Source: Candidatus Eiseniibacteriota bacterium (lineage in GTDB: Bacteria > Eisenbacteria > RBG-16-71-46). From it: DNA of 64,000 nucleotides. A model generated the notes under the pieces. It was not told where the DNA came from. It worked only from the letters and a program-made list of their open reading frames with translations, and searched no databases. Position numbers and translations under genes: made by a program. The number at the start of each line of letters is the position of its first letter. The first letter of the stretch is position 1. Positions 1 through 64,000 of the stretch are shown here, in pieces. Location of the stretch: the NCBI GenBank assembly GCA_963707915.1, contig OY970178.1:832001-896000 (forward strand). Reading direction: 5' to 3'.

Positions 1-2
1 AC

Positions 3-902
3 GGCAACGAGGCGCTGCGCGAGGAGGTCATGCTGCGCGCGCGCGACGGCACGCCCGTGCCGGTGAGCCTCACGACCTCCCTGCTGCGCGACGAGAAGCG
101 CGCCGTCTACGGCGCCATCGCCACCTTCGTCGACCTGACGCCGCTGAAGCGCGCCGAGGAGCGGGCCCGCCAGCTCGACCGGCTGGCCGCGCTGGGGCGC
201 TTCACCTCGAGCGTGGCGCACGAGATCCGCAACCCGCTCACCGGGATCGCGGCGGGGGTGCAGTACCTCGCGCGGGGCATCCCGCCGGCGGACCCGCAGC
301 GGGAGAACCTCGAGTTCATCCTGAAGGAGATCCGCCGGCTCGACCACATCGTGCAGGACCTCTTCGACATCACCCACCCGCGCGGGCTCCAGCTGCTGGC
401 CCGGCCGGTCGACGAGGCGGTGCAGCGCGCCGTCCAGTGCCTCGCGGCGCTGTGCGACACGCGCGGCGTCACCGTGGCGGTGGAGCTGGCGCCCCGCACC
501 CCGCCGGTCCCGCACGACTCCGACCAGATCGAACAGGTGCTCATCAACCTGCTCAAGAACGCGGTCGAGGCCTCGACGCCCGGTGGCACCGTGCGCGTGC
601 GGGTCGAGTCGACGCCCGCGGCGACCCGCGTGCGGGGCGCCGCCCGCCCCGGCCCCGCGCCGGGCGCGCCCGGCGTCCAGGTCCACGTCGAGGACGACGG
701 CTGCGGCATCGCGCCGGAGGCCCGGCATACCCTGTTCGAGCCGTTCTTCACCACCAAGCCCAACGGGACCGGGCTCGGACTCTACATCAGCCACGACATC
801 GTCAAACGCCACGGCGGCCGCCTGGCGGTCAGCAGCGAGCCCGGACGGGGCACCACCTTCACGGTGGAACTGCCCCTGGAGAACCACGGAGGGAACCCAT
901 GA
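3..902 (+). CDS. PAS-domain sensor histidine kinase (NtrB-like), 5' truncated by window edge
   Basis: PAC-like N-terminus; H-box VAHEIRNPL, N-box QVLINLLKNA, DDGCG, FEPFFTTK, GTGLGL; frame is open back to the window start. Confidence 0.92.
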   Translation, partial: GNEALREEVMLRARDGTPVPVSLTTSLLRDEKRAVYGAIATFVDLTPLKRAEERARQLDRLAALGRFTSSVAHEIRNPLTGIAAGVQYLARGIPPADPQRENLEFILKEIRRLDHIVQDLFDITHPRGLQLLARPVDEAVQRAVQCLAALCDTRGVTVAVELAPRTPPVPHDSDQIEQVLINLLKNAVEASTPGGTVRVRVESTPAATRVRGAARPGPAPGAPGVQVHVEDDGCGIAPEARHTLFEPFFTTKPNGTGLGLYISHDIVKRHGGRLAVSSEPGRGTTFTVELPLENHGGNP

Positions 903-2326
903 GCAAGGCCAACATCCTCGTGGTGGACGACCAGGAGTCGATCCGCCACTTCGTAAGCAAGGCGCTCGGCGACGAGGGCTACACGGTCCAGTCCACGGGC
1001 TGCCTGCGCGACGCCCGCCAGGTGCTCGACCACGACGTCCCCGACCTCGGCATCTTCGACGTCAAGCTGCCGGACGGGACCGGCATCGACCTGCTGCGCG
1101 AGGTCAAGCGGGCGCACCCGGAGATCCCGATCATCCTGATGACCGCCTTCGGGGAGATCGAGACGGCGGTCGAGGCGATGAGCGCCGGGGCCTACTGGTT
1201 CGTGAAGAAGCCCTTCCAGAACGAGGAGCTGCTGGCGCTCGTTGCCCGTGCGCTCGAATCGCAGAAGCTGTGGCTCGAGCTGCGGCGCCTGCGCAACACC
1301 GCCTTCACCGACGAGGACTACCTGCACTCCTCCAGCCCGCGCATGCAGGAGTGCTACGCCATCGCCGAGCAGGTGGCGCGCGGCGACACCACCAGCGTGC
1401 TGATCGAGGGGGAGAGCGGCACCGGCAAGGAGTACTTCGCCAACCTCATCCACCGGATGAGCGGCCGGCACGACAAGCCGTTCGTCGAGATCAACTGCGC
1501 CGCGATCCCGAGCGAGCTGCTCGAGAGCGAGCTGTTCGGCCACGAGAAGGGCGCCTTCACCGACGCCCGCGCCCAGAAGCAGGGCCTGCTCGAACTGGCG
1601 AACGGCGGCACGCTCTTCCTGGACGAGATCGGGGAGATGAGCGCCATGCTCCAGGTGAAGCTGCTGCGCGTCCTCGAGCGGCGCACCTTCAAGCGGGTCG
1701 GCGGGATGAAGGACATCTCGGTCAACGTGCGCATCATCTCGGCCACCAACGCCGACCTCGACCGCTCCGTGCAGGAGGGCCGGTTCCGCGAGGATCTCTA
1801 CTACCGCCTCAAGGTCGTGCCCCTCTTCGTGCCGCCGCTGCGCGAGCGCAAGGAGGACATCCTGCCGCTCTCGCGCCTGTTCATGGACCGCTACGCGCGC
1901 CAGTTCCGAAAGGCCTTCCGCGAGATCGGCCCCGCCGCCGAGCGCGTCCTGCTCGACTACCCGTGGCCCGGGAACATCCGCGAGCTCAAGAACATGTTCG
2001 AGCGCACCGTCCTGCTGGAGACCGGCGAGCGCCTCGAGCCGCACCACCTCAAGCTGGGCACGCGTCCCCCGGCGGACGCCGAGCTCAGCGTGGGGCAGAA
2101 GCTCGACGAGTTCCTCAACGGCTCGGCGCTGGCGGAGGGCATCCCCTTCGAGGACCTGATCGAGCAGGCGGAGCGCGCCTTGATTCTGCGTGCCTCGTGT
2201 GCTACGAACTGGAACCAGTCGAAGACGGCGGAGCTTCTCCAGCTGAAGCGCGACAAGCTGCGCTACCGCATGAAGCTCTACCAGATCAGCGGTCCCAAGG
2301 AAGGAGCTTTGGCTCCGGCGGAGTAG
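899..2326 (+). CDS. Sigma-54-dependent response regulator (REC-AAA+-Fis HTH, NtrC family)
   Basis: ATGA overlap with kinase stop; ILVVDD receiver; GESGTGKE Walker A; ESELFGHEKGAFTDA; FLDEIGE; WPGNIREL; C-terminal HTH. Confidence 0.95.
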   Translation: MSKANILVVDDQESIRHFVSKALGDEGYTVQSTGCLRDARQVLDHDVPDLGIFDVKLPDGTGIDLLREVKRAHPEIPIILMTAFGEIETAVEAMSAGAYWFVKKPFQNEELLALVARALESQKLWLELRRLRNTAFTDEDYLHSSSPRMQECYAIAEQVARGDTTSVLIEGESGTGKEYFANLIHRMSGRHDKPFVEINCAAIPSELLESELFGHEKGAFTDARAQKQGLLELANGGTLFLDEIGEMSAMLQVKLLRVLERRTFKRVGGMKDISVNVRIISATNADLDRSVQEGRFREDLYYRLKVVPLFVPPLRERKEDILPLSRLFMDRYARQFRKAFREIGPAAERVLLDYPWPGNIRELKNMFERTVLLETGERLEPHHLKLGTRPPADAELSVGQKLDEFLNGSALAEGIPFEDLIEQAERALILRASCATNWNQSKTAELLQLKRDKLRYRMKLYQISGPKEGALAPAE

Positions 2327-2374
2327 GTTTCCACGTCGCTTTCCCTGCGTTCCCAGGCCGGCCTTCTCGCCCTG

Positions 2375-2857
2375 GTGGCGGCGCTGCTCGGCGTCGGCTC
2401 GTGCGGCTACACCACGAGCCCGGCCTTGCTGCCGTCCCACCTGAAGACCGTGGCCATCCCGGTGTTCGAGAACGCCACGACCGAGTACACCCTCGAGCAG
2501 GACGTCACGAACGCGGTCGTCGAGCGCTTCGTGAAGGACAACCACCTGCGCGTCGTGGACGAACGCTCGGCCAACGCCGTCATCCGCGGCAAGCTCACCG
2601 GCTACAAGAACGCGGTCTTCGGCTTCTCCGCCGCCAGCCGCGCGCAGGAGTACCGCGTCACGCTGACCTGCTCCGTGGTGTTCAAGGACCTCGTGAAGAA
2701 CCGCGAGATCTGGAACGAGCCCGAACTGGTCAAGACGGCCAACTATTTCGTGGTGGACGTGCCGGGGGACTCGGCGCGCACGGAGCTCGATGGACGCAAG
2801 GAAGCCATCGCCAAGATCGCCGACGAGATCCTCACCCGCTCGGTCGAAGGCTGGTAG
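2375..2857 (+). CDS. lptE: LptE-family lipoprotein (start uncertain, may lie about 30-50 nt upstream)
   Basis: Lipobox VGS-C followed by GY; TVAIPVFENAT motif; neighbours holA and leuS as in the conserved leuS/lptE/holA cluster. Confidence 0.75.
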   Translation: MAALLGVGSCGYTTSPALLPSHLKTVAIPVFENATTEYTLEQDVTNAVVERFVKDNHLRVVDERSANAVIRGKLTGYKNAVFGFSAASRAQEYRVTLTCSVVFKDLVKNREIWNEPELVKTANYFVVDVPGDSARTELDGRKEAIAKIADEILTRSVEGW

Positions 2858-3923
2858 CCCGGCGGCGGCCGGAGCGGAGCGTCCCGCCGGCGCCCGGAGC
2901 GCGGGCGCCGCGCCGAAGCGCCCCGCCGCGGCCCGCGCGAGCGCGGCACCGGCCGGGCGCCGCGCCGCCGCGGACGGGCTCGAGCTGATCGAGCGCTTCC
3001 GCCGCGGCGATTTCCCCGCCACGCTCTACATCGAAGGGCCGAGCGAGTCCCTCAAGGCGGCCCTGCTCGCCGAACTGCGCCGGGCCTGGGCCCGCACCTG
3101 CCCCGAGGCACCGCTGGCGCGCGTCTTCCGCGCGGCCGAAGCCGGCGTCGAGGAGATCCTCGCCGCCTTCCAGGGCGCTTCGCTGTTCAGCCCGCGCGAC
3201 CTCATCCTGGTGCTCGAGGTCGAGGACCTCGGCCGCAGCGAGAAGCGCGTGGCCGCGCTGGCCGCCGGGCTGGCGACCCCGAGCGGCGGGTCGTGCCTGG
3301 TGCTCCACGAGTCGGAGGCCGACACGTTCCGCAAGTCGCTCGAGCCGCTGCGCGCCGCCTGCTCGCTGCACTGGAACGCCGAGCGGCCCGGCCGGCCGGA
3401 ACTGCTGCGCTGGGGCCAGCGCCGGCTCGCCGCCGCCGACCTCGACGTCGAGCCGGGCGTGGTCGAGGTCGTGGCCGACGCCTGCGAGGGCGATCCGCTC
3501 ACGTTCTTCAACGAGCTCGAGAAGCTCGACGTGGTCGCCCCGCTCGCCGACGGCCGCCGGCGCATCACGCGCGCGACCGCCGAGGCGATGCTCAAGCCGG
3601 TGCTCGGGGCGGACCTGCCCGACTACCTCTCCGCGGTGGCCCTGGGCCGCCCCGAGCAGGCCCGCCGCGCGCTCGCCCGGCTGCTCACGGCCGGGGCCGG
3701 CGAAGGCACGGTGATGTTCGCCCTGGCGAACCTGGTGGGCGGGGCGCTGGGGGGCTGGGCGCGGCACCGGGAGCTGAGCGCGGCACTCGCCCGGCGGTGC
3801 CCGCCGCGCGAGCTGGCGCGCGCGCTGGACGCCGTCTACCGCGCGGAGGCGGCCTGGAAGGGCGGCCGCGCCGACGTGGTCGCGGTGCTCGAGCAGGCGA
3901 CCCGGACGGTCTGCGGGGGCTGA
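2790..3923 (+). CDS. holA: DNA polymerase III delta subunit (divergent; start uncertain)
   Basis: LYIEG, SLFSPRDLILV and NELEKL motifs typical of HolA; context lptE-holA-leuS. Confidence 0.75.
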   Translation: MDARKPSPRSPTRSSPARSKAGSPAAAGAERPAGARSAGAAPKRPAAARASAAPAGRRAAADGLELIERFRRGDFPATLYIEGPSESLKAALLAELRRAWARTCPEAPLARVFRAAEAGVEEILAAFQGASLFSPRDLILVLEVEDLGRSEKRVAALAAGLATPSGGSCLVLHESEADTFRKSLEPLRAACSLHWNAERPGRPELLRWGQRRLAAADLDVEPGVVEVVADACEGDPLTFFNELEKLDVVAPLADGRRRITRATAEAMLKPVLGADLPDYLSAVALGRPEQARRALARLLTAGAGEGTVMFALANLVGGALGGWARHRELSAALARRCPPRELARALDAVYRAEAAWKGGRADVVAVLEQATRTVCGG

Positions 3924-4024
3924 GGCCGGGCGGCGCGGGCCGCGCCCGGCGTGACTCCACCCGCTCCATGCCGTAGTCTCCGGCGTCCCGATGCGCGCCG
4001 CTTCCCTCAACCTCCCAAGAGCCC

Positions 4025-6505
<2,481 letters not shown>

Positions 6506-6604
6506 GCCGGGGCCCGCGCCGCCGCACGCGGGGGAGGCGCTGTCGGCCCGGCCCGGGTAGCAGAAGCCACCCGGGAACCGGCTTGGTGGGCTGGTCCAGC
6601 GTTA

Positions 6605-6632
6605 GGTTGACATAATTACACTTATGCGACAT
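6605..6632. other. dif: dif site (XerC/XerD chromosome dimer resolution site)
   Basis: Minus strand reads ATGTCGCATAA-GTGTAA-TTATGTCAACC: 11-6-11 layout with the CATAA-N6-TTATG core of E. coli dif (GGTGCGCATAA-TGTATA-TTATGTTAAAT); AT-rich patch in a convergent intergenic gap. Confidence 0.88.
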
Positions 6633-6733
6633 ATGCTCGGATCCGCTCCTCCCGGCTCCTGAGCCCCCTGGGGAGTTCCTCCCGGGACCCGCCAGCCGCT
6701 CTCCCGCCTCCCGGATGGACCCATGTCCGTGCC

Positions 6734-7075
6734 CTAGGCCTTCGTTCCGCCCCGGTAGAGCCGGATCTGCACCTTCTCCAGCGTGGCGAGCCCCTCGACG
6801 ATGGCGGCGTCCACCAGCGGCATGAACGCCTCGATCCGCTCGCGCGTGTCCACGATCTCGATCACCACCGGCAGATCCTCGGAGAGCCTCAGGATCTTCG
6901 CGGTGTGCAGCCGGCTGTGGGCCCCGAAGCCCTCGATCCCGCGCAGCACCGTGGCCCCGGCCAGCCCCGCCTCGCGGGCCTTCAGCACCAGCCACTCGTA
7001 CAGCGGCTTGCCGTCGTACCGGTCGCCCTCGCCGATGAAGATGCGCAGCAGGTGGCCTTCCTCCGGGAGCTTCAT
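6734..7075 (-). CDS. DUF190 family PII-like protein (CrcB-associated)
   Basis: LLRIFIGEGD..GKPLYE, GATVLRGIEGFG, LSEDLPVVIEIVD; directly downstream of crcB. Confidence 0.92.
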   Translation of the reverse strand: MKLPEEGHLLRIFIGEGDRYDGKPLYEWLVLKAREAGLAGATVLRGIEGFGAHSRLHTAKILRLSEDLPVVIEIVDTRERIEAFMPLVDAAIVEGLATLEKVQIRLYRGGTKA

Positions 7076-7076
7076 C

Positions 7077-7463
7077 TCAACCTCCCCATGCCAGGCGGGC
7101 CATCACCGCACCGGCCCAGACCGCGCCCAGACCGCCCACGACCTGCAGGCCGGCCGACAGCGTCGCGGCCCCGACCTGCCCGTCGCGCAGCAACTGGAAC
7201 GTCTCGTAGCCGAACGTCGAGAACGTGGTGAAGCCACCGAGCACGCCGGCGAACAGGAACGCCCGCGTGGTCCCCGAGAACACCCCGCGCGATTCCGCCA
7301 GGCCGGCCAGCAGGCCGATCGCCAGGCAGCCCGCGACGTTCACGGCGAGCGTCTCGAGCGGGAACGACCAGCCGCTGCGGAGCCGGCCGATGAGCCCGCC
7401 CACCGCGTAGCGTCCCATCGAGCCGAGGGCGCCCCCCAGTCCCACCAGCCACATTCTCTCCAA
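7077..7463 (-). CDS. crcB: Fluoride efflux channel Fluc/CrcB
   Basis: GGALGSMGRY, TLAVNVAGC, GVLGGFTTFSTF; four TM segments; TTG start after GGAGG. Confidence 0.95.
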   Translation of the reverse strand: MERMWLVGLGGALGSMGRYAVGGLIGRLRSGWSFPLETLAVNVAGCLAIGLLAGLAESRGVFSGTTRAFLFAGVLGGFTTFSTFGYETFQLLRDGQVGAATLSAGLQVVGGLGAVWAGAVMARLAWGG

Positions 7464-7475
7464 TGGACCTCCTGC

Positions 7476-7509
7476 AAACAAAAGACCCCTGCCTTTCGTG
7501 GCAGGAGTC
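7476..7509 (-). terminator. Intrinsic terminator, expression platform of the fluoride riboswitch
   Basis: GACTCCTGCC-ACGAAA-GGCAGGGGTC stem-loop followed by TTTTGTTT; 5' arm overlaps the aptamer 3' end. Confidence 0.85.
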
Positions 7510-7553
7510 ATCAGCCCCGCGGGGCGGTTCGAGGCGAACCCCATCGCCTATTC
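7498..7553 (-). ncRNA. Fluoride riboswitch (crcB motif)
   Basis: TAGGCGATGGGGTTCGCCTCGAACCGCCCCGCGGGGCTGATGACTCCTGC matches the consensus GGCGATGG-GTTCGCC...AACCGC...GCTGATGAC-CC; lies upstream of crcB. Confidence 0.95.
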
Positions 7554-7563
7554 TGTGGTCCTC

Positions 7564-7592
7564 ACGGTAGCGCGCCCGCGACACGCGCGCAA
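7564..7592 (-). promoter_or_regulatory. Putative sigma-70 promoter for riboswitch-crcB
   Basis: TTGCGC-N17-TACCGT just upstream of the aptamer. Confidence 0.5.
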
Positions 7593-7645
7593 ACGCGCCT
7601 CCCTCCCGCGGCCTTCGCGGCCGACCTGAGGTGGTGCCTTCCCGG

Positions 7646-8326
7646 CTATTCCCCGAAACGGTAACGAAGCAGCGTCCAGAGCGCCGCGACGCCGTCCGTC
7701 CAGCGGACCTTCTTGCCCTCCGCCAGGGTCCGCCCGCGGTAGCGGATGGGCACCTCGTGGATGCGCACGCCGCGCCTGCGGACACGGGCCGTCACCTCGG
7801 GGCAGAACTCGAAACGGTCGCAGCGCAGCGGCAGGCTGCGGAGCAGGTCGGCGCGGAACGCCTTGTGGCACGTGGCCTCGTCCGTGATCCCGGCCCCGTA
7901 GAGCAGGTTCGCCGCGCCGGTCAGGAGATGGTTCGCGATCCGGTTCGCCGGCCTCATGCCCGTGATGGACCCGCGGAAGCGCGAGCCGTAGACCACCTGC
8001 GCCTCGCCCCGGACGATGGGCCCGACCAGTTCGGGGAACTGCGCGGGATCGTATTCCAGATCGGCATCCTGGATGACCACGACGTCCCCGGTCACCAGCG
8101 CGATCCCGGTCCGGATCGCGGCGCCCTTGCCCGCGTTGACCGGCTGGTAGCAGGTCACCAGCGGGCCCCGCCGCTTCTCCGCCTCGAGCAGCTCGCGGGT
8201 CCGGTCCGTGGAGGCGTCGTCCACCACGATGATCTCCTTCTCGATGTCCACCCGCCGGACCGCGTCCACGACCCGGACGATGTGCCGTTCCTCGTTGAAG
8301 CAGGGGATGATGACGGAGAGCTTCAA
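7646..8326 (-). CDS. Glycosyltransferase family 2 (DPM1-like polyprenol-phosphate sugar transferase)
   Basis: LSVIIPCFNEE, VVDDASTD, NAGKGAA, QDADLEYDP, VYGSRF. Confidence 0.92.
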   Translation of the reverse strand: MKLSVIIPCFNEERHIVRVVDAVRRVDIEKEIIVVDDASTDRTRELLEAEKRRGPLVTCYQPVNAGKGAAIRTGIALVTGDVVVIQDADLEYDPAQFPELVGPIVRGEAQVVYGSRFRGSITGMRPANRIANHLLTGAANLLYGAGITDEATCHKAFRADLLRSLPLRCDRFEFCPEVTARVRRRGVRIHEVPIRYRGRTLAEGKKVRWTDGVAALWTLLRYRFGE

Positions 8327-8574
8327 GGGAGGCTCGGGGTTGGCGTCCGCGCACGGTCGCGCCCGGACCCACCGGGCGGGCGAAGGGAGCATCTGGCATC
8401 ACGAGCCTACCCGCGGTCTCCCTGCCGCGCAACGGACGACGGCCGCGGGCCCCCGGCGGCGGCGGCCGTCGCCCCGCCCGGGGACGTTCCGCGCGCGGCG
8501 CGTGGGGGCGCGTGACCGCGCCGGGTGGGCTATGCTGCCCCCGGGCCCGAAGCGACCCGGGAGGTGACCGACCG

Positions 8575-9933
8575 ATGCGATCCGTGAACCCCGTGAACGG
8601 CGAGTCGATCCGCGAGTACGCGGAACACGACGAGGACGAGGTCGCCCGTCGCCTCGAGCTCGCGGGCGCGGCGTTCTTCGACTGGAGCCGGCGCCCGGTC
8701 GCGCAGCGCGTGGCGCCGCTGCGCTCCCTGGCGGCCGTCCTGCGCGACGGCCTGGCGTCCCACGCGGCGCTCATGACCGCCGAGATGGGCAAGCCCATCG
8801 CCCAGGCGGAGGCGGAGGTCGAGAAGTGCGCGGCCACCTGCGAGTGGTTCGCCGAGCACGCGGAGGGCCTGCTCGAGCCCGAGCCCGCGGCCACCGAGGC
8901 CACTGCCAGCTGCGTGCGCTTCGACCCGCTCGGCGTGGTGCTCGCGGTCATGCCGTGGAACTTCCCGTTCTGGCAGGTGATCCGTTGTGCCGCGCCGGCG
9001 CTGGCCGCGGGGAACCCGGTCGTGCTCAAGCACGCCTCGAACGTCCCGGGCTGCGCGCTCGCCCTCGAGGAAGCGTTTCGCCGGGCCGCCTTCCCGCCCG
9101 GTGCGTTCACCGCGCTGCTCGTCCCCGCGCGCGCGGTGGGCGAGGTCATCGCCCACCCGGCGGTGCGCGCGGTCTCGCTCACCGGCAGCGAGGCGGCGGG
9201 CCGGCAGGTGGCGGCGCTGGCCGGGGCCTCGCTCAAGCGGACCGTGCTCGAGCTGGGTGGCTCGGACGCCTTCGTCGTGCTGGCCGACGCCGACGTCGAG
9301 CACGCCGCACGCCAGGCGGCGCTGGCCCGCACCATCAACAACGGCCAGAGCTGCATCGCCGCCAAGCGCTTCATCGTCGAGGCGCCGGTCGCGGCGCGCT
9401 TCGAGGCGTCGTTCATCGCCGCCATGGCCGCGCTGCGCGTCGGCGACCCGCGGGACCGCGCGGTGCAGGTGGGCCCGCTCGCGCGCCCCGACCTGGTCGA
9501 CGAGTTGGAGGGCCAGGTGCGGCGCACGGTGGAGGCCGGGGCCGAACTGCGCCTGGGCGGCGCGCGCCGGGCGGGACCGGGCTGCTTCTTCCCCCCCACC
9601 GTCCTCACCGGCGTCGAGCCCGGGATGGCGGCCTTCGAGGAGGAGACCTTCGGCCCGGTCGCGCCGGTGACCCGCGCCCGCGACGCCGGGCACGCGCTCG
9701 AGCTGGCGAACCGCTCTCGCTACGGCCTCGGCGCCAGCCTGTGGACCGCCGACCTCGAGCGCGCCCGCGCGCTCGCCGCGGGGCTCGAGGCCGGCGCCGT
9801 CTTCGTCAACGAGACCGTCAAGTCGGATCCGCGGGTGCCCTTCGGCGGGGTGAAGGATTCGGGCTACGGCCGCGAGCTGGGGGCCTTCGGCCTGCGCGAG
9901 TTCGTGAACGTCAAGACGGTCTGGGTGAGATAG
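8575..9933 (+). CDS. NAD(P)-dependent succinate-semialdehyde dehydrogenase-like aldehyde dehydrogenase (Sad/GabD1 type)
   Basis: MPWNFPFWQ, LTGSEAAG, LELGGSDA, NNGQSCIAAKR, EETFGP, PFGGVKDSGYG; SD GGAGGT. Confidence 0.92.
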   Translation: MRSVNPVNGESIREYAEHDEDEVARRLELAGAAFFDWSRRPVAQRVAPLRSLAAVLRDGLASHAALMTAEMGKPIAQAEAEVEKCAATCEWFAEHAEGLLEPEPAATEATASCVRFDPLGVVLAVMPWNFPFWQVIRCAAPALAAGNPVVLKHASNVPGCALALEEAFRRAAFPPGAFTALLVPARAVGEVIAHPAVRAVSLTGSEAAGRQVAALAGASLKRTVLELGGSDAFVVLADADVEHAARQAALARTINNGQSCIAAKRFIVEAPVAARFEASFIAAMAALRVGDPRDRAVQVGPLARPDLVDELEGQVRRTVEAGAELRLGGARRAGPGCFFPPTVLTGVEPGMAAFEEETFGPVAPVTRARDAGHALELANRSRYGLGASLWTADLERARALAAGLEAGAVFVNETVKSDPRVPFGGVKDSGYGRELGAFGLREFVNVKTVWVR

Positions 9934-9971
9934 CACGCGCCCCGGGCCGGTCTCCGGCCCGGGGCGCGTGC
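9933..9971. terminator. Perfect 18-bp inverted repeat between convergent genes (probable bidirectional terminator)
   Basis: GCACGCGCCCCGGGCCGG-TCT-CCGGCCCGGGGCGCGTGC; no clear U-tract. Confidence 0.65.
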
Positions 9972-9992
9972 GCCGTCAGCGCAGCCGCCCGC

Positions 9993-12134
9993 TCACGCGC
10001 TCCACATGTAGGCCCCGTACGAGGCGTCGGGCACGGAGAAGCGCACCAGGTCCGCGGCGGGCAGGCTCTCGACCGGCACGCCGCCCTGCATGAGCTGCAC
10101 CAGCAGGTCCACGTTGTCGCCCGCCTTCAGCCCCAGGCCCGCGAACGGCAGCCCCAGCTCGAGCACGGTCCCGACGTGGCACTCGCAGCCCGGCATCGGC
10201 GCCGCCGCGGCGCCATCGGCGCGACAGACGACCGGACGGGCGCCCGGCTCGAGCCCCTGGATCATGACCCGGACCGGGTGCGGCGCCAGGAAGTCCAGCA
10301 GCAGGTCGTACTCCGCGCCCGGGGGCGCGTTCGAGACGAAGTCGAGCCGCAGGTAGAAGCGCGCGTCGTCGTAGCCGAAGTACAGGTCGCGCCCGATCCC
10401 CGCGTCGCGGTGCATCGAGCCGCCGCCCGCGCCCAGCAGGTGACGCCCGGCCGCGTACCACTCGTAGAAGTGCGTCGGCCGGCCGTCGATCGTCGGGCGC
10501 ACGAAGCCCAGCGGCTGCGTGGCCAGGTCCGGCCGGTGGGTGAAACGCGAGACCGCGACCTGCAGCCAGCTCGGAGCGGGCAGCCCGGCACGCTCGTAGA
10601 CGGCCTGCAGGTGCTCGCGGAAGATGCGGTCGAAGAGCCCCTTGTCCTCGGTGTAGTGGTCCTCGCCGAACCACCAGAACCAGTCCGACCCCTCGGCCGC
10701 GTAGAGCGACTCCCACGCGCCCGGACAGTCCTCGGGCGTCCGGCGCGCCTCGACCAGCGCGCGGCGCGCGCGGGCCAGCAGCTCCCAGGCCCGGTTCTTC
10801 TCGGGATGCCCGATCCAGATGTGGAAGTCGGCGTCGATCCAGGAGCCGGAGTGCAGGTCGCGCAGCTCGGCCGCGGCGGGCGCGGCGGCCAGCACCTCGG
10901 AGGGCGTCACGGTGCGGATGTCGGGCGCGGCCTCGAGCGCGCTGTAGAGCGCCTCCAGGAACGGTCCGCCGTCCGCCGGGTAGTTCTCCCAGCAGTTCTC
11001 GCCGTCGAGGATGACCGAGACCAGCGGACGGCGCCCCGGGACGGACTGCTCGCGGGCGATGCGACGCAGGCGCCCGATGAAGTCGGCCACCGCCTCGGCG
11101 GTCTCCCAGTGGTAGTAGACGAAGCCGATGCGGTCCGAGAGCTCCCGATCGCGGAAGAAGAAGTCCACCGGCCCGGCCGCCGTGCGGTAGCGCCACGGCT
11201 GGTAGAGCGCCGGGTGGTGGCGCTCCCCCGGCGGCAGCGACTGCCACAGCACGCCCTCGTCGGTGGCGAGCCAGCGCACGCCGGCGCGGGCCGCCATCTC
11301 CACCGCCTCCGGGCTCACGCTGCCCTCCGGCGGCCACATCCCCGCCGGGCGGACGCCGAAGGCGCGCGCGTGCCGGTCGAACGCGCGCTGGATCTGGCGC
11401 TCGGCGTCCTCCGGAGCGGCGAACAACTCGCCCGGCATCGCGATCTCGGGGCGCGCGCGCCGCGCCGCGCGGGAGTCCACCAGCAGCGGCAGGATCGGGT
11501 GGTAGTAGGCCGACTCCGACAGCTCGACCTGCCCGCGCTCCGCCAGCGCCCGGTAGGCCGGGATCACCCGGGCGACGATGCGGGAGTAGAGCGCCAGCAG
11601 GCCGTCACGGTGCTCCTCGAGGAAGTCCCCGTTCGAGGCGACCGCCGCGGCCGCCTCGGGCTCCCCGAGCAGCACCGGGTCGAGCCAGGCGAGCAGGAAC
11701 CAGCACTCGAGCGCCAGGATCTCGGTGAAGGTCGGCTCGCTGGCGCCGCTGCTCCGCGCCCGCGCGACCCGCAGGCCGAGCGCCCGGTACCGCGGCCAGC
11801 GCTCCAGCGCGTGCCGCGGGGCGGCCGAGCAGCGCGAGAGGACCGTCGCGCGCTCACCGTCGGTCAGCCCCTCGACCGGCCGGGCAAGCAGGTCGAACAG
11901 GCTCTCGCGGCCGCCGGCCGCGGCCTCGTCGAGCTGGTCCAGCAGCGAGGGCACGAAGTTGAACGTGGCGTGCACGCCCGGGTGGGCCTCGAGGTGCAGG
12001 GCCATGTCCAGGTAGTCCTTGGTGGCGTGCAGGCGCACCCACGGAAGCAGGGCCCGGCCCTCGCGGGGACTACGGTAGTCCGGTTGGTGGTGATGCCAGA
12101 GGAATAGCAGGTCGACCGGGGGCTGCTCGCTCAA
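9993..12134 (-). CDS. Glycoside hydrolase family 57 (amylopullulanase/alpha-amylase-like)
   Basis: WHHHQPDY, LPWVRLH, YYHPILPLL, MWPPEGS (nucleophile), ILDGEN (acid/base), AEGSDWFWW. Confidence 0.95.
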   Translation of the reverse strand: MSEQPPVDLLFLWHHHQPDYRSPREGRALLPWVRLHATKDYLDMALHLEAHPGVHATFNFVPSLLDQLDEAAAGGRESLFDLLARPVEGLTDGERATVLSRCSAAPRHALERWPRYRALGLRVARARSSGASEPTFTEILALECWFLLAWLDPVLLGEPEAAAAVASNGDFLEEHRDGLLALYSRIVARVIPAYRALAERGQVELSESAYYHPILPLLVDSRAARRARPEIAMPGELFAAPEDAERQIQRAFDRHARAFGVRPAGMWPPEGSVSPEAVEMAARAGVRWLATDEGVLWQSLPPGERHHPALYQPWRYRTAAGPVDFFFRDRELSDRIGFVYYHWETAEAVADFIGRLRRIAREQSVPGRRPLVSVILDGENCWENYPADGGPFLEALYSALEAAPDIRTVTPSEVLAAAPAAAELRDLHSGSWIDADFHIWIGHPEKNRAWELLARARRALVEARRTPEDCPGAWESLYAAEGSDWFWWFGEDHYTEDKGLFDRIFREHLQAVYERAGLPAPSWLQVAVSRFTHRPDLATQPLGFVRPTIDGRPTHFYEWYAAGRHLLGAGGGSMHRDAGIGRDLYFGYDDARFYLRLDFVSNAPPGAEYDLLLDFLAPHPVRVMIQGLEPGARPVVCRADGAAAAPMPGCECHVGTVLELGLPFAGLGLKAGDNVDLLVQLMQGGVPVESLPAADLVRFSVPDASYGAYMWSA

Positions 12135-12161
12135 GGCGTCCTTCCCGTGCGGCCGGCCGCG

Positions 12162-12827
12162 TCAGCGCGGCGCGGCGGCCAGCTCTGCCCGCAACACGCG
12201 GGCGCGATTCGCGTAGGAGGTCTCCCCGAACTCGTCGACCAGCCGCTTCAGCCTCGCCTCGGCTTCGTTCGGCTGGTTGGTCTGCCGGTAGCACCGGGCG
12301 GCCGCGTAGAGGAACTCCGCCGACGACTCGCGATCGAACTTGCCCACCAGTCCCTCGTAGACCGGCGCGGCCTCCTTGAACTGCAGGTCGCTCTCGAGCG
12401 CATAGGCGAAGCTGCGGCGCACGGCGTCGGCGATGAGTCCCGACTTCTGCTTCGCCAGGTAGGTCCGGTACTCCGCGACCGACTCCTTGAACTTCCCGAG
12501 CCAGAACAGGTCGTCCCCCGCCAGCCGGTGCGCGTCGATGCCGCTCGGGCTGTTGGGCCACTGCTCGGCCACCTGCCGCGCGACGGGGAGCGAGCGGTCG
12601 TAGGCGCCCTGCCAGAAGAACAGGTTCGCCTCGGCCAGCTTCCCGGCCGCCTGTTCCTCGTCGGCCGCGCGCGCACGCAGCGTGAAGAAGGCCCCCACGC
12701 CCACCACGGCGATCACTCCCAGGCCGATGAGGATCATCCGCCCGTACTGCGCCCAGCGGGAAGTAATCGAGTCCAGGAGCTTTGCTCCCGGATCCTCGAG
12801 TCGAGCTGACTCTCGCTCTAACGTCAA
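12162..12827 (-). CDS. Membrane-anchored TPR protein (YfgM/CpoB-like)
   Basis: Single N-terminal TM helix followed by TPR-like helical repeats. Confidence 0.7.
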   Translation of the reverse strand: MTLERESARLEDPGAKLLDSITSRWAQYGRMILIGLGVIAVVGVGAFFTLRARAADEEQAAGKLAEANLFFWQGAYDRSLPVARQVAEQWPNSPSGIDAHRLAGDDLFWLGKFKESVAEYRTYLAKQKSGLIADAVRRSFAYALESDLQFKEAAPVYEGLVGKFDRESSAEFLYAAARCYRQTNQPNEAEARLKRLVDEFGETSYANRARVLRAELAAAPR

Positions 12828-12896
12828 GGCACTCCTCCGGTTCGAAGGACGGGCTCAACCTCGGAGCGAGGTCGAGTGAATGGCTGCGAATGGGGA

Positions 12897-12925
12897 ACCT
12901 TATCCCGCGGCCGCGTGACCGTCAA
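12897..12925 (-). promoter_or_regulatory. Putative sigma-70 promoter of the TPR-GH57 unit
   Basis: TTGACG-N17-TAAGGT. Confidence 0.6.
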
Positions 12926-13046
12926 GCCCCGCCCCGGCCAGGCGAGCGCCGGGGCGCGGACACGGGTCCGGGCACCGGCCGAAGGCCGGTCGCGGGCGCG
13001 TCCGCACTCCGCCGGCTTCCGATCCGTGCATGCCCCGCTGCCCCGT

Positions 13047-14105
13047 TCACGGCGCGCAGCGCACGCACGCCACCGCCCCGTGCACGCGCACCAGCATCTC
13101 CGCCCGGGCCCCGCACGACGGGCACGTCGGCAGGTCGGGGCGGCCCCGCGCCACGTCCACCAGGCTCTTCAAGCGCACGTGCACCGCCCCCAGCCGAAGT
13201 TCCTGCTCCAGGTCCGCGACCGGCCAGGCCCACTCCGACAGCCCCCACACGCGCATCTCCGTCCGGATCGCCCAGCGCCCGCGCACCTCCGCCGCGCGCC
13301 GGTCCCACTCGAGCTTGATCGACGTGCTGTCGCCCTGCTCGATCTCCACCTCGTCCGCGCTCGAGGTCCGGCGCCGCAGCCTCTCCTGCTCCTCCTCCAG
13401 CCGGGCGGTGAAGAACGCCCCCAGCCGCTCGAGCTCGCCGTCGCGCAGCCGGCCCATCTGCTGCTCCCACTCCTGCTCCCGCTCGCCCAGCAGGCGCTCG
13501 AAGTGGGCGCGCGTGACCTCCATCCAGCGCGCGCGCTGCTCCGGCTCCAGTTCCTCCTCCATCTGGTAGAGACCGTCGCGGGAGCGCACGTCCGGCACCT
13601 CGGGTGCGCTGTGCCACTCGAGCAGTTCGCCCGTGGGCCCGATCAGGACCACCCACGGCTCCTGCCAGGGCAGGCCGCCCCAGCGCGTCGCCACCGCGTG
13701 GAACGAGACACGTCGCTCGTAGCGCACCGGTCCCAGCCGGGCCGGCCCCCACGACAGCCCGCGCAGCTTGCAGACCGTCGCCAGTCCTTCCTCGCTCACC
13801 CCGGGCACGTGCGCCAGGGCCGTGCGCCGCGTGAGCACCGGCACCTCCATCGCCGCCTCGAGGATGCGCCGGCCGCCGCTGCTGCCCGGGGCGGTGAACC
13901 ACGCCCCGCGCGGCAGGGTCGCGCGCAACGGGTCGAAGACGAGGCGTACGCGCTGGCGGCGCCAGCGGCGACGGAGCGGTTCCGCCAGGTCCACCTCCCA
14001 GTCGCCACGCGCGGCCGGCTTGACCGTGCAGCCCTCGGACTCGAGCCAGTGCCCCACGAACTCGCGCCACTCCGGCGGCAGGCTGGGGGGCGGCGCGGGC
14101 GACAT
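13047..14105 (-). CDS. Hypothetical YqhG-like protein with coiled coil and C-terminal zinc ribbon
   Basis: ATG after AAGGAGG (alternative GTG at 14192 coupled to the helicase stop); E/R-rich coiled coil; CPSC...CVRC; follows a YqhH-like SNF2 gene. Confidence 0.65.
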   Translation of the reverse strand: MSPAPPPSLPPEWREFVGHWLESEGCTVKPAARGDWEVDLAEPLRRRWRRQRVRLVFDPLRATLPRGAWFTAPGSSGGRRILEAAMEVPVLTRRTALAHVPGVSEEGLATVCKLRGLSWGPARLGPVRYERRVSFHAVATRWGGLPWQEPWVVLIGPTGELLEWHSAPEVPDVRSRDGLYQMEEELEPEQRARWMEVTRAHFERLLGEREQEWEQQMGRLRDGELERLGAFFTARLEEEQERLRRRTSSADEVEIEQGDSTSIKLEWDRRAAEVRGRWAIRTEMRVWGLSEWAWPVADLEQELRLGAVHVRLKSLVDVARGRPDLPTCPSCGARAEMLVRVHGAVACVRCAP

Positions 14106-14188
14106 GCCGGTCCCCTCCTTCGTCCCCGGCCCGCGGCGCGCGTCGGCGCTCCGGGCCACCGAGCCCTTGCGGTCCCGCCGCGGGGGGC

Positions 14189-16132
14189 TCACGCCTCGTC
14201 CTTCTCGGTCACCGACGGGAACAGCCAGTCCTCCGAGTCCTTCTGCTGCTGGTAGAGCCGGTGCGCCACGACCAGGTGCTGGGCCAGTTCGGCGAACTTG
14301 CGCTTGCGCATCCGCGGGTTGGTGGACTCCGTCCAGCGCCGGAAGACCTCGTCCTCGAACGAGCCTGCGGACTGCCACGCACCGAGGATCTCCTCCATCT
14401 CGCCCACCACCAGCTCGAACATGCGGATCTTGCGCTCGAGGATCTCGAGCACGTACGCCTCGATGGTGCCGCGCGCGGCCAGGTTGATGACGCGGACCGG
14501 GTGGCGCTGCCCCAGGCGGTGGACGCGCCCGATGCGCTGCTCCACGCGCATCGGGTTCCACGGCAGGTCGTAGTTGATGACGATGCGCGCGAACTGGAGG
14601 TTGCGCCCCTCGCCGCCCGCCTCGGTGCTCACCAGCACCGGCGAGACCGTGCGGAAGTGCTCGAGCGCCTCCTCCTTCTCGCGCCAGCCCAGCTCGCCGT
14701 GGAAGACCGACGGCTCCACGCCCGAGGCCACCAGCGCGGCGACGATCGCGTCCTGGGTGGCGCGGAACTGCGTGAAGATGATGGCCTTCTCCCCGCCGAG
14801 CCCGCCCAGCACGCGCTGCAGCGTGCGCAGCTTCGACGGGATCGCCGAGACCGCCTCCGCGCGCGCGGCCAGGATCTTCAGGCGCCTCGGGTCGAGTCCG
14901 TCGGGGCGCGCCGTCAGCCGCTCGAGCGTGGCGCGCGCCGCGGCCCAGGACGAGCCCATCTCCTTCTGCAACACCATGAGCGTGAAATAGTGCGGGCGGC
15001 CGGGCCCGCCGTGCTCGCCGTGCACCGCGTCGGCCACGAACTCGCTCACCTGCCGGTAGAGGCCGCGCTCGGCGGCGGTCTGCGCCACCCAGCGGGTCTC
15101 CACCTTGCGCGGGGCGAAGACCAGGTCCGTGTCGCCGCGCCGCGTGCGGATCATGACCACCTTGAGCAGGTTGCGCAGCCGCGGCGTGTTGCGCGGCGTG
15201 CGCTTGTCGTGACCGGAGAGGAAGTCGCGGCGGAACTGCGAGAAGGTGCCCACCGTCCCGGGCCGGGTCAGCGTCACCAGGTTGTAGAGCTCGCGCATGT
15301 CGTTCTGCACCGGCGTGGCGGTGCAGAGCAGCAGGTAGCGCGGGTTCAGGTCGTTCACGAACCGCCAGCCCAGCGTGAGGTGGTTGCGCAACCGGTGGGC
15401 CTCGTCCACCACCACCATGTCGTAGTTGGCGCCGCGCACGCGGCGCCGGTGGCGCTCGTGCCGGGCGGTCTCCAGCGAGGAGATCACCAGCGGGTGGCGG
15501 CCCCACTGTCCCACCGGGCCGCGCGAGACCACGAAGTCGAGCTCGAACTTCTCCCACAGCTCGGCCCGCCACTGCTCGCAGAGCGACGCCGGCACCAGCA
15601 CCAGCACGGTCCGCGTCGCGCCCCGCAGCAGGTACTCCTTGATGACGATCCCGGCCTCGATGGTCTTGCCCAGCCCCACCTCGTCCGCCAGGATGGCGCG
15701 CCCGTTGAGGTCGCGCATGACCTTCACGCAGGCGGTGATCTGGTGGGGGAAGCGCTCGACCCCCCGCAGCGAGTCGAGCGAGATGAGCCGGTCGGTGCCC
15801 GCCCAGCCGGACCAGCGCTCGGCCTGCGAGTGCAGCTCGAAGCGCGGCGCCGGCACCGACCGGCCGCACTGCCAGGACTCCAGCAGCCGGTCGCCCTGCG
15901 CGTGCCAGGCCCGGGTGGCGGCGACGCTCCTTCCCGGCGTCGGCGCGGGCGCGCCCGCCTCCACCACGGTCCACTCGCGCTGCGCCGAGAGACGACGGAG
16001 CTGGCCGTCGAAGACGACCTCCAGCACCTCGCGGCCGCGATCGGTGTGGACCTCGACCACCAGGCCCTCGCCGAACTGCGGATGGCGCAGCCGCTGGCCG
16101 ACCTCGTAGGCGAGGGGCTTCGTCAACTCCAC
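14189..16132 (-). CDS. SNF2/RapA-like ATPase (YqhH-like) with N-terminal Tudor-like domain
   Basis: LADEVGLGKT, DEAH, TATP, STEAGGEGRNLQ, QRIGRVHRLGQ; N-terminus VGQRLRHPQFGEGLVV; GTG after GAGGAGG. Confidence 0.9.
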   Translation of the reverse strand: MELTKPLAYEVGQRLRHPQFGEGLVVEVHTDRGREVLEVVFDGQLRRLSAQREWTVVEAGAPAPTPGRSVAATRAWHAQGDRLLESWQCGRSVPAPRFELHSQAERWSGWAGTDRLISLDSLRGVERFPHQITACVKVMRDLNGRAILADEVGLGKTIEAGIVIKEYLLRGATRTVLVLVPASLCEQWRAELWEKFELDFVVSRGPVGQWGRHPLVISSLETARHERHRRRVRGANYDMVVVDEAHRLRNHLTLGWRFVNDLNPRYLLLCTATPVQNDMRELYNLVTLTRPGTVGTFSQFRRDFLSGHDKRTPRNTPRLRNLLKVVMIRTRRGDTDLVFAPRKVETRWVAQTAAERGLYRQVSEFVADAVHGEHGGPGRPHYFTLMVLQKEMGSSWAAARATLERLTARPDGLDPRRLKILAARAEAVSAIPSKLRTLQRVLGGLGGEKAIIFTQFRATQDAIVAALVASGVEPSVFHGELGWREKEEALEHFRTVSPVLVSTEAGGEGRNLQFARIVINYDLPWNPMRVEQRIGRVHRLGQRHPVRVINLAARGTIEAYVLEILERKIRMFELVVGEMEEILGAWQSAGSFEDEVFRRWTESTNPRMRKRKFAELAQHLVVAHRLYQQQKDSEDWLFPSVTEKDEA

Positions 16133-17535
16133 AGCGCGGCCTCCTCGCCCGGCGCGGGGATCCTCACCTCGGCCCCCACCCGCTCGCGCAGCAGGCCGGC
16201 CAGCGTCTCCGCGGCGCCGGCCTCGCCGTGCACCAGGAAGATGCGCCGCGGCGCGGGATCGAGCCGGCCGACCCAGTCGAGGATCTCGGCCTGGTCGGCA
16301 TGGGCGCTGAAGCCTTCCAGCGAGGTCACCTCGCAGAGCCGCCGGGTGGGCTCGCCGAAGATGTTCACGACCTCGGCGCCGTCGCGCAGGCGGCGCCCCA
16401 GCGTGCCCTCGGCCTGGAAGCCCACGAACAGCACGGTGTTCTTCGGCTCGCCCAGCCCGAAGCGCAGGTGGTGGAGGATCCGGCCGCCTTCGCACATCCC
16501 CGAGCCGGCGATGATGATGCACGGCTCGGTGCGCTCGTTGAGCGCCTTGGACTCCTCGGCGCTGCTCACGTAGCGCAGCCGCGCGAAGCCGAAGGGCGCG
16601 CCGCCGTGGTTCACGAAGGCGTCGTGCGTCTCGGCATCGAAGCACTCGGGGTGCTGCCGGTAGACCCCGGTCGCGACCCGCGCCAGCGGGCTGTCCACGA
16701 AGATCGGGACGTCGGGCACCGCGCGGCGGCCGATCAGCTCGTGCAGGGTCGCCACCAGCTCCTGGGTCCGGCCCACCGCGAACGAGGGCACGATCAGCCT
16801 GCCCCCGCGCCCGAGCGTGCGCGTCGCGGTCTCCTGCAGCGCCCGGACGTTCTCCTCCTCGGGCGGGTGCAGCCGGTCCCCGTACGTGCTCTCCAGCACC
16901 AGCACGTCCACGCCCGGAGGGACGTCCGGGTCGCGCAGGATGGGCCGCCGGTAGCGCCCGAGGTCCCCCGTCATCCCCAGCCTCAGCGTGCGCCCGCCGG
17001 CGCGGAACTCGAAGGTCGTGATCGCCGAGCCCAGGATGTGGCCGGCGTCCCAGAACTCGACCTCGACGCCGTCGGCCAGCGGCCACGGTTCCCGGTAGTC
17101 GTGCGTCTCGAAGCGCTCGAGCGTCGGCACCACGTCGGCCGGCCGGTAGAGCGGCTTGCGGGGCGCCTGCTGCTTCGCCCGCCCGCGCTTGTTCACGTGC
17201 TCGAGATCGCGTTCCATCAGGAACGCGCTGTCGGCCAGCAGCGGACGCGCGAGGTCCGCGGTGGCCGGGGTGAGGTGGATCCTGCCGCCGAACCCCTGGC
17301 GGACCAGCGTCGGGAGGTTCCCGCTGTGGTCGAGATGCGCGTGCGAGAGCACCACCCCTTCGAGCTCCGCGGGCGCGAAGGCGAACGTGCGGTTCACCCG
17401 GTCCGCGTCCTCGCGGTGGCCCTGGTAGATCCCGCAGTCGAACAGCCAGGAGCGGGCGCCGAAGCGCACCAGGTGGCGCGACCCGGTCACGGTGCGGGCC
17501 GCGCCCTGGAAGGAGACGGCGAGGGGCAGCGTCAT
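16123..17535 (-). CDS. Metallo-beta-lactamase/beta-CASP ribonuclease
   Basis: VTGS, DCG, HAHLDHSG, AGHILGS, GDLG, ESTYG, GMCEGGRI, FSAHAD, VHGE. Confidence 0.93.
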   Translation of the reverse strand: MTLPLAVSFQGAARTVTGSRHLVRFGARSWLFDCGIYQGHREDADRVNRTFAFAPAELEGVVLSHAHLDHSGNLPTLVRQGFGGRIHLTPATADLARPLLADSAFLMERDLEHVNKRGRAKQQAPRKPLYRPADVVPTLERFETHDYREPWPLADGVEVEFWDAGHILGSAITTFEFRAGGRTLRLGMTGDLGRYRRPILRDPDVPPGVDVLVLESTYGDRLHPPEEENVRALQETATRTLGRGGRLIVPSFAVGRTQELVATLHELIGRRAVPDVPIFVDSPLARVATGVYRQHPECFDAETHDAFVNHGGAPFGFARLRYVSSAEESKALNERTEPCIIIAGSGMCEGGRILHHLRFGLGEPKNTVLFVGFQAEGTLGRRLRDGAEVVNIFGEPTRRLCEVTSLEGFSAHADQAEILDWVGRLDPAPRRIFLVHGEAGAAETLAGLLRERVGAEVRIPAPGEEAALWS

Positions 17536-18191
17536 CAGAGGCTCGCGTAGAAGATCAGGCCGGCCGAGGCCTGCAGGTCGTGGTTCACGCCGTGGCCGAG
17601 GAAGACCGCGTGGTAGCGCGCCCCGAAGTCGAAGGCCATGCTGGTCCAGAAGAAGCGCTCGACGCCGACCCCGACGCTGAGGTACGTCCCGTCGCTCAGC
17701 GGGAACTCGTGCTCGCCGTCGTTCAGGCCGAACGTCGCGCGCGCGATCCCCCCGCCCACGCTCAGCATCTTCACCACCTTCGTGCGGGTGCCGAACATCT
17801 GGTAGACGTCCAGGCCGTAGAGGCCGAGGTGGACCCGCTGGTAGGCGAACTCGTCCTGCGGCTTCATGATCTTCCCGTCGAACAGGTCGACCTGGTCCCC
17901 CGGGCGCACGTCGAGGCCGTGGCTCTCGAACGACAGGCCGATGGCGCGTTCGTAGCGCATCCGGTAGCGGAGGCGCACCGCCATGCCCGGACCGCTGCCG
18001 AACTGGTCGCCCACGGTCCCGTTGTCGAGCAGCGTGCCGTAGAGGCCACTGAGGCCGACCCCGACCTGGCCGGGCCGGGGCAGCACCACCACCGACTTGG
18101 CGTGCGCCGTGCCGGCCGCGACGGCCCCCAGCGCCGCGCCGACGACGAGCACCACCGCGGCCATGGTCCGGATGTGAACGGTACTGCGCAT
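17535..18191 (-). CDS. Putative outer-membrane beta-barrel protein
   Basis: Signal peptide ending AHA; alternating amphipathic beta-strands; C-terminal strand ASAGLIFY. Confidence 0.6.
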   Translation of the reverse strand: MRSTVHIRTMAAVVLVVGAALGAVAAGTAHAKSVVVLPRPGQVGVGLSGLYGTLLDNGTVGDQFGSGPGMAVRLRYRMRYERAIGLSFESHGLDVRPGDQVDLFDGKIMKPQDEFAYQRVHLGLYGLDVYQMFGTRTKVVKMLSVGGGIARATFGLNDGEHEFPLSDGTYLSVGVGVERFFWTSMAFDFGARYHAVFLGHGVNHDLQASAGLIFYASL

Positions 18192-18219
18192 GCGAGACTC
18201 CTTCCTGAAGCGATGACCC

Positions 18220-19182
18220 TCAGGCTCGAGGGTGGAAGGTGCGGTGCACCTCCCGGAGATAGGCCCGGTCCAGATGAGTGTAGATCGCGGTCGTCGCCAC
18301 CGAGGCGTGGCCCAGCAGTTCCTGCACCACCCGCAGGTCGGCGCCGCCGACCAGCAGGTGGGTGGCGAACGAGTGCCGCAGCAGGTGCGGGTGGACGCGC
18401 CCGGCGATCCCCGCGGCGCGCGCGTGGTCCCGCAGGATCTTCCAGAATCCCATGCGCGAGAGCCCGCGTCCACGCGCGTTGGCGAAGACGAAATCGTGGC
18501 GCTCGCGCCGCACGAGGAGCGGACGCGCGCGCTCGAGGTACCCGCGGAGCTCGCGTTCGGCGGCGCGGCCGAAGGGCACCGAGCGCTGCTTGTCGCGCTT
18601 CCCGGTCACCGTGACGAGCCGGTTCGCGAGGTCGAGGTCGGCACGCTTCAGGCCGCACAGCTCCGAGACGCGCAGCCCGCTGCCGTAGGCCAGCTCGAGC
18701 ATCGCGCGGTCGCGCATCCGCAGCGGCTCGTCGCCCGCCGGCTGGGCCAGCAGCGTCGCCACCTCCTCGACCGACAGCGCGCGCGGCAGGCGGCGCTCGC
18801 CGCGGGGCGCGGGCAGGTCGTCCAGCGGTCCGGCCGCCTTCCCCGCGCCGCGCGCGAGCCAGGCGTGGAAGCCGCGCAGCGCCGAGCGCCGCCGCGCGAC
18901 GGTCGCGCCCGAGCGGCCCTGCTTCAGCAGCCGCGCGAAGTAGCCGTCCACGAACGTGGAGCTCACCTCGCCCCAGCCCGCGAGCCCGTGGTGGACCGCG
19001 AAGGCGCGGTAGTCGGTGAGGTCCCGGGCGTACGCGTTCACGGTGTTGTCGCTGAGCCGGCGCCCGGCGCGCAGCTCCTCCAGGAAGCCGTCGAGCGGGC
19101 CGTCCAGCGCCGGCAGCACGGCGGGCCGCGGACGCCTGGCGGGACGGCGGGCCACCGGCGGCGCCGCCAGCTTCGGACTCAT
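18220..19182 (-). CDS. xerD: Tyrosine recombinase XerD
   Basis: [55 protein letters not shown] terminus. Confidence 0.88.
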   Translation of the reverse strand: MSPKLAAPPVARRPARRPRPAVLPALDGPLDGFLEELRAGRRLSDNTVNAYARDLTDYRAFAVHHGLAGWGEVSSTFVDGYFARLLKQGRSGATVARRRSALRGFHAWLARGAGKAAGPLDDLPAPRGERRLPRALSVEEVATLLAQPAGDEPLRMRDRAMLELAYGSGLRVSELCGLKRADLDLANRLVTVTGKRDKQRSVPFGRAAERELRGYLERARPLLVRRERHDFVFANARGRGLSRMGFWKILRDHARAAGIAGRVHPHLLRHSFATHLLVGGADLRVVQELLGHASVATTAIYTHLDRAYLREVHRTFHPRA

Positions 19183-21066
19183 GCCGGCCTCCCCCGCGAC
19201 CCGGCCGCCGCGCCGACGGCGGGCGCGCCGCGCGTCCCGGCAGGTCCCGTCGCCGGCCGGCCGCGCAGCCGCGCGGCCACGCGCTCCGCCAGCGCAGGCG
19301 GGACGTGCGCCTGCCGCGCGATCTCCTCCGGCCCCGCTCCGGCCAGCGCCGCGACCGAGCCGAAGGCCTTGAGCAACGCCGCCCGGCGTGCCGGCCCCAC
19401 GCCCGGCACGTCGTCCAGCGCGCTGGTGAGCCGGGCGCGCCCGCGGAGCTTGCGGTGGTAGGCGAGCCCGAAGCGGTGGGCCTCGTCGCGCAGCCGCTGG
19501 AGCGCGCGCAATGCGGGGCTGCGCCGCGGCAATGTCAGTGGCGCGCCCGACTCGCGCACCACGGTCTCCTCGCGCTTGGCGAGCCCGATCAGCGGCACCG
19601 GCCGGGTCGCCACCCGGTCGAGCGCGGCGCGCGCCGCGCGGACCTGGCCCTCGCCGCCGTCCACCATCACCAGGTCGGGTCGCGGCTCCTCCCCCGACTC
19701 GACCCGCGTCCAGTAGCGCTCGACCCCCTCGGCGATCATGGCGAAATCGTCGGGGCCCGGCCGGCGGACGCGCATGCGCCGGTAGAGCCCGGTGCGGGCC
19801 CGCCCGTTCTCCGACGCCACGACCGCGGCCACCGCGCCCTCGTCCCCGAGGTTCGAGATATCGAAGCACACCATCCGCCACGGCGGCTCGGCGAGCGCCA
19901 GCGCCTTCTGCAGCTCCAGCAGCTCGGGTGAGAAGCGCGCGCGCCGCCCGGCCGCGCGCGCCGCCCGGTCCTCGAGCGCGTGCGCCGCGTTGCGCTCCGC
20001 CGAGCGGAGCAGGGCGAGCGCGCGGCCGCGGTGCGGCACCCGCAAGTCGACCCGGTGGCCGGCGCGGGCGCCGACCGCCTCGAGCGTCACCTCCGCGTCG
20101 GCCGGAAGGACGGCCACGACGATCCGCGCCGGCACGGCCGCGCCCGCGAGGTAGTGCTGCGCCAGGAACTGCTGCAGGAGCTCCTCGTCCCCGAGGGTGT
20201 CCGCGCGGTCCAGCACGCGCGTCTCCTTGCCCACCACGCGCCCCCCGCGCAGCAGCAGCGCCGCGACCGCCGCGTGGCGGCCGTGGCGCGCGAGCCCCAG
20301 CACGTCGGTGTCGCGTCCGGTCGGGCTCACCACCCGCTGCGGCACGCGCGCCCGCTCGAGCAGTGGCGATCTGGTCGCGCAGCCGTGCGGCCTCCTCGTA
20401 GCGGCGGTCCCCGGAGGCATCTCCCATGCGCTCGCGCAGCGCGTGGAGCAACTCGACGTCGCGTCCGGTGAGGAAGAGCAGCAGCCCGTCGACGATGGCG
20501 CGATACGACTCCGGGGTCACGCCCGAACGCGTCGTGCACGGCCCCGCGCAGCGCCGGATGTGGTAGTAGAGGCAGGGCCGGTTCGCGCGGCGGTACTCCT
20601 CGAAGTTGCGGCAGGTCCGCACCGGGAAGATGCGCCGCACCTCGCGCAGCGTGCGGCGCAGGTGCTTGACATCGGTGTACGGTCCGAGATAGCGCGCCCC
20701 GTCGCCACGCACCTGGCGGGTGACCGACAGGCGCGGGTATTCCTCCTGCACGCTCAGCCGGACGTAGGGGAACGACTTGTCGTCCTTCAGGAGCACGTTG
20801 TAGTGCGGGCGGTGCTGCCGCACCAGGGTCGCTTCGAGCAGCAGGGCCTCGGCCTCGGTGTCGGTGAGGATGCTGTCCAGGTCCACCGCCTCGGCCATCA
20901 ACTCGCGCAGGCGGGGGTGCGAGTTCTCACCGTTGAGGTAGGAGCGGACCCGGGAGGACAGGCTCTTGGCCTTGCCGACGTACAGCACCCCGCCCTGGGG
21001 GTCCTTGAAGAGGTAAACCCCCGGCAGAGCGGGCAGATTCTTCACTTTGTCGCTCAGAGCGCTCAA
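19179..21066 (-). CDS. uvrC: Excinuclease ABC subunit C; split by a +1 frameshift near 20363 (probable sequencing error)
   Basis: GIY-YIG (PGVYLF, YVGKAK) and UVR motif EEAARLRDQI in one frame; CFDISN, PDLVMVDGG, LRDEAHRF and HhH in the next frame. Confidence 0.93.
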
Positions 21067-21178
21067 AAGGCCTCCCCAGGGACCACGGAGGGTCGCTCGA
21101 AGAAGACACGGTACACCTGCCGCCGCCACCCTCAAAGCGCCTTCTTCGCTCCGACCGCCTCCGCCGGCCCGCCCCCGC

Positions 21179-21208
21179 TTGACACCCTCCGCACCCCGGC
21201 CGTAACGT
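21179..21208 (+). promoter_or_regulatory. Putative sigma-70 promoter of rpsT
   Basis: TTGACA-N18-TAACGT. Confidence 0.55.
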
Positions 21209-21251
21209 ACTCGCCTCTTTTCCTTTGCAAGCCGTCCCCAAGGAGGAACGA

Positions 21252-21509
21252 ATGCCGCATCACAAGTCCGCGGCCAAGCGCGTCAAGACCAACGAGAAGG
21301 CCCGCGTGAGCAACATCGCGGTCAAGAGCCGCATGCGGTCCGCCGTCAAGGCCGTGCGCTCCGCCACGAAGAGGGCCGAGGCCGAGACCGCCCTGAAGGC
21401 GGCCATCTCGATCCTCGACCGCACCGCCGCCAAGGGCGTCATCAAGAAGGAGACGGCCAGCCGCCAGAAGTCGCGCCTGGCGTCGTTCGCGGCCAAGCTG
21501 CCGGCCTGA
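21252..21509 (+). CDS. rpsT: 30S ribosomal protein S20
   Basis: MPHHKSAAKRVK...KSRMRSAVK...LDRTAAKGVIKKETASRQKSRL; SD AGGAGG. Confidence 0.97.
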   Translation: MPHHKSAAKRVKTNEKARVSNIAVKSRMRSAVKAVRSATKRAEAETALKAAISILDRTAAKGVIKKETASRQKSRLASFAAKLPA

Positions 21510-21642
21510 ACCCGGTGCGCCGGGGCCGCGGCAACGTGGCCAGCCACCGCACCGAGCTCTTCCTCCGGCCGCCGGCGTCACCCGCCAGGCGGCCGGTTCG
21601 TTCGACGCCGCGCCGCCCGCGGCGCCCCGCCGGGCGGGCCGC

Positions 21643-22422
21643 TCAGCCCGGTCCGCTCCCCGCGTCCAGCACGTCCTCGAGGGTGTAGAGCCCCGGAGCC
21701 GCGCCCGCCGCGAAGCGCGCGGCGGCCAGCGCCCCGTGCGCGAACGCCACGCGGTCCTGCGCGACGTGCCTCAGCTCGAGCCACTCCCCCTCGCCGGCCA
21801 GCAGGACCGCGTGGTCGCCGACCCAGGAGCCGCCGCGCACCGAGTGCACGCCGATCTCTCCCGCCGGGCGCGGGCCCGTCCGCCCCGGCCCACGGCCGAA
21901 ACGCGGGGCCCCGCCCTCCGCACCGCGGCACGCGGCCGCGTCCGCCGCGAGCGCGAGCGCCGTGCCCGAGGGGCTGTCCAGCTTGAGCCGATGGTGCCGC
22001 TCGACGATCTCGACGTCCCAGCCGGGCGGCAGCGCCGCCAGCGCCGTCCGGAGCGCGCGGCGCAACACGGTCACGCCGAGGCTGAAGTTGGCCCCGCGCA
22101 CCACCGCGACGCGCTGCGCGGCCGAGCGCACCGCCGCCTCCTGCGCGGGGTCGAGCCCGGTGGTGCCCGAGACCAGGGCCGCCCCGCGGCCCGCGCACAG
22201 CGCGGCCAGCCCCGCGCAGGCGGCCGAGTCGGTGAACTCGACCACCACGTCGCCGTCGCCGATCACCGCGGCGGCGTCGGCGCTCCATCCGGCCGCACCC
22301 GCGGGGTGGCCGGTCGCGAGGTCCACGCGCGCCTGGATGACGAAGCCCGAGCTTCCCGCCACCGCCTCCTCGACCGCGCGTCCCATGCGCCCGGCGGCCC
22401 CCGCCAGCACCAGCCGGATCAT
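21643..22422 (-). CDS. dapB: 4-hydroxy-tetrahydrodipicolinate reductase
   Basis: GAAGRMG, VSGTTG, ANFSLGV, ERHHRLKLDSPSGTA. Confidence 0.95.
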   Translation of the reverse strand: MIRLVLAGAAGRMGRAVEEAVAGSSGFVIQARVDLATGHPAGAAGWSADAAAVIGDGDVVVEFTDSAACAGLAALCAGRGAALVSGTTGLDPAQEAAVRSAAQRVAVVRGANFSLGVTVLRRALRTALAALPPGWDVEIVERHHRLKLDSPSGTALALAADAAACRGAEGGAPRFGRGPGRTGPRPAGEIGVHSVRGGSWVGDHAVLLAGEGEWLELRHVAQDRVAFAHGALAAARFAAGAAPGLYTLEDVLDAGSGPG

Positions 22423-23312
22423 GGCTGCCGCCCCTGCGCCGGGGCGAGCGGGACGCCGGCCGACCCCGCGGCCGCCAGGATCGCCGCCTCGCTCGCGGGC
22501 TCGACCGGTACGAGCGGCAGCCGCAGTTCGTTCGCGATCAGCCCCATGGCGGCCAGCAGGAACTTCACCGGGCCGGGGTTCGACTCGATGAACAACGCGC
22601 GGAACAGCGGCAGCAGCCGGCGGTGGATCGCCTCGGCCTCCCGCACCCGCCCGGCACGGGCGTGGTCGCACAGCGCCCGCATCTCGCGCGGCGCCGCGTT
22701 CCCGACCACCGAGACCACCCCGGCGGCCCCGACCGCGGCCATCGGCAGGGTGAGGGAGTCGTCGCCGCAGAGCAGGGTCAGGTCGGTCCGCGCGCGCACC
22801 TCGCTCGCCTGGTCGAGCGAGCCCGAGGCCTCCTTGACCGCCACGACGTTGGGCAGGCCCTGCAGCTGCGCCAGCGTGGCCGGCAGCGTGTTCGTCCCGG
22901 TCCGGCCGGGGACGTTGTAGAGCACGAGCGGGAGCCGCGTGCTGCGCGCCACCGCCGTGAAGTGCGCGACCTGGCCCCGCGGCGTGGGCTTGTTGTAGTA
23001 CGGGGTCACGATCATCGCCCCGTCGAGCCCGCACTCCTCGGCGACCCGGGTGAGCGCGATCGTATCGGCGGTCGAGTTGGTGCCGGTGCCCGCCACCACC
23101 GGGATCCGCCCGCGCACGCGTTCCTTGGCGAAGCGCCACAGCTCGCGGCGTTCCTCCACCGTGCAGGTCGCCGCTTCCCCCGTCGAGCCCGAGACCACCA
23201 GGCACTCGGCGCCGCCGTCGAGCAGGAAATCCAGGAGCCGCGCGGTCGCGTCCCGGTCCACCGCGCCGTCCCGGAACGGCGTCACCATCGCCACCGTGAG
23301 TCCTTCGAACAT
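22419..23312 (-). CDS. dapA: 4-hydroxy-tetrahydrodipicolinate synthase
   Basis: VTPF, GSTGE, PYYNKP, YNVPGRTG, VKEAS, NPGPVK. Confidence 0.96.
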   Translation of the reverse strand: MFEGLTVAMVTPFRDGAVDRDATARLLDFLLDGGAECLVVSGSTGEAATCTVEERRELWRFAKERVRGRIPVVAGTGTNSTADTIALTRVAEECGLDGAMIVTPYYNKPTPRGQVAHFTAVARSTRLPLVLYNVPGRTGTNTLPATLAQLQGLPNVVAVKEASGSLDQASEVRARTDLTLLCGDDSLTLPMAAVGAAGVVSVVGNAAPREMRALCDHARAGRVREAEAIHRRLLPLFRALFIESNPGPVKFLLAAMGLIANELRLPLVPVEPASEAAILAAAGSAGVPLAPAQGRQP

Positions 23313-23356
23313 GATGACCTCCGAAACCCGGCCGGCCGGCACGCCGCGGGCCGTCG

Positions 23357-24184
23357 CTAGGGCTGCTCCCACGTCCCGGTGAACGCCACCTCGGCGGGGC
23401 CGGTGAGCCACACGTCGTGCCCCTCCTCGACCACCTCGAACGATACCACCAGCACGTCGCCGCCCGCGGTGCGGACCTCGACCGGGGAACCCGCGCCCTC
23501 GCCCGCCGCCCACAATGCCGAGGCGATCGCCCCGCTGCCGCAGGCCAACGTCTCGGCCTCGACGCCCCGCTCGTAGGTGCGCATGGCGAGGCGGGCCGGG
23601 CCGCCGGCCGCGGCGGCCGTCCGCGCGACGAAGTCCACGTTGGTGCCCGCGGGGGCGAATCGAACGTGCCGCCGCAGCTCCGCGCCCCATTCCGCGACCG
23701 GTACCGGCGCCAGCTGCGCGACCTCGGTGACGAAATGGGGAACACCGACGACGAATCGTCGGCCCGTGAACGTCCGCGCGGCGGCCGCGATCGTCTCGGG
23801 CCCGCCGGGGGCGGCCACCCGACCGAAGTGCAGCTCGATCGCCCCGTCCGCCGTGCGCCGGGCGTCCTGCACGCCGGCCCCGCTGCGGAAGCGCACGACC
23901 CCGCCGCGGCCCAGCCCGCGTTCCAGCGCGAAGCGCGCCAGGCAGCGCGCGCCGTTGCCGCAGAACTCGGCCCGCCCGCCGTCCGCGTTGTGGTAGCGCA
24001 TCGCGAAATCCAGCTCCGGGTCGCGCTCGAGCAGGAGCGCGCCGTCCGCGCCCACGCCCCGCCGCCGATCGCACAGGCGGCGCAACAGCGGGTCGGCCGG
24101 TTCGGGCAGGAACGGCTCGCGGTGGTCGACGACCACGAAGTCGTTGCCCGCACCGTGCATCTTCACGAACGGGATCACGGTCAC
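23357..24184 (-). CDS. dapF: Diaminopimelate epimerase
   Basis: KMHGAGNDF, GADG, CGNGARC, ERGVEAETLACGSG. Confidence 0.96.
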   Translation of the reverse strand: MTVIPFVKMHGAGNDFVVVDHREPFLPEPADPLLRRLCDRRRGVGADGALLLERDPELDFAMRYHNADGGRAEFCGNGARCLARFALERGLGRGGVVRFRSGAGVQDARRTADGAIELHFGRVAAPGGPETIAAAARTFTGRRFVVGVPHFVTEVAQLAPVPVAEWGAELRRHVRFAPAGTNVDFVARTAAAAGGPARLAMRTYERGVEAETLACGSGAIASALWAAGEGAGSPVEVRTAGGDVLVVSFEVVEEGHDVWLTGPAEVAFTGTWEQP

Positions 24185-25221
24185 GGGCCGGCCACCCCCC
24201 AGCGCCGGAGCACCAGGCGCACGTCGGCGATCGCCTGCGCCGGCGCCAGCGCGTAGTGCTCCAGTTCGCTCGCCGGCTCGGCGTCCATGCGCCAGGCCCG
24301 GTTGCCGTCCGCGTCGCGCCACGCGCGCACCTGCCACTTCCCGGCCGCCAGCTTGAGGTCGAACGTCCCCCCCTCCCCGGCCTCCACCAGCACCCGTCGC
24401 GTGGTGTCCTCCTCGGCGACGGCGATCACGCGCAGCGTGCCGAGGGAGTCCCCGGTCGGGTCCGTCACGATCCCGCGCACGTGCGCCGGGGCCCGCGGGT
24501 CCGCGACGTCCAGCGCCAGGCCCCGTACGACCGGCTGGGCGACCGTCAGCTCGATGGTCGTGTCCGCCGGCGCGAGCACGTCGCGGTCGGGCTCGAACGA
24601 GCGGTTGCGGTTGAGGTCGGCGAAGGCCCACAGCCGGTAGCTCCCCGGGACCGGCAGGCCGGGGATGCGGAAGCGACCCTGCTCGTCGGCGAGCCCCAGG
24701 GCGTCGAAGTCGCTCGCCGTCGAGTCCGGCGCGCGGCCGGCGCTGTAGCACCACAGGTAGGTGCCCGCGACGTCGAAGCCGCGTGCCTCGATCTTCCCCT
24801 CCAGCACGCCGGGCGGGAAGCTGTCGGCGGTGCTGAAGACCACGGTGAAGCCCGAGGTCATCGAGTTCCCGTGCCGGTCGCGCGCGGACGGCCCCACGAA
24901 CAGCGTGTAGGTCTGGTTCGCGCGCATCGAGTCCTCCAGCACCAGCGTGAGCTCCCGGCCGCTCCAGCGCCGCTGGCGGATGCCCAGCCGCGGCGCGAGC
25001 GAGACGGCATCGCCCGTGGCGCGCGGCTCCATGCCCTCGCTGAACGTCACCGAGAGGCGCGCGTCCAGCGGCACGCGCGCCTGCCCGGAGTCCGGCGAGC
25101 AGGACACCACGGTCGGCGGCACCAGGTCCGGCGGGCCCCCCGAGGGCGCGCCCTTGCGCGCGCAGCCCGCCAGGACGAGCAGCAGCGCGGCGGCGCCCGC
25201 GGTGCGGACCGCGCGGATCAC
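24181..25221 (-). CDS. Ig-like domain lipoprotein (Big_5 type)
   Basis: Lipobox LAG-C followed by ARKGAPSGGPPD..PP; TFSE Ig-like strand; GTGA overlaps at both ends. Confidence 0.75.
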   Translation of the reverse strand: MIRAVRTAGAAALLLVLAGCARKGAPSGGPPDLVPPTVVSCSPDSGQARVPLDARLSVTFSEGMEPRATGDAVSLAPRLGIRQRRWSGRELTLVLEDSMRANQTYTLFVGPSARDRHGNSMTSGFTVVFSTADSFPPGVLEGKIEARGFDVAGTYLWCYSAGRAPDSTASDFDALGLADEQGRFRIPGLPVPGSYRLWAFADLNRNRSFEPDRDVLAPADTTIELTVAQPVVRGLALDVADPRAPAHVRGIVTDPTGDSLGTLRVIAVAEEDTTRRVLVEAGEGGTFDLKLAAGKWQVRAWRDADGNRAWRMDAEPASELEHYALAPAQAIADVRLVLRRWGVAGP

Positions 25222-26105
25222 CGCGCCCTCGGATGCGCCTGCTCGTAGGCCTGCAGGAGCCGGCTCCGCGAGACGTGCGTGTAGACCTGGGTCGTGGCCA
25301 GCGAGCGGTGTCCCAGCATCTCCTGGATCGCCCGCAGGTCGGCCCCCCGGTCCAGCATGTGGGTGGCGAACGAGTGGCGCAGCGCGTGCGGCGTCACCCC
25401 GAGCCCGCGCGCCACGTCCACCAGCCGGCGCCGCACGACGCGCTGCACCGTGCGGCCCGAGAGCCGCAGCCCCGATGGACCGGTGAAGACCGGCTCGTCG
25501 CCGCGCACCGACCGCGGCCGCGCGGCGAGGTACTCCTCGAGGGCGCGCAGCGCGCCGTCGCCCACCGGCACGATCCGCTCGCGCCGGCCCTTGCCCCGCA
25601 CGCGCACCAGCCCCGCGCCGCGGTCCACGTCGCCACGGTTGAGCCCCACCAGCTCCGACAGCCGCAGCCCCGAGGAATACGCCAGCTCCAGCAGGGCGCG
25701 ATCGCGCGGCGCCACCCGGTCGTCGGCCGCGGCCAGCCGGTCGAGCGCCTGCTCCAGGTCGACCGCCGGGAGCGTGCGCGGCAGCCGCTTCGGCCGGCGC
25801 GGGAAGGGGATCGCCCGCGCCGGGTCCAGCGCGATCACGCCGCGCCGCAGGCAGAAACGCGAGAAGCTGCGCCAGGCGGCCAGCGCGCGGGCCGCGCTCG
25901 AAGCCGAGTGGTGGGCGAGATGGAGCCCGTGCAGCGCGTGCTCGAGCAGCTCCCGCGTCCACCTGGCGGGCGGCACCGGGCCTCCCGCGCCGGCGGCGAG
26001 GTCCAGCACCCGCGCGACGTCGCGCCGGTACGCCGCCAGGGTGTGGGGAGAGGCGCGGCGCTGCGCGCCCAGCTCGCTCAGGAACGCTTCGAGCGCGTCA
26101 CGCAC
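25218..26105 (-). CDS. xerC: Tyrosine recombinase XerC
   Basis: SPHTLAAYRRD, RDRALLELAYSSGLRLSEL, GKG, HALRHSFATH, TTQVYTH, HPRA; follows topA. Confidence 0.9.
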   Translation of the reverse strand: MRDALEAFLSELGAQRRASPHTLAAYRRDVARVLDLAAGAGGPVPPARWTRELLEHALHGLHLAHHSASSAARALAAWRSFSRFCLRRGVIALDPARAIPFPRRPKRLPRTLPAVDLEQALDRLAAADDRVAPRDRALLELAYSSGLRLSELVGLNRGDVDRGAGLVRVRGKGRRERIVPVGDGALRALEEYLAARPRSVRGDEPVFTGPSGLRLSGRTVQRVVRRRLVDVARGLGVTPHALRHSFATHMLDRGADLRAIQEMLGHRSLATTQVYTHVSRSRLLQAYEQAHPRAR

Positions 26106-28548
26106 CGACGGGTTCCGGCTCGCTCGCGTAGAGGCAGCCGGGCTTCACGCAGCGCAACGTGCGCCCCTTGCGCGAGAGCTTCTCGGTCAGGAAGGGGGTG
26201 CCGCACTTCGGGCAGGGCCCGGCGACCGGCTTGTCCCAGAACGCGAATCGGCACTTCGGGAAGCGATTGCAGCTGTAGAACACCTTGCCGCGCTTGCTGC
26301 GCCGCTCGGCGATCTCGCCTTCGCCGCACTCGGGGCACGGGATGCCCAGCGTGGGCTTGCGGGTGTAGTCGCACTCCGGCCGGCGGACACAGGAGATGTA
26401 GCGGCCGAACGGCCCCGTGCGCTCCACCAGGCCCGCGCCGCACTGCGGGCAGGTCCCCGCCACCGGCACCGGCGGCTCGGGCGGCTCGAGCGGCTCGGTG
26501 TACTTGCACTTGGGGTAGCCCGAGCAGGCGCGGTAGGCGCCGCGCCGGTTGAAGCGCATGCGCAGCGGCTTGCCGCACTCGGGGCAGGACTTGTCGGTGA
26601 GCTCGCCGCCGGTCGACGGCGCCTTGCCCGAGCGTTCGAGGTCGAGCACCAGGGGCTCCCAGACGTCGCGCACCACCTGGTGCCACTCCTGGCGGCCCTC
26701 CTCGACCTCGTCGAGCTCGTCCTCCATTCGCGAGGTGAACGCCACGCTGAAGATGTCCGGGAAGCTCTCCACCAGCGCGCGGTTCACCGCCATGCCGAGG
26801 TCGCTCGGCACCAGCCGGCCCTTCTCGCGCGCCACGTACTCGCGCGAGGTGATGGTGCCGACGATCGTGGCGTAGGTGCTCGGCCGGCCGATGTCCTCCT
26901 CCTCGAGCGCCTTCACCAGCGAGGCCTCGCTGTAGCGCGGCGGCGGCTGCGTGAAGTGCTGCTCGGGCCGCACCGGCACGGCGTCGGCGCGGATCGCCTC
27001 GCGCGCGACCGCGAGGTCGAGCCCGGCCGAGAGCTCGGGCAGGCTCGAGCCGTTCTCCTCGTCCTCCTCGTCGAGCCCGTAGAGCTTCTGGAAGCCCGCG
27101 AACTTGAGCACCCGCCCGGTGGCCCGGAGCCCCAGCCGCCCGGAGACGATCTCGGCGGTCGTCGCCAGGTACTCGGCGGAGGCGGCCTGCGAGGCCACCG
27201 CCCGCTTCCAGATCAGGTCGTAGAGCCGGTACTGCTCCTCGCTCAGCTCGCCGCGCAACGATTCGGGCGTGCGCTCGACCGCGGTCGGGCGGATGGCCTC
27301 GTGCGCGTCCTGGGCGCCCTTCTTGCCGCGGAACTGCCGCGGGCTCCCGGGCACGTAGTCCGGTCCGAGGGCCCGCTTCAGCCACTCGCGCATCTCGCCG
27401 ATCGCCTCGCCCGCGAGGCGCGGCGAGTCGGTGCGCATGTAGGTGATGAGGCCCACGCCCGCCACGCCTTCGTAGAGCTGCTGCGCGATCTTCATGGTGC
27501 GCTGGGCGGTGAACCCCAGCCGGTTGAAGGCGGTCTGCTGGAGCGTGCTGGTGATGAACGGCGCGCGCGGGTGCACCTGGCGCGGCTGGGTCTCGACCGT
27601 CTCGACGCGCGCCGGCGCGCCGGCCAGCTCCACCGCCAGCGCCTGCATCCGCTCGCCCGCGTCGGCCCCGCGCAACTGCTGTTGCTCGAGCTCCTCCTCC
27701 CCCACGCGCACCAGCCGCGCGGTGAAGCGGGCGCCCTCCGGCGTCTGGAAGTCGGCCTCGAGCGTCCAGTACTCCTCGGGCCGGAAGGCGCGGATCTCCG
27801 CCTCGCGCTCGCAGACCAGCCGCAGCGCGACGCTCTGCACCCGCCCGGCGCTCAGGCCGAAGTAGAAGCGCTTCCACAGGAACGGGCTCACCTTGTAGCC
27901 CACCAGCCGGTCGAGCACGCGCCGCGCCTGCTGCGCGTTCACCAGGTTCAGGTCGATGGCGCGCGACTCGTTCAGCGCCTGCTTCACGGCCCGTTCGGTG
28001 ATCTCGTTGAAGGTGAGCCGCTCGACCGTGCCGGTCACCGACTTGAGCGCGTTGGCGAGGTGCCAGGCGATGGCCTCGCCCTCGCGGTCCGGGTCGGGCG
28101 CGAGGTAGATCCGGGTCGCGGCCCGCGCCGCGGAACGGATCTTCGCAAGCACCTTCGCCTTGGAGGGCAGCGGGACATACGTGGGCTCGAAGTCGTTGTC
28201 GACGTCGACGCCGAGGTCGCGCTTCGGCAGGTCCATGATGTGACCGTTCGAGGCCAGCACCGTGAACCCGCGACCCAGGAACTTGGTGAGCGTGCGGCTC
28301 TTGGTCGGGGACTCGACGATGACCAGCGCCCTGCCGGCGCCGCGCGCCTGCCCGCCGTCCGGCTCCGGCGCGGCCACCCGGGTGGCACCGGCCTTCGCCC
28401 GCGGCCGCCGGGCGGCCGGCGCGGCCGGCGCGGCGCTGCGGCTCTTCGCCGCGGAGCGCGGCTTCCTCGCCGGTGCCGCGGCGCTGCCGTCCGCCGCGGC
28501 GGCGGGCCGCTTCGTCACCTTCCTAGTGCGCGACGTCGAGGTCGCCAT
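26098..28548 (-). CDS. topA: DNA topoisomerase I
   Basis: LVIVESPTK, DPDREGEAI, SAGRVQS, LITYMRTDS, IGRPSTY; three C-terminal zinc ribbons. Confidence 0.97.
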   Translation of the reverse strand: MATSTSRTRKVTKRPAAAADGSAAAPARKPRSAAKSRSAAPAAPAARRPRAKAGATRVAAPEPDGGQARGAGRALVIVESPTKSRTLTKFLGRGFTVLASNGHIMDLPKRDLGVDVDNDFEPTYVPLPSKAKVLAKIRSAARAATRIYLAPDPDREGEAIAWHLANALKSVTGTVERLTFNEITERAVKQALNESRAIDLNLVNAQQARRVLDRLVGYKVSPFLWKRFYFGLSAGRVQSVALRLVCEREAEIRAFRPEEYWTLEADFQTPEGARFTARLVRVGEEELEQQQLRGADAGERMQALAVELAGAPARVETVETQPRQVHPRAPFITSTLQQTAFNRLGFTAQRTMKIAQQLYEGVAGVGLITYMRTDSPRLAGEAIGEMREWLKRALGPDYVPGSPRQFRGKKGAQDAHEAIRPTAVERTPESLRGELSEEQYRLYDLIWKRAVASQAASAEYLATTAEIVSGRLGLRATGRVLKFAGFQKLYGLDEEDEENGSSLPELSAGLDLAVAREAIRADAVPVRPEQHFTQPPPRYSEASLVKALEEEDIGRPSTYATIVGTITSREYVAREKGRLVPSDLGMAVNRALVESFPDIFSVAFTSRMEDELDEVEEGRQEWHQVVRDVWEPLVLDLERSGKAPSTGGELTDKSCPECGKPLRMRFNRRGAYRACSGYPKCKYTEPLEPPEPPVPVAGTCPQCGAGLVERTGPFGRYISCVRRPECDYTRKPTLGIPCPECGEGEIAERRSKRGKVFYSCNRFPKCRFAFWDKPVAGPCPKCGTPFLTEKLSRKGRTLRCVKPGCLYASEPEPVGA

Positions 28549-29022
28549 ACGGCATCTCGCTGGAGGTCTCGGAGTCCAGCTCCAGCACCACGCTGGCAGC
28601 CGCCTCTCGGGCCATCGCCAGGCTCACCGGGTGCATGCCGCTGCCCGCGAGCAGGTCCACCACGCGCTCGAACTGCCCCGCGTCCAGCGTGCCGCTGCCC
28701 CGCAGCCCGAGCAGGTAGCCCCACGCGTCGGTGCCGAGCGACTCGCGTTCCTCGGCGCTCAGCACCCGCAGGACCTGCCCCGCGGGCGCGGCGACCTCCG
28801 TCGCGAGCAGGTCGGCGGCCGCCGGGGCGCCGCTCCACGACGTGTACTCGAGCGAACGCAGCACCCATGCCGCCGCGGCCATGTCGTCGGCCGCCAGCGC
28901 GGGATCCTGCAGCGCCGCCACCAGCGCGTCGAGCGCCAGCGCGTCGCCCTCGGCGTGGCGCTCCAGCTGCTCCGCCAGGGTCGCCAGGAGCTGGCGCACC
29001 CGCGCGGTCGGCCGTTCCTCGC

Positions 29023-29026
<4 letters not shown>
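28523..29026 (-). CDS. DUF494/Smg family protein
   Basis: [12 protein letters not shown]...[23 protein letters not shown] is the Smg-like motif; lies upstream of topA. Confidence 0.7.
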
Positions 29027-32051
<3,025 letters not shown>

Positions 32052-32174
32052 GGGCGGGAGAATAGTGGTTCTGTCAAGTGAATGCGAATCGGCGGGCCGG
32101 GACGCGCCGCCCCGGGGACGACTGCGACCCGGTGCCGGTGGCACCGGGTCGCGCGGACTTCGAGCACCGCAGGA

Positions 32175-32378
32175 CTAGATCAGCTTCGTGACGTGAGCGG
32201 CCTCAGCACCCCGTTCGCTGGTCCGAACTTCGAACTCCACCTGCTCGCCGACCTGGAGCGTCCGAAATCCGTGCCCCTCGATGGAGGAGTGATGAACGAA
32301 GACTTCCGCTTCACCTTCCGCCGCGATGAAACCATAACCCTTGTGGTCGCTGAACCATTTGACGGTACCACGCGCCAT
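32175..32378 (-). CDS. Cold-shock protein (CspA family)
   Basis: GTVKWF, KGYGFI, VFVHHS; SD GAGGAG. Confidence 0.95.
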   Translation of the reverse strand: MARGTVKWFSDHKGYGFIAAEGEAEVFVHHSSIEGHGFRTLQVGEQVEFEVRTSERGAEAAHVTKLI

Positions 32379-32539
32379 GGGTGGTGCTCCTCTCTCGTGG
32401 GAGAGTCCTGCCCCGGCTCGAAGGCCATGCATAGATTGGACGCGGGCGGGCGGCCCGTCAAGGGTCATCGCGCCTTGGAACGGAGCGCCCGTGCGCGCCC
32501 CGGTGCTCCGGCGCGCAGGAACCGCGGGCACCGGACGCG

Positions 32540-33481
32540 TCAGGCGTCCTCGTGCGCCCGTTCCGAGCGGGCCGGACGGCGGCCGCGCGATGTCCAGAGT
32601 TCGTGAAGCGCGAGCGCCTGGGGGTGGGCGGGTTCGCGACGCAGCACCGACGCCACCTGCTCGTCCGCCTGCGCCCACTCGCCGGCGCCGTCGAGCGCGC
32701 GGGCGAACTGCAGCCGCGCCGCGTGGAAGTCGGGATTCAGCTCGAGCGCGCGCGCCAGCGTACCGAGCGCGTCGTCGTAGTGCCCGCGCTGCAGTTCGGC
32801 CGAGCCCAGCAGGTAGTGCAGGTCGGGCCAGCCCTCCCGTCCCGGCAGGGCCGCCCTCAGCAGCCCGTCGGCCTGCACCGCGTCGCCCGCCTCGAGCAGC
32901 GCGCGGGCACGCTCCAGGACGCTCCCGTCCGCCGGCTCGTCCAGCGCCAGCGCGCCCGCGAAGAGCGCGCCCGCCTCCTCCCACTCGGCCCGCTCCAGGC
33001 TCTCCAGTCCCTGCTGGAACAGCAGCGGCCGCTCCACCCGCGTCTCGCGCGCCAGCCCGCGCAGGGAATCGAGCGCTTCGCCGATGTACCCTTCGGCGGC
33101 GTCGAGCAACGCGCGCTCCAGCCGTGCGGCGGTGTAGCGCGGGTTGAGGGCCAGCGCCCGCTCGAGCTCGCGGCGCGCCTCGGGTCGGCGGCGGAGCTGC
33201 AGCAACAGCCGTGCCCGCCGGTAGTGGAGGTCGGGGTACTCGTCGCGGAGCCGCAGCGCCGCCTCGAGCGCCGTCGACGCCTGTGCCGCGTCCCCCGCGG
33301 CCTCGGCCAGCCGGGCGACGTGGACCAGCGCGTCGGCCGCCGCGGACTGGCGCTGCGCCGCCGGCGTTCCCTCGAGCATCCGCCGCTCGACCTGCTCGAC
33401 GGCCTGCGCGTAGCGGCCCGCGCGCGCGGTGCGAACCGCGGCGGCGAACTCCGATTCCGGGACCGGGTTGGGGCGCGTCAC
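32540..33481 (-). CDS. Tetratricopeptide repeat protein
   Basis: Repeated YPDLHY / ALALNPRY / WPDLHY / ALELNPDF TPR units. Confidence 0.85.
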   Translation of the reverse strand: MTRPNPVPESEFAAAVRTARAGRYAQAVEQVERRMLEGTPAAQRQSAAADALVHVARLAEAAGDAAQASTALEAALRLRDEYPDLHYRRARLLLQLRRRPEARRELERALALNPRYTAARLERALLDAAEGYIGEALDSLRGLARETRVERPLLFQQGLESLERAEWEEAGALFAGALALDEPADGSVLERARALLEAGDAVQADGLLRAALPGREGWPDLHYLLGSAELQRGHYDDALGTLARALELNPDFHAARLQFARALDGAGEWAQADEQVASVLRREPAHPQALALHELWTSRGRRPARSERAHEDA

Positions 33482-34134
33482 AGCGGACTCCACAGGAGGC
33501 GCATCGCGTAGCCCGCCATGAGGGTCATGGCGAGGTTGTCGTCGAGGGGTATCGGCAGGAGCTCGGCCAGACTTGCGACCGCCGCGCCGGCCACCACGAC
33601 CCCCCAGGGCAGGAACCCGGTGGCCGCCAGGAAGGCCGCCCACAGCAGGCAGGCCCCGAACCCGCCCAGGGCGCCCTCGAGCGTCTTGCGAAAGACGCGC
33701 CGGCGGCCCCAGGCCTTCCCCACGATGGCCGCGAAGCCGTCCCCCAGGACCGTGAAGCCCAGCGCCGCCGCCGCGATCGGCCGCGGGAACAGGTCCACGG
33801 CGAGCAGCGCCGCCATCAACAAGTAGGTCGAGCCCAGCAGCCCCATGTCCTCGTGCTCGCGCAGCATGCCGCCGAGGAAGTCGCGGAACAGCCGCTTCAC
33901 GCGCTGCTCCTGCAGCCGGAGCACGTCGATCGCCAGCGCGCCGCAGGACAGCGCCAGCAGCAGCACCGTCCACTGCGCGCGGCCGCGGGGCCAGGGCAGG
34001 ACCTCGAAGAGCAGGTCGAGCGGCAGCACCAGCAGCGAGAGATGGATGGCCTTGCGCCGCAACTCGGAGAGGAACGACGGCGAGCGCAGCGCGGCCAGCG
34101 GATCGGGCGAGGGAGCGTGGTCCGGCGGCATCAC
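33478..34134 (-). CDS. CTP-dependent polyprenol/diacylglycerol kinase family membrane protein (phytol/dolichol kinase-like)
   Basis: ELRRKAIH, LREHE, GDGFAAIVG, KTLEG, LDDNL. Confidence 0.88.
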   Translation of the reverse strand: MMPPDHAPSPDPLAALRSPSFLSELRRKAIHLSLLVLPLDLLFEVLPWPRGRAQWTVLLLALSCGALAIDVLRLQEQRVKRLFRDFLGGMLREHEDMGLLGSTYLLMAALLAVDLFPRPIAAAALGFTVLGDGFAAIVGKAWGRRRVFRKTLEGALGGFGACLLWAAFLAATGFLPWGVVVAGAAVASLAELLPIPLDDNLAMTLMAGYAMRLLWSPL

Positions 34135-34221
34135 GCGACCGAGGCTAGCAGAAGCGCGGGCCGCCGTGTCGCACGAAACGCGGCCGCGGGGCGGGGCGGA
34201 TGGGGGCGGCTCCACCCCGGC

Positions 34222-36540
34222 TCACGGCGCCTCGGCGGTGGGCCGCAGCTCGCGGTAGGCCTGGCGGTAGCCGAGGATCCGCCGGGCGTAGTCCTGCGCC
34301 AGCGGGTTCGAGACCAGCTCGCACAGCAGCGCTTCTCCCCCGCGCCCCCGCAGCTCGCGCCAGCGCGGCGAGAGGCTCCCCGGCCCGGCGTTGTAAGCCG
34401 CGAGCGCCGCGGCCACGCTGCCGTCGAAGCGGCGCGCCAGCCGCGCGAGGTAGCGCGCGCCGTAGCGCACGTTGGTCTCCGGGTCGAACAGCGTGGCTTC
34501 GGTGGGCTCCGGCTCGCGGGCCCAGCGCGCCACGTCCCGCGCCGTGGCGAGCTTGAGCTGCATCAGGCCGAGCGCGTCGCTGAGCGAGCGGGCGCGCGCA
34601 TCGAAGCGGCTCTCCTGGTAGGCGACGGCGAAGAGCAGCGCGGGCTCGACGTCCGCGACGGCGCTGTCGCGCGGCGCGACGAAGAGCGACTCGAAGGCGG
34701 GCGGGAACTCCCAGGGGACGGCGTCCCACGGCTGCCCCGCGGCGCGGCCCGACTGCGACTCGCGGGCCATCCCGGCCAGCGAGCTGGCCATGCCCAGGCG
34801 TCCGATCGAGTACGCCTGACGGGCCGCGTAGAGCCACTCGGCGGCCCGCGGCTCCCACGAGCGGGGCCGCACCCGCACATCGCCCGCGACCCAGCGGGCG
34901 AGCAGCAGCGCGGCCTCGTCGACCAGGCCGAGACCGGCCAGGTCCCTCACCTCGCGCAGCGGTTCGCACAGCGAGTCCTCGCCGCACCGGTCGGCGGCGA
35001 TCCCGCCCGTCCAGCCGCGCACCCCCAGCGAGTCGCGGGCGGCGGCGCGGTAGAACGAGTAGCCGGGCCGCGCGGCCACCGCGCGCAGCAACGAGTCCCC
35101 GCCGGCCGTGTCGCCCAGCGCGCGCCGCGCCACGCCGACCCAGAAGCGGGCGTCGTCCGACGAGTCCGGCGCCCAGCAGGCGAGCGCCGAGTCCGTCCGC
35201 CCCAGCGCGAAGTGCAGGAGCCCGGACCGGAAGCGCGCCTCGCGGCCGCGCGCGGCCGCGCGCGGCACCCGGCCGTACCAGCGCAGGGACTCCTCCCATC
35301 GCCCCGCGTCCTCCGCCGTCCGGCCGGCCTCCCAGCCCAACCTCGGCCGCAGCGAATCCTCGCCCGCGAGGCGGGCGTAGATCGCCAGCGCCGAGTCGGG
35401 GCGCCCGGCGCCCAGCTCGGCGCGCGCCTTCTCCATCCACAGCCGCGCGCGCGGCGCCGCCCGCTCCGGCGCGCGCAGCAGGGCGTCGATCGTGGCACCC
35501 GCTTCGGAGAACCGCCGCGTCGCCCGCAGCAGTTCGCACAGGCGGAGCGCCGCGGCACCTCCCGCGCCGCCCGAAGCCGGGCCTGCCACCACCGCGCGCA
35601 GCCTGCGGATCGCTGCCGCGCGCCGGCCGGCGAACGCGTCGACCTCCGCCGCCGCCCGTTGTTCCTCCGCGGTGAGCGAGTCCCCGCGCGCCCCCAGCAG
35701 GGTCTCGAGCAGGGCGAGCGACCGCCCCGTGGCGGGCAGCGACGGGTAGACGCGCAGCGCCTGGCGCGCGAAGCCGACCGCGCGCGCCGTGTCCCCCAGG
35801 TCCGTCCTCAGGCGGACCCGCAGCGCCAGCCAGGCGGCGCGCTCCGCGTCCGGCCAGCCCTCGCGGTCCGCGGACTCGAGCAGCGAATCGGCGCGCGCGG
35901 TCGCACCACGGGCCAGCGCCAGCTCGGCGCGCTGGCGCACCACGGGCCAGGCCCACACCGAGCGGGCCAGCGGCGGGCTCGCCAGGAACGAGTCCGCCGC
36001 CAGCGTGTCGCCGTCGGCCAGCGCCAGCCGGGCGACCTGCCGCCACGCCGCGACCATCGGCTGCACGCCCTCCGCCATGTGCCGCCAGAAGACCACGCTG
36101 TCGAAGACGGCGCTGTCCCCGCGCACCTCCTCCCACTCGGGAAGACCGCAGGCGCGCACGGCCGGGCCGGGGGCGGGCCCCCGGGTCCAGACCACGCGGC
36201 CCGCGGCCACCCGCCGCGGCGCCAGCGTGACCGGCCCCGGCGCGCGCGGGTCGGCCGCCACGCCCCGCCACGCCACGTGCGCGCCGAGCCTCAGCGGCGC
36301 GAGCGGCTGGGGGCCGACCGGCAGCACGTGGACCGTCACCGCCCCCGGGAGCGTGTCGCGCCCGTCCTCCCGCGGCGCGGCCCCGGTCGCCACCGGCGGC
36401 AGCGGCGGGCGCAGCGAATCGAGCGGCACGTGCGCCCACCAGGCCCGCGTGCCGCTCCACGCCGGCGCGACGCCGGTCGCCGCGCACCCCAGGGCCGCGC
36501 ACAGCGCCATCCACGCCGCGCCCCGCATCGCCCGGCTCAC
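34222..36540 (-). CDS. Soluble lytic transglycosylase (Slt70-like; TPR plus SLT domain)
   Basis: Signal peptide; helical repeats; QESRF, ALGLMQL, YGARYL, AAYNAG. Confidence 0.88.
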   Translation of the reverse strand: MSRAMRGAAWMALCAALGCAATGVAPAWSGTRAWWAHVPLDSLRPPLPPVATGAAPREDGRDTLPGAVTVHVLPVGPQPLAPLRLGAHVAWRGVAADPRAPGPVTLAPRRVAAGRVVWTRGPAPGPAVRACGLPEWEEVRGDSAVFDSVVFWRHMAEGVQPMVAAWRQVARLALADGDTLAADSFLASPPLARSVWAWPVVRQRAELALARGATARADSLLESADREGWPDAERAAWLALRVRLRTDLGDTARAVGFARQALRVYPSLPATGRSLALLETLLGARGDSLTAEEQRAAAEVDAFAGRRAAAIRRLRAVVAGPASGGAGGAAALRLCELLRATRRFSEAGATIDALLRAPERAAPRARLWMEKARAELGAGRPDSALAIYARLAGEDSLRPRLGWEAGRTAEDAGRWEESLRWYGRVPRAAARGREARFRSGLLHFALGRTDSALACWAPDSSDDARFWVGVARRALGDTAGGDSLLRAVAARPGYSFYRAAARDSLGVRGWTGGIAADRCGEDSLCEPLREVRDLAGLGLVDEAALLLARWVAGDVRVRPRSWEPRAAEWLYAARQAYSIGRLGMASSLAGMARESQSGRAAGQPWDAVPWEFPPAFESLFVAPRDSAVADVEPALLFAVAYQESRFDARARSLSDALGLMQLKLATARDVARWAREPEPTEATLFDPETNVRYGARYLARLARRFDGSVAAALAAYNAGPGSLSPRWRELRGRGGEALLCELVSNPLAQDYARRILGYRQAYRELRPTAEAP

Positions 36541-38078
36541 TCCCACTCGATCGTCGCCGGGGGCTTCGACGTGCAGTCGTAGACCACGCGGTTGATGCCG
36601 CGCACCTCGTTGACGATGCGCGAAGAGACCCGCGCCAGCAGGCTTGCCGGCAGGCGCGTCCAGTCGGCGGTCATGCCGTCCTGGCTGTTCACCGCGCGCA
36701 ACGCGATGACCCGCTCGTAGGAGCGCTCGTCACCCTTCACCCCCACGGTCGAGACCGGCAGCAGCACCGCCATCGCCTGCCAGGTCCGTCCGTACCACTT
36801 CGCGCGGCGCAGCTCCTCAATGAAGATCGCGTCGGCGCGGCGCAGCAGGTCGAGGTCGTGCTCGGTGACCGCGCCGAGGATGCGCACGGCGAGCCCCGGC
36901 CCCGGGAACGGGTGGCGGTCCACCAGGTGGTCCGGCAGCCCGAGCGCGCGGCCCAGCTCGCGCACCTCGTCCTTGAACAGCAGGCGCAGCGGCTCGATGA
37001 GCTTGAGGTTCATCCGGTCCGGCAGGCCGCCGACGTTGTGATGGCTCTTGATGACCCGCGAGCCGAACCCCGCCGAGGCGCTCTCGATCACGTCCGGGTA
37101 GAGCGTGCCCTGGGCGAGCCACTCGATCGGGCCGATCCGCTTCGCCTCGGCCTCGAACACGCCGATGAACTCCTCGCCGATGATCTTGCGCTTGCGCTCC
37201 GGGTCGCTCACCCCGTCGAGCCGGTCGAGGAAGCGCCGGCGGGCGTCCACGATCTCGAGTCTCAGACCGCGCGCCACCCCCAGCTCGCGGGCGACCTCCT
37301 CGGCTTCCCCTTCGCGCAGCAGGCCGTGGTTCACCATCACGCAGGTGAGCCGCTTCCCGACCGCGCGGTGGCAGAGGGTCGCGACCACGCTCGAATCCAC
37401 GCCGCCCGAGAGCCCGCAGAGGACGTGGCCCTGCGGCCCCACCTGCGCGCGGATCGAGGCGACCGCGCTCTTCAGGAACGACCGCACGCTCCAGCCGCCC
37501 TTCAACCGCGCCACCCCGAAGAGGAAGTTCGCCAGCACCTGCTTCCCGTGGGGCGAGTGCACCACCTCGGGGTGGAACTGGATCAGGTGGAAGGGCCGCC
37601 GCTCGTGCTGCACCGCCGCGAAGGCGCAGTTCGCGGTGTGCGCCACCCGGCGCCAGCCCGCGGGGAGCACCGCCACCTCGTCCGCGTGGCTCATCCACGC
37701 GCGGAAGCGCATGGGCACCTTCGCGAACAGCGGCGAGCGGCCGTCCTGGACGAAGGTCGCCGTACCGTACTCGGCGCGCGCCGCCCGCTGGAGCTCCCCG
37801 CCCATCCGCTGCATCGTGGCCTGGAACCCGTAGCAGATGCCGAGCAGCGGCTTTCCCAGCTCGTAGATGCCGGGGTCGGGCAGCGGGGCGGCGACCTGGT
37901 AGCCGCTCGCCGGCGAGCCCGAGAGGATCAGCGCGCTCGGCCGACGCGCGGCGATCGCCGCCGCGGGCGTGGTGCCCGGCACGACCTCCGAGAACACCCC
38001 GAGCTCGCGCACCCGGCGCGCGATCAGCTGCGTGGTCTGGGAGCCGAAGTCGAGGATGACGACGAGTTCGCGGGGCAT
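36537..38078 (-). CDS. guaA: GMP synthase (glutamine-hydrolysing)
   Basis: LDFGSQ, GICYG, QFHPEV, LSGGVDS, KSHHNVGGLP, KPPATIEWE. Confidence 0.98.
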   Translation of the reverse strand: MPRELVVILDFGSQTTQLIARRVRELGVFSEVVPGTTPAAAIAARRPSALILSGSPASGYQVAAPLPDPGIYELGKPLLGICYGFQATMQRMGGELQRAARAEYGTATFVQDGRSPLFAKVPMRFRAWMSHADEVAVLPAGWRRVAHTANCAFAAVQHERRPFHLIQFHPEVVHSPHGKQVLANFLFGVARLKGGWSVRSFLKSAVASIRAQVGPQGHVLCGLSGGVDSSVVATLCHRAVGKRLTCVMVNHGLLREGEAEEVARELGVARGLRLEIVDARRRFLDRLDGVSDPERKRKIIGEEFIGVFEAEAKRIGPIEWLAQGTLYPDVIESASAGFGSRVIKSHHNVGGLPDRMNLKLIEPLRLLFKDEVRELGRALGLPDHLVDRHPFPGPGLAVRILGAVTEHDLDLLRRADAIFIEELRRAKWYGRTWQAMAVLLPVSTVGVKGDERSYERVIALRAVNSQDGMTADWTRLPASLLARVSSRIVNEVRGINRVVYDCTSKPPATIEWE

Positions 38079-38107
38079 GGTCCGTCTCCCGGCGCCTGCG
38101 GCAGGCC

Positions 38108-38866
38108 TCAGCGCGGGCCGCGCGACGCGGCGGCTCCGAGCACGAAGTTCGCGGCGACCCAGGCGGGCAGCCGCGCGATGGTGTCGATGGCGGGCTCGCC
38201 GTCGACGGCGTAGTCGCCGAACGGGTCGAGCAGGACGAAGCGGAGTCCCGCGGCCCGCGCGCCCACGCCGTCCACGCGGCGCAGGTCCCCGACGTAGAGC
38301 ACGCGCGCGGCGGGCAGCTGCAGCCGCTCGAGCGCCCCCCGGAAGATGCCGGGCTCCGGCTTGGCGACGCCCACGTGGTGCGAATCCACCACGAACTCGA
38401 GCCCGTGGAGCACGCCGCACGCGGCGAGGTGCTCCGCCGCACGCCCGTCCGAGTTGGAGATGCAGGCCAGCCGCAGGCCCAGCCGGGCCAGCGCGTCCAG
38501 ACAGCCGCGCGCGCCCTCGACCGGGCGGGTCCACAGCCCGGGCCCGGCCTGGCGCGCGAAGAAGCGCTGCAGGGCGGGGTCGAGCAGGGCCTGCGGCACC
38601 CCGGCAGCCTCGAGGATGACGCGGAAGTACAGTCGCGTGTCGCCGCGCTCGCCCAGGCGGGGCTCACCCGCGACGATCACGGGCGGCGGCTCGTCGAAGG
38701 CCAGGTCGAAAGCCTTGCGGGCCGCGACCTCCGAACGGCGCAGCGCCGCAGCGTCCACCTCGTGGCCCAGGGAGCCCACCGTCTCGCTCATCCACTCGAA
38801 GTCGAGACGCACCAGCGTGCCGCCGGCGTCGAAGACGACGGCCTCCAGCACCGGGCGCTCAGCCAC
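38108..38866 (-). CDS. HAD-superfamily hydrolase
   Basis: FDAGGTL, ISNSDG, KPEPGIF, YVGD...DGVGA. Confidence 0.9.
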   Translation of the reverse strand: MAERPVLEAVVFDAGGTLVRLDFEWMSETVGSLGHEVDAAALRRSEVAARKAFDLAFDEPPPVIVAGEPRLGERGDTRLYFRVILEAAGVPQALLDPALQRFFARQAGPGLWTRPVEGARGCLDALARLGLRLACISNSDGRAAEHLAACGVLHGLEFVVDSHHVGVAKPEPGIFRGALERLQLPAARVLYVGDLRRVDGVGARAAGLRFVLLDPFGDYAVDGEPAIDTIARLPAWVAANFVLGAAASRGPR

Positions 38867-38929
38867 GGGCGACCTCCGCGCGAGCGCGCGGGACGGCGGG
38901 CCGGGGCGGGCGGGACGTGGGCACGCCGC

Positions 38930-38959
38930 AATCTACCAACCGCGCCGGCGGCCCGGCAA
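38930..38959 (-). promoter_or_regulatory. Putative sigma-70 promoter of HAD-guaA-slt
   Basis: TTGCCG-N18-TAGATT. Confidence 0.45.
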
Positions 38960-38966
38960 ACGCCGG

Positions 38967-41342
38967 TCAGCGCCGCCGCGGCAGTCCCGCGGTCGCGCCG
39001 GGCCCGCATCGCGCGGGGTTCGCGCCCGGCCGCGCGCGACGCCAATCCAGCTCCTCCACGCCGTCCGGCGACCACTCGAGCCACACCGCCCCCGCGGCGT
39101 CGGTGCGCAGCACGCGGGTGCCGGCCGCCCGCAGCCGCTCGAGCAGGGCCGGCGCCGGGTGACCGAAGCGGTTCCTCGCCCCCACCGAGAGCAACACGCG
39201 ACGCGGGCGCATCCGCCCGAGCAGGCGTGCCCCGGTCGAGGAGGCCGCGCCGTGGTGCGCGACCTTCAGCAACCCCAGGCCCGGCGCTCCGCCCACCGAG
39301 TCGTCGACCGTGCTGTCCACGTCCGCCATGAAGAGCAGGCGCCCGTTTCCGCTCCCGGCCTCGATCACCAGGCCGGCGCCGTTGTCGGAGCCGGCCGACG
39401 GGCGCCGCGGCGGCCAGGCCACTCGCACCGGCGGCTCGGCGCTCAGCACGGCGCCGCGGGCGAGGCGCTCGACGGCGTGCCCGGCCGGGAGTCTCCGTTC
39501 GTCGTGGCGCGGGGACGCGCCGACGCGCTCGACCCCCATCCCGCGCAGCACCGCCGCCGCCCCGCCCGCGTGGTCGGCGTCATCGTGCGTGAGCAGCAAC
39601 CGCTCCAGCCGCCGGACCCCCGCCCAGCGGTAGAAGGGCAGCACGACGCCCTCCCCCGCGTCGTAGCCGGGCGTGCGCGGACCGGCGTCCAGCAGCCACC
39701 ACCCGCGGCCGAAGGCGAGCGCGAACGCATCGCCCTGGCCGACGTCGAGCGCCACGACCCAGGCGCGGCCCGCCGGCGGCGAGAGCGGCCGCACCGTGAC
39801 GACACAGAGCAGCGCGACCCCCAGCAGGATGACGCCGACGATCCCGGCCGCCTGGCGTGCCGGCGGGTCGGGCCGCAGCCGCCCCTCGAGCGTGCGCGGC
39901 CGCGGCAGGGCCAGGGCGAGCAGCGCGACCCCGAGCGCCGCGCACCACGGGATCCCGCCCTCCGCCCCCGCCGCGCTGAGCGACGCGGGCGCCCGCGCCG
40001 CCGTGACCGTGGTCCCCCGGAACACCGCGGCGAGCACCTCGCCGGCGGAGAACCACGGGTGCCCCATCCCCGGCACGGCCGCCTCCGCCAGCGCCCCCAG
40101 CCAGGCCGCGACCAGCAGCAACCCCGAGACCGGCACCGCGACCAGGTTCGAGAACGTGCCCACCCAGGAGACCGCGTGGAAGCGCGCGAGCAGCAGCGGC
40201 AGCGCGGTGGCCTGGGCGCCGAGCGTCGGGATGAACGGGGCGCACCACGCGCGCCAGCGCCCCGCGCGCTCGGTGAGCCACGGGCCAAAGGTCACCAGCC
40301 CGAGCGTCGCCGCGAACGAGAGCTGGAAGCCCAGGTCGGCGGCCCAGCCCGGCGCGCAGGCCAGCAGCCCGAGCGCGCTCAGCGCCAGCGACTGCAGCGG
40401 GTCGAGGGCGCGCCCGCGCAGCGTCGCGACCGCCATCAGGCACTCGTGGGCCGCCGCGCGCATCAGCGAAGGGAGCGGCCCCGCGATGCCGGCGTAGAAC
40501 AGCGCGCAGAGTCCCGCCGCCACCGCGCGCGCCCTCACCCCGCCTCCGGCCGACGCCACCGCCGCGCGCGCGATCGAGGCAAGCCAGGCGACGTGCAGCC
40601 CGGAGAGCGCCAGCAGGTGGATGAGCCCCGAAGCGCGCAGGTCGGCGTAGAGCCCGGTCGAGAGCGCGGAACGATCGCCGGTGACCAGCGGAACCACCAG
40701 CTCGCGCGCCTCCGCCGAGAGCCCGGCGTCGAGCCGGCGCTCGATCCCGCGCCGCCAGCGCGCCACCGTCGCGCGCGGCCACGCCCCCGGCAGCGACGCG
40801 GGCGCGACCCGCGCGATGAATGCCCGGCCCGACGCGGTGAGCGCGGCGGCATTCGCGACGGCCAGCCCGTCGAAGCCGCCCGGGTTGCGCGCCGGGCGGG
40901 GCGGATCGACCCGCACCACGGCGTCGAGGACGTCGCCCCACTCCGCCGCCGACGCCGCCGGCAGCCGCACGCGCAGCCGGGTGCCCGCCACCAGCGCGGG
41001 ATGCGCGCGGTGCACCGCGACGATGGCGACCGGCTCGCCGGCCTCGCGTGGCGGAGGCTCCGCGACCCGCGCCGTGACGCGGTAGAACGCGCCGCCCCGC
41101 GACACCGCTGCCCGCTCGCCGTCCAGCACCGCGCGATGCCCCGCGCCGCGCGCGCAGGCCGCGCACGCCAACGCCACCAGCGCCGCGGCGGTGCCCACCC
41201 GCGGCGGCGCGCCCCACGCCAGCCACGCGAGCAGGATGCCGACGACGAGCACCGCGTGCGCGAGCGGCGGACCGCACTGCATCCCCAGCAGCACGCCGCC
41301 CCAGACCACGATGCCGGCCGCCACCGCCCCCCGACCACCCAT
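38967..41342 (-). CDS. comEC: ComEC/Rec2 DNA uptake channel
   Basis: RNPGGFD, HLLALSGLHV, GFQLSF, LDVGQGDA, THDDADHAGG, HHGA, NRFGHP. Confidence 0.93.
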   Translation of the reverse strand: MGGRGAVAAGIVVWGGVLLGMQCGPPLAHAVLVVGILLAWLAWGAPPRVGTAAALVALACAACARGAGHRAVLDGERAAVSRGGAFYRVTARVAEPPPREAGEPVAIVAVHRAHPALVAGTRLRVRLPAASAAEWGDVLDAVVRVDPPRPARNPGGFDGLAVANAAALTASGRAFIARVAPASLPGAWPRATVARWRRGIERRLDAGLSAEARELVVPLVTGDRSALSTGLYADLRASGLIHLLALSGLHVAWLASIARAAVASAGGGVRARAVAAGLCALFYAGIAGPLPSLMRAAAHECLMAVATLRGRALDPLQSLALSALGLLACAPGWAADLGFQLSFAATLGLVTFGPWLTERAGRWRAWCAPFIPTLGAQATALPLLLARFHAVSWVGTFSNLVAVPVSGLLLVAAWLGALAEAAVPGMGHPWFSAGEVLAAVFRGTTVTAARAPASLSAAGAEGGIPWCAALGVALLALALPRPRTLEGRLRPDPPARQAAGIVGVILLGVALLCVVTVRPLSPPAGRAWVVALDVGQGDAFALAFGRGWWLLDAGPRTPGYDAGEGVVLPFYRWAGVRRLERLLLTHDDADHAGGAAAVLRGMGVERVGASPRHDERRLPAGHAVERLARGAVLSAEPPVRVAWPPRRPSAGSDNGAGLVIEAGSGNGRLLFMADVDSTVDDSVGGAPGLGLLKVAHHGAASSTGARLLGRMRPRRVLLSVGARNRFGHPAPALLERLRAAGTRVLRTDAAGAVWLEWSPDGVEELDWRRARPGANPARCGPGATAGLPRRR

Positions 41343-41531
41343 GCCTGCGCATCCACCGGAAGAGGCGTGCCATGCCCGGGCATCACTCCGGCGCGGCGAT
41401 CGCGCGCCCTCGGCACGGGTTGCGGGCGGGCGGCCGCGCTCCGCCCGCAGGCGAAGCGCGGGGGCCCGTCCACGCCGTGGACGGGCCCCGTTCGTCGTTG
41501 TCGCCGGCTCGCCCGCCGCGCGGGCCGTGGG

Positions 41532-44126
41532 CTACGGCCGCGACGCCGCCTGCGCCGGTCGCAGCTCGGTGAAGTAGTCGTCGCCCATCGGGGTCGAGGC
41601 GCTCACGTACCAGGCCGCGCGGCCGCGCGCGTCGAACTGGACGGTCGGGAAGACCGCCACGCCGACCAGCCCGGCCGGCGCCGGCATGATGGTCATCGGA
41701 TAGCGCCGCCACGCGCCCTCCGGCGTGCGCACGTGCAGCCACATCTCACGCACCTCGCCCACGCGCGCCCCGTCGAGCGAGGCCGAGAGCACCGTGGGAC
41801 GGTCGACGGGGATCCGTTCCGGCAGCGCGGCCACGAGCCGCGGGGCGTCCAGGCTCATCCCGAGCTGGATGCTGGCGTAGCGCAGGTTGCCGCCGGGCAG
41901 GTCGATGACCTGCACCGGGGCGTCCTCCTCGCGATAGCGCACGCGGATGCTGTGCGGGCCGCGCGGCAACTCGAGCTTGAGCGGCGTGACTCCGGACAGC
42001 TGGCCGTCGATCCACACCTGCGCGCCGGTGAGCGGCTCGGAGCCGGTCTCGTCGGCGAGCGTGGCGCGCACCTCGAGCACCCCGGTCGCGGGCGATGCGA
42101 TGGGCTGCGCCGCGAGCTCGACGGTGCGGTTCACGTGGACCTCGACCGTCTGCTCCCACGGGGCCACGCCCGGTCCCGAGAACTGCAGGCGGTGGATGCC
42201 TGGCTGGAGCTGCTCCACGTCCAGCGGGGCGTAGCCGCGCTGCATGCCGTCCACCGCGACCGAGATGGGCACGCTGCTGCCGGGCACGGTGACCTTCAGG
42301 GAGCCCCACAGTTCGGCGTCGACCGTCACCCGCTGGCCGCGCCGGCCGTTCACGGTGTGCTTCGAGCCGCCGACCCCCGAGAACGACAGGACGACCTCGT
42401 GCGTGCCGGGCTTGAGTTCCAGCGTCGCCGGGGTGCGCCGGGCCTGGTCGATGCCGTCCACGGCGATCCAAGCACCCGAGGGGCGGCTGGCGACGGTCAC
42501 CTCGTAGCGGGCGGGACCGAAGCCGATCGCCTTGAGAGCGGAGCCGGCGCTCCGGACCGCGCGCGAGAAATCCACCTGGCCGACGAACCAGCCGCCGGCG
42601 AAGAGCGCGACCACCACCGCGACGACGAACCACCGTCCCTGCCAGAACGGCCGCCCGTCCGACCTCGTGGATTCCTCGGCGTCCGGCCACGCCGGCCGGC
42701 GCACGACCGGTCGTGGGCGGAGGCCCGGGAGCGGATCGGCCCCCGCCGTCGCGATCGACTCGTCGTGCGGTCGCGGATCCGGCGCGGACTCGAGGCGCGC
42801 CGTCGATCCTTCCGCAGCGGGACCGGCGGCCACGACCGGCTCGCCGGCCGGAGCCGGCTCGGTGCCCGCGGGCACGGCCACCGCCGGCGGATCGAGCCGC
42901 TCGGATCCGGTGGGATGGACCAGGCCGGTGGCTTCGGGCTCCGGATCGAACGCCGCCATGGGACCCAGGTCGAACGGATCGACCGACGGCCCGCGCCCGG
43001 CGGCCGCAATCTCCGATCCGTCCGGAGCGTCGAGCACCGCGGCGCCGGTCGCCGGTGCATCCGCGAGCTGCGCTTCGGGCAGCGCGTCGCCGGTCGCCGG
43101 TGCATCCGTGAGCTGCGCTTCGGGCAGCGTTTCGCCGGTCGCCGGCGCATCCGCGAGCTGCGCTTCGGGCAGCGCTTCGCCGGTCGCCGGCGCATCCGCG
43201 AGCTGCGCTTCGGGCAGCGCGTCGCCGGTCGCCGGTGCATCCGTGAGCTGCGCTTCGGGCAGCGCCGCGGCGATCGACGGCACTTCGGCGACCTCCGCTC
43301 GGGGTTCCGGAATCAGGTCCGGCACTCCCGGGACGTCGTGCGCGATGGATTCCGGCTGCGCACCTCCGCGCCTTCCGGGACTGGTGAGTCCGTCCATCCA
43401 GCTGCGGAAGTGCCAGGCCCCGCGCTGCCGGGCAGGCGTCGGCACGAGTTCGCCCTCGGAAGGCGTCGCGGGCACGGCGTCGACCGCCTCCGCCGCGCGA
43501 TCGAGGCTCCCGGTCGCAGCCGACGACCCTGCTTCGCCGGGGTTCTCGGAGGATCCGGTCGGATGGCCCGGCCAGCGGGCTTCGATCTCGCCGGCACCGG
43601 GCTCCGCTCCCGCAGCGGACACGGGCCAGTGGACCCTCGCCTCCAACGCCAGGCGCGCATCGACGACCAAGGCCCGGGCGTGCCTTCCCTCCAGATCACG
43701 GACCAGGATCCACTCCGGCTCGACCACCCGGCCATCGAGCAGGACCTCGACCCGCCCCGGGCCGGTCCAACCGAAGGCGACGGAGGGGCCGGCCGCCACG
43801 CAAGCGATCGTGCACGGGGCGCCCTCCCGGACCCCACCCCAGAGCTCCGATTCGTAGAACAGGAGGCCGCTGAGCGCCTGGTGCAATGTGCGCGGGATGG
43901 GGATGGAAGTTGCCGGGTCCGGCAGGGCGGGCGACTCGCTGCCGGTCGTCCCGGCCACGCTGATGAGCTCGCTTAGCCAGGTCGCGACGTCGGCGGGGGC
44001 GAACCCCGGCGGGCTGCCCAGGAAGCCCAGTTCGAGCCCCTGTCCCCCTGCCCTGACGGCCAGAGCGTCGCCGTCGGAGCGGACCAAAACGGTCCACCGG
44101 GCCATCGGGATCACTACCTGCTCCAT
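41532..44126 (-). CDS. PEGA-domain bitopic membrane protein with acidic repeat linker
   Basis: TM WFVVAVVVALFAGGWFVG; three PEGA-like units (SRPSGAWIAVDG..RTP..PGTHEV; VDG..GYAP..PGIHRL; GAQVWIDG..GVTP..GPHSI). Confidence 0.8.
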   Translation of the reverse strand: MEQVVIPMARWTVLVRSDGDALAVRAGGQGLELGFLGSPPGFAPADVATWLSELISVAGTTGSESPALPDPATSIPIPRTLHQALSGLLFYESELWGGVREGAPCTIACVAAGPSVAFGWTGPGRVEVLLDGRVVEPEWILVRDLEGRHARALVVDARLALEARVHWPVSAAGAEPGAGEIEARWPGHPTGSSENPGEAGSSAATGSLDRAAEAVDAVPATPSEGELVPTPARQRGAWHFRSWMDGLTSPGRRGGAQPESIAHDVPGVPDLIPEPRAEVAEVPSIAAALPEAQLTDAPATGDALPEAQLADAPATGEALPEAQLADAPATGETLPEAQLTDAPATGDALPEAQLADAPATGAAVLDAPDGSEIAAAGRGPSVDPFDLGPMAAFDPEPEATGLVHPTGSERLDPPAVAVPAGTEPAPAGEPVVAAGPAAEGSTARLESAPDPRPHDESIATAGADPLPGLRPRPVVRRPAWPDAEESTRSDGRPFWQGRWFVVAVVVALFAGGWFVGQVDFSRAVRSAGSALKAIGFGPARYEVTVASRPSGAWIAVDGIDQARRTPATLELKPGTHEVVLSFSGVGGSKHTVNGRRGQRVTVDAELWGSLKVTVPGSSVPISVAVDGMQRGYAPLDVEQLQPGIHRLQFSGPGVAPWEQTVEVHVNRTVELAAQPIASPATGVLEVRATLADETGSEPLTGAQVWIDGQLSGVTPLKLELPRGPHSIRVRYREEDAPVQVIDLPGGNLRYASIQLGMSLDAPRLVAALPERIPVDRPTVLSASLDGARVGEVREMWLHVRTPEGAWRRYPMTIMPAPAGLVGVAVFPTVQFDARGRAAWYVSASTPMGDDYFTELRPAQAASRP
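43043..43265. repeat. 45-bp coding tandem repeat, five copies, encoding (A/T)LPEAQL(A/T)DAPATG(D/E)
   Basis: CGCCGGTCGCCGGYGCATCCGYGAGCTGCGCTTCGGGCAGCG recurs at 43043, 43088, 43133, 43178 and 43223. Confidence 0.95.
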
Positions 44127-44180
44127 GGGCCTTCCTCTCGGGCAAACCAGCCGGGCGCAACCAACAACATCCGCCCGCCC

Positions 44181-44210
44181 AACCTACCTAAGGTTGGACG
44201 CAAGTGTCAA
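44181..44210 (-). promoter_or_regulatory. Putative sigma-70 promoter of the PEGA gene
   Basis: TTGACA-N18-TAGGTT. Confidence 0.6.
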
Positions 44211-44225
44211 CGAATAACGGACTTG

Positions 44226-44241
44226 TGGCCCAAGACTTGCT
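44226..44241 (+). promoter_or_regulatory. Putative sigma-54 (-24/-12) promoter upstream of the mltD-like gene
   Basis: TGGCCCAAGACTTGCT versus consensus TGGCACNNNNNTTGCW; exact GG-N10-GC spacing. Confidence 0.6.
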
Positions 44242-44399
44242 CACCTTCCAGCATCCGGCCATTCGCCGATGTCCGCGGAGAGTCGGCCACCGGAGGGTGG
44301 AGCGCACGATTCGATTTGCATCTAGTGTGCCGCCTGCCTACCTTGCTTCAACGAATGAGCTCTGGCTTGAATGACCCCGACGACGGGAGTGACGTGGCC

Positions 44400-46286
44400 A
44401 TGCCGGTCCGTGCCTCCATCCTGAAGACCATGGCTGTCGCCCTGGCCCTGGGCTTCCTGCCAGGTCTGCCGGCCGTCGTCTCCGGGGCGGAGGGCACCGG
44501 CCCGCCCTTGTCCTTCCCCGCCGCCGATTCCCTGCGCGACCCCGCAAGCGGGCTGCGGTCGGCCTACGAGACGGCGCTGCAGCAGCGCCAGGCGGGCGAC
44601 CCGGCCTCGGCGCTGCGCACCATCGAGTCGGTCCTCTCGGGGCTCCAGGCCAGCCTGGCCGAATCGGGGAACTCCGGCCGGACCGACCTCGCGGAGCTCG
44701 AGGCCCGGCTCTCGGCCCTCTACGACGCCACCCGCCAGGACCTGCCGAACGTCCAGGTCGAGCCCGGCAACGAGGCCGACGAGACCGTCCTCAACGCCGC
44801 GGCCATCGATGCGCTCGGCACCATCGAGCCCCAGGACCACGAGCTGGTGACCCGCTGGCTGGATTTCTTCATGGGTGCCGGGCGTTCGACCTTCGAGCGC
44901 TGGCTCAAGCGCTCGGGCCGCTACATGGACCTCTTCCGCTCGGTGCTGCAACGCGAAGGCCTGCCGCCCGACCTCGTGAACCTGGTGTTCGTGGAGAGCG
45001 GCTTCAACCTGAATGCGCGCTCGGTCTCGGCGGCCGTCGGGCCCTGGCAGTTCCTGAAGAGCACCGGGAAGTTCTTCGGCCTGACCGTCGACCAGTGGGT
45101 GGACGAGCGCAAGGACCCCGAGAAGGCGACCGTCGCGGCGGCCCGCTACCTGAAGCACCTCTACGGCATCTTCGGCGACTGGCCGCTCGCGCTCGCCTCC
45201 TACAACGCCGGTGAAGGCACGGTGCTGCGCGCCATCAAGGCGCAGGGCACGACCAACTACTGGGACCTCAAGCTGCCGCGCCAGACCGAGGACTACGTCC
45301 CGCAGTTCATGGCCGCGTTGACGATCGCCCGCGATCCCGCGCGCTACGGCTTCGACTCGGTCGAACTGGACGACCCGATGGCGTTCGACGAGGTCGCGCT
45401 CAAGGGACCGGTGGACCTGCGCGCGGTGGCCCGCCTGGCGGAGTGCTCCTACGAGGAGCTCAAGGCGCTCAATCCCGCCGTGCTGCGCACCGCGGCCAAG
45501 GGTTCCGGCGGCATCGTCATGCTGCGCGTGCCGCCCGGCAAGGGCGGCGCGATCATGCAGCGCCTGCAGAGCGGCGAGCCACTGCCCACCTTGAACCTCA
45601 CGCTCCAGCACACCGTGCGCAAACGCGAGACCCTGCAGTCCATCGCGCGCCAGTACTCGGTGGACGCCCGCGACCTCGCCCGCATCAACGGCATCGGCAG
45701 GAAGCGCCCGCTGAGGCGCGGCATGCTGATCACCGTGCCGGCCTCGATGCGCGCACCGGCGACCGAGTTGATCGACCCGGCGAACGACCCGCGCGCCTCC
45801 ACCGCCTACGTGCCGCCGCGCGACCACGGCCGGCCCGCCACCCTCGAGGGCTTCTCGACCACCGAGGGCCGCACCGCCATCACCGTGGAGAAGGGCGAGA
45901 CGCTGGCCTCGATCGCCGAGCGCTACGGCGTGAGCACGCAGGACCTGATGCGCTGGAACCGGCTCAAGAGCGCACGGGTGAAGCACGGGATGCGCCTCAA
46001 GGTCCGCACTCCCGAGGCGGTCGCGGCCGACAGCGCCCGGAACGACTCGGCGCAGATCGCCGCCCTCAAGGCACCGAAGCCCCGCAGCGCGACGTCGCGC
46101 GCCAAGGCGACGGAGCCGCACCGCCGCTCGCCGGGCCGGGCCAACGTGAGCCACACCGTGCGCAGCGGCGAGACGCTCTCCAGCATCGCGCGCCAGCACG
46201 GCATCACCGTGGCCGCGTTGCGCAGGGCGAACGACCTCGGCACGTCCCGGATCCGCGCGGGCCAGAGACTTCGCCTCCCGGTCTGA
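44400..46286 (+). CDS. MltD-like lytic transglycosylase with three LysM domains
   Basis: VESGFN, AVGPWQF, DERKDPEKAT, LASYNAGEG, TEDYVP; LysM repeats ETLQSIA, GETLASIA, GETLSSIA. Confidence 0.92.
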   Translation: MPVRASILKTMAVALALGFLPGLPAVVSGAEGTGPPLSFPAADSLRDPASGLRSAYETALQQRQAGDPASALRTIESVLSGLQASLAESGNSGRTDLAELEARLSALYDATRQDLPNVQVEPGNEADETVLNAAAIDALGTIEPQDHELVTRWLDFFMGAGRSTFERWLKRSGRYMDLFRSVLQREGLPPDLVNLVFVESGFNLNARSVSAAVGPWQFLKSTGKFFGLTVDQWVDERKDPEKATVAAARYLKHLYGIFGDWPLALASYNAGEGTVLRAIKAQGTTNYWDLKLPRQTEDYVPQFMAALTIARDPARYGFDSVELDDPMAFDEVALKGPVDLRAVARLAECSYEELKALNPAVLRTAAKGSGGIVMLRVPPGKGGAIMQRLQSGEPLPTLNLTLQHTVRKRETLQSIARQYSVDARDLARINGIGRKRPLRRGMLITVPASMRAPATELIDPANDPRASTAYVPPRDHGRPATLEGFSTTEGRTAITVEKGETLASIAERYGVSTQDLMRWNRLKSARVKHGMRLKVRTPEAVAADSARNDSAQIAALKAPKPRSATSRAKATEPHRRSPGRANVSHTVRSGETLSSIARQHGITVAALRRANDLGTSRIRAGQRLRLPV

Positions 46287-46436
46287 CGCCGGACGGGCAT
46301 CGCGGCGCCGGACGGCGGCTCTCCTGCTCGGCCGGGGGACGCCCACATGGCGAGGGGCCGGGCAGGGGCCCGGTGCGCCCGGCCGCTCGCCGTGCCGCCC
46401 ACCCCTCGGGACCCGGATCGCGCCTTCCCTACCGCC

Positions 46437-47708
46437 TCAGTGCATCGACTCCGGGCCGTCGACCACGCCCCCGGCCGGCACGTCGCCGTCGAACTCCCGC
46501 TCGGTGACGTAGGCGCCGATGCGCGCGTTGCGCCCGACCCGGATGTCCTTCGGGACCACCGCGCCCTTGCCCACCACCAGCAGTCCGCTCGAGAGGTGCC
46601 CGGGGCAGGCCCGGTTGGGGGTATTGGAATCCCCGTGGCCCAGCAACGCGCCGTCCCCCACCCGGACCTCCTTGTCGACGATGGCGTGGTCCAGCACCGC
46701 GCCGCGCCCGACCACGACGTCGTTCATCACGATGCTGTCGCGCACCACGGCGCCCGGTTCCACCGTCACGCCGGGGAACAGCATCGAGTGCTCCACCCTG
46801 CCGGCGATCCGGCAGCCGTTGGCGACGAAGCTGCGCGCCGCCCGGCCGCCCCGCTCGAAGTAGACGGGCGGACGGTCGGCGGTCTGCGTGTGGATCACCC
46901 AGTCGGGATCGGCGAGGTCGAGCGGCGGGCTCGGCGCCAGGAAGTCCAGGTTGGTCCGGTAGTACGAGTCGAGCGTCCCGACGTCCTGCCAGTAGTCCTT
47001 GAACCGGTGCGCATGGACGTGCTCGCCACGCTCCACCAGCCGCGGCAGGATGTCCTTGCCGAAATCGTGCCCCGAGTCCAGCATCTCGGCGTCCTCCGCC
47101 AGACAGCGCACCAGCGAGTCCCGCTCGAACAGGTAGACGCCCATCGAGGCGAGGCGCGAGTCCGACCGCTCCGGCTTCTCCCGGAAGCCGGTCACGCGCC
47201 CGGACTTGTCGGTCTCGAGGATGCCGAACGAGCTGATCGACTCGGCCGGCACCTCGGTCACCGCCACCGTCACCGCCGCGTGGCTCGCCCGGTGGAAGGC
47301 GTAGAGCAGGTTGTAGTCCATCTTGTAGACGTGGTCGCCGGAGAGGACGAGCACCTGGTCGGTCCGGCGTCGCCGGAGGTGGATCAGGTTCTGGTAGATG
47401 GCGTCCGCCGTGCCCTGGTACCAGTCGCTCTGGATCGAGCCGAGCGAGGGCTGCAGCAGCTGGATGCCGCCACGATTCCGGTCGAGGTCCCACGGCCGGC
47501 CGAGACCGATGTGCTGGTTGAGCGACAGGGGCCGGTACTGCGTGAGCACGCCGATGTCGAAGATGCCCGAGTTCACGCAGTTCGAGAGCGTGAAGTCGAT
47601 GATGCGGTACTTGCCGCCGAACGGCACCGCGGGCTTGGCGCGACGCTCCGAGAGCAGGCACAGCCGGCTCCCCAGCCCGCCCGCCAGGATGAACGCGTAG
47701 CGCGACAT
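46437..47708 (-). CDS. glgC: Glucose-1-phosphate adenylyltransferase (catalytic type)
   Basis: [57 protein letters not shown]. Confidence 0.95.
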
Positions 47709-47709
47709 C

Positions 47710-48966
47710 TCAGACCCTGCCCTCGTACCACGCGCGGCTCGGCAACGTGCTGCCCGCGGCGATCTCGCGGGGCAGCGCGGCGAAGTCGGCGTGGAGCCCC
47801 ACCACCACCGCCCGGCCCAGGCGGGCGCCCGGCGGGATCTCCGCGTCCTTGCCGACCAGGGTGAGGCCGTCGAGCCAGGCGTGCGCCGGATCGTGCGGAC
47901 GCTCGCCGCAGCCCACCACCGCGCCGGCACCGACGGTCACGTGCTTGTCGAGGATGGCGCGGTCGACCTTCGCCCCCGCTCCGATGCGCGTGTCCGGGTA
48001 CACGATCGAATCGGTGACTTCGGCCCCGCGCTCGACCACCACGCCCGGGAAGAGCACCGAGCGCCGCACCCGCCCGGACACCTGGCATCCGTTGGCGACC
48101 AGGCTCTCCTCGGCGTCGGCGTCCTCGCCCAGGCGCACGGGCGGACGCTCCTCGTCGCGCGTGAGCACCGGCCAGCGCGGGTTGAGCAGCTCGAGGCGCG
48201 GCGCCGGCGCGATCAGCTCCAGGTTCGCGCGGTAGTACGACGCCACCGTGCCGACGTCGTCCCAGTAGCCGTTGAACTCGTGGACGTGGACCGGCTCGCC
48301 CGCCTTCAGCAGCGGCTCGATCACCCCCGCCACCAGGTCCGCCGGCCGGTCGCGGAGCAGTTCGCCCAGGGCCGCGGTCTCGAACAGGTAGACGCCCATC
48401 GAGGCGTGAGTGGCCTCGGTGCGCATCGGCTTCTCCTCGAGCCGCGTCACCCGGCCCTCCCGGTCGAACTGGACCATGCCGAAGCGCCGCGACTCCTGCG
48501 GCAGCACGCGGGTGACCGCCAGGGTCACCGTGGCGCCGCGCCGCTCGTGCACCATGAGCATGCGCCGGTAGTCCATGCGGTAGACCTGGTCGCCGGAGAG
48601 CACCAGCACGCGCGCCACGCCCAGCGCCTCGATGCGGTCCCAGTTGCGGGCGATGGCATGGGCGGTGCCCTGGTACCACTCGGAATCGCTGCGGGTGAGG
48701 TAGGGCTGCAGCATCTCGACGCCGCCGCCGCGGTGGTCGAAGCCCCACGGCCGTCCGGCCCCGATGTGGTCGTGGAGCGAGGCCGGCGCGTGCTGGGTGA
48801 GCACGCCGATCTGGGTGATCTCCGAGTGGCAGCAGTTGCTGAGGACGAAGTCGATGACCCGGTACTTGCCCCCGAACGGCACGGCGCTCACGGCCCGCTC
48901 CGCGGTGAGGACGCTCAGGGCCCGGCCACCGCCCCCGGCCAGCACCAGTCCGACCATGCGCCGCAC
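47710..48966 (-). CDS. GlgC paralogue with altered catalytic motif (GlgD-like subunit)
   Basis: LAGGGGRAL and [13 protein letters not shown] in place of GxGxRL and RAKPAV; the remaining GlgC motifs are present. Confidence 0.85.
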   Translation of the reverse strand: MRRMVGLVLAGGGGRALSVLTAERAVSAVPFGGKYRVIDFVLSNCCHSEITQIGVLTQHAPASLHDHIGAGRPWGFDHRGGGVEMLQPYLTRSDSEWYQGTAHAIARNWDRIEALGVARVLVLSGDQVYRMDYRRMLMVHERRGATVTLAVTRVLPQESRRFGMVQFDREGRVTRLEEKPMRTEATHASMGVYLFETAALGELLRDRPADLVAGVIEPLLKAGEPVHVHEFNGYWDDVGTVASYYRANLELIAPAPRLELLNPRWPVLTRDEERPPVRLGEDADAEESLVANGCQVSGRVRRSVLFPGVVVERGAEVTDSIVYPDTRIGAGAKVDRAILDKHVTVGAGAVVGCGERPHDPAHAWLDGLTLVGKDAEIPPGARLGRAVVVGLHADFAALPREIAAGSTLPSRAWYEGRV

Positions 48967-49009
48967 GCCGCTCTCCCGGGTTCGAGGGTGGAAAGAGGGT
49001 TCCGCGCGC

Positions 49010-49039
49010 AGACTAGGAACCCGCCGGGGGACAAGTCAA
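49010..49039 (-). promoter_or_regulatory. Putative sigma-70 promoter of the glg pair
   Basis: TTGACT-N18-TAGTCT. Confidence 0.6.
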
Positions 49040-49091
49040 GCGTAGCGGGGCGGAACCGGCGCTGGCCGAGCGACGGCCGGGGCCGTCCGCG

Positions 49092-50213
49092 TCACCAGGA
49101 GAACGACGCCGAGACCAGGTGCGTGAGGTCCAGGTTCGTGTCGTCGGGGAACTGCTTGTCGTTCGCCGCGAAGAAGCGGTGCAGCTGCGCGGCGTAGTCC
49201 ACCCCGACCTGCTTGTAGCGCACGCCGGTGCCGAACGCGAGGTCCTTGGCGTTCGCGCCGGCGCGCAGGGCGAGCATGCTCCGGTACCAGTACTCGACCC
49301 CGGTGCGCACGTCCCAGGTCAGCGTGCCCAGGCTCACTTCCGCGTCGGCGCTGCGGTGCTCGAAGCCCCAGGCCAGGTCCACCGCCCAGGTCAGCGCGTG
49401 CCGGTCGGCGGGATGGAACGTGAACGCCGCGCCGGTGTCGAGCGTCGGGGCGATGAGCTCGCGCGTGCCGTTGCTCCAGACCAGGTAGGTGGTGGTGAGG
49501 TCGTGGAACACCGCGCCCAGCGTCACCGCGTCGGACGGCATGTACATCACCCCCGCATCGAGACCCGCCCCGAACGAGGTCACGTGCTGCCCGAACGTCG
49601 TGTCCGGGATGCTCTGGCGCACGAACTTGAGGCTCCCCCCGAACGACCACCGCGTCCCGCGCTGCCGCGCGTAGGAGAGCAGGACCGCCAGGTCGCTGCT
49701 GCTGGCCATGTAGAGGTCCTCGGGCTTGAGCAGCAGGCGCTCGCCCCTCTCCCACACGCTGTCGGCCTGCCCGCCGCCGGGTGTGGTCGGGTCGTTGTCG
49801 GTCCCGTAGTCGAGGAAGTCGATGCCCGGGCGCAGCGCTCCGGGACGCGGCGTGATCGGGATGTCGTCCACCGCGAACCGCAGGACGCCCACGCCGAAGG
49901 CGGCGTTGCGCGCCTTGTCACCGCCGGAGCCGCCGAGCGGCCAGACTCCGCCGAGATAGTCGTGGTTGGCGAGGTTGCCGAACTTCTCCTGGTGCTGCGG
50001 GATCACCTCGCGATAGGGCAGGAAGACCATGCCCGCGGGATTCCAGTACGGCGCGGTCGCGTCGTCCGCCACGGCCGTGAAGGCCCCGCCCATGCCGAGC
50101 GCGCGGGCGCCCACCTGGATCTTGAGGAACTCGCCGGCGTACTTCGTGGCCCCGGCGGGCGCCGCCAGGAGGAGGCTGCCGAGGAATGCGGCGAGGAGGG
50201 CGTGGCTACGCAT
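49092..50213 (-). CDS. PorV/PorQ (FadL-like) outer-membrane barrel protein
   Basis: Signal peptide; FLKIQVGARALGMGGAFTAVADDATAPYWNPAG; C-terminal strand THLVSASFSW. Confidence 0.8.
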   Translation of the reverse strand: MRSHALLAAFLGSLLLAAPAGATKYAGEFLKIQVGARALGMGGAFTAVADDATAPYWNPAGMVFLPYREVIPQHQEKFGNLANHDYLGGVWPLGGSGGDKARNAAFGVGVLRFAVDDIPITPRPGALRPGIDFLDYGTDNDPTTPGGGQADSVWERGERLLLKPEDLYMASSSDLAVLLSYARQRGTRWSFGGSLKFVRQSIPDTTFGQHVTSFGAGLDAGVMYMPSDAVTLGAVFHDLTTTYLVWSNGTRELIAPTLDTGAAFTFHPADRHALTWAVDLAWGFEHRSADAEVSLGTLTWDVRTGVEYWYRSMLALRAGANAKDLAFGTGVRYKQVGVDYAAQLHRFFAANDKQFPDDTNLDLTHLVSASFSW

Positions 50214-50255
50214 CGAACGGACCTCATGGTGAACGGAGCCGGACCAATGAGACCG

Positions 50256-50285
50256 AGCCTACGGGCGCGCTCGTTCAGATGTCAA
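50256..50285 (-). promoter_or_regulatory. Putative sigma-70 promoter of the PorV-like gene
   Basis: TTGACA-N18-TAGGCT. Confidence 0.6.
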
Positions 50286-50874
50286 CCGCCCGGGGGATGG
50301 AACGCCACTGCGGGAAGCTCGCGGTTCCCAGGCCGCGCGCGATGCGCCAGCCACCGTGCAAGCGCACCAGCTCGTGTCCGGTCTGGAAGCGCTGTTCCGC
50401 CATCGCGCCCAGCGGACGGAACCGCACTTCGTAACTCACGTAGAGCCTCCCGGCCGCGACCGGCAGCGAGCGGAAGCTCTCGAGCCGGACCTCGCGCGTG
50501 GGCGGCATGAACCACAGCATCCCGGGGAACGGCTGCCCCTCGGTGCCCTCGAGCACGCACTCGCCCGCCGTCGCCGCGTCGCCGTCCCGCAGCGCGGACC
50601 AGTACGTGGCCAGGGTGGCGCTGGGCGTGCGGAACCGCGGGTCCACCACGCAGCGTTCACCCTGGCCGAGAAGCGCGAACGCCGCGATCCCGACCAGGGC
50701 GAGATGTCGAGCACGGATGCGTTTATGCGGAACAACAGTCTCCCCGTCCCCCCATTGACGGTCACCATGACCTACACCGGATGGCGTGGCGGTTGTTCCG
50801 GAATTCTCGGCCCCCCCGTCGGCCACGGGCGTCGCGCTGGCGGAAAGGCGGGGTGGCAGGCGGTCCAGTTGCAC
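50275..50874 (-). CDS. Hypothetical exported protein, possibly NTF2-like; true start unclear, probably near 50736
   Basis: Basic plus hydrophobic signal KRIRARHLALVGIAAFALLG; TPSATLATYWSALRDGD...ELVRLHGGWRI pattern. Confidence 0.55.
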   Translation of the reverse strand: MQLDRLPPRLSASATPVADGGAENSGTTATPSGVGHGDRQWGDGETVVPHKRIRARHLALVGIAAFALLGQGERCVVDPRFRTPSATLATYWSALRDGDAATAGECVLEGTEGQPFPGMLWFMPPTREVRLESFRSLPVAAGRLYVSYEVRFRPLGAMAEQRFQTGHELVRLHGGWRIARGLGTASFPQWRSIPRAVDI

Positions 50875-51106
50875 GGCAGGCTCCTCCGACCCGGGCGGGC
50901 CCGGGGCTACGCAAGGCGCTCCATGCCGGCACGCGCAGACCCTCGTGGGCTACGGTCTTCCAATTGAAGGAGAGCGCACGAAGCGTTCCCGGCGGGGAGC
51001 CGGGAGGAGAAGCCACGCGCGGCCCGCCGGAGCGGGACGCGCGCATGCTCAAGTCCTTGGGCGGACTTGGATTCGGACGATCCGGGAACGTCTACCCGAA
51101 GCGGGC

Positions 51107-52828
51107 CTAGCGCGAGCCGGGCCGCCCCGGCCGTCGCGCCGGGCGCCCGACTGTGCCCCCGCGCCCAGGGCCCCGCGCCCTTTGACCCGAACCGCCTCCC
51201 GCAGGACGACCGGGGCCACGCGCCGCAGGACGGCCGGCACCGCGGGCCGGCGGACGGCCCGCAGGACGCGCCGGCGGACGACCCGGCGGACGGCCGGGGC
51301 CACGCGCCGCAGGACGGCCGGCGCCGCGGGCCGGCGGACGGCCCGGACCACGCTCCGCCGGGCGCCCCGGGGAACGCGACGTAGGACGCCCCGCGCCGCG
51401 GGACGGTGGACGGCCCGGACCACGCTCCGCCGGGCGCCCCGGGGAACGCGACGTGGGACGCCCCGCGCCGCGGGACGGTGGACGGCCCGAAACACGCGCC
51501 GCGGGACGGCCGGCGCCACGCGTCGGCGGGCCCGCGGAATCCCTCGGCGTGAAACGGGCCGCGCCGCGCGGCGTCGGGCGGCCCGGACCGCGCGAGGGAG
51601 CGCCACCGGGGCCGCGCCCCGCGGGCCGGCCTCTCCCCGCCAGGTCACTCCGGCCTCCCGAACGCGACGGCGGGCGGGCCGGGCCGCGCGGCATCGCGCG
51701 ACCGGGACCGCGCGACGCGGAACGCCCCGAGCCCCGCGAGCCGAAGCGCTCGGAACGAGCCGGCCGTTCCCGGCGGGCCGGCGCGGGCCGATCCCCCGGG
51801 ACCGGTTCCGGCCGCTCCGTGCGGTGCGGGCGGTCGAGCCTCGCGTGCGACGACGCCAGCCGCTCCTCGCGGCTCGGGGCCCGGCGCTCGCCGGGCATCG
51901 GGCGCTCGAGGCTCGCGCGCGACGTCACGCGTCGCGCACCGGGTGGCGGCGGCGGAGACATCCCGCGGCCGGCCCTCGGCACCTCCCCGCCCGGGCGCGG
52001 GGCCATGCCCCCCTGCGCCTCCATCTTCTCGAGCCGCCGGGCGAGCCGGTAGGTGGCATCGCTCCCCGAGCGCGGGCTGAGGTAGTTCCCCTGGCCGCGC
52101 TGGCGCGGGCGGGCACAGGCCGCGCGCAACCGGCGCACTTCCTCCTCCGAGAGCTCCCGGAACACCCCGCGCTGCACCGGGCCCAGTCGCAGCGGCCCGT
52201 AGGCCGAGCGGTGCAGCGCCCTCACCGCCAGCCCGACCGCCTCGCACATCCGGCGGACCTGGCGGTAGCGGCCCTCGTGCAGCGCGACCTCGAGCAGCGC
52301 GTCGCCCGGCTCGTCGGCGAGCACGCGCACGCGCGCGGGAGCGCTGCGCACCCCGGGCTCGAACTCGACGCCCTCCTGCAACCGCCGCAGCGCCTCGGTC
52401 CCGGGCACGCGGTCGACGCGCACGCGGTAGACCTTCATCACGCCGTAGCGCGGGTGCATGAGCTTGTGCGCCAGCTCGCCGTCGTTGGTGAGGATGAGCA
52501 GCCCGCTGGTGTCCGCGTCCAGCCGGCCGACCGGGAACAGGCGCGGGCCGGGCGGCATGAACTCGCGGATCGTGCGCCGGCCCTCGGGATCGTCCAGCGT
52601 GGTGATCACCCCGACCGGCTTGTTGAGCACGAAGTGGCGCAGCGCGGCGGCGCCCGCCAGCGGCTGGTTGCGGACCGTGATCCGGTCGCGCTCGGGCTCG
52701 ATCTGCGTCCCCGGCTCGAGCACGACGCTGCCGTTCACCCGGACCGCGCCCGACTTGATGAGTTCGTCGCACTTGCGCCGGGCGCCCACCCCGCGCTGCG
52801 CCAGCAGCTTGTTGAGCCGGACGCTCAT
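51107..52828 (-). CDS. rluB: Pseudouridine synthase RluB/RsuA family with long R/G/P-rich tail
   Basis: S4 domain RLNKLLA..RRKCDELI; LNKPVG; VGRLDADTSGL; EGRYRQVRRM; follows scpB. Confidence 0.9.
   Translation of the reverse strand: MSVRLNKLLAQRGVGARRKCDELIKSGAVRVNGSVVLEPGTQIEPERDRITVRNQPLAGAAALRHFVLNKPVGVITTLDDPEGRRTIREFMPPGPRLFPVGRLDADTSGLLILTNDGELAHKLMHPRYGVMKVYRVRVDRVPGTEALRRLQEGVEFEPGVRSAPARVRVLADEPGDALLEVALHEGRYRQVRRMCEAVGLAVRALHRSAYGPLRLGPVQRGVFRELSEEEVRRLRAACARPRQRGQGNYLSPRSGSDATYRLARRLEKMEAQGGMAPRPGGEVPRAGRGMSPPPPPGARRVTSRASLERPMPGERRAPSREERLASSHARLDRPHRTERPEPVPGDRPAPARRERPARSERFGSRGSGRSASRGPGRAMPRGPARPPSRSGGRSDLAGRGRPAGRGPGGAPSRGPGRPTPRGAARFTPRDSAGPPTRGAGRPAARVSGRPPSRGAGRPTSRSPGRPAERGPGRPPSRGAGRPTSRSPGRPAERGPGRPPARGAGRPAARGPGRPPGRPPARPAGRPPARGAGRPAARGPGRPAGGGSGQRARGPGRGGTVGRPARRPGRPGSR
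51198..51595. repeat. Degenerate 24-bp coding repeat (RxxGRPxx) containing a near-identical 72-bp duplication
   Basis: 8-aa period in the RluB tail; 51340-51411 is nearly identical to 51412-51483. Confidence 0.85.
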
Positions 52829-53634
52829 TTCGGGTCCGCGGAGAGGCCGCGACGCGCGTCGGCCTCCGCTTCCGTCCCGGCCTCGTCGTCCGGCGGCGCG
52901 AGATCGCTCAGCGCCGGCTCGTCCGCCGGCGCGAAGTCGGTCGCGACCTGCAAGGCCGCCTGCGCCACCTCCGCGGGCCCCGCCGGCACGATCTCGTGGC
53001 GCGTGATCAGCTCGGGATGCGCGGCCTCGCTCGCGGCCAGGTCCGAAGCCACCTGCGAGACCACCTCGAGCTCCATCATGTCGAGCTGCTCGGGCTCGCG
53101 CGACGCGACCAGCGCCCGCAGCTCCTCGGGCCGCGGCAGCTCGGAGAGGTCCTTGAGGCCGAAGTACTCGAGGAACTCCTGCGTCGTGCCGTAGAGCAGC
53201 GGACGGCCGACCACCTTCGAGCGCCCGCGGATGGTGACCAGGTTGCGCTCGAGCAGCGTGGCGAGCACGGCGCTCGAGTCGACCCCGCGGATCGCCTCGA
53301 CCTCCGACTTCGTCACCGGCTGCTTGTAGGCGATGATCGCCATCGACTCGAGCGCCGCGCGCGAGAGCCGCATCTTGCGCTTGCCGCGCAGCATCCGCCC
53401 CACCCACTCCGCGTGCTCGGGGGTCGTGACCATCATCCAGCCGCCGGCGATCTCCCGCAGCTCGACGCCGGCGTCGCGCGCGGCGTACTGCTCGCCCAGG
53501 CGGTGCAGCGCCTCGGCGACCTCCTCCGGGCCGGCCTCGAGCGCTTCGCACAGCAGGGTGAGGGGCAGCGGCTGGTCGGACGAGAACAGCAGCGCCTCAA
53601 TCGCGGACTGGAGCTTCACGGGCGGCATGGGCAT
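52825..53634 (-). CDS. scpB: SMC-Scp complex subunit ScpB
   Basis: IEALLF, LSRAALESMAIIAYKQPVT, IRGVDS, GRPLLYGTT..FLEYFGL. Confidence 0.95.
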   Translation of the reverse strand: MPMPPVKLQSAIEALLFSSDQPLPLTLLCEALEAGPEEVAEALHRLGEQYAARDAGVELREIAGGWMMVTTPEHAEWVGRMLRGKRKMRLSRAALESMAIIAYKQPVTKSEVEAIRGVDSSAVLATLLERNLVTIRGRSKVVGRPLLYGTTQEFLEYFGLKDLSELPRPEELRALVASREPEQLDMMELEVVSQVASDLAASEAAHPELITRHEIVPAGPAEVAQAALQVATDFAPADEPALSDLAPPDDEAGTEAEADARRGLSADPK

Positions 53635-54520
53635 CACTTCCTTCCGGTGGCCGGTAGACGATCTGGATCTCGCCGAACCCCTCGGTCTGGACGACCGAGA
53701 CCCGGCCGAGCTTGATGAGTTCGAGCAGGGCGATGAAGACGACGATCATCTCGATCCGCACCCGGCAGCCGACGAGCAGCGACTCGAAGGTCAGCGTGCC
53801 CCGCTCGGCGGCCAGGCCGGCGATCCAGTGGATCTTGTCCTCGACATCGTACACCTCGCCCTGGACCTCGTAGACCGCGGCCTCGGGCAGCCGGGACATG
53901 ACCCGGTTGAGGGCGTCGATCAGGTCGAAGAGCGTGGCGGCGGCGAGCGGCAGCGGGCCCATCTCGTCGTCGCCCGGGACCATGCCGCGCTCGTGCAGCA
54001 GGCGGCGCTCGGCCTCGCGTTCCTTGAGGGTCCCGGCCGCCTCCTTGAACTGGCGGTACTCGATCAGCCGCTGGACCAGCTCCTCGCGCGGATCGCCCTC
54101 GTCCTCGTCCTCGCCCCCGATGCCCGGCAGCGGCAGCAGCATCTTGACCTTGATCCGCATGAGCGTCGCGGCCATCACCAGGAAGTCCCCCGCCACTTCG
54201 AGATCGAGGATGCGCATCAGCTCGAGGTAGCCCAGGTACTGCTGGGTGATGTGCGCGATCGGGATGTCGTAGATGTCGATCTCGTCGCGCTTGATGAGGT
54301 GGAGCAGCAGGTCGAGCGGCCCCTCGAAGCGCGCGAGCTTGATGGTGACCATCTGCCGGCCGCGCGGCCCCGTCGGATCGTCGCCGTCCCGCGGGGCCAC
54401 CGGCGCCGCAGCGGGCGCGACCCGCGCCGACGGCGAGTCCAGGGACGCGTCCGCCACGGCGTCCGCCAGCCCGGCGCGGGCCTCGGGCCCGTCCGGTCCG
54501 CGGCGCGCGCGCCGGCTCAC
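53597..54520 (-). CDS. scpA: Segregation and condensation protein ScpA (alternative start at 54352)
   Basis: FEGPLDLLLHLI, DIYDIPI, FLVMAATL, DPREELVQRL, FIALLEL. Confidence 0.95.
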   Translation of the reverse strand: MSRRARRGPDGPEARAGLADAVADASLDSPSARVAPAAAPVAPRDGDDPTGPRGRQMVTIKLARFEGPLDLLLHLIKRDEIDIYDIPIAHITQQYLGYLELMRILDLEVAGDFLVMAATLMRIKVKMLLPLPGIGGEDEDEGDPREELVQRLIEYRQFKEAAGTLKEREAERRLLHERGMVPGDDEMGPLPLAAATLFDLIDALNRVMSRLPEAAVYEVQGEVYDVEDKIHWIAGLAAERGTLTFESLLVGCRVRIEMIVVFIALLELIKLGRVSVVQTEGFGEIQIVYRPPEGSDAHAAREAPVRD

Positions 54521-55599
54521 CGGCCCTCCAGCCACGGCACCCGGAGCCGCATCGCTTCGCGCACCTCGGCCATGGTGGCCGCGGCGGTCGCCCGCGCACG
54601 CCGGTTCCCCTCGGCGACGATGTCGCGCACCCGGGCCGGGTCGGCCGCGTAGCGCTCGCGGCGCTCGCGGATCGGGGCCAGCGCGTCGCTCAACAGCTGC
54701 GCCAGCGCCTTCTTGTCCGGCACGCACGGCAGCTCGCCGGCGATGCACTTCCGCCGGATCTCCGCCACGCCGTCCGGGTTGAACTTGCGATGGTACTCGA
54801 ACACCACGCAGCCCGGGTGCAGCGGGCGCCCCTCCGCGTCCAGCTCGCTGAGGTCGGCCTCGGGGCGGCCCGGGTCCGTGGCCCGCGCCTTCTTCGGGTC
54901 GGTGTAGGCCTGGCGCACCTTGCGCACGATCTCCTCGGGCGTGTCGGTCAGCAGGATGGTGTTGCCCACCGACTTGCTCATGCGGTTGCCGTCGAGGCCG
55001 CGCAGGCGTGCGAAGGCGGTGAGCTGGGCCTCGGGCTCGGGGAACACCGGCTGGCCGGGCGGGCAGTAGAGGAAGTTGAAGCGCCGCGCCAGCTCGCGCG
55101 TCAGCTCGACGTGCGGCACCTGGTCCTCGCCCACCGGGACGTGCGTCGGCTTGTACAGCAGGATGTCCGCCGCCTGCAGGACCGAGTAGCCGAGGTGCCC
55201 GTAGGAGATGGTCTGCTCGTCGAGGTGCAGGTCGCGGATCTGCTCCTTCAGCGTCGGGATGCGCTCGAGCCGGGCCTTGCTCGCCAGCATCGAGAGCAGC
55301 AGGTGCAGCTCGGCGTGCTCCTTCACCTCGGACTGGATGAAGATGACGCTCTTCTCCGGGTCGAGCCCCGCCCCCAGCCAGTCGAGCACCATGTCGTAGA
55401 TGTCGTCCTGGAGCCGCGAGGTGTCCTCGTAGCCGGTCGTGAGCATGTGCCAGTCGGCCACCATGTGGTAGTTGCGCCAGCCGGCGTCCTGTTTCTGGAC
55501 CCAGTTCTCGAGCGCTCCGACGTAGTTGCCCAGGTGCATGCGCCCGGTCGGGCGCATGCCCGACAGGATGCGCCCCGTCTTCGCCGCGGCGCCGCTCAC
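54517..55599 (-). CDS. trpS: Tryptophan--tRNA ligase
   Basis: SGMRPTGRMHLGNY, LQAADIL, VPVGEDQ, RMSKS. Confidence 0.97.
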   Translation of the reverse strand: MSGAAAKTGRILSGMRPTGRMHLGNYVGALENWVQKQDAGWRNYHMVADWHMLTTGYEDTSRLQDDIYDMVLDWLGAGLDPEKSVIFIQSEVKEHAELHLLLSMLASKARLERIPTLKEQIRDLHLDEQTISYGHLGYSVLQAADILLYKPTHVPVGEDQVPHVELTRELARRFNFLYCPPGQPVFPEPEAQLTAFARLRGLDGNRMSKSVGNTILLTDTPEEIVRKVRQAYTDPKKARATDPGRPEADLSELDAEGRPLHPGCVVFEYHRKFNPDGVAEIRRKCIAGELPCVPDKKALAQLLSDALAPIRERRERYAADPARVRDIVAEGNRRARATAAATMAEVREAMRLRVPWLEGR

Positions 55600-56270
55600 A
55601 CCACCCCCGCGGACGGCAGCCCGAACAGGCCCAGGCAGGCGTTCACCGCGAACCGCAGCGGCGCGTAGAACAGCAGTTTCGAGGTGGCGTGCGACGAGAA
55701 CAGGAACATGACGAGTACGAGCCCCACGAAGCGGAAGCGGTTCAGCACGAGGACGTGCCGGAGCCGCAGGAAGCGCATCAGCACCCACGAGCCGTCGAGC
55801 GGCGGGATCGGGATCAGGTTGAAGAGCCCCAGGGCGCAGTTCCACACCACGCCGGCCAGCGCCATCTCGCGCAGCGGCGCGAAGAACCCGGTCCAGGAAC
55901 CCGGCGGGCCCGCCTCGGGGGCGAGCCGCGCCAGCGCGGCGAAGGCCAGCGCCAGCAACCCGTTCGCGGCCGGACCGGCCAGCGCCACCTTGACCGCGTC
56001 GTTGCGCGGGTCCCGCAGCCGGCGGTGGTCCACCGGCACCGGCTTGGCCCAGCCGAACAGGAACGGCGCGTGGAACAGGAAGAGCAGCGCCGGCAGGACG
56101 ATCGAGCCCATCAGGTCCACGTGCGGCAGCGGGTTCAGCGTGAGCCGCCCCCGCTCGCGCGCCGTCGGATCGCCGCACCACAGGGCCATCAGCCCGTGGG
56201 AGGCCTCGTGCGCGATGACGCTGAGCACGAAGACCGGCAGGATCAGGAAGATGGACGGGTCGAATTGCAC
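55596..56270 (-). CDS. Site-2 protease (peptidase M50)
   Basis: HEASH, GRLTLNPLPH, AGPAAN, FNLIPIPPLDG. Confidence 0.93.
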   Translation of the reverse strand: MQFDPSIFLILPVFVLSVIAHEASHGLMALWCGDPTARERGRLTLNPLPHVDLMGSIVLPALLFLFHAPFLFGWAKPVPVDHRRLRDPRNDAVKVALAGPAANGLLALAFAALARLAPEAGPPGSWTGFFAPLREMALAGVVWNCALGLFNLIPIPPLDGSWVLMRFLRLRHVLVLNRFRFVGLVLVMFLFSSHATSKLLFYAPLRFAVNACLGLFGLPSAGVV

Positions 56271-56420
56271 GGGACGGGCTCCGGACGCGGGAGATTCGAG
56301 AAGGTCCCGTCAGACTATCGGGATTGCCCCGTGGAATCAAGGCCGCCGAGGTTCAAGTAATGCATGAAGGCGCCGGCCGGGCCCCCCGCGGGACGCGGCC
56401 GGAAGCCCCCTGCCGCGCCG

Positions 56421-58205
56421 CTACTCGGGGCGGACCTTCACGACGACCAGCGTCAGATCGTCGTCCACGCCGTGCTCGCCCGCGTAGGCGGTGACCTCGT
56501 CCACCACGCCCTTGAGGATCTCCTGGGCCGTGCCCGCCGCGAGCCGCCGCAGGCAGCGTTCGAGCCGCTCGGTCCCGAACTGCTCGCCGGTGGGCGACTC
56601 GGCCTCGGAGACTCCGTCGGTGTAGAGCAGCAGCACGTCGCCCGGATGGAGCGCCACCGGGCGCTCCTCGTAGCGGGCGTCGGGCAGCACGCCCAGGGCC
56701 ACGCCGCCCTCGAGCAGGTACTGCGCGCGACCGTCCCCGCGCAGCAGCAGCGGCGGGTTGTGGCCCGCGTTGGAGAAGCTCAGGGAGCGGTTCTTCCAGT
56801 CCAGCACGCCGTAGAAGAGCGTGACGAACTTGTCGCGCTCGGTGCTCTCGTGCAGCAGCGTGTTCACCTTGCGCATGACCGCCCGCATGGTGAACTCGTT
56901 GCGGATCTCGGCCAGCAGGCTCATGCGGAAGCCCGCCATGATGAGGGCCGCCGGGATGCCCTTGCCCGAGACGTCGGCGATGGCGATGCCCAGCCGCGAG
57001 TCCGAGACGCGGATGAAGTCGAAGTAGTCGCCGCCCACCTCGTCGTGCGGCTGGGTGGCGCCCGCCAGATCGAATCCCGCCACCTCGGGCGCGCGCTTGG
57101 GCAGGAACGAGGCCTGGATCTCGCGCGCGATCGCCAGCTCCTTCTCCAGCCGCCGGCGGTCGAGCAGCTCGCGCGTCAGCCGCGCGCGCTCGATCGAGAC
57201 CGCCGCCTGCGAGGCGAACACCGCGAGCATCTCGAGGTGGCCCGCGTGGAATGCGTCCTCGCGGTCCGATTCGAGGTTGAACACGCCGATGGTGCGCCCC
57301 GCCAGCACCAGCGGGGCCGCCAGCTCCGAGCGCGTCTCGGCGCGGGCGCTGACGTAGCGCGGATCGCGGCGCACGTCGGGCACGATCACCGCCTCGCCGG
57401 TCTTCGCGACCCAGCCCACGATCCCCTCGCCCACCGACAGGCGGAACGCCTCGTCCGAGCCCGTGGGGTAGCCCGTGTCGCGCACCAGCTCGAGCCGCTG
57501 GGTCGAGCGGTTCACCAGGTAGATGGCCGCCGCCGCGTAGCGCACCACCTGGCGCAGCGAGCGGAAGATGGCCTCGAGGACCTCGTCCAGGTCGAGCGGC
57601 GCCGAGAGCGTCCGGGAGATCTCCAGCAGGACTTCCTTCTCGAGCGCGCGCCGCTCCGTCTCCTCGTAGAGCAGCGCGTTGTCGAGCGCGAAGGCCACGT
57701 GCTCGGAGGCGACGTCGAGGTGGTCGAAGTCGGCGTCGCTGAACGAGCCGCCCTGCCGGTCGAGGCACTCGATGGCGCCGAAGACCTCGCCGCGGCGGAA
57801 CAGCGGGATGACCAGCGCCGAGTGGAAGGGCTCGGTCACGCCCTTCAGGTCCGCCGGCGGCGCCTCGCCCGGCCCGAGCCGCAGCGAGCGCTCCTGGGCG
57901 ATGGCCCAGCCCGCCAGCCCCTCGCCGCGCGCCAGGCGCAACTCGCCCGCGATGCCGCCGTGCTCCTCGTCGAAGACGCGCGAGACCAGGCGCTCGCCGG
58001 CGCGCCGCGCCACCCAGATGTGCACCCGCCCGCACTCCACCAGGCGGCGCACGTGGCGGCTCGCCGCGCGCAGCAGGTCGTTCAGGTTGGCGTCGGACTG
58101 GAACGAGTCGCCGGCCGGCGTGCCGAGGACCGAGAGCGAACGCAGCGCGGCTTCGCGCTGGCCCTCATCGGGCTCGGCCGGATCGGTACGCGGGGCGTCG
58201 GACAT
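56421..58205 (-). CDS. GAF-GAF-SpoIIE (PP2C/RsbU-like) phosphatase
   Basis: Two GAF domains (GEGLAGW, GEGIVGW); VGGDYFD, ADVSGKG, NAGHNPP, YTDGV, DDLT. Confidence 0.92.
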   Translation of the reverse strand: MSDAPRTDPAEPDEGQREAALRSLSVLGTPAGDSFQSDANLNDLLRAASRHVRRLVECGRVHIWVARRAGERLVSRVFDEEHGGIAGELRLARGEGLAGWAIAQERSLRLGPGEAPPADLKGVTEPFHSALVIPLFRRGEVFGAIECLDRQGGSFSDADFDHLDVASEHVAFALDNALLYEETERRALEKEVLLEISRTLSAPLDLDEVLEAIFRSLRQVVRYAAAAIYLVNRSTQRLELVRDTGYPTGSDEAFRLSVGEGIVGWVAKTGEAVIVPDVRRDPRYVSARAETRSELAAPLVLAGRTIGVFNLESDREDAFHAGHLEMLAVFASQAAVSIERARLTRELLDRRRLEKELAIAREIQASFLPKRAPEVAGFDLAGATQPHDEVGGDYFDFIRVSDSRLGIAIADVSGKGIPAALIMAGFRMSLLAEIRNEFTMRAVMRKVNTLLHESTERDKFVTLFYGVLDWKNRSLSFSNAGHNPPLLLRGDGRAQYLLEGGVALGVLPDARYEERPVALHPGDVLLLYTDGVSEAESPTGEQFGTERLERCLRRLAAGTAQEILKGVVDEVTAYAGEHGVDDDLTLVVVKVRPE

Positions 58206-58383
58206 GGGCGGCGGACCCTAGCACGCGCCCGCCGGGGTCACAACGTGAGCGGCGCGGCGGGCGGGCGACGGCGCCCGGCGCTTGAGCCACGCCCGGCGCC
58301 GGGCTAGATTCGCGGGCGGGCCTCGCCGGCCGGGGCCCGCGTTCCTGCCTGCCACCCGTCGCCTGCCGCCCGCCGGAGGTCCC

Positions 58384-60237
<1,854 letters not shown>

Positions 60238-60265
60238 GCAGGACGGGCCCGCACCATTCAACGAC

Positions 60266-60296
60266 AAGTCCCACCAGCCTGCCGCCGGCGGGACTC
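60266..60296 (-). terminator. Stem-loop downstream of tRNA-Ala
   Basis: GAGTCCCGCCGGC-GGCAG-GCTGGTGGGACTT; 13-bp stem whose mismatches are all G-U wobbles on the minus strand. Confidence 0.6.
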
Positions 60297-60322
60297 GAGA
60301 CCGCTTCTACCTCAAGACCAAA

Positions 60323-60398
60323 TGGTGGAGCTGAACGGGATCGAACCGTCGACCTCTTGACTGCCAGTCAAGCGCTCTCCCAACTGAGCTACAGCCCC
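60323..60398 (-). tRNA. tRNA-Ala (GGC)
   Basis: GGGGCTGTAGCTCAGTTGGGAGAGCGCTTGACT-GGC-AGTCAAGAGGTCGACGGTTCGATCCCGTTCAGCTCCACCA; G3:U70 pair; encoded CCA. Confidence 0.98.
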
Positions 60399-60527
60399 AC
60401 ACGGTACGGGCGGAGTGAGTTTCTACCCCAGCCGCGCGCTCGCGTCAAACGCGGCCGGGGCGCGTCCCGGCGCCTCCCGGCGCCCTCCGGCCGCGCTCCC
60501 GGCCGCCCGGGCCGGGGTTCCCGCCGG

Positions 60528-60929
60528 CTACTTCTTCGCCCCGGCGCACTTCTTCGCGCTCGGGCAACCACCGCAGCCGGCGCCGCCCTTGCCGTCGGCC
60601 GCCATGACGCCGACCAGCTTCGCCTTCTTCGACACCGTGCTCACCGACTTGAGGATCTCCTCGGGGTTCGTGTGACGGTTGTCGAACGTGACGTTGAACG
60701 TCTTCTTGCCCGCGTCCATCTCGGCGAGCACGATCCCGGGTTTGTCGGCCAGGACCTTCGCCAGCTCCTGCAGCACGTTCCCCTTCGCCAGCTTGGGGAC
60801 GGAGAAGACGGCCACTTCCTGCGGGCCGGCGGCGTTCGACTGCTCGGTGGCCTGCTCGGCCGCGAGGGCAAGGCCGGCGGAGAACAGCAGGAAGACGAGG
60901 ACCGCGACGGACGCTCTCAGGCTGCGCAT
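60528..60929 (-). CDS. Exported HMA-fold protein lacking the CxxC loop, with C-terminal CGGCPSAKKC
   Basis: Signal peptide ending ALA; AVFSVPKL...PGI...FNVTFD...TNPEEIL pattern; SD GGAGG. Confidence 0.6.
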   Translation of the reverse strand: MRSLRASVAVLVFLLFSAGLALAAEQATEQSNAAGPQEVAVFSVPKLAKGNVLQELAKVLADKPGIVLAEMDAGKKTFNVTFDNRHTNPEEILKSVSTVSKKAKLVGVMAADGKGGAGCGGCPSAKKCAGAKK

Positions 60930-60975
60930 GGATGAACCTCCAGTGGTCAAAGGGGTCCGACTGCCGCCGGACATT

Positions 60976-61368
60976 CTAGCGGATTCCGCCCCCGTCCGGC
61001 GAGACGACCTCGAACTGGTGGAAACGGATCTGGCCGCTGGCCTCGTCCACCACCGGCCCCTCGATCGCCGCCCGCAGGGCCCGCGGGTCGGTGACCGCCG
61101 CGTCGTAGGTCACCCGCGCCTCGTTGCGCGAGGCGTAGGCGACGCAGCGCAGCACCCCGGGCTCGTCCGCGAACTGCCCGGCCAGCTGCCGGGCGGTGTC
61201 CACGCACTTGAGCCCGCGGACCACGAACCGGACCGTCTCCACCCGCGCGCCGGCAGCGGCGGCGTAGTCCCGCGTGAAGCTCGGCGCGGCCAGGAAGCGC
61301 GCGCTGCCGATGCCCAGCGCGGCCGCCAGGATCACCAGGGCCGGAACCACCCAGGGAGACACCCTCAT
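60976..61368 (-). CDS. Membrane-anchored HMA-fold protein (CxxT variant)
   Basis: N-terminal TM; VRFVVRGLKCVDTA...PGV...ARVTYD...LRAAIE. Confidence 0.65.
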   Translation of the reverse strand: MRVSPWVVPALVILAAALGIGSARFLAAPSFTRDYAAAAGARVETVRFVVRGLKCVDTARQLAGQFADEPGVLRCVAYASRNEARVTYDAAVTDPRALRAAIEGPVVDEASGQIRFHQFEVVSPDGGGIR

Positions 61369-62165
61369 GGCTTCGTGACCTCCAGGCGCAACTCGAGCGC
61401 GCCCGGCGCCGGGCAGGCGCTCGAGCACTCGAGGCAGAGCGTGCACTCGCCCGAGCGCACCTCGGCGCCACCCGCGACGTCGATGCCGTGCGGGCAGGCC
61501 TGGCTGCACGAGCGACAGGCGGTGCAGCGCGACTCCGAGCGCCGCAGGCGCAGCCGCCCCACCGCGGAGAACGGCCAGAGCGTGACGCCGAGCGGGCAGA
61601 GGTAGCGGCACCAGGCCATCGGAACGATCGCGCCGAGCGCGAGCACGGCGGCGAGCAGCGCGTAGCTCCAGAGCCGCACCTCTTCGCCGTGCGCGCTGGT
61701 CAGGATGTAGTACGGGTCGTAGCCGCGGAAGACCAGCTCGCCGGTCCGCCAGGTGAAGAACAGGACCACGCCGAGCACCGGGAGGCGCAGCCACCGCAGC
61801 GCGCGATCGGCGCGCGGCCCGGGCTCGAGCGGCGGCCGCGTGCCGGTCCGCCGCACCAGCCGGAAGATCCACTCGTTCAGCGAGCCGACCGGGCAGGCCC
61901 ACGAGCAGAACGCCTTGCGCGCGACCAGCGTGAGCCCCAACAGCGCCAGGAACAGCGCGAGGTTCAACTCCCCCGCCGCGCAGCTGAAGCTGCGGCGGGT
62001 CACGAACGACCAGGCCGTCTCCAGCCCGCCGAACGGGCAGTACTTCTCGACGCCGGCGAGCGACCAGCCCCGCGCGAGCCGCACGCCGGCCGTCACCGCC
62101 GCCGCGGCGACGCCGACCTGGGCGGCGAGGCGGACCAGCTGCAGAGCGGAGACGCGACGTGCCAT
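61365..62165 (-). CDS. 4Fe-4S-binding membrane polyferredoxin (NapH/MauN/YccM-like)
   Basis: CPFGG, FCSWACPVG, WCRYLCPLG, CTACRSCSQACP, CTLCLECSSACP. Confidence 0.9.
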   Translation of the reverse strand: MARRVSALQLVRLAAQVGVAAAAVTAGVRLARGWSLAGVEKYCPFGGLETAWSFVTRRSFSCAAGELNLALFLALLGLTLVARKAFCSWACPVGSLNEWIFRLVRRTGTRPPLEPGPRADRALRWLRLPVLGVVLFFTWRTGELVFRGYDPYYILTSAHGEEVRLWSYALLAAVLALGAIVPMAWCRYLCPLGVTLWPFSAVGRLRLRRSESRCTACRSCSQACPHGIDVAGGAEVRSGECTLCLECSSACPAPGALELRLEVTKP

Positions 62166-62258
62166 GGTGCGCGGGACGCTACGCGGGCCCGTTCGTGAGC
62201 GTCAAGCGCCCGCCGCCCGCCCGCGGGGCCACCGCCATCCGATCCGCGGCGGCCGGCA

Positions 62259-63998
62259 TCACCGGGCGGGGCCGGGCTGCTCGCGCATCGCCTGCTGGGT
62301 CCTCGATCCGCCGGGCCCGCGGGAGCGCAGCCAGTCCAGCAGCCGCTTCGCCTCCGCCATCTCCTGCGGATAGCCGCCGCCCCGGGCGAAGAAGCGCTCG
62401 AGCGAGCGCCGGGACTCCTCGTAGCGCATGGCCTTCGACTGCATGTAGCCCATCAGCCACCAGTAGCGCCCGACCTCTGGCGCCAGCAGGGTCGCGGCGT
62501 ACGCTTCGATCGCCGCTTCCCCTTCGAAGCCGCTCATGTTCACGAACATCCCGCCGAGCATCGCGTGCGCCTCGGGATCGAGCACGTGCCGCATCATGCC
62601 GCGCGACATGAGATTCACCGCCTGCGCCGTGTCGCCCGCCGTGACGAGTCGCAGGACCTCGGGGATCTCGGGCGTGGGCCCGGCATCCAGCGTCAGGCCG
62701 GCCTGCCGCAGCTCCGCCCGCGCCCGCGTCGTGTCGCCCAGCCCCCATCGCAGCCAGGCCCGCCAGTAGGGCGCGAAGCGATCGTCGGGGCCGACCGCCT
62801 CCGGCAGCTCCAGCAGGCTCAACGCCACCGCGGGGCGCTCCGCCGCCACCGCCGTCAGGGCGAGCGACTGCAACCGCCCCCGATCCATCGCGATCTCGCC
62901 GAGCGTGTCGTTCTTCAAGAGGAAGCCGTACGCCGGCCCGCGGCGGAAGCGCTCCGCGGTGAACTCCATGAGGTAGTACGAGCGCAGGCTGCTGTCGCGG
63001 TAGGCCCAGCGCACCAGCGGACCGTCACCCGCCTGGAAGCCCGTGAACGCCGGCAACCCCCCGAAGAACACCGTGCTTCGCGGCGGCAGGGTGGGCCGCG
63101 CGGCGCGCATCTGCCCGAGGTAGCGTTCGACGAACGAGTTCGCCCGCTCCACGTAGCGGCGGTTCACGTGGGACTGGCTGGTCCAGGCGCCAGGGGCGGT
63201 GATGAACTCGTCGAGCCGCCGCCCGTTCTCCGATCCCCACCCCAGCAGCGCCAGCACCACGATGGCCGTCGAGCGCCGCCGCGTGGCCAGCGCCGCACCG
63301 AGCGCGAGCCCGGCTCCGCACAGCGCGAACAGGTAGTAGTAGGCGCTCCAGGCCGACGCGACGGCGGCCACCGGCACGGCGCCGAGCAGGGCCCACCCGA
63401 TCCCCAGCGCGACCGTCGGGAAACCCGGCGCGGCGCTCGCGCCCGGCGCGGCGCGCCGCTCGCTCCCGGCCAGGGCGACCGCGGCGAGCGCGAGCGCGAG
63501 CGGGACCACCGGCGGCAGCAGCGTGAGGAAGCGCAGCGCCCCGCCCGCGCGCCACTCGAGCCCGAAGGTCACCTGCACGAGGTGCGCGAACGCGGCCGCC
63601 GCGCTCGCCGCGCTCCACGTCACCGCCCCGCGCGCCCCCGGGCTGTGCAGCATGACCGTCGCCCACAGCGCCGCCCAGGCCGCGGCCGCGAGCCCGAGCG
63701 GCCAGCCACGCAGCAGGCTCCGTTGCCATGGCTCCCCGGCGCGGCGGGCGGCCAGCACCGCCACCAGGGGCGTGAACAGCACCGTCTCCTTCGAGAGCAG
63801 CGCGCCGAGCAGCGCCATCGCGGCCAGCCATCGCCGGCCGTCGAGGAACAGCGCCAGCGCCCCGAGCGCGCCGAGCAGTGCCAGCAGATCCTGGCTGCCC
63901 GAAGCCCACAACAGCGGCACGTCCGCCGCGTAGTGGAGCGCCACGAAGGCCGCCGCGATCGCCGCGGCGGTCGTCCCGGCCAGGCGCCGGGTCACCAG
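62259..63998 (-). CDS. Multi-pass membrane protein with C-terminal TPR-like region (GT-C/TMTC-like), 5' truncated
   Basis: Many TM helices; LW.SGSQDLL and ALLSKET motifs; helical C-terminus. Confidence 0.6.
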   Translation of the reverse strand: MVTRRLAGTTAAAIAAAFVALHYAADVPLLWASGSQDLLALLGALGALALFLDGRRWLAAMALLGALLSKETVLFTPLVAVLAARRAGEPWQRSLLRGWPLGLAAAAWAALWATVMLHSPGARGAVTWSAASAAAAFAHLVQVTFGLEWRAGGALRFLTLLPPVVPLALALAAVALAGSERRAAPGASAAPGFPTVALGIGWALLGAVPVAAVASAWSAYYYLFALCGAGLALGAALATRRRSTAIVVLALLGWGSENGRRLDEFITAPGAWTSQSHVNRRYVERANSFVERYLGQMRAARPTLPPRSTVFFGGLPAFTGFQAGDGPLVRWAYRDSSLRSYYLMEFTAERFRRGPAYGFLLKNDTLGEIAMDRGRLQSLALTAVAAERPAVALSLLELPEAVGPDDRFAPYWRAWLRWGLGDTTRARAELRQAGLTLDAGPTPEIPEVLRLVTAGDTAQAVNLMSRGMMRHVLDPEAHAMLGGMFVNMSGFEGEAAIEAYAATLLAPEVGRYWWLMGYMQSKAMRYEESRRSLERFFARGGGYPQEMAEAKRLLDWLRSRGPGGSRTQQAMREQPGPAR

Positions 63999-64000
63999 GA

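Follow-up and report, generated by a model that had tools for sequence, protein, structure and literature searches.

The block under study lies in a Candidatus Eisenbacteria genome, within a 64,000-nucleotide stretch (the window, the whole of the DNA analysed), and consists of three genes on the (-) strand at positions 13047-17535. Reading along that strand, these encode a 470 aa TTHA0252-like beta-CASP RNase (16123-17535), assigned from Pfam and a match to PDB 2dkf, a 647 aa SNF2 ATPase subunit (14189-16132), assigned from Pfam, a PDB sequence match and an AF2 model, and a 381 aa partner subunit with a coiled coil and a C4 zinc ribbon (13047-14192), described from its AF2 model. A first-pass annotation had proposed three adjacent genes with overlapping junctions, and we recovered the open-reading frames and both overlaps as claimed: the SNF2 gene starts on a GTG and shares 10 bp with the end of the beta-CASP gene, and the SNF2/partner junction is a 4 bp start/stop overlap (GTGA). 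An alternative, later ATG at position 14105 is possible for the partner gene; in partner orthologues, a start reading 'VSP/MSP' over the SNF2 stop recurs. Third-position GC reaches 0.97 in the beta-CASP gene, 0.98 in the SNF2 gene and 0.96 in the partner gene, which indicates that all three are coding. The start of the RNase gene is also overlapped (TGATG) by an upstream gene encoding a 218 aa signal-peptide protein (17535-18191), so gene overlaps are not specific to the triad at this locus. The flanking genes are uvrC, a xerD-like gene, a TPR gene and a GH57 gene (Pfam), and a scan of the locus for promoters and terminators returned no promoter-like site and one terminator-like site, against 2.0 expected from shuffled sequence.

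The 647 aa protein is a Swi2/Snf2 motor (Pfam SNF2-rel_dom, E-value 1.9e-33; Helicase_C, 8.1e-23) in which the GLGKT, DEAH, TATP and QRIGRVHRLGQ motifs are all present. It consists of a single Tudor-like barrel at residues ~10-57, a helical linker at 78-121 and the Swi2/Snf2 core, and the AF2 model has a pLDDT of 82.0. RapA is its best PDB sequence match (E-value 3.3e-36), and residues 81-645 of the model align with residues 110-698 of RapA chain 8t0l_F (VIA; Z 24.9, rmsd 6.4, 511 aligned residues), the longest alignment in the list of structural matches, with the cores of INO80 and ISWI scoring slightly higher (Z 26-27). The earlier claim of an intact SNF2 ATPase that ends after its second RecA lobe was thus borne out, the motifs being kept and the model ending at the equivalent of RapA residue 698. 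So was the claim of a Tudor domain, as the model has five strands at residues 14-57 with pLDDT 83-89. The Pfam PcrA_UvrD_tudor match to this N-terminus is weak (E-value 4.9e-4; 20.3 bits against a cut-off of 23.9), the Tudor_RapA models PF18337 and PF18339 gave no match to the protein at an E-value of 0.01, and the NCBIfam RapA model NF003426 scores 181 bits against its cut-off of 576.

The partner begins with a disordered, basic N-terminus (residues 1-35), followed by an alpha/beta domain, a helical hairpin at 217-306, a beta-sheet domain and a C-terminal C4 zinc ribbon, and its AF2 model has a pLDDT of 82.6. It had been described from the letters as a coiled-coil protein ending in CxxC..CxxC, which agrees with the hairpin and with C357-x2-C360...C376-x2-C379; these four cysteines are invariant among 33 sequences. 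The protein itself has no match in Pfam, NCBIfam, PADLOC or the PDB sequences. In fold comparison, the top four Foldseek matches of the model in the PDB are all RapA (E-values 2.4e-4 to 7.6e-3, probability 0.93-1.00), and residues 30-306 align with RapA 701-953 (VIA; Z 8.1, rmsd 8.9 Å, 138 aligned residues, TM 0.23-0.25). This structural match is a moderate one, and it includes the long helical hairpin, which is a common element.

Profile searches fall in the same place. An alignment with hhalign set positions 7-85 of the partner family on RapA 713-795 with a probability of 9.6% against a single RapA sequence, and with 3.9% against 13 enterobacterial RapAs, an alignment of very low diversity. 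All RapA homologues among the 120 matches listed are at least 78% identical, too uniform a set for a diverse RapA_C profile. When the partner-family profile was compared with 177,635 PDB sequences, RapA chains ranked third to seventh (E-values 0.011-0.019, RapA 746-794), and Pfam RapA_C was matched by one of 21 partner-family members (E-value 0.0097), with nothing at an E-value up to 10 when the whole genome was searched with RapA_C (PF12137). These values do not establish that the partner and RapA are homologous in sequence; hhalign, the PDB profile search and Foldseek/VIA nevertheless place it in the same RapA register. Among partner relatives of 570-770 aa, the C-terminal extensions carry no Pfam domain, in 20 and then in 95 distant representatives.

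The SNF2 protein covers RapA 110-698 and the partner approximately 700-953, and the gene boundary therefore falls within what is a single chain in RapA. We consider it likely that the SNF2 and zinc-ribbon genes together specify a two-subunit, split ATPase of the RapA/HepA type that recycles RNA polymerase (RNAP), with the RNase as a facultative neighbour. A split RapA-like translocase had been put forward in the first-pass annotation, and it is upheld by the complementary folds, by the junction at RapA ~700 and by a complex prediction that passed: full-length SNF2 protein with partner residues 36-381 scored 0.81, whilst the best of three controls scored 0.00. Of 157 solved complexes, 116 attain the mark set for this score, as do two of 215 mismatched pairs; contact agreement between runs was at least 81% and partner pLDDT at least 82. 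The pass may itself mirror the likeness to RapA, which has been solved as a single chain.

On this reading, the 647 aa subunit would provide the ATPase core and a Tudor-like barrel that docks on RNA polymerase, and the 381 aa subunit would stand in for the RapA Spacer and C-terminal domain, add the zinc ribbon, and pack on the motor at its linker and lobe 1. From the precedent of RapA in E. coli, we infer that the pair binds and recycles RNA polymerase: the heterodimer would dock near the RNA exit channel, and ATP-driven DNA translocation would free post-termination or stalled polymerase for reuse. The resemblance to E. coli RapA (PDB 6bog, 8t0l, 8so8) extends to an N-terminal beta-barrel domain ahead of the motor; the differences are that RapA is one polypeptide of ~970 aa, here divided between genes for 647 and 381 aa, that RapA has a double Tudor-like NTD whereas the SNF2 protein has one Tudor of the PcrA/UvrD type, and that the beta-sheet domain and C4 zinc ribbon of the partner (~310-381) are absent from RapA. 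The pair also fails to reach the threshold of Pfam RapA_C or that of NCBIfam RapA. In one study, the RapA Spacer (D744) and NTD-A are described as touching the beta' zinc-binding domain of RNAP, deletion of which nearly eliminates activation of the RapA ATPase (PMC8501970). The zinc ribbon and the PcrA/UvrD-type Tudor suggest a docking mode unlike that of the E. coli enzyme.

To our knowledge, what is known of RapA comes almost wholly from the single-chain E. coli enzyme. Should the split-RapA reading hold, many bacteria would assemble the RapA machine from two genes, and an unannotated partner family, including the function-unassigned Pfam family YqhG, would represent the missing Spacer/C-terminal module, with which RapA contacts RNAP. 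YqhG-like proteins would thereby gain a testable function, and the pair would offer a natural separation-of-function system for the activation of RapA by RNA polymerase.

The yqhH and yqhG genes are, we presume, adjacent in B. subtilis, and the arrangement of that pair is similar, with a short SNF2 ATPase gene followed directly downstream by a small partner gene. The partner had been called YqhG-like, a label that held for distant relatives of the family and failed for the protein itself: the partner has no match to Pfam YqhG (PF11079) at an E-value of 0.01, and the whole genome none at an E-value up to 1, whereas four of 95 distant relatives exceed the Pfam cut-off (26.4-27.6 bits against 25, profile positions ~100-244). 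Through these four, the pair is linked with YqhH(HepA)/YqhG of B. subtilis. The nearest Pfam-bearing ESM Atlas cluster to the partner is also YqhG (score 0.83), which serves as a lead only. The protein in the window differs in length (381 aa against a model of 258 positions) and in its additional zinc ribbon. B. subtilis YqhH is named HepA/RapA and listed as RNAP-interacting in PMC7385302, and a full-text literature search found no description of YqhG or of the partner family as a RapA fragment.

The SNF2 and partner genes stay together far beyond this genome. They are adjacent at every Eisenbacteria locus examined with its flank, at 20 of 20 class-level loci, and at all 17 loci with an upstream flank in a distant lineage (GC 0.35-0.58), the nearest named relative of which is a Moorellaceae protein and which is probably Bacillota. 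The partner family was found in 146 of 151 genomes of the phylum, its relatives are labelled Eisenbacteria, Riflebacteria, Planctomycetota and Moorellaceae, and Thermodesulfobacteriota are indicated by the ESM Atlas. The SNF2 and zinc-ribbon pair is thus conserved across several bacterial phyla; the triad is not.

Within the phylum, the order uvrC, xerD, (signal-peptide protein), SNF2, partner is maintained throughout, and this fixed position of the pair downstream of uvrC-xerD might suggest a role in DNA repair. The pair could then act mainly in repair or in replication-transcription conflict, as an accessory to transcription-coupled repair, a role that the PcrA/UvrD type of the Tudor barrel would suit, as would a B. 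thuringiensis study of yqhH in UV resistance (PMC10054049) and a preprint treating RapA and conflicts after DNA damage (PMC12871841). Gene order kept within one phylum is, however, explicable by inheritance alone, and UvrC is near the pair at none of 21 distant-lineage loci. The genome also encodes a full Mfd elsewhere (1009.6 bits, above the cut-off), and deletion of RapA leaves UV sensitivity unaltered according to PMC8501970. We therefore hold a primary role in repair to be quite improbable.

The same synteny bears on the suggestion, raised in the first-pass annotation as its alternative, that the block is a nuclease-helicase system for anti-phage defence. Partial matches of the SNF2 protein to BrxHI, DrmD, DpdE and ZorD (PADLOC, NCBIfam) are what speaks for it; these, however, cover only the generic core shared with the BREX, DISARM, Dpd and Zorya motors and lie far under the curated cut-offs (DrmD 235 bits against 950, DpdE 228 against 500, ZorD 84 against 1500). 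PADLOC gave no match for the RNase or the partner, and the companion defence genes of the known SNF2 systems are absent from the locus. The GC content along the window has no island signature, and the xerD-like gene belongs to the conserved synteny rather than marking an integrated element. The block sits in housekeeping synteny (uvrC, xerD, GH57), the pair occupies this one position and is near-universal in the phylum, a distribution of the housekeeping kind, and a defence function is thus extremely unlikely.

The third gene encodes a beta-CASP RNase (Pfam Beta-Casp, E-value 9.7e-41; RMMBL, 4.9e-18). In an alignment to TTHA0252, from which the residues were taken, HxHxDH (LSHAHLDH), GH, GDLG, ESTYG, SAHAD and LVHGE are all kept, and these we take to be the motifs named MBL 1-4, A, B and C. 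The intact set and the histidine at motif C are as first described from the sequence. Thermus thermophilus TTHA0252 (PDB 2dkf, 3iek) matches over its full length (E-value 4.4e-83) and shares the catalytic motifs; the predicted RNase is ~40 residues longer, with an insertion after motif 2, and differs in being putatively co-transcribed with a RapA-like pair. Archaeal FttA/aCPSF1 has the same MBL / beta-CASP / RMMBL core, at 293 bits against a cut-off of 580, and that match begins at profile position 176, the RNase being without the N-terminal KH region. The core is also shared with type VII CRISPR Cas14 (NF045584; 405.5 bits against a cut-off of 800, profile positions 3-426 of 612). An assignment as Cas14 is not supported, as the score lies below the equivalog cut-off and the profile is not covered over its full length.

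The three genes had been read as one conserved system, a claim that did not survive comparison with other genomes, in which the RNase is mostly unlinked from the SNF2 pair. It occupies the slot directly upstream of SNF2 at 43 of 50 close loci, at one of 19 class-level loci and at none of 13 distant-lineage loci. The RNase is present in 142 of 151 genomes of the phylum, but just two families, f1 and f10, have it beside the pair (in 10 of 14 f10 genomes among those with listed places); in 15 other families it lies away from the pair, and there it is within 5 kb in none of the 55 genomes with both places listed. The beta-CASP protein would accordingly be a phylum-wide housekeeping RNase, probably transcribed with the pair in two Eisenbacteria families, which may assist by clearing released or nascent RNA and would not be an obligatory component.

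Where the genes are linked, all three could instead form one machine, in which the motor evicts the polymerase and the RNase degrades nascent or R-loop RNA. Its appeal lies in the translational coupling of the genes here, through the 10 bp and 4 bp overlaps, and in the recurrence of the same RNase slot in two families without a sister relationship on the SNF2 tree, where well-supported branches force two changes. There are also precedents: a review (PMC8501993) covers torpedo mechanisms of RNase J1 and FttA/aCPSF1 and the aid given to Xrn2 by the RapA-related TTF2, and a bioRxiv preprint (10.1101/2024.09.28.614012) links RapA to R-loop prevention. Against this stand the 18 of 19 class-level and 13 of 13 distant-lineage loci in which the slot lacks the RNase, the remoteness of the RNase in the other 15 families, and the nine of 151 genomes without an RNase match at an E-value of 1e-30, eight of which match the partner family. 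The overlap of the RNase start by an unrelated signal-peptide gene likewise weakens the argument from coupling. A three-protein machine is for these reasons unlikely.

In its fuller form, this would be a CPSF73-like RNase recruited in two non-sister Eisenbacteria families into a split-RapA operon, a bacterial torpedo joined to a Swi2/Snf2 motor that evicts RNAP and destroys nascent or R-loop RNA, with the zinc-ribbon subunit bridging to RNAP or to the RNase. Such an arrangement would correspond in function to Xrn2 with TTF2 in eukaryotes and to FttA in archaea; we think it rather doubtful, and the RNase linkage, being facultative, offers a lead towards a torpedo-plus-motor pathway in bacteria, nothing beyond. 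Outside the slot, the RNase gene adjoins unrelated surface/sugar genes, including those for He_PIG, YfhO and UDP-GlcNAc 2-epimerase.

Three minus-strand open-reading frames lie exactly where the first-pass annotation placed them, an RNase of 470 aa at 16123-17535, an SNF2 ATPase of 647 aa at 14189-16132 (the motor) and a zinc-ribbon protein of 381 aa at 13047-14192 (the partner), and their junctions are likewise as described, with a 10 bp overlap between RNase and motor and a common GTGA between motor and partner. The start positions are predicted. Because third-position GC is 0.96-0.98 in each gene, in a genome of ~73% GC, we regard all three as coding.

The SNF2 core of the motor is intact, as previously claimed (Pfam), and its top PDB sequence match is RapA (E 3.3e-36). 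The AF2 model (pLDDT 82.0) comprises a five-stranded barrel (residues 14-57), a helical linker and two lobes; the barrel corresponds to the Tudor domain proposed earlier, and the isolated N-terminus gave a weak PcrA_UvrD_tudor match (E 4.9e-4) below the cut-off. The motif Y.VG.R..H..FGEGL.V.V is conserved in the motor across the phylum. Residues 81-645 of the model align to RapA 110-698 (VIA-align, Z 24.9, rmsd 6.4, 511 aligned), and chromatin remodellers reached Z values slightly above that of RapA over shorter stretches. In this genome the motor has only one further clear paralogue, an SNF2-like ORF outside the window (G000:C1:1590220-1591812; 1087-aa open frame).

The partner had no match in Pfam, NCBIfam, PADLOC or PDB sequences, and its relatives are all annotated as hypothetical. 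Its model (pLDDT 82.6) divides into five: an N-terminus that is disordered and basic, an alpha/beta domain, a helical hairpin of 90 residues, a beta-sheet domain and a C4 zinc ribbon. The ribbon accounts for the C-terminal CxxC..CxxC noted at first reading, and its four cysteines are invariant across aligned relatives. All four top Foldseek PDB matches of this model are E. coli RapA (E 2.4e-4 to 7.6e-3), and residues 30-306 fall on RapA 701-953 (VIA-align, Z 8.1, rmsd 8.9, 138 aligned), so the motor model stops at RapA 698 and the partner begins at ~700. Sequence methods are weak yet concordant on this register: hhalign placed partner-family positions 7-85 on RapA 713-795 at low probabilities (9.6% and 3.9%), RapA chains ranked third to seventh for the family profile among 177,635 PDB sequences (E 0.011-0.019), and one of 21 family members matched Pfam RapA_C (E 0.0097). 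The proposed homology of the partner to RapA draws mainly on predicted structure. The matched stretch includes RapA D744, which PMC8501970 describes as a residue of the Spacer, the part contacting the zinc-binding domain of the RNA polymerase beta' subunit.

Prediction of a complex between the full-length motor and partner residues 36-381 scored 0.81, against 0.00 for the best of three controls; 116 of 157 solved complexes attained that mark, as did two of 215 mismatched pairs. Contact agreement between runs was at least 81%, partner pLDDT was at least 82, and the predicted interface on the motor comprises residues 73-126 and portions of lobe 1. As RapA has been solved as one chain, this result may restate the RapA likeness rather than add independent evidence. 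In a mechanism modelled on that of RapA, the heterodimer would dock onto RNA polymerase through the Tudor barrel and the partner, and the SNF2 core would then free polymerase trapped post-termination or stalled, through ATP-driven translocation; the zinc ribbon of the partner is an addition relative to RapA.

A profile search with the partner family recovered 228 representatives at E 0.001, for some of which the source is labelled Eisenbacteria, Riflebacteria, Planctomycetota or Moorellaceae; ESM Atlas added Thermodesulfobacteriota. The earlier description of the partner as YqhG-like finds support in distant relatives, four of 95 exceeding the Pfam YqhG cut-off (26.4-27.6 bits); the window protein itself does not reach it. 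B. subtilis YqhH is named 'HepA' and grouped with RNAP-interacting translocases in a passage of PMC7385302. Many distant partner relatives (P0169, P0179, P0217 and others, 570-770 aa) carry an extra 250-400 residues beyond the zinc ribbon, in which no Pfam domain was found; P0217 has a long series of repeated CxxC zinc-ribbon-like units. In P0175 (500 aa) a Helicase_C domain is joined to a partner-type N-terminal region, which may be a fused form or gene-calling read-through.

The RNase contains Beta-Casp (9.7e-41) and RMMBL (4.9e-18) Pfam domains and, among PDB sequences, has a full-length match in Thermus TTHA0252 (E 4.4e-83). Alignment to TTHA0252 bears out the intact motifs and motif C histidine reported before, with HxHxDH, the later His and Asp ligands and motifs A and B all kept. 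It fell well short of the NCBIfam cut-offs for Cas14 (405 bits vs. 800) and for aCPSF1 (293 bits vs. 580), whose N-terminal part it lacks.

Of 151 genomes of the phylum, 146 carry the partner family and 142 the RNase (both tallies include the unpublished genome G026, on which alone nothing hinges). The motor gene lies immediately 5' of the partner in every close locus with flank, in 20/20 class-level loci and in 17/17 loci of a distant lineage with upstream flank (GC 0.35-0.58). The three genes do not form the constant unit originally envisaged: where a locus extends 1.5 kb or more upstream, the slot immediately preceding the SNF2 gene holds the RNase in 43 of 50 close, one of 19 class-level and none of 13 distant-lineage cases. 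RNase and partner are one gene-length apart (2.0-2.3 kb) in family f1 and in ten of the 14 f10 genomes with listed places (labels being tool-assigned). They were within 5 kb in none of 55 genomes from the other 15 families, where copies on the same contig are separated by 189 kb to 3.5 Mb, and the RNase away from the slot has unrelated neighbours, in two or more contexts that recur. Eight genomes, six of them from f1, had no RNase match at E 1e-30 but still matched the partner family. In L016 / L087, on the complete chromosome G020, the RNase, SNF2 and partner genes are fragmented over several frames with internal stops, suggesting assembly indels or decay of the entire block.

Slot occupancy is found in two non-sister families. 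In quick, midpoint-rooted trees of 22 chosen genomes with a single f10 representative, the SNF2 tree places f1 as sister to f3 (support 100) with f10 apart, so that the slot state requires two changes; the RNase tree has a 99-supported branch between the f3 and f1 copies and leaves an f1+f10 grouping at support 3. Together the trees make one or two entries of the RNase into the slot possible. The shared position could have arisen by recombination across the conserved flanks, with no selection for adjacency; where co-transcribed with the pair, the RNase may clear RNA.

The block runs uvrC, xerD-like recombinase, 218-aa signal-peptide protein, RNase, motor, partner, TPR protein and GH57, with no sign of a defence island around the three genes in the GC profile or PADLOC. 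Gene overlap alone says little, since uvrC-xerD and the start of the RNase have stop/start overlaps as well. The TPR gene (221 aa, 12162-12827, minus strand) immediately follows the partner in nearly all Eisenbacteria loci, and in most it and the GH57 glycoside hydrolase gene (9993-12134, minus) lie downstream. The gene for the 218-aa protein (17535-18191, minus; N-terminal signal peptide, no Pfam match, possibly a small outer-membrane beta-barrel) ends in a stop that overlaps the start of the RNase (TGATG), and its place upstream of the motor gene is conserved in many families. Between it and uvrC, the XerD/XerC-type tyrosine recombinase gene (18220-19182, minus; Phage_integrase 3e-48) belongs to the phylum-wide conserved synteny, its ATG overlapping the uvrC stop (ATGA). 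The Mfd gene is located elsewhere in the genome. uvrC (19179-21135, minus) is split near 20363 over two frames, one with GIY-YIG and UVR, the other with RNase H-like endonuclease and HhH; relative to the compared locus L021 it has one extra base within the UVR motif region (CAGATCGCCACTGCTC vs. CAGATCGCCATGCTC), which is a genuine frameshift or else an error of assembly.
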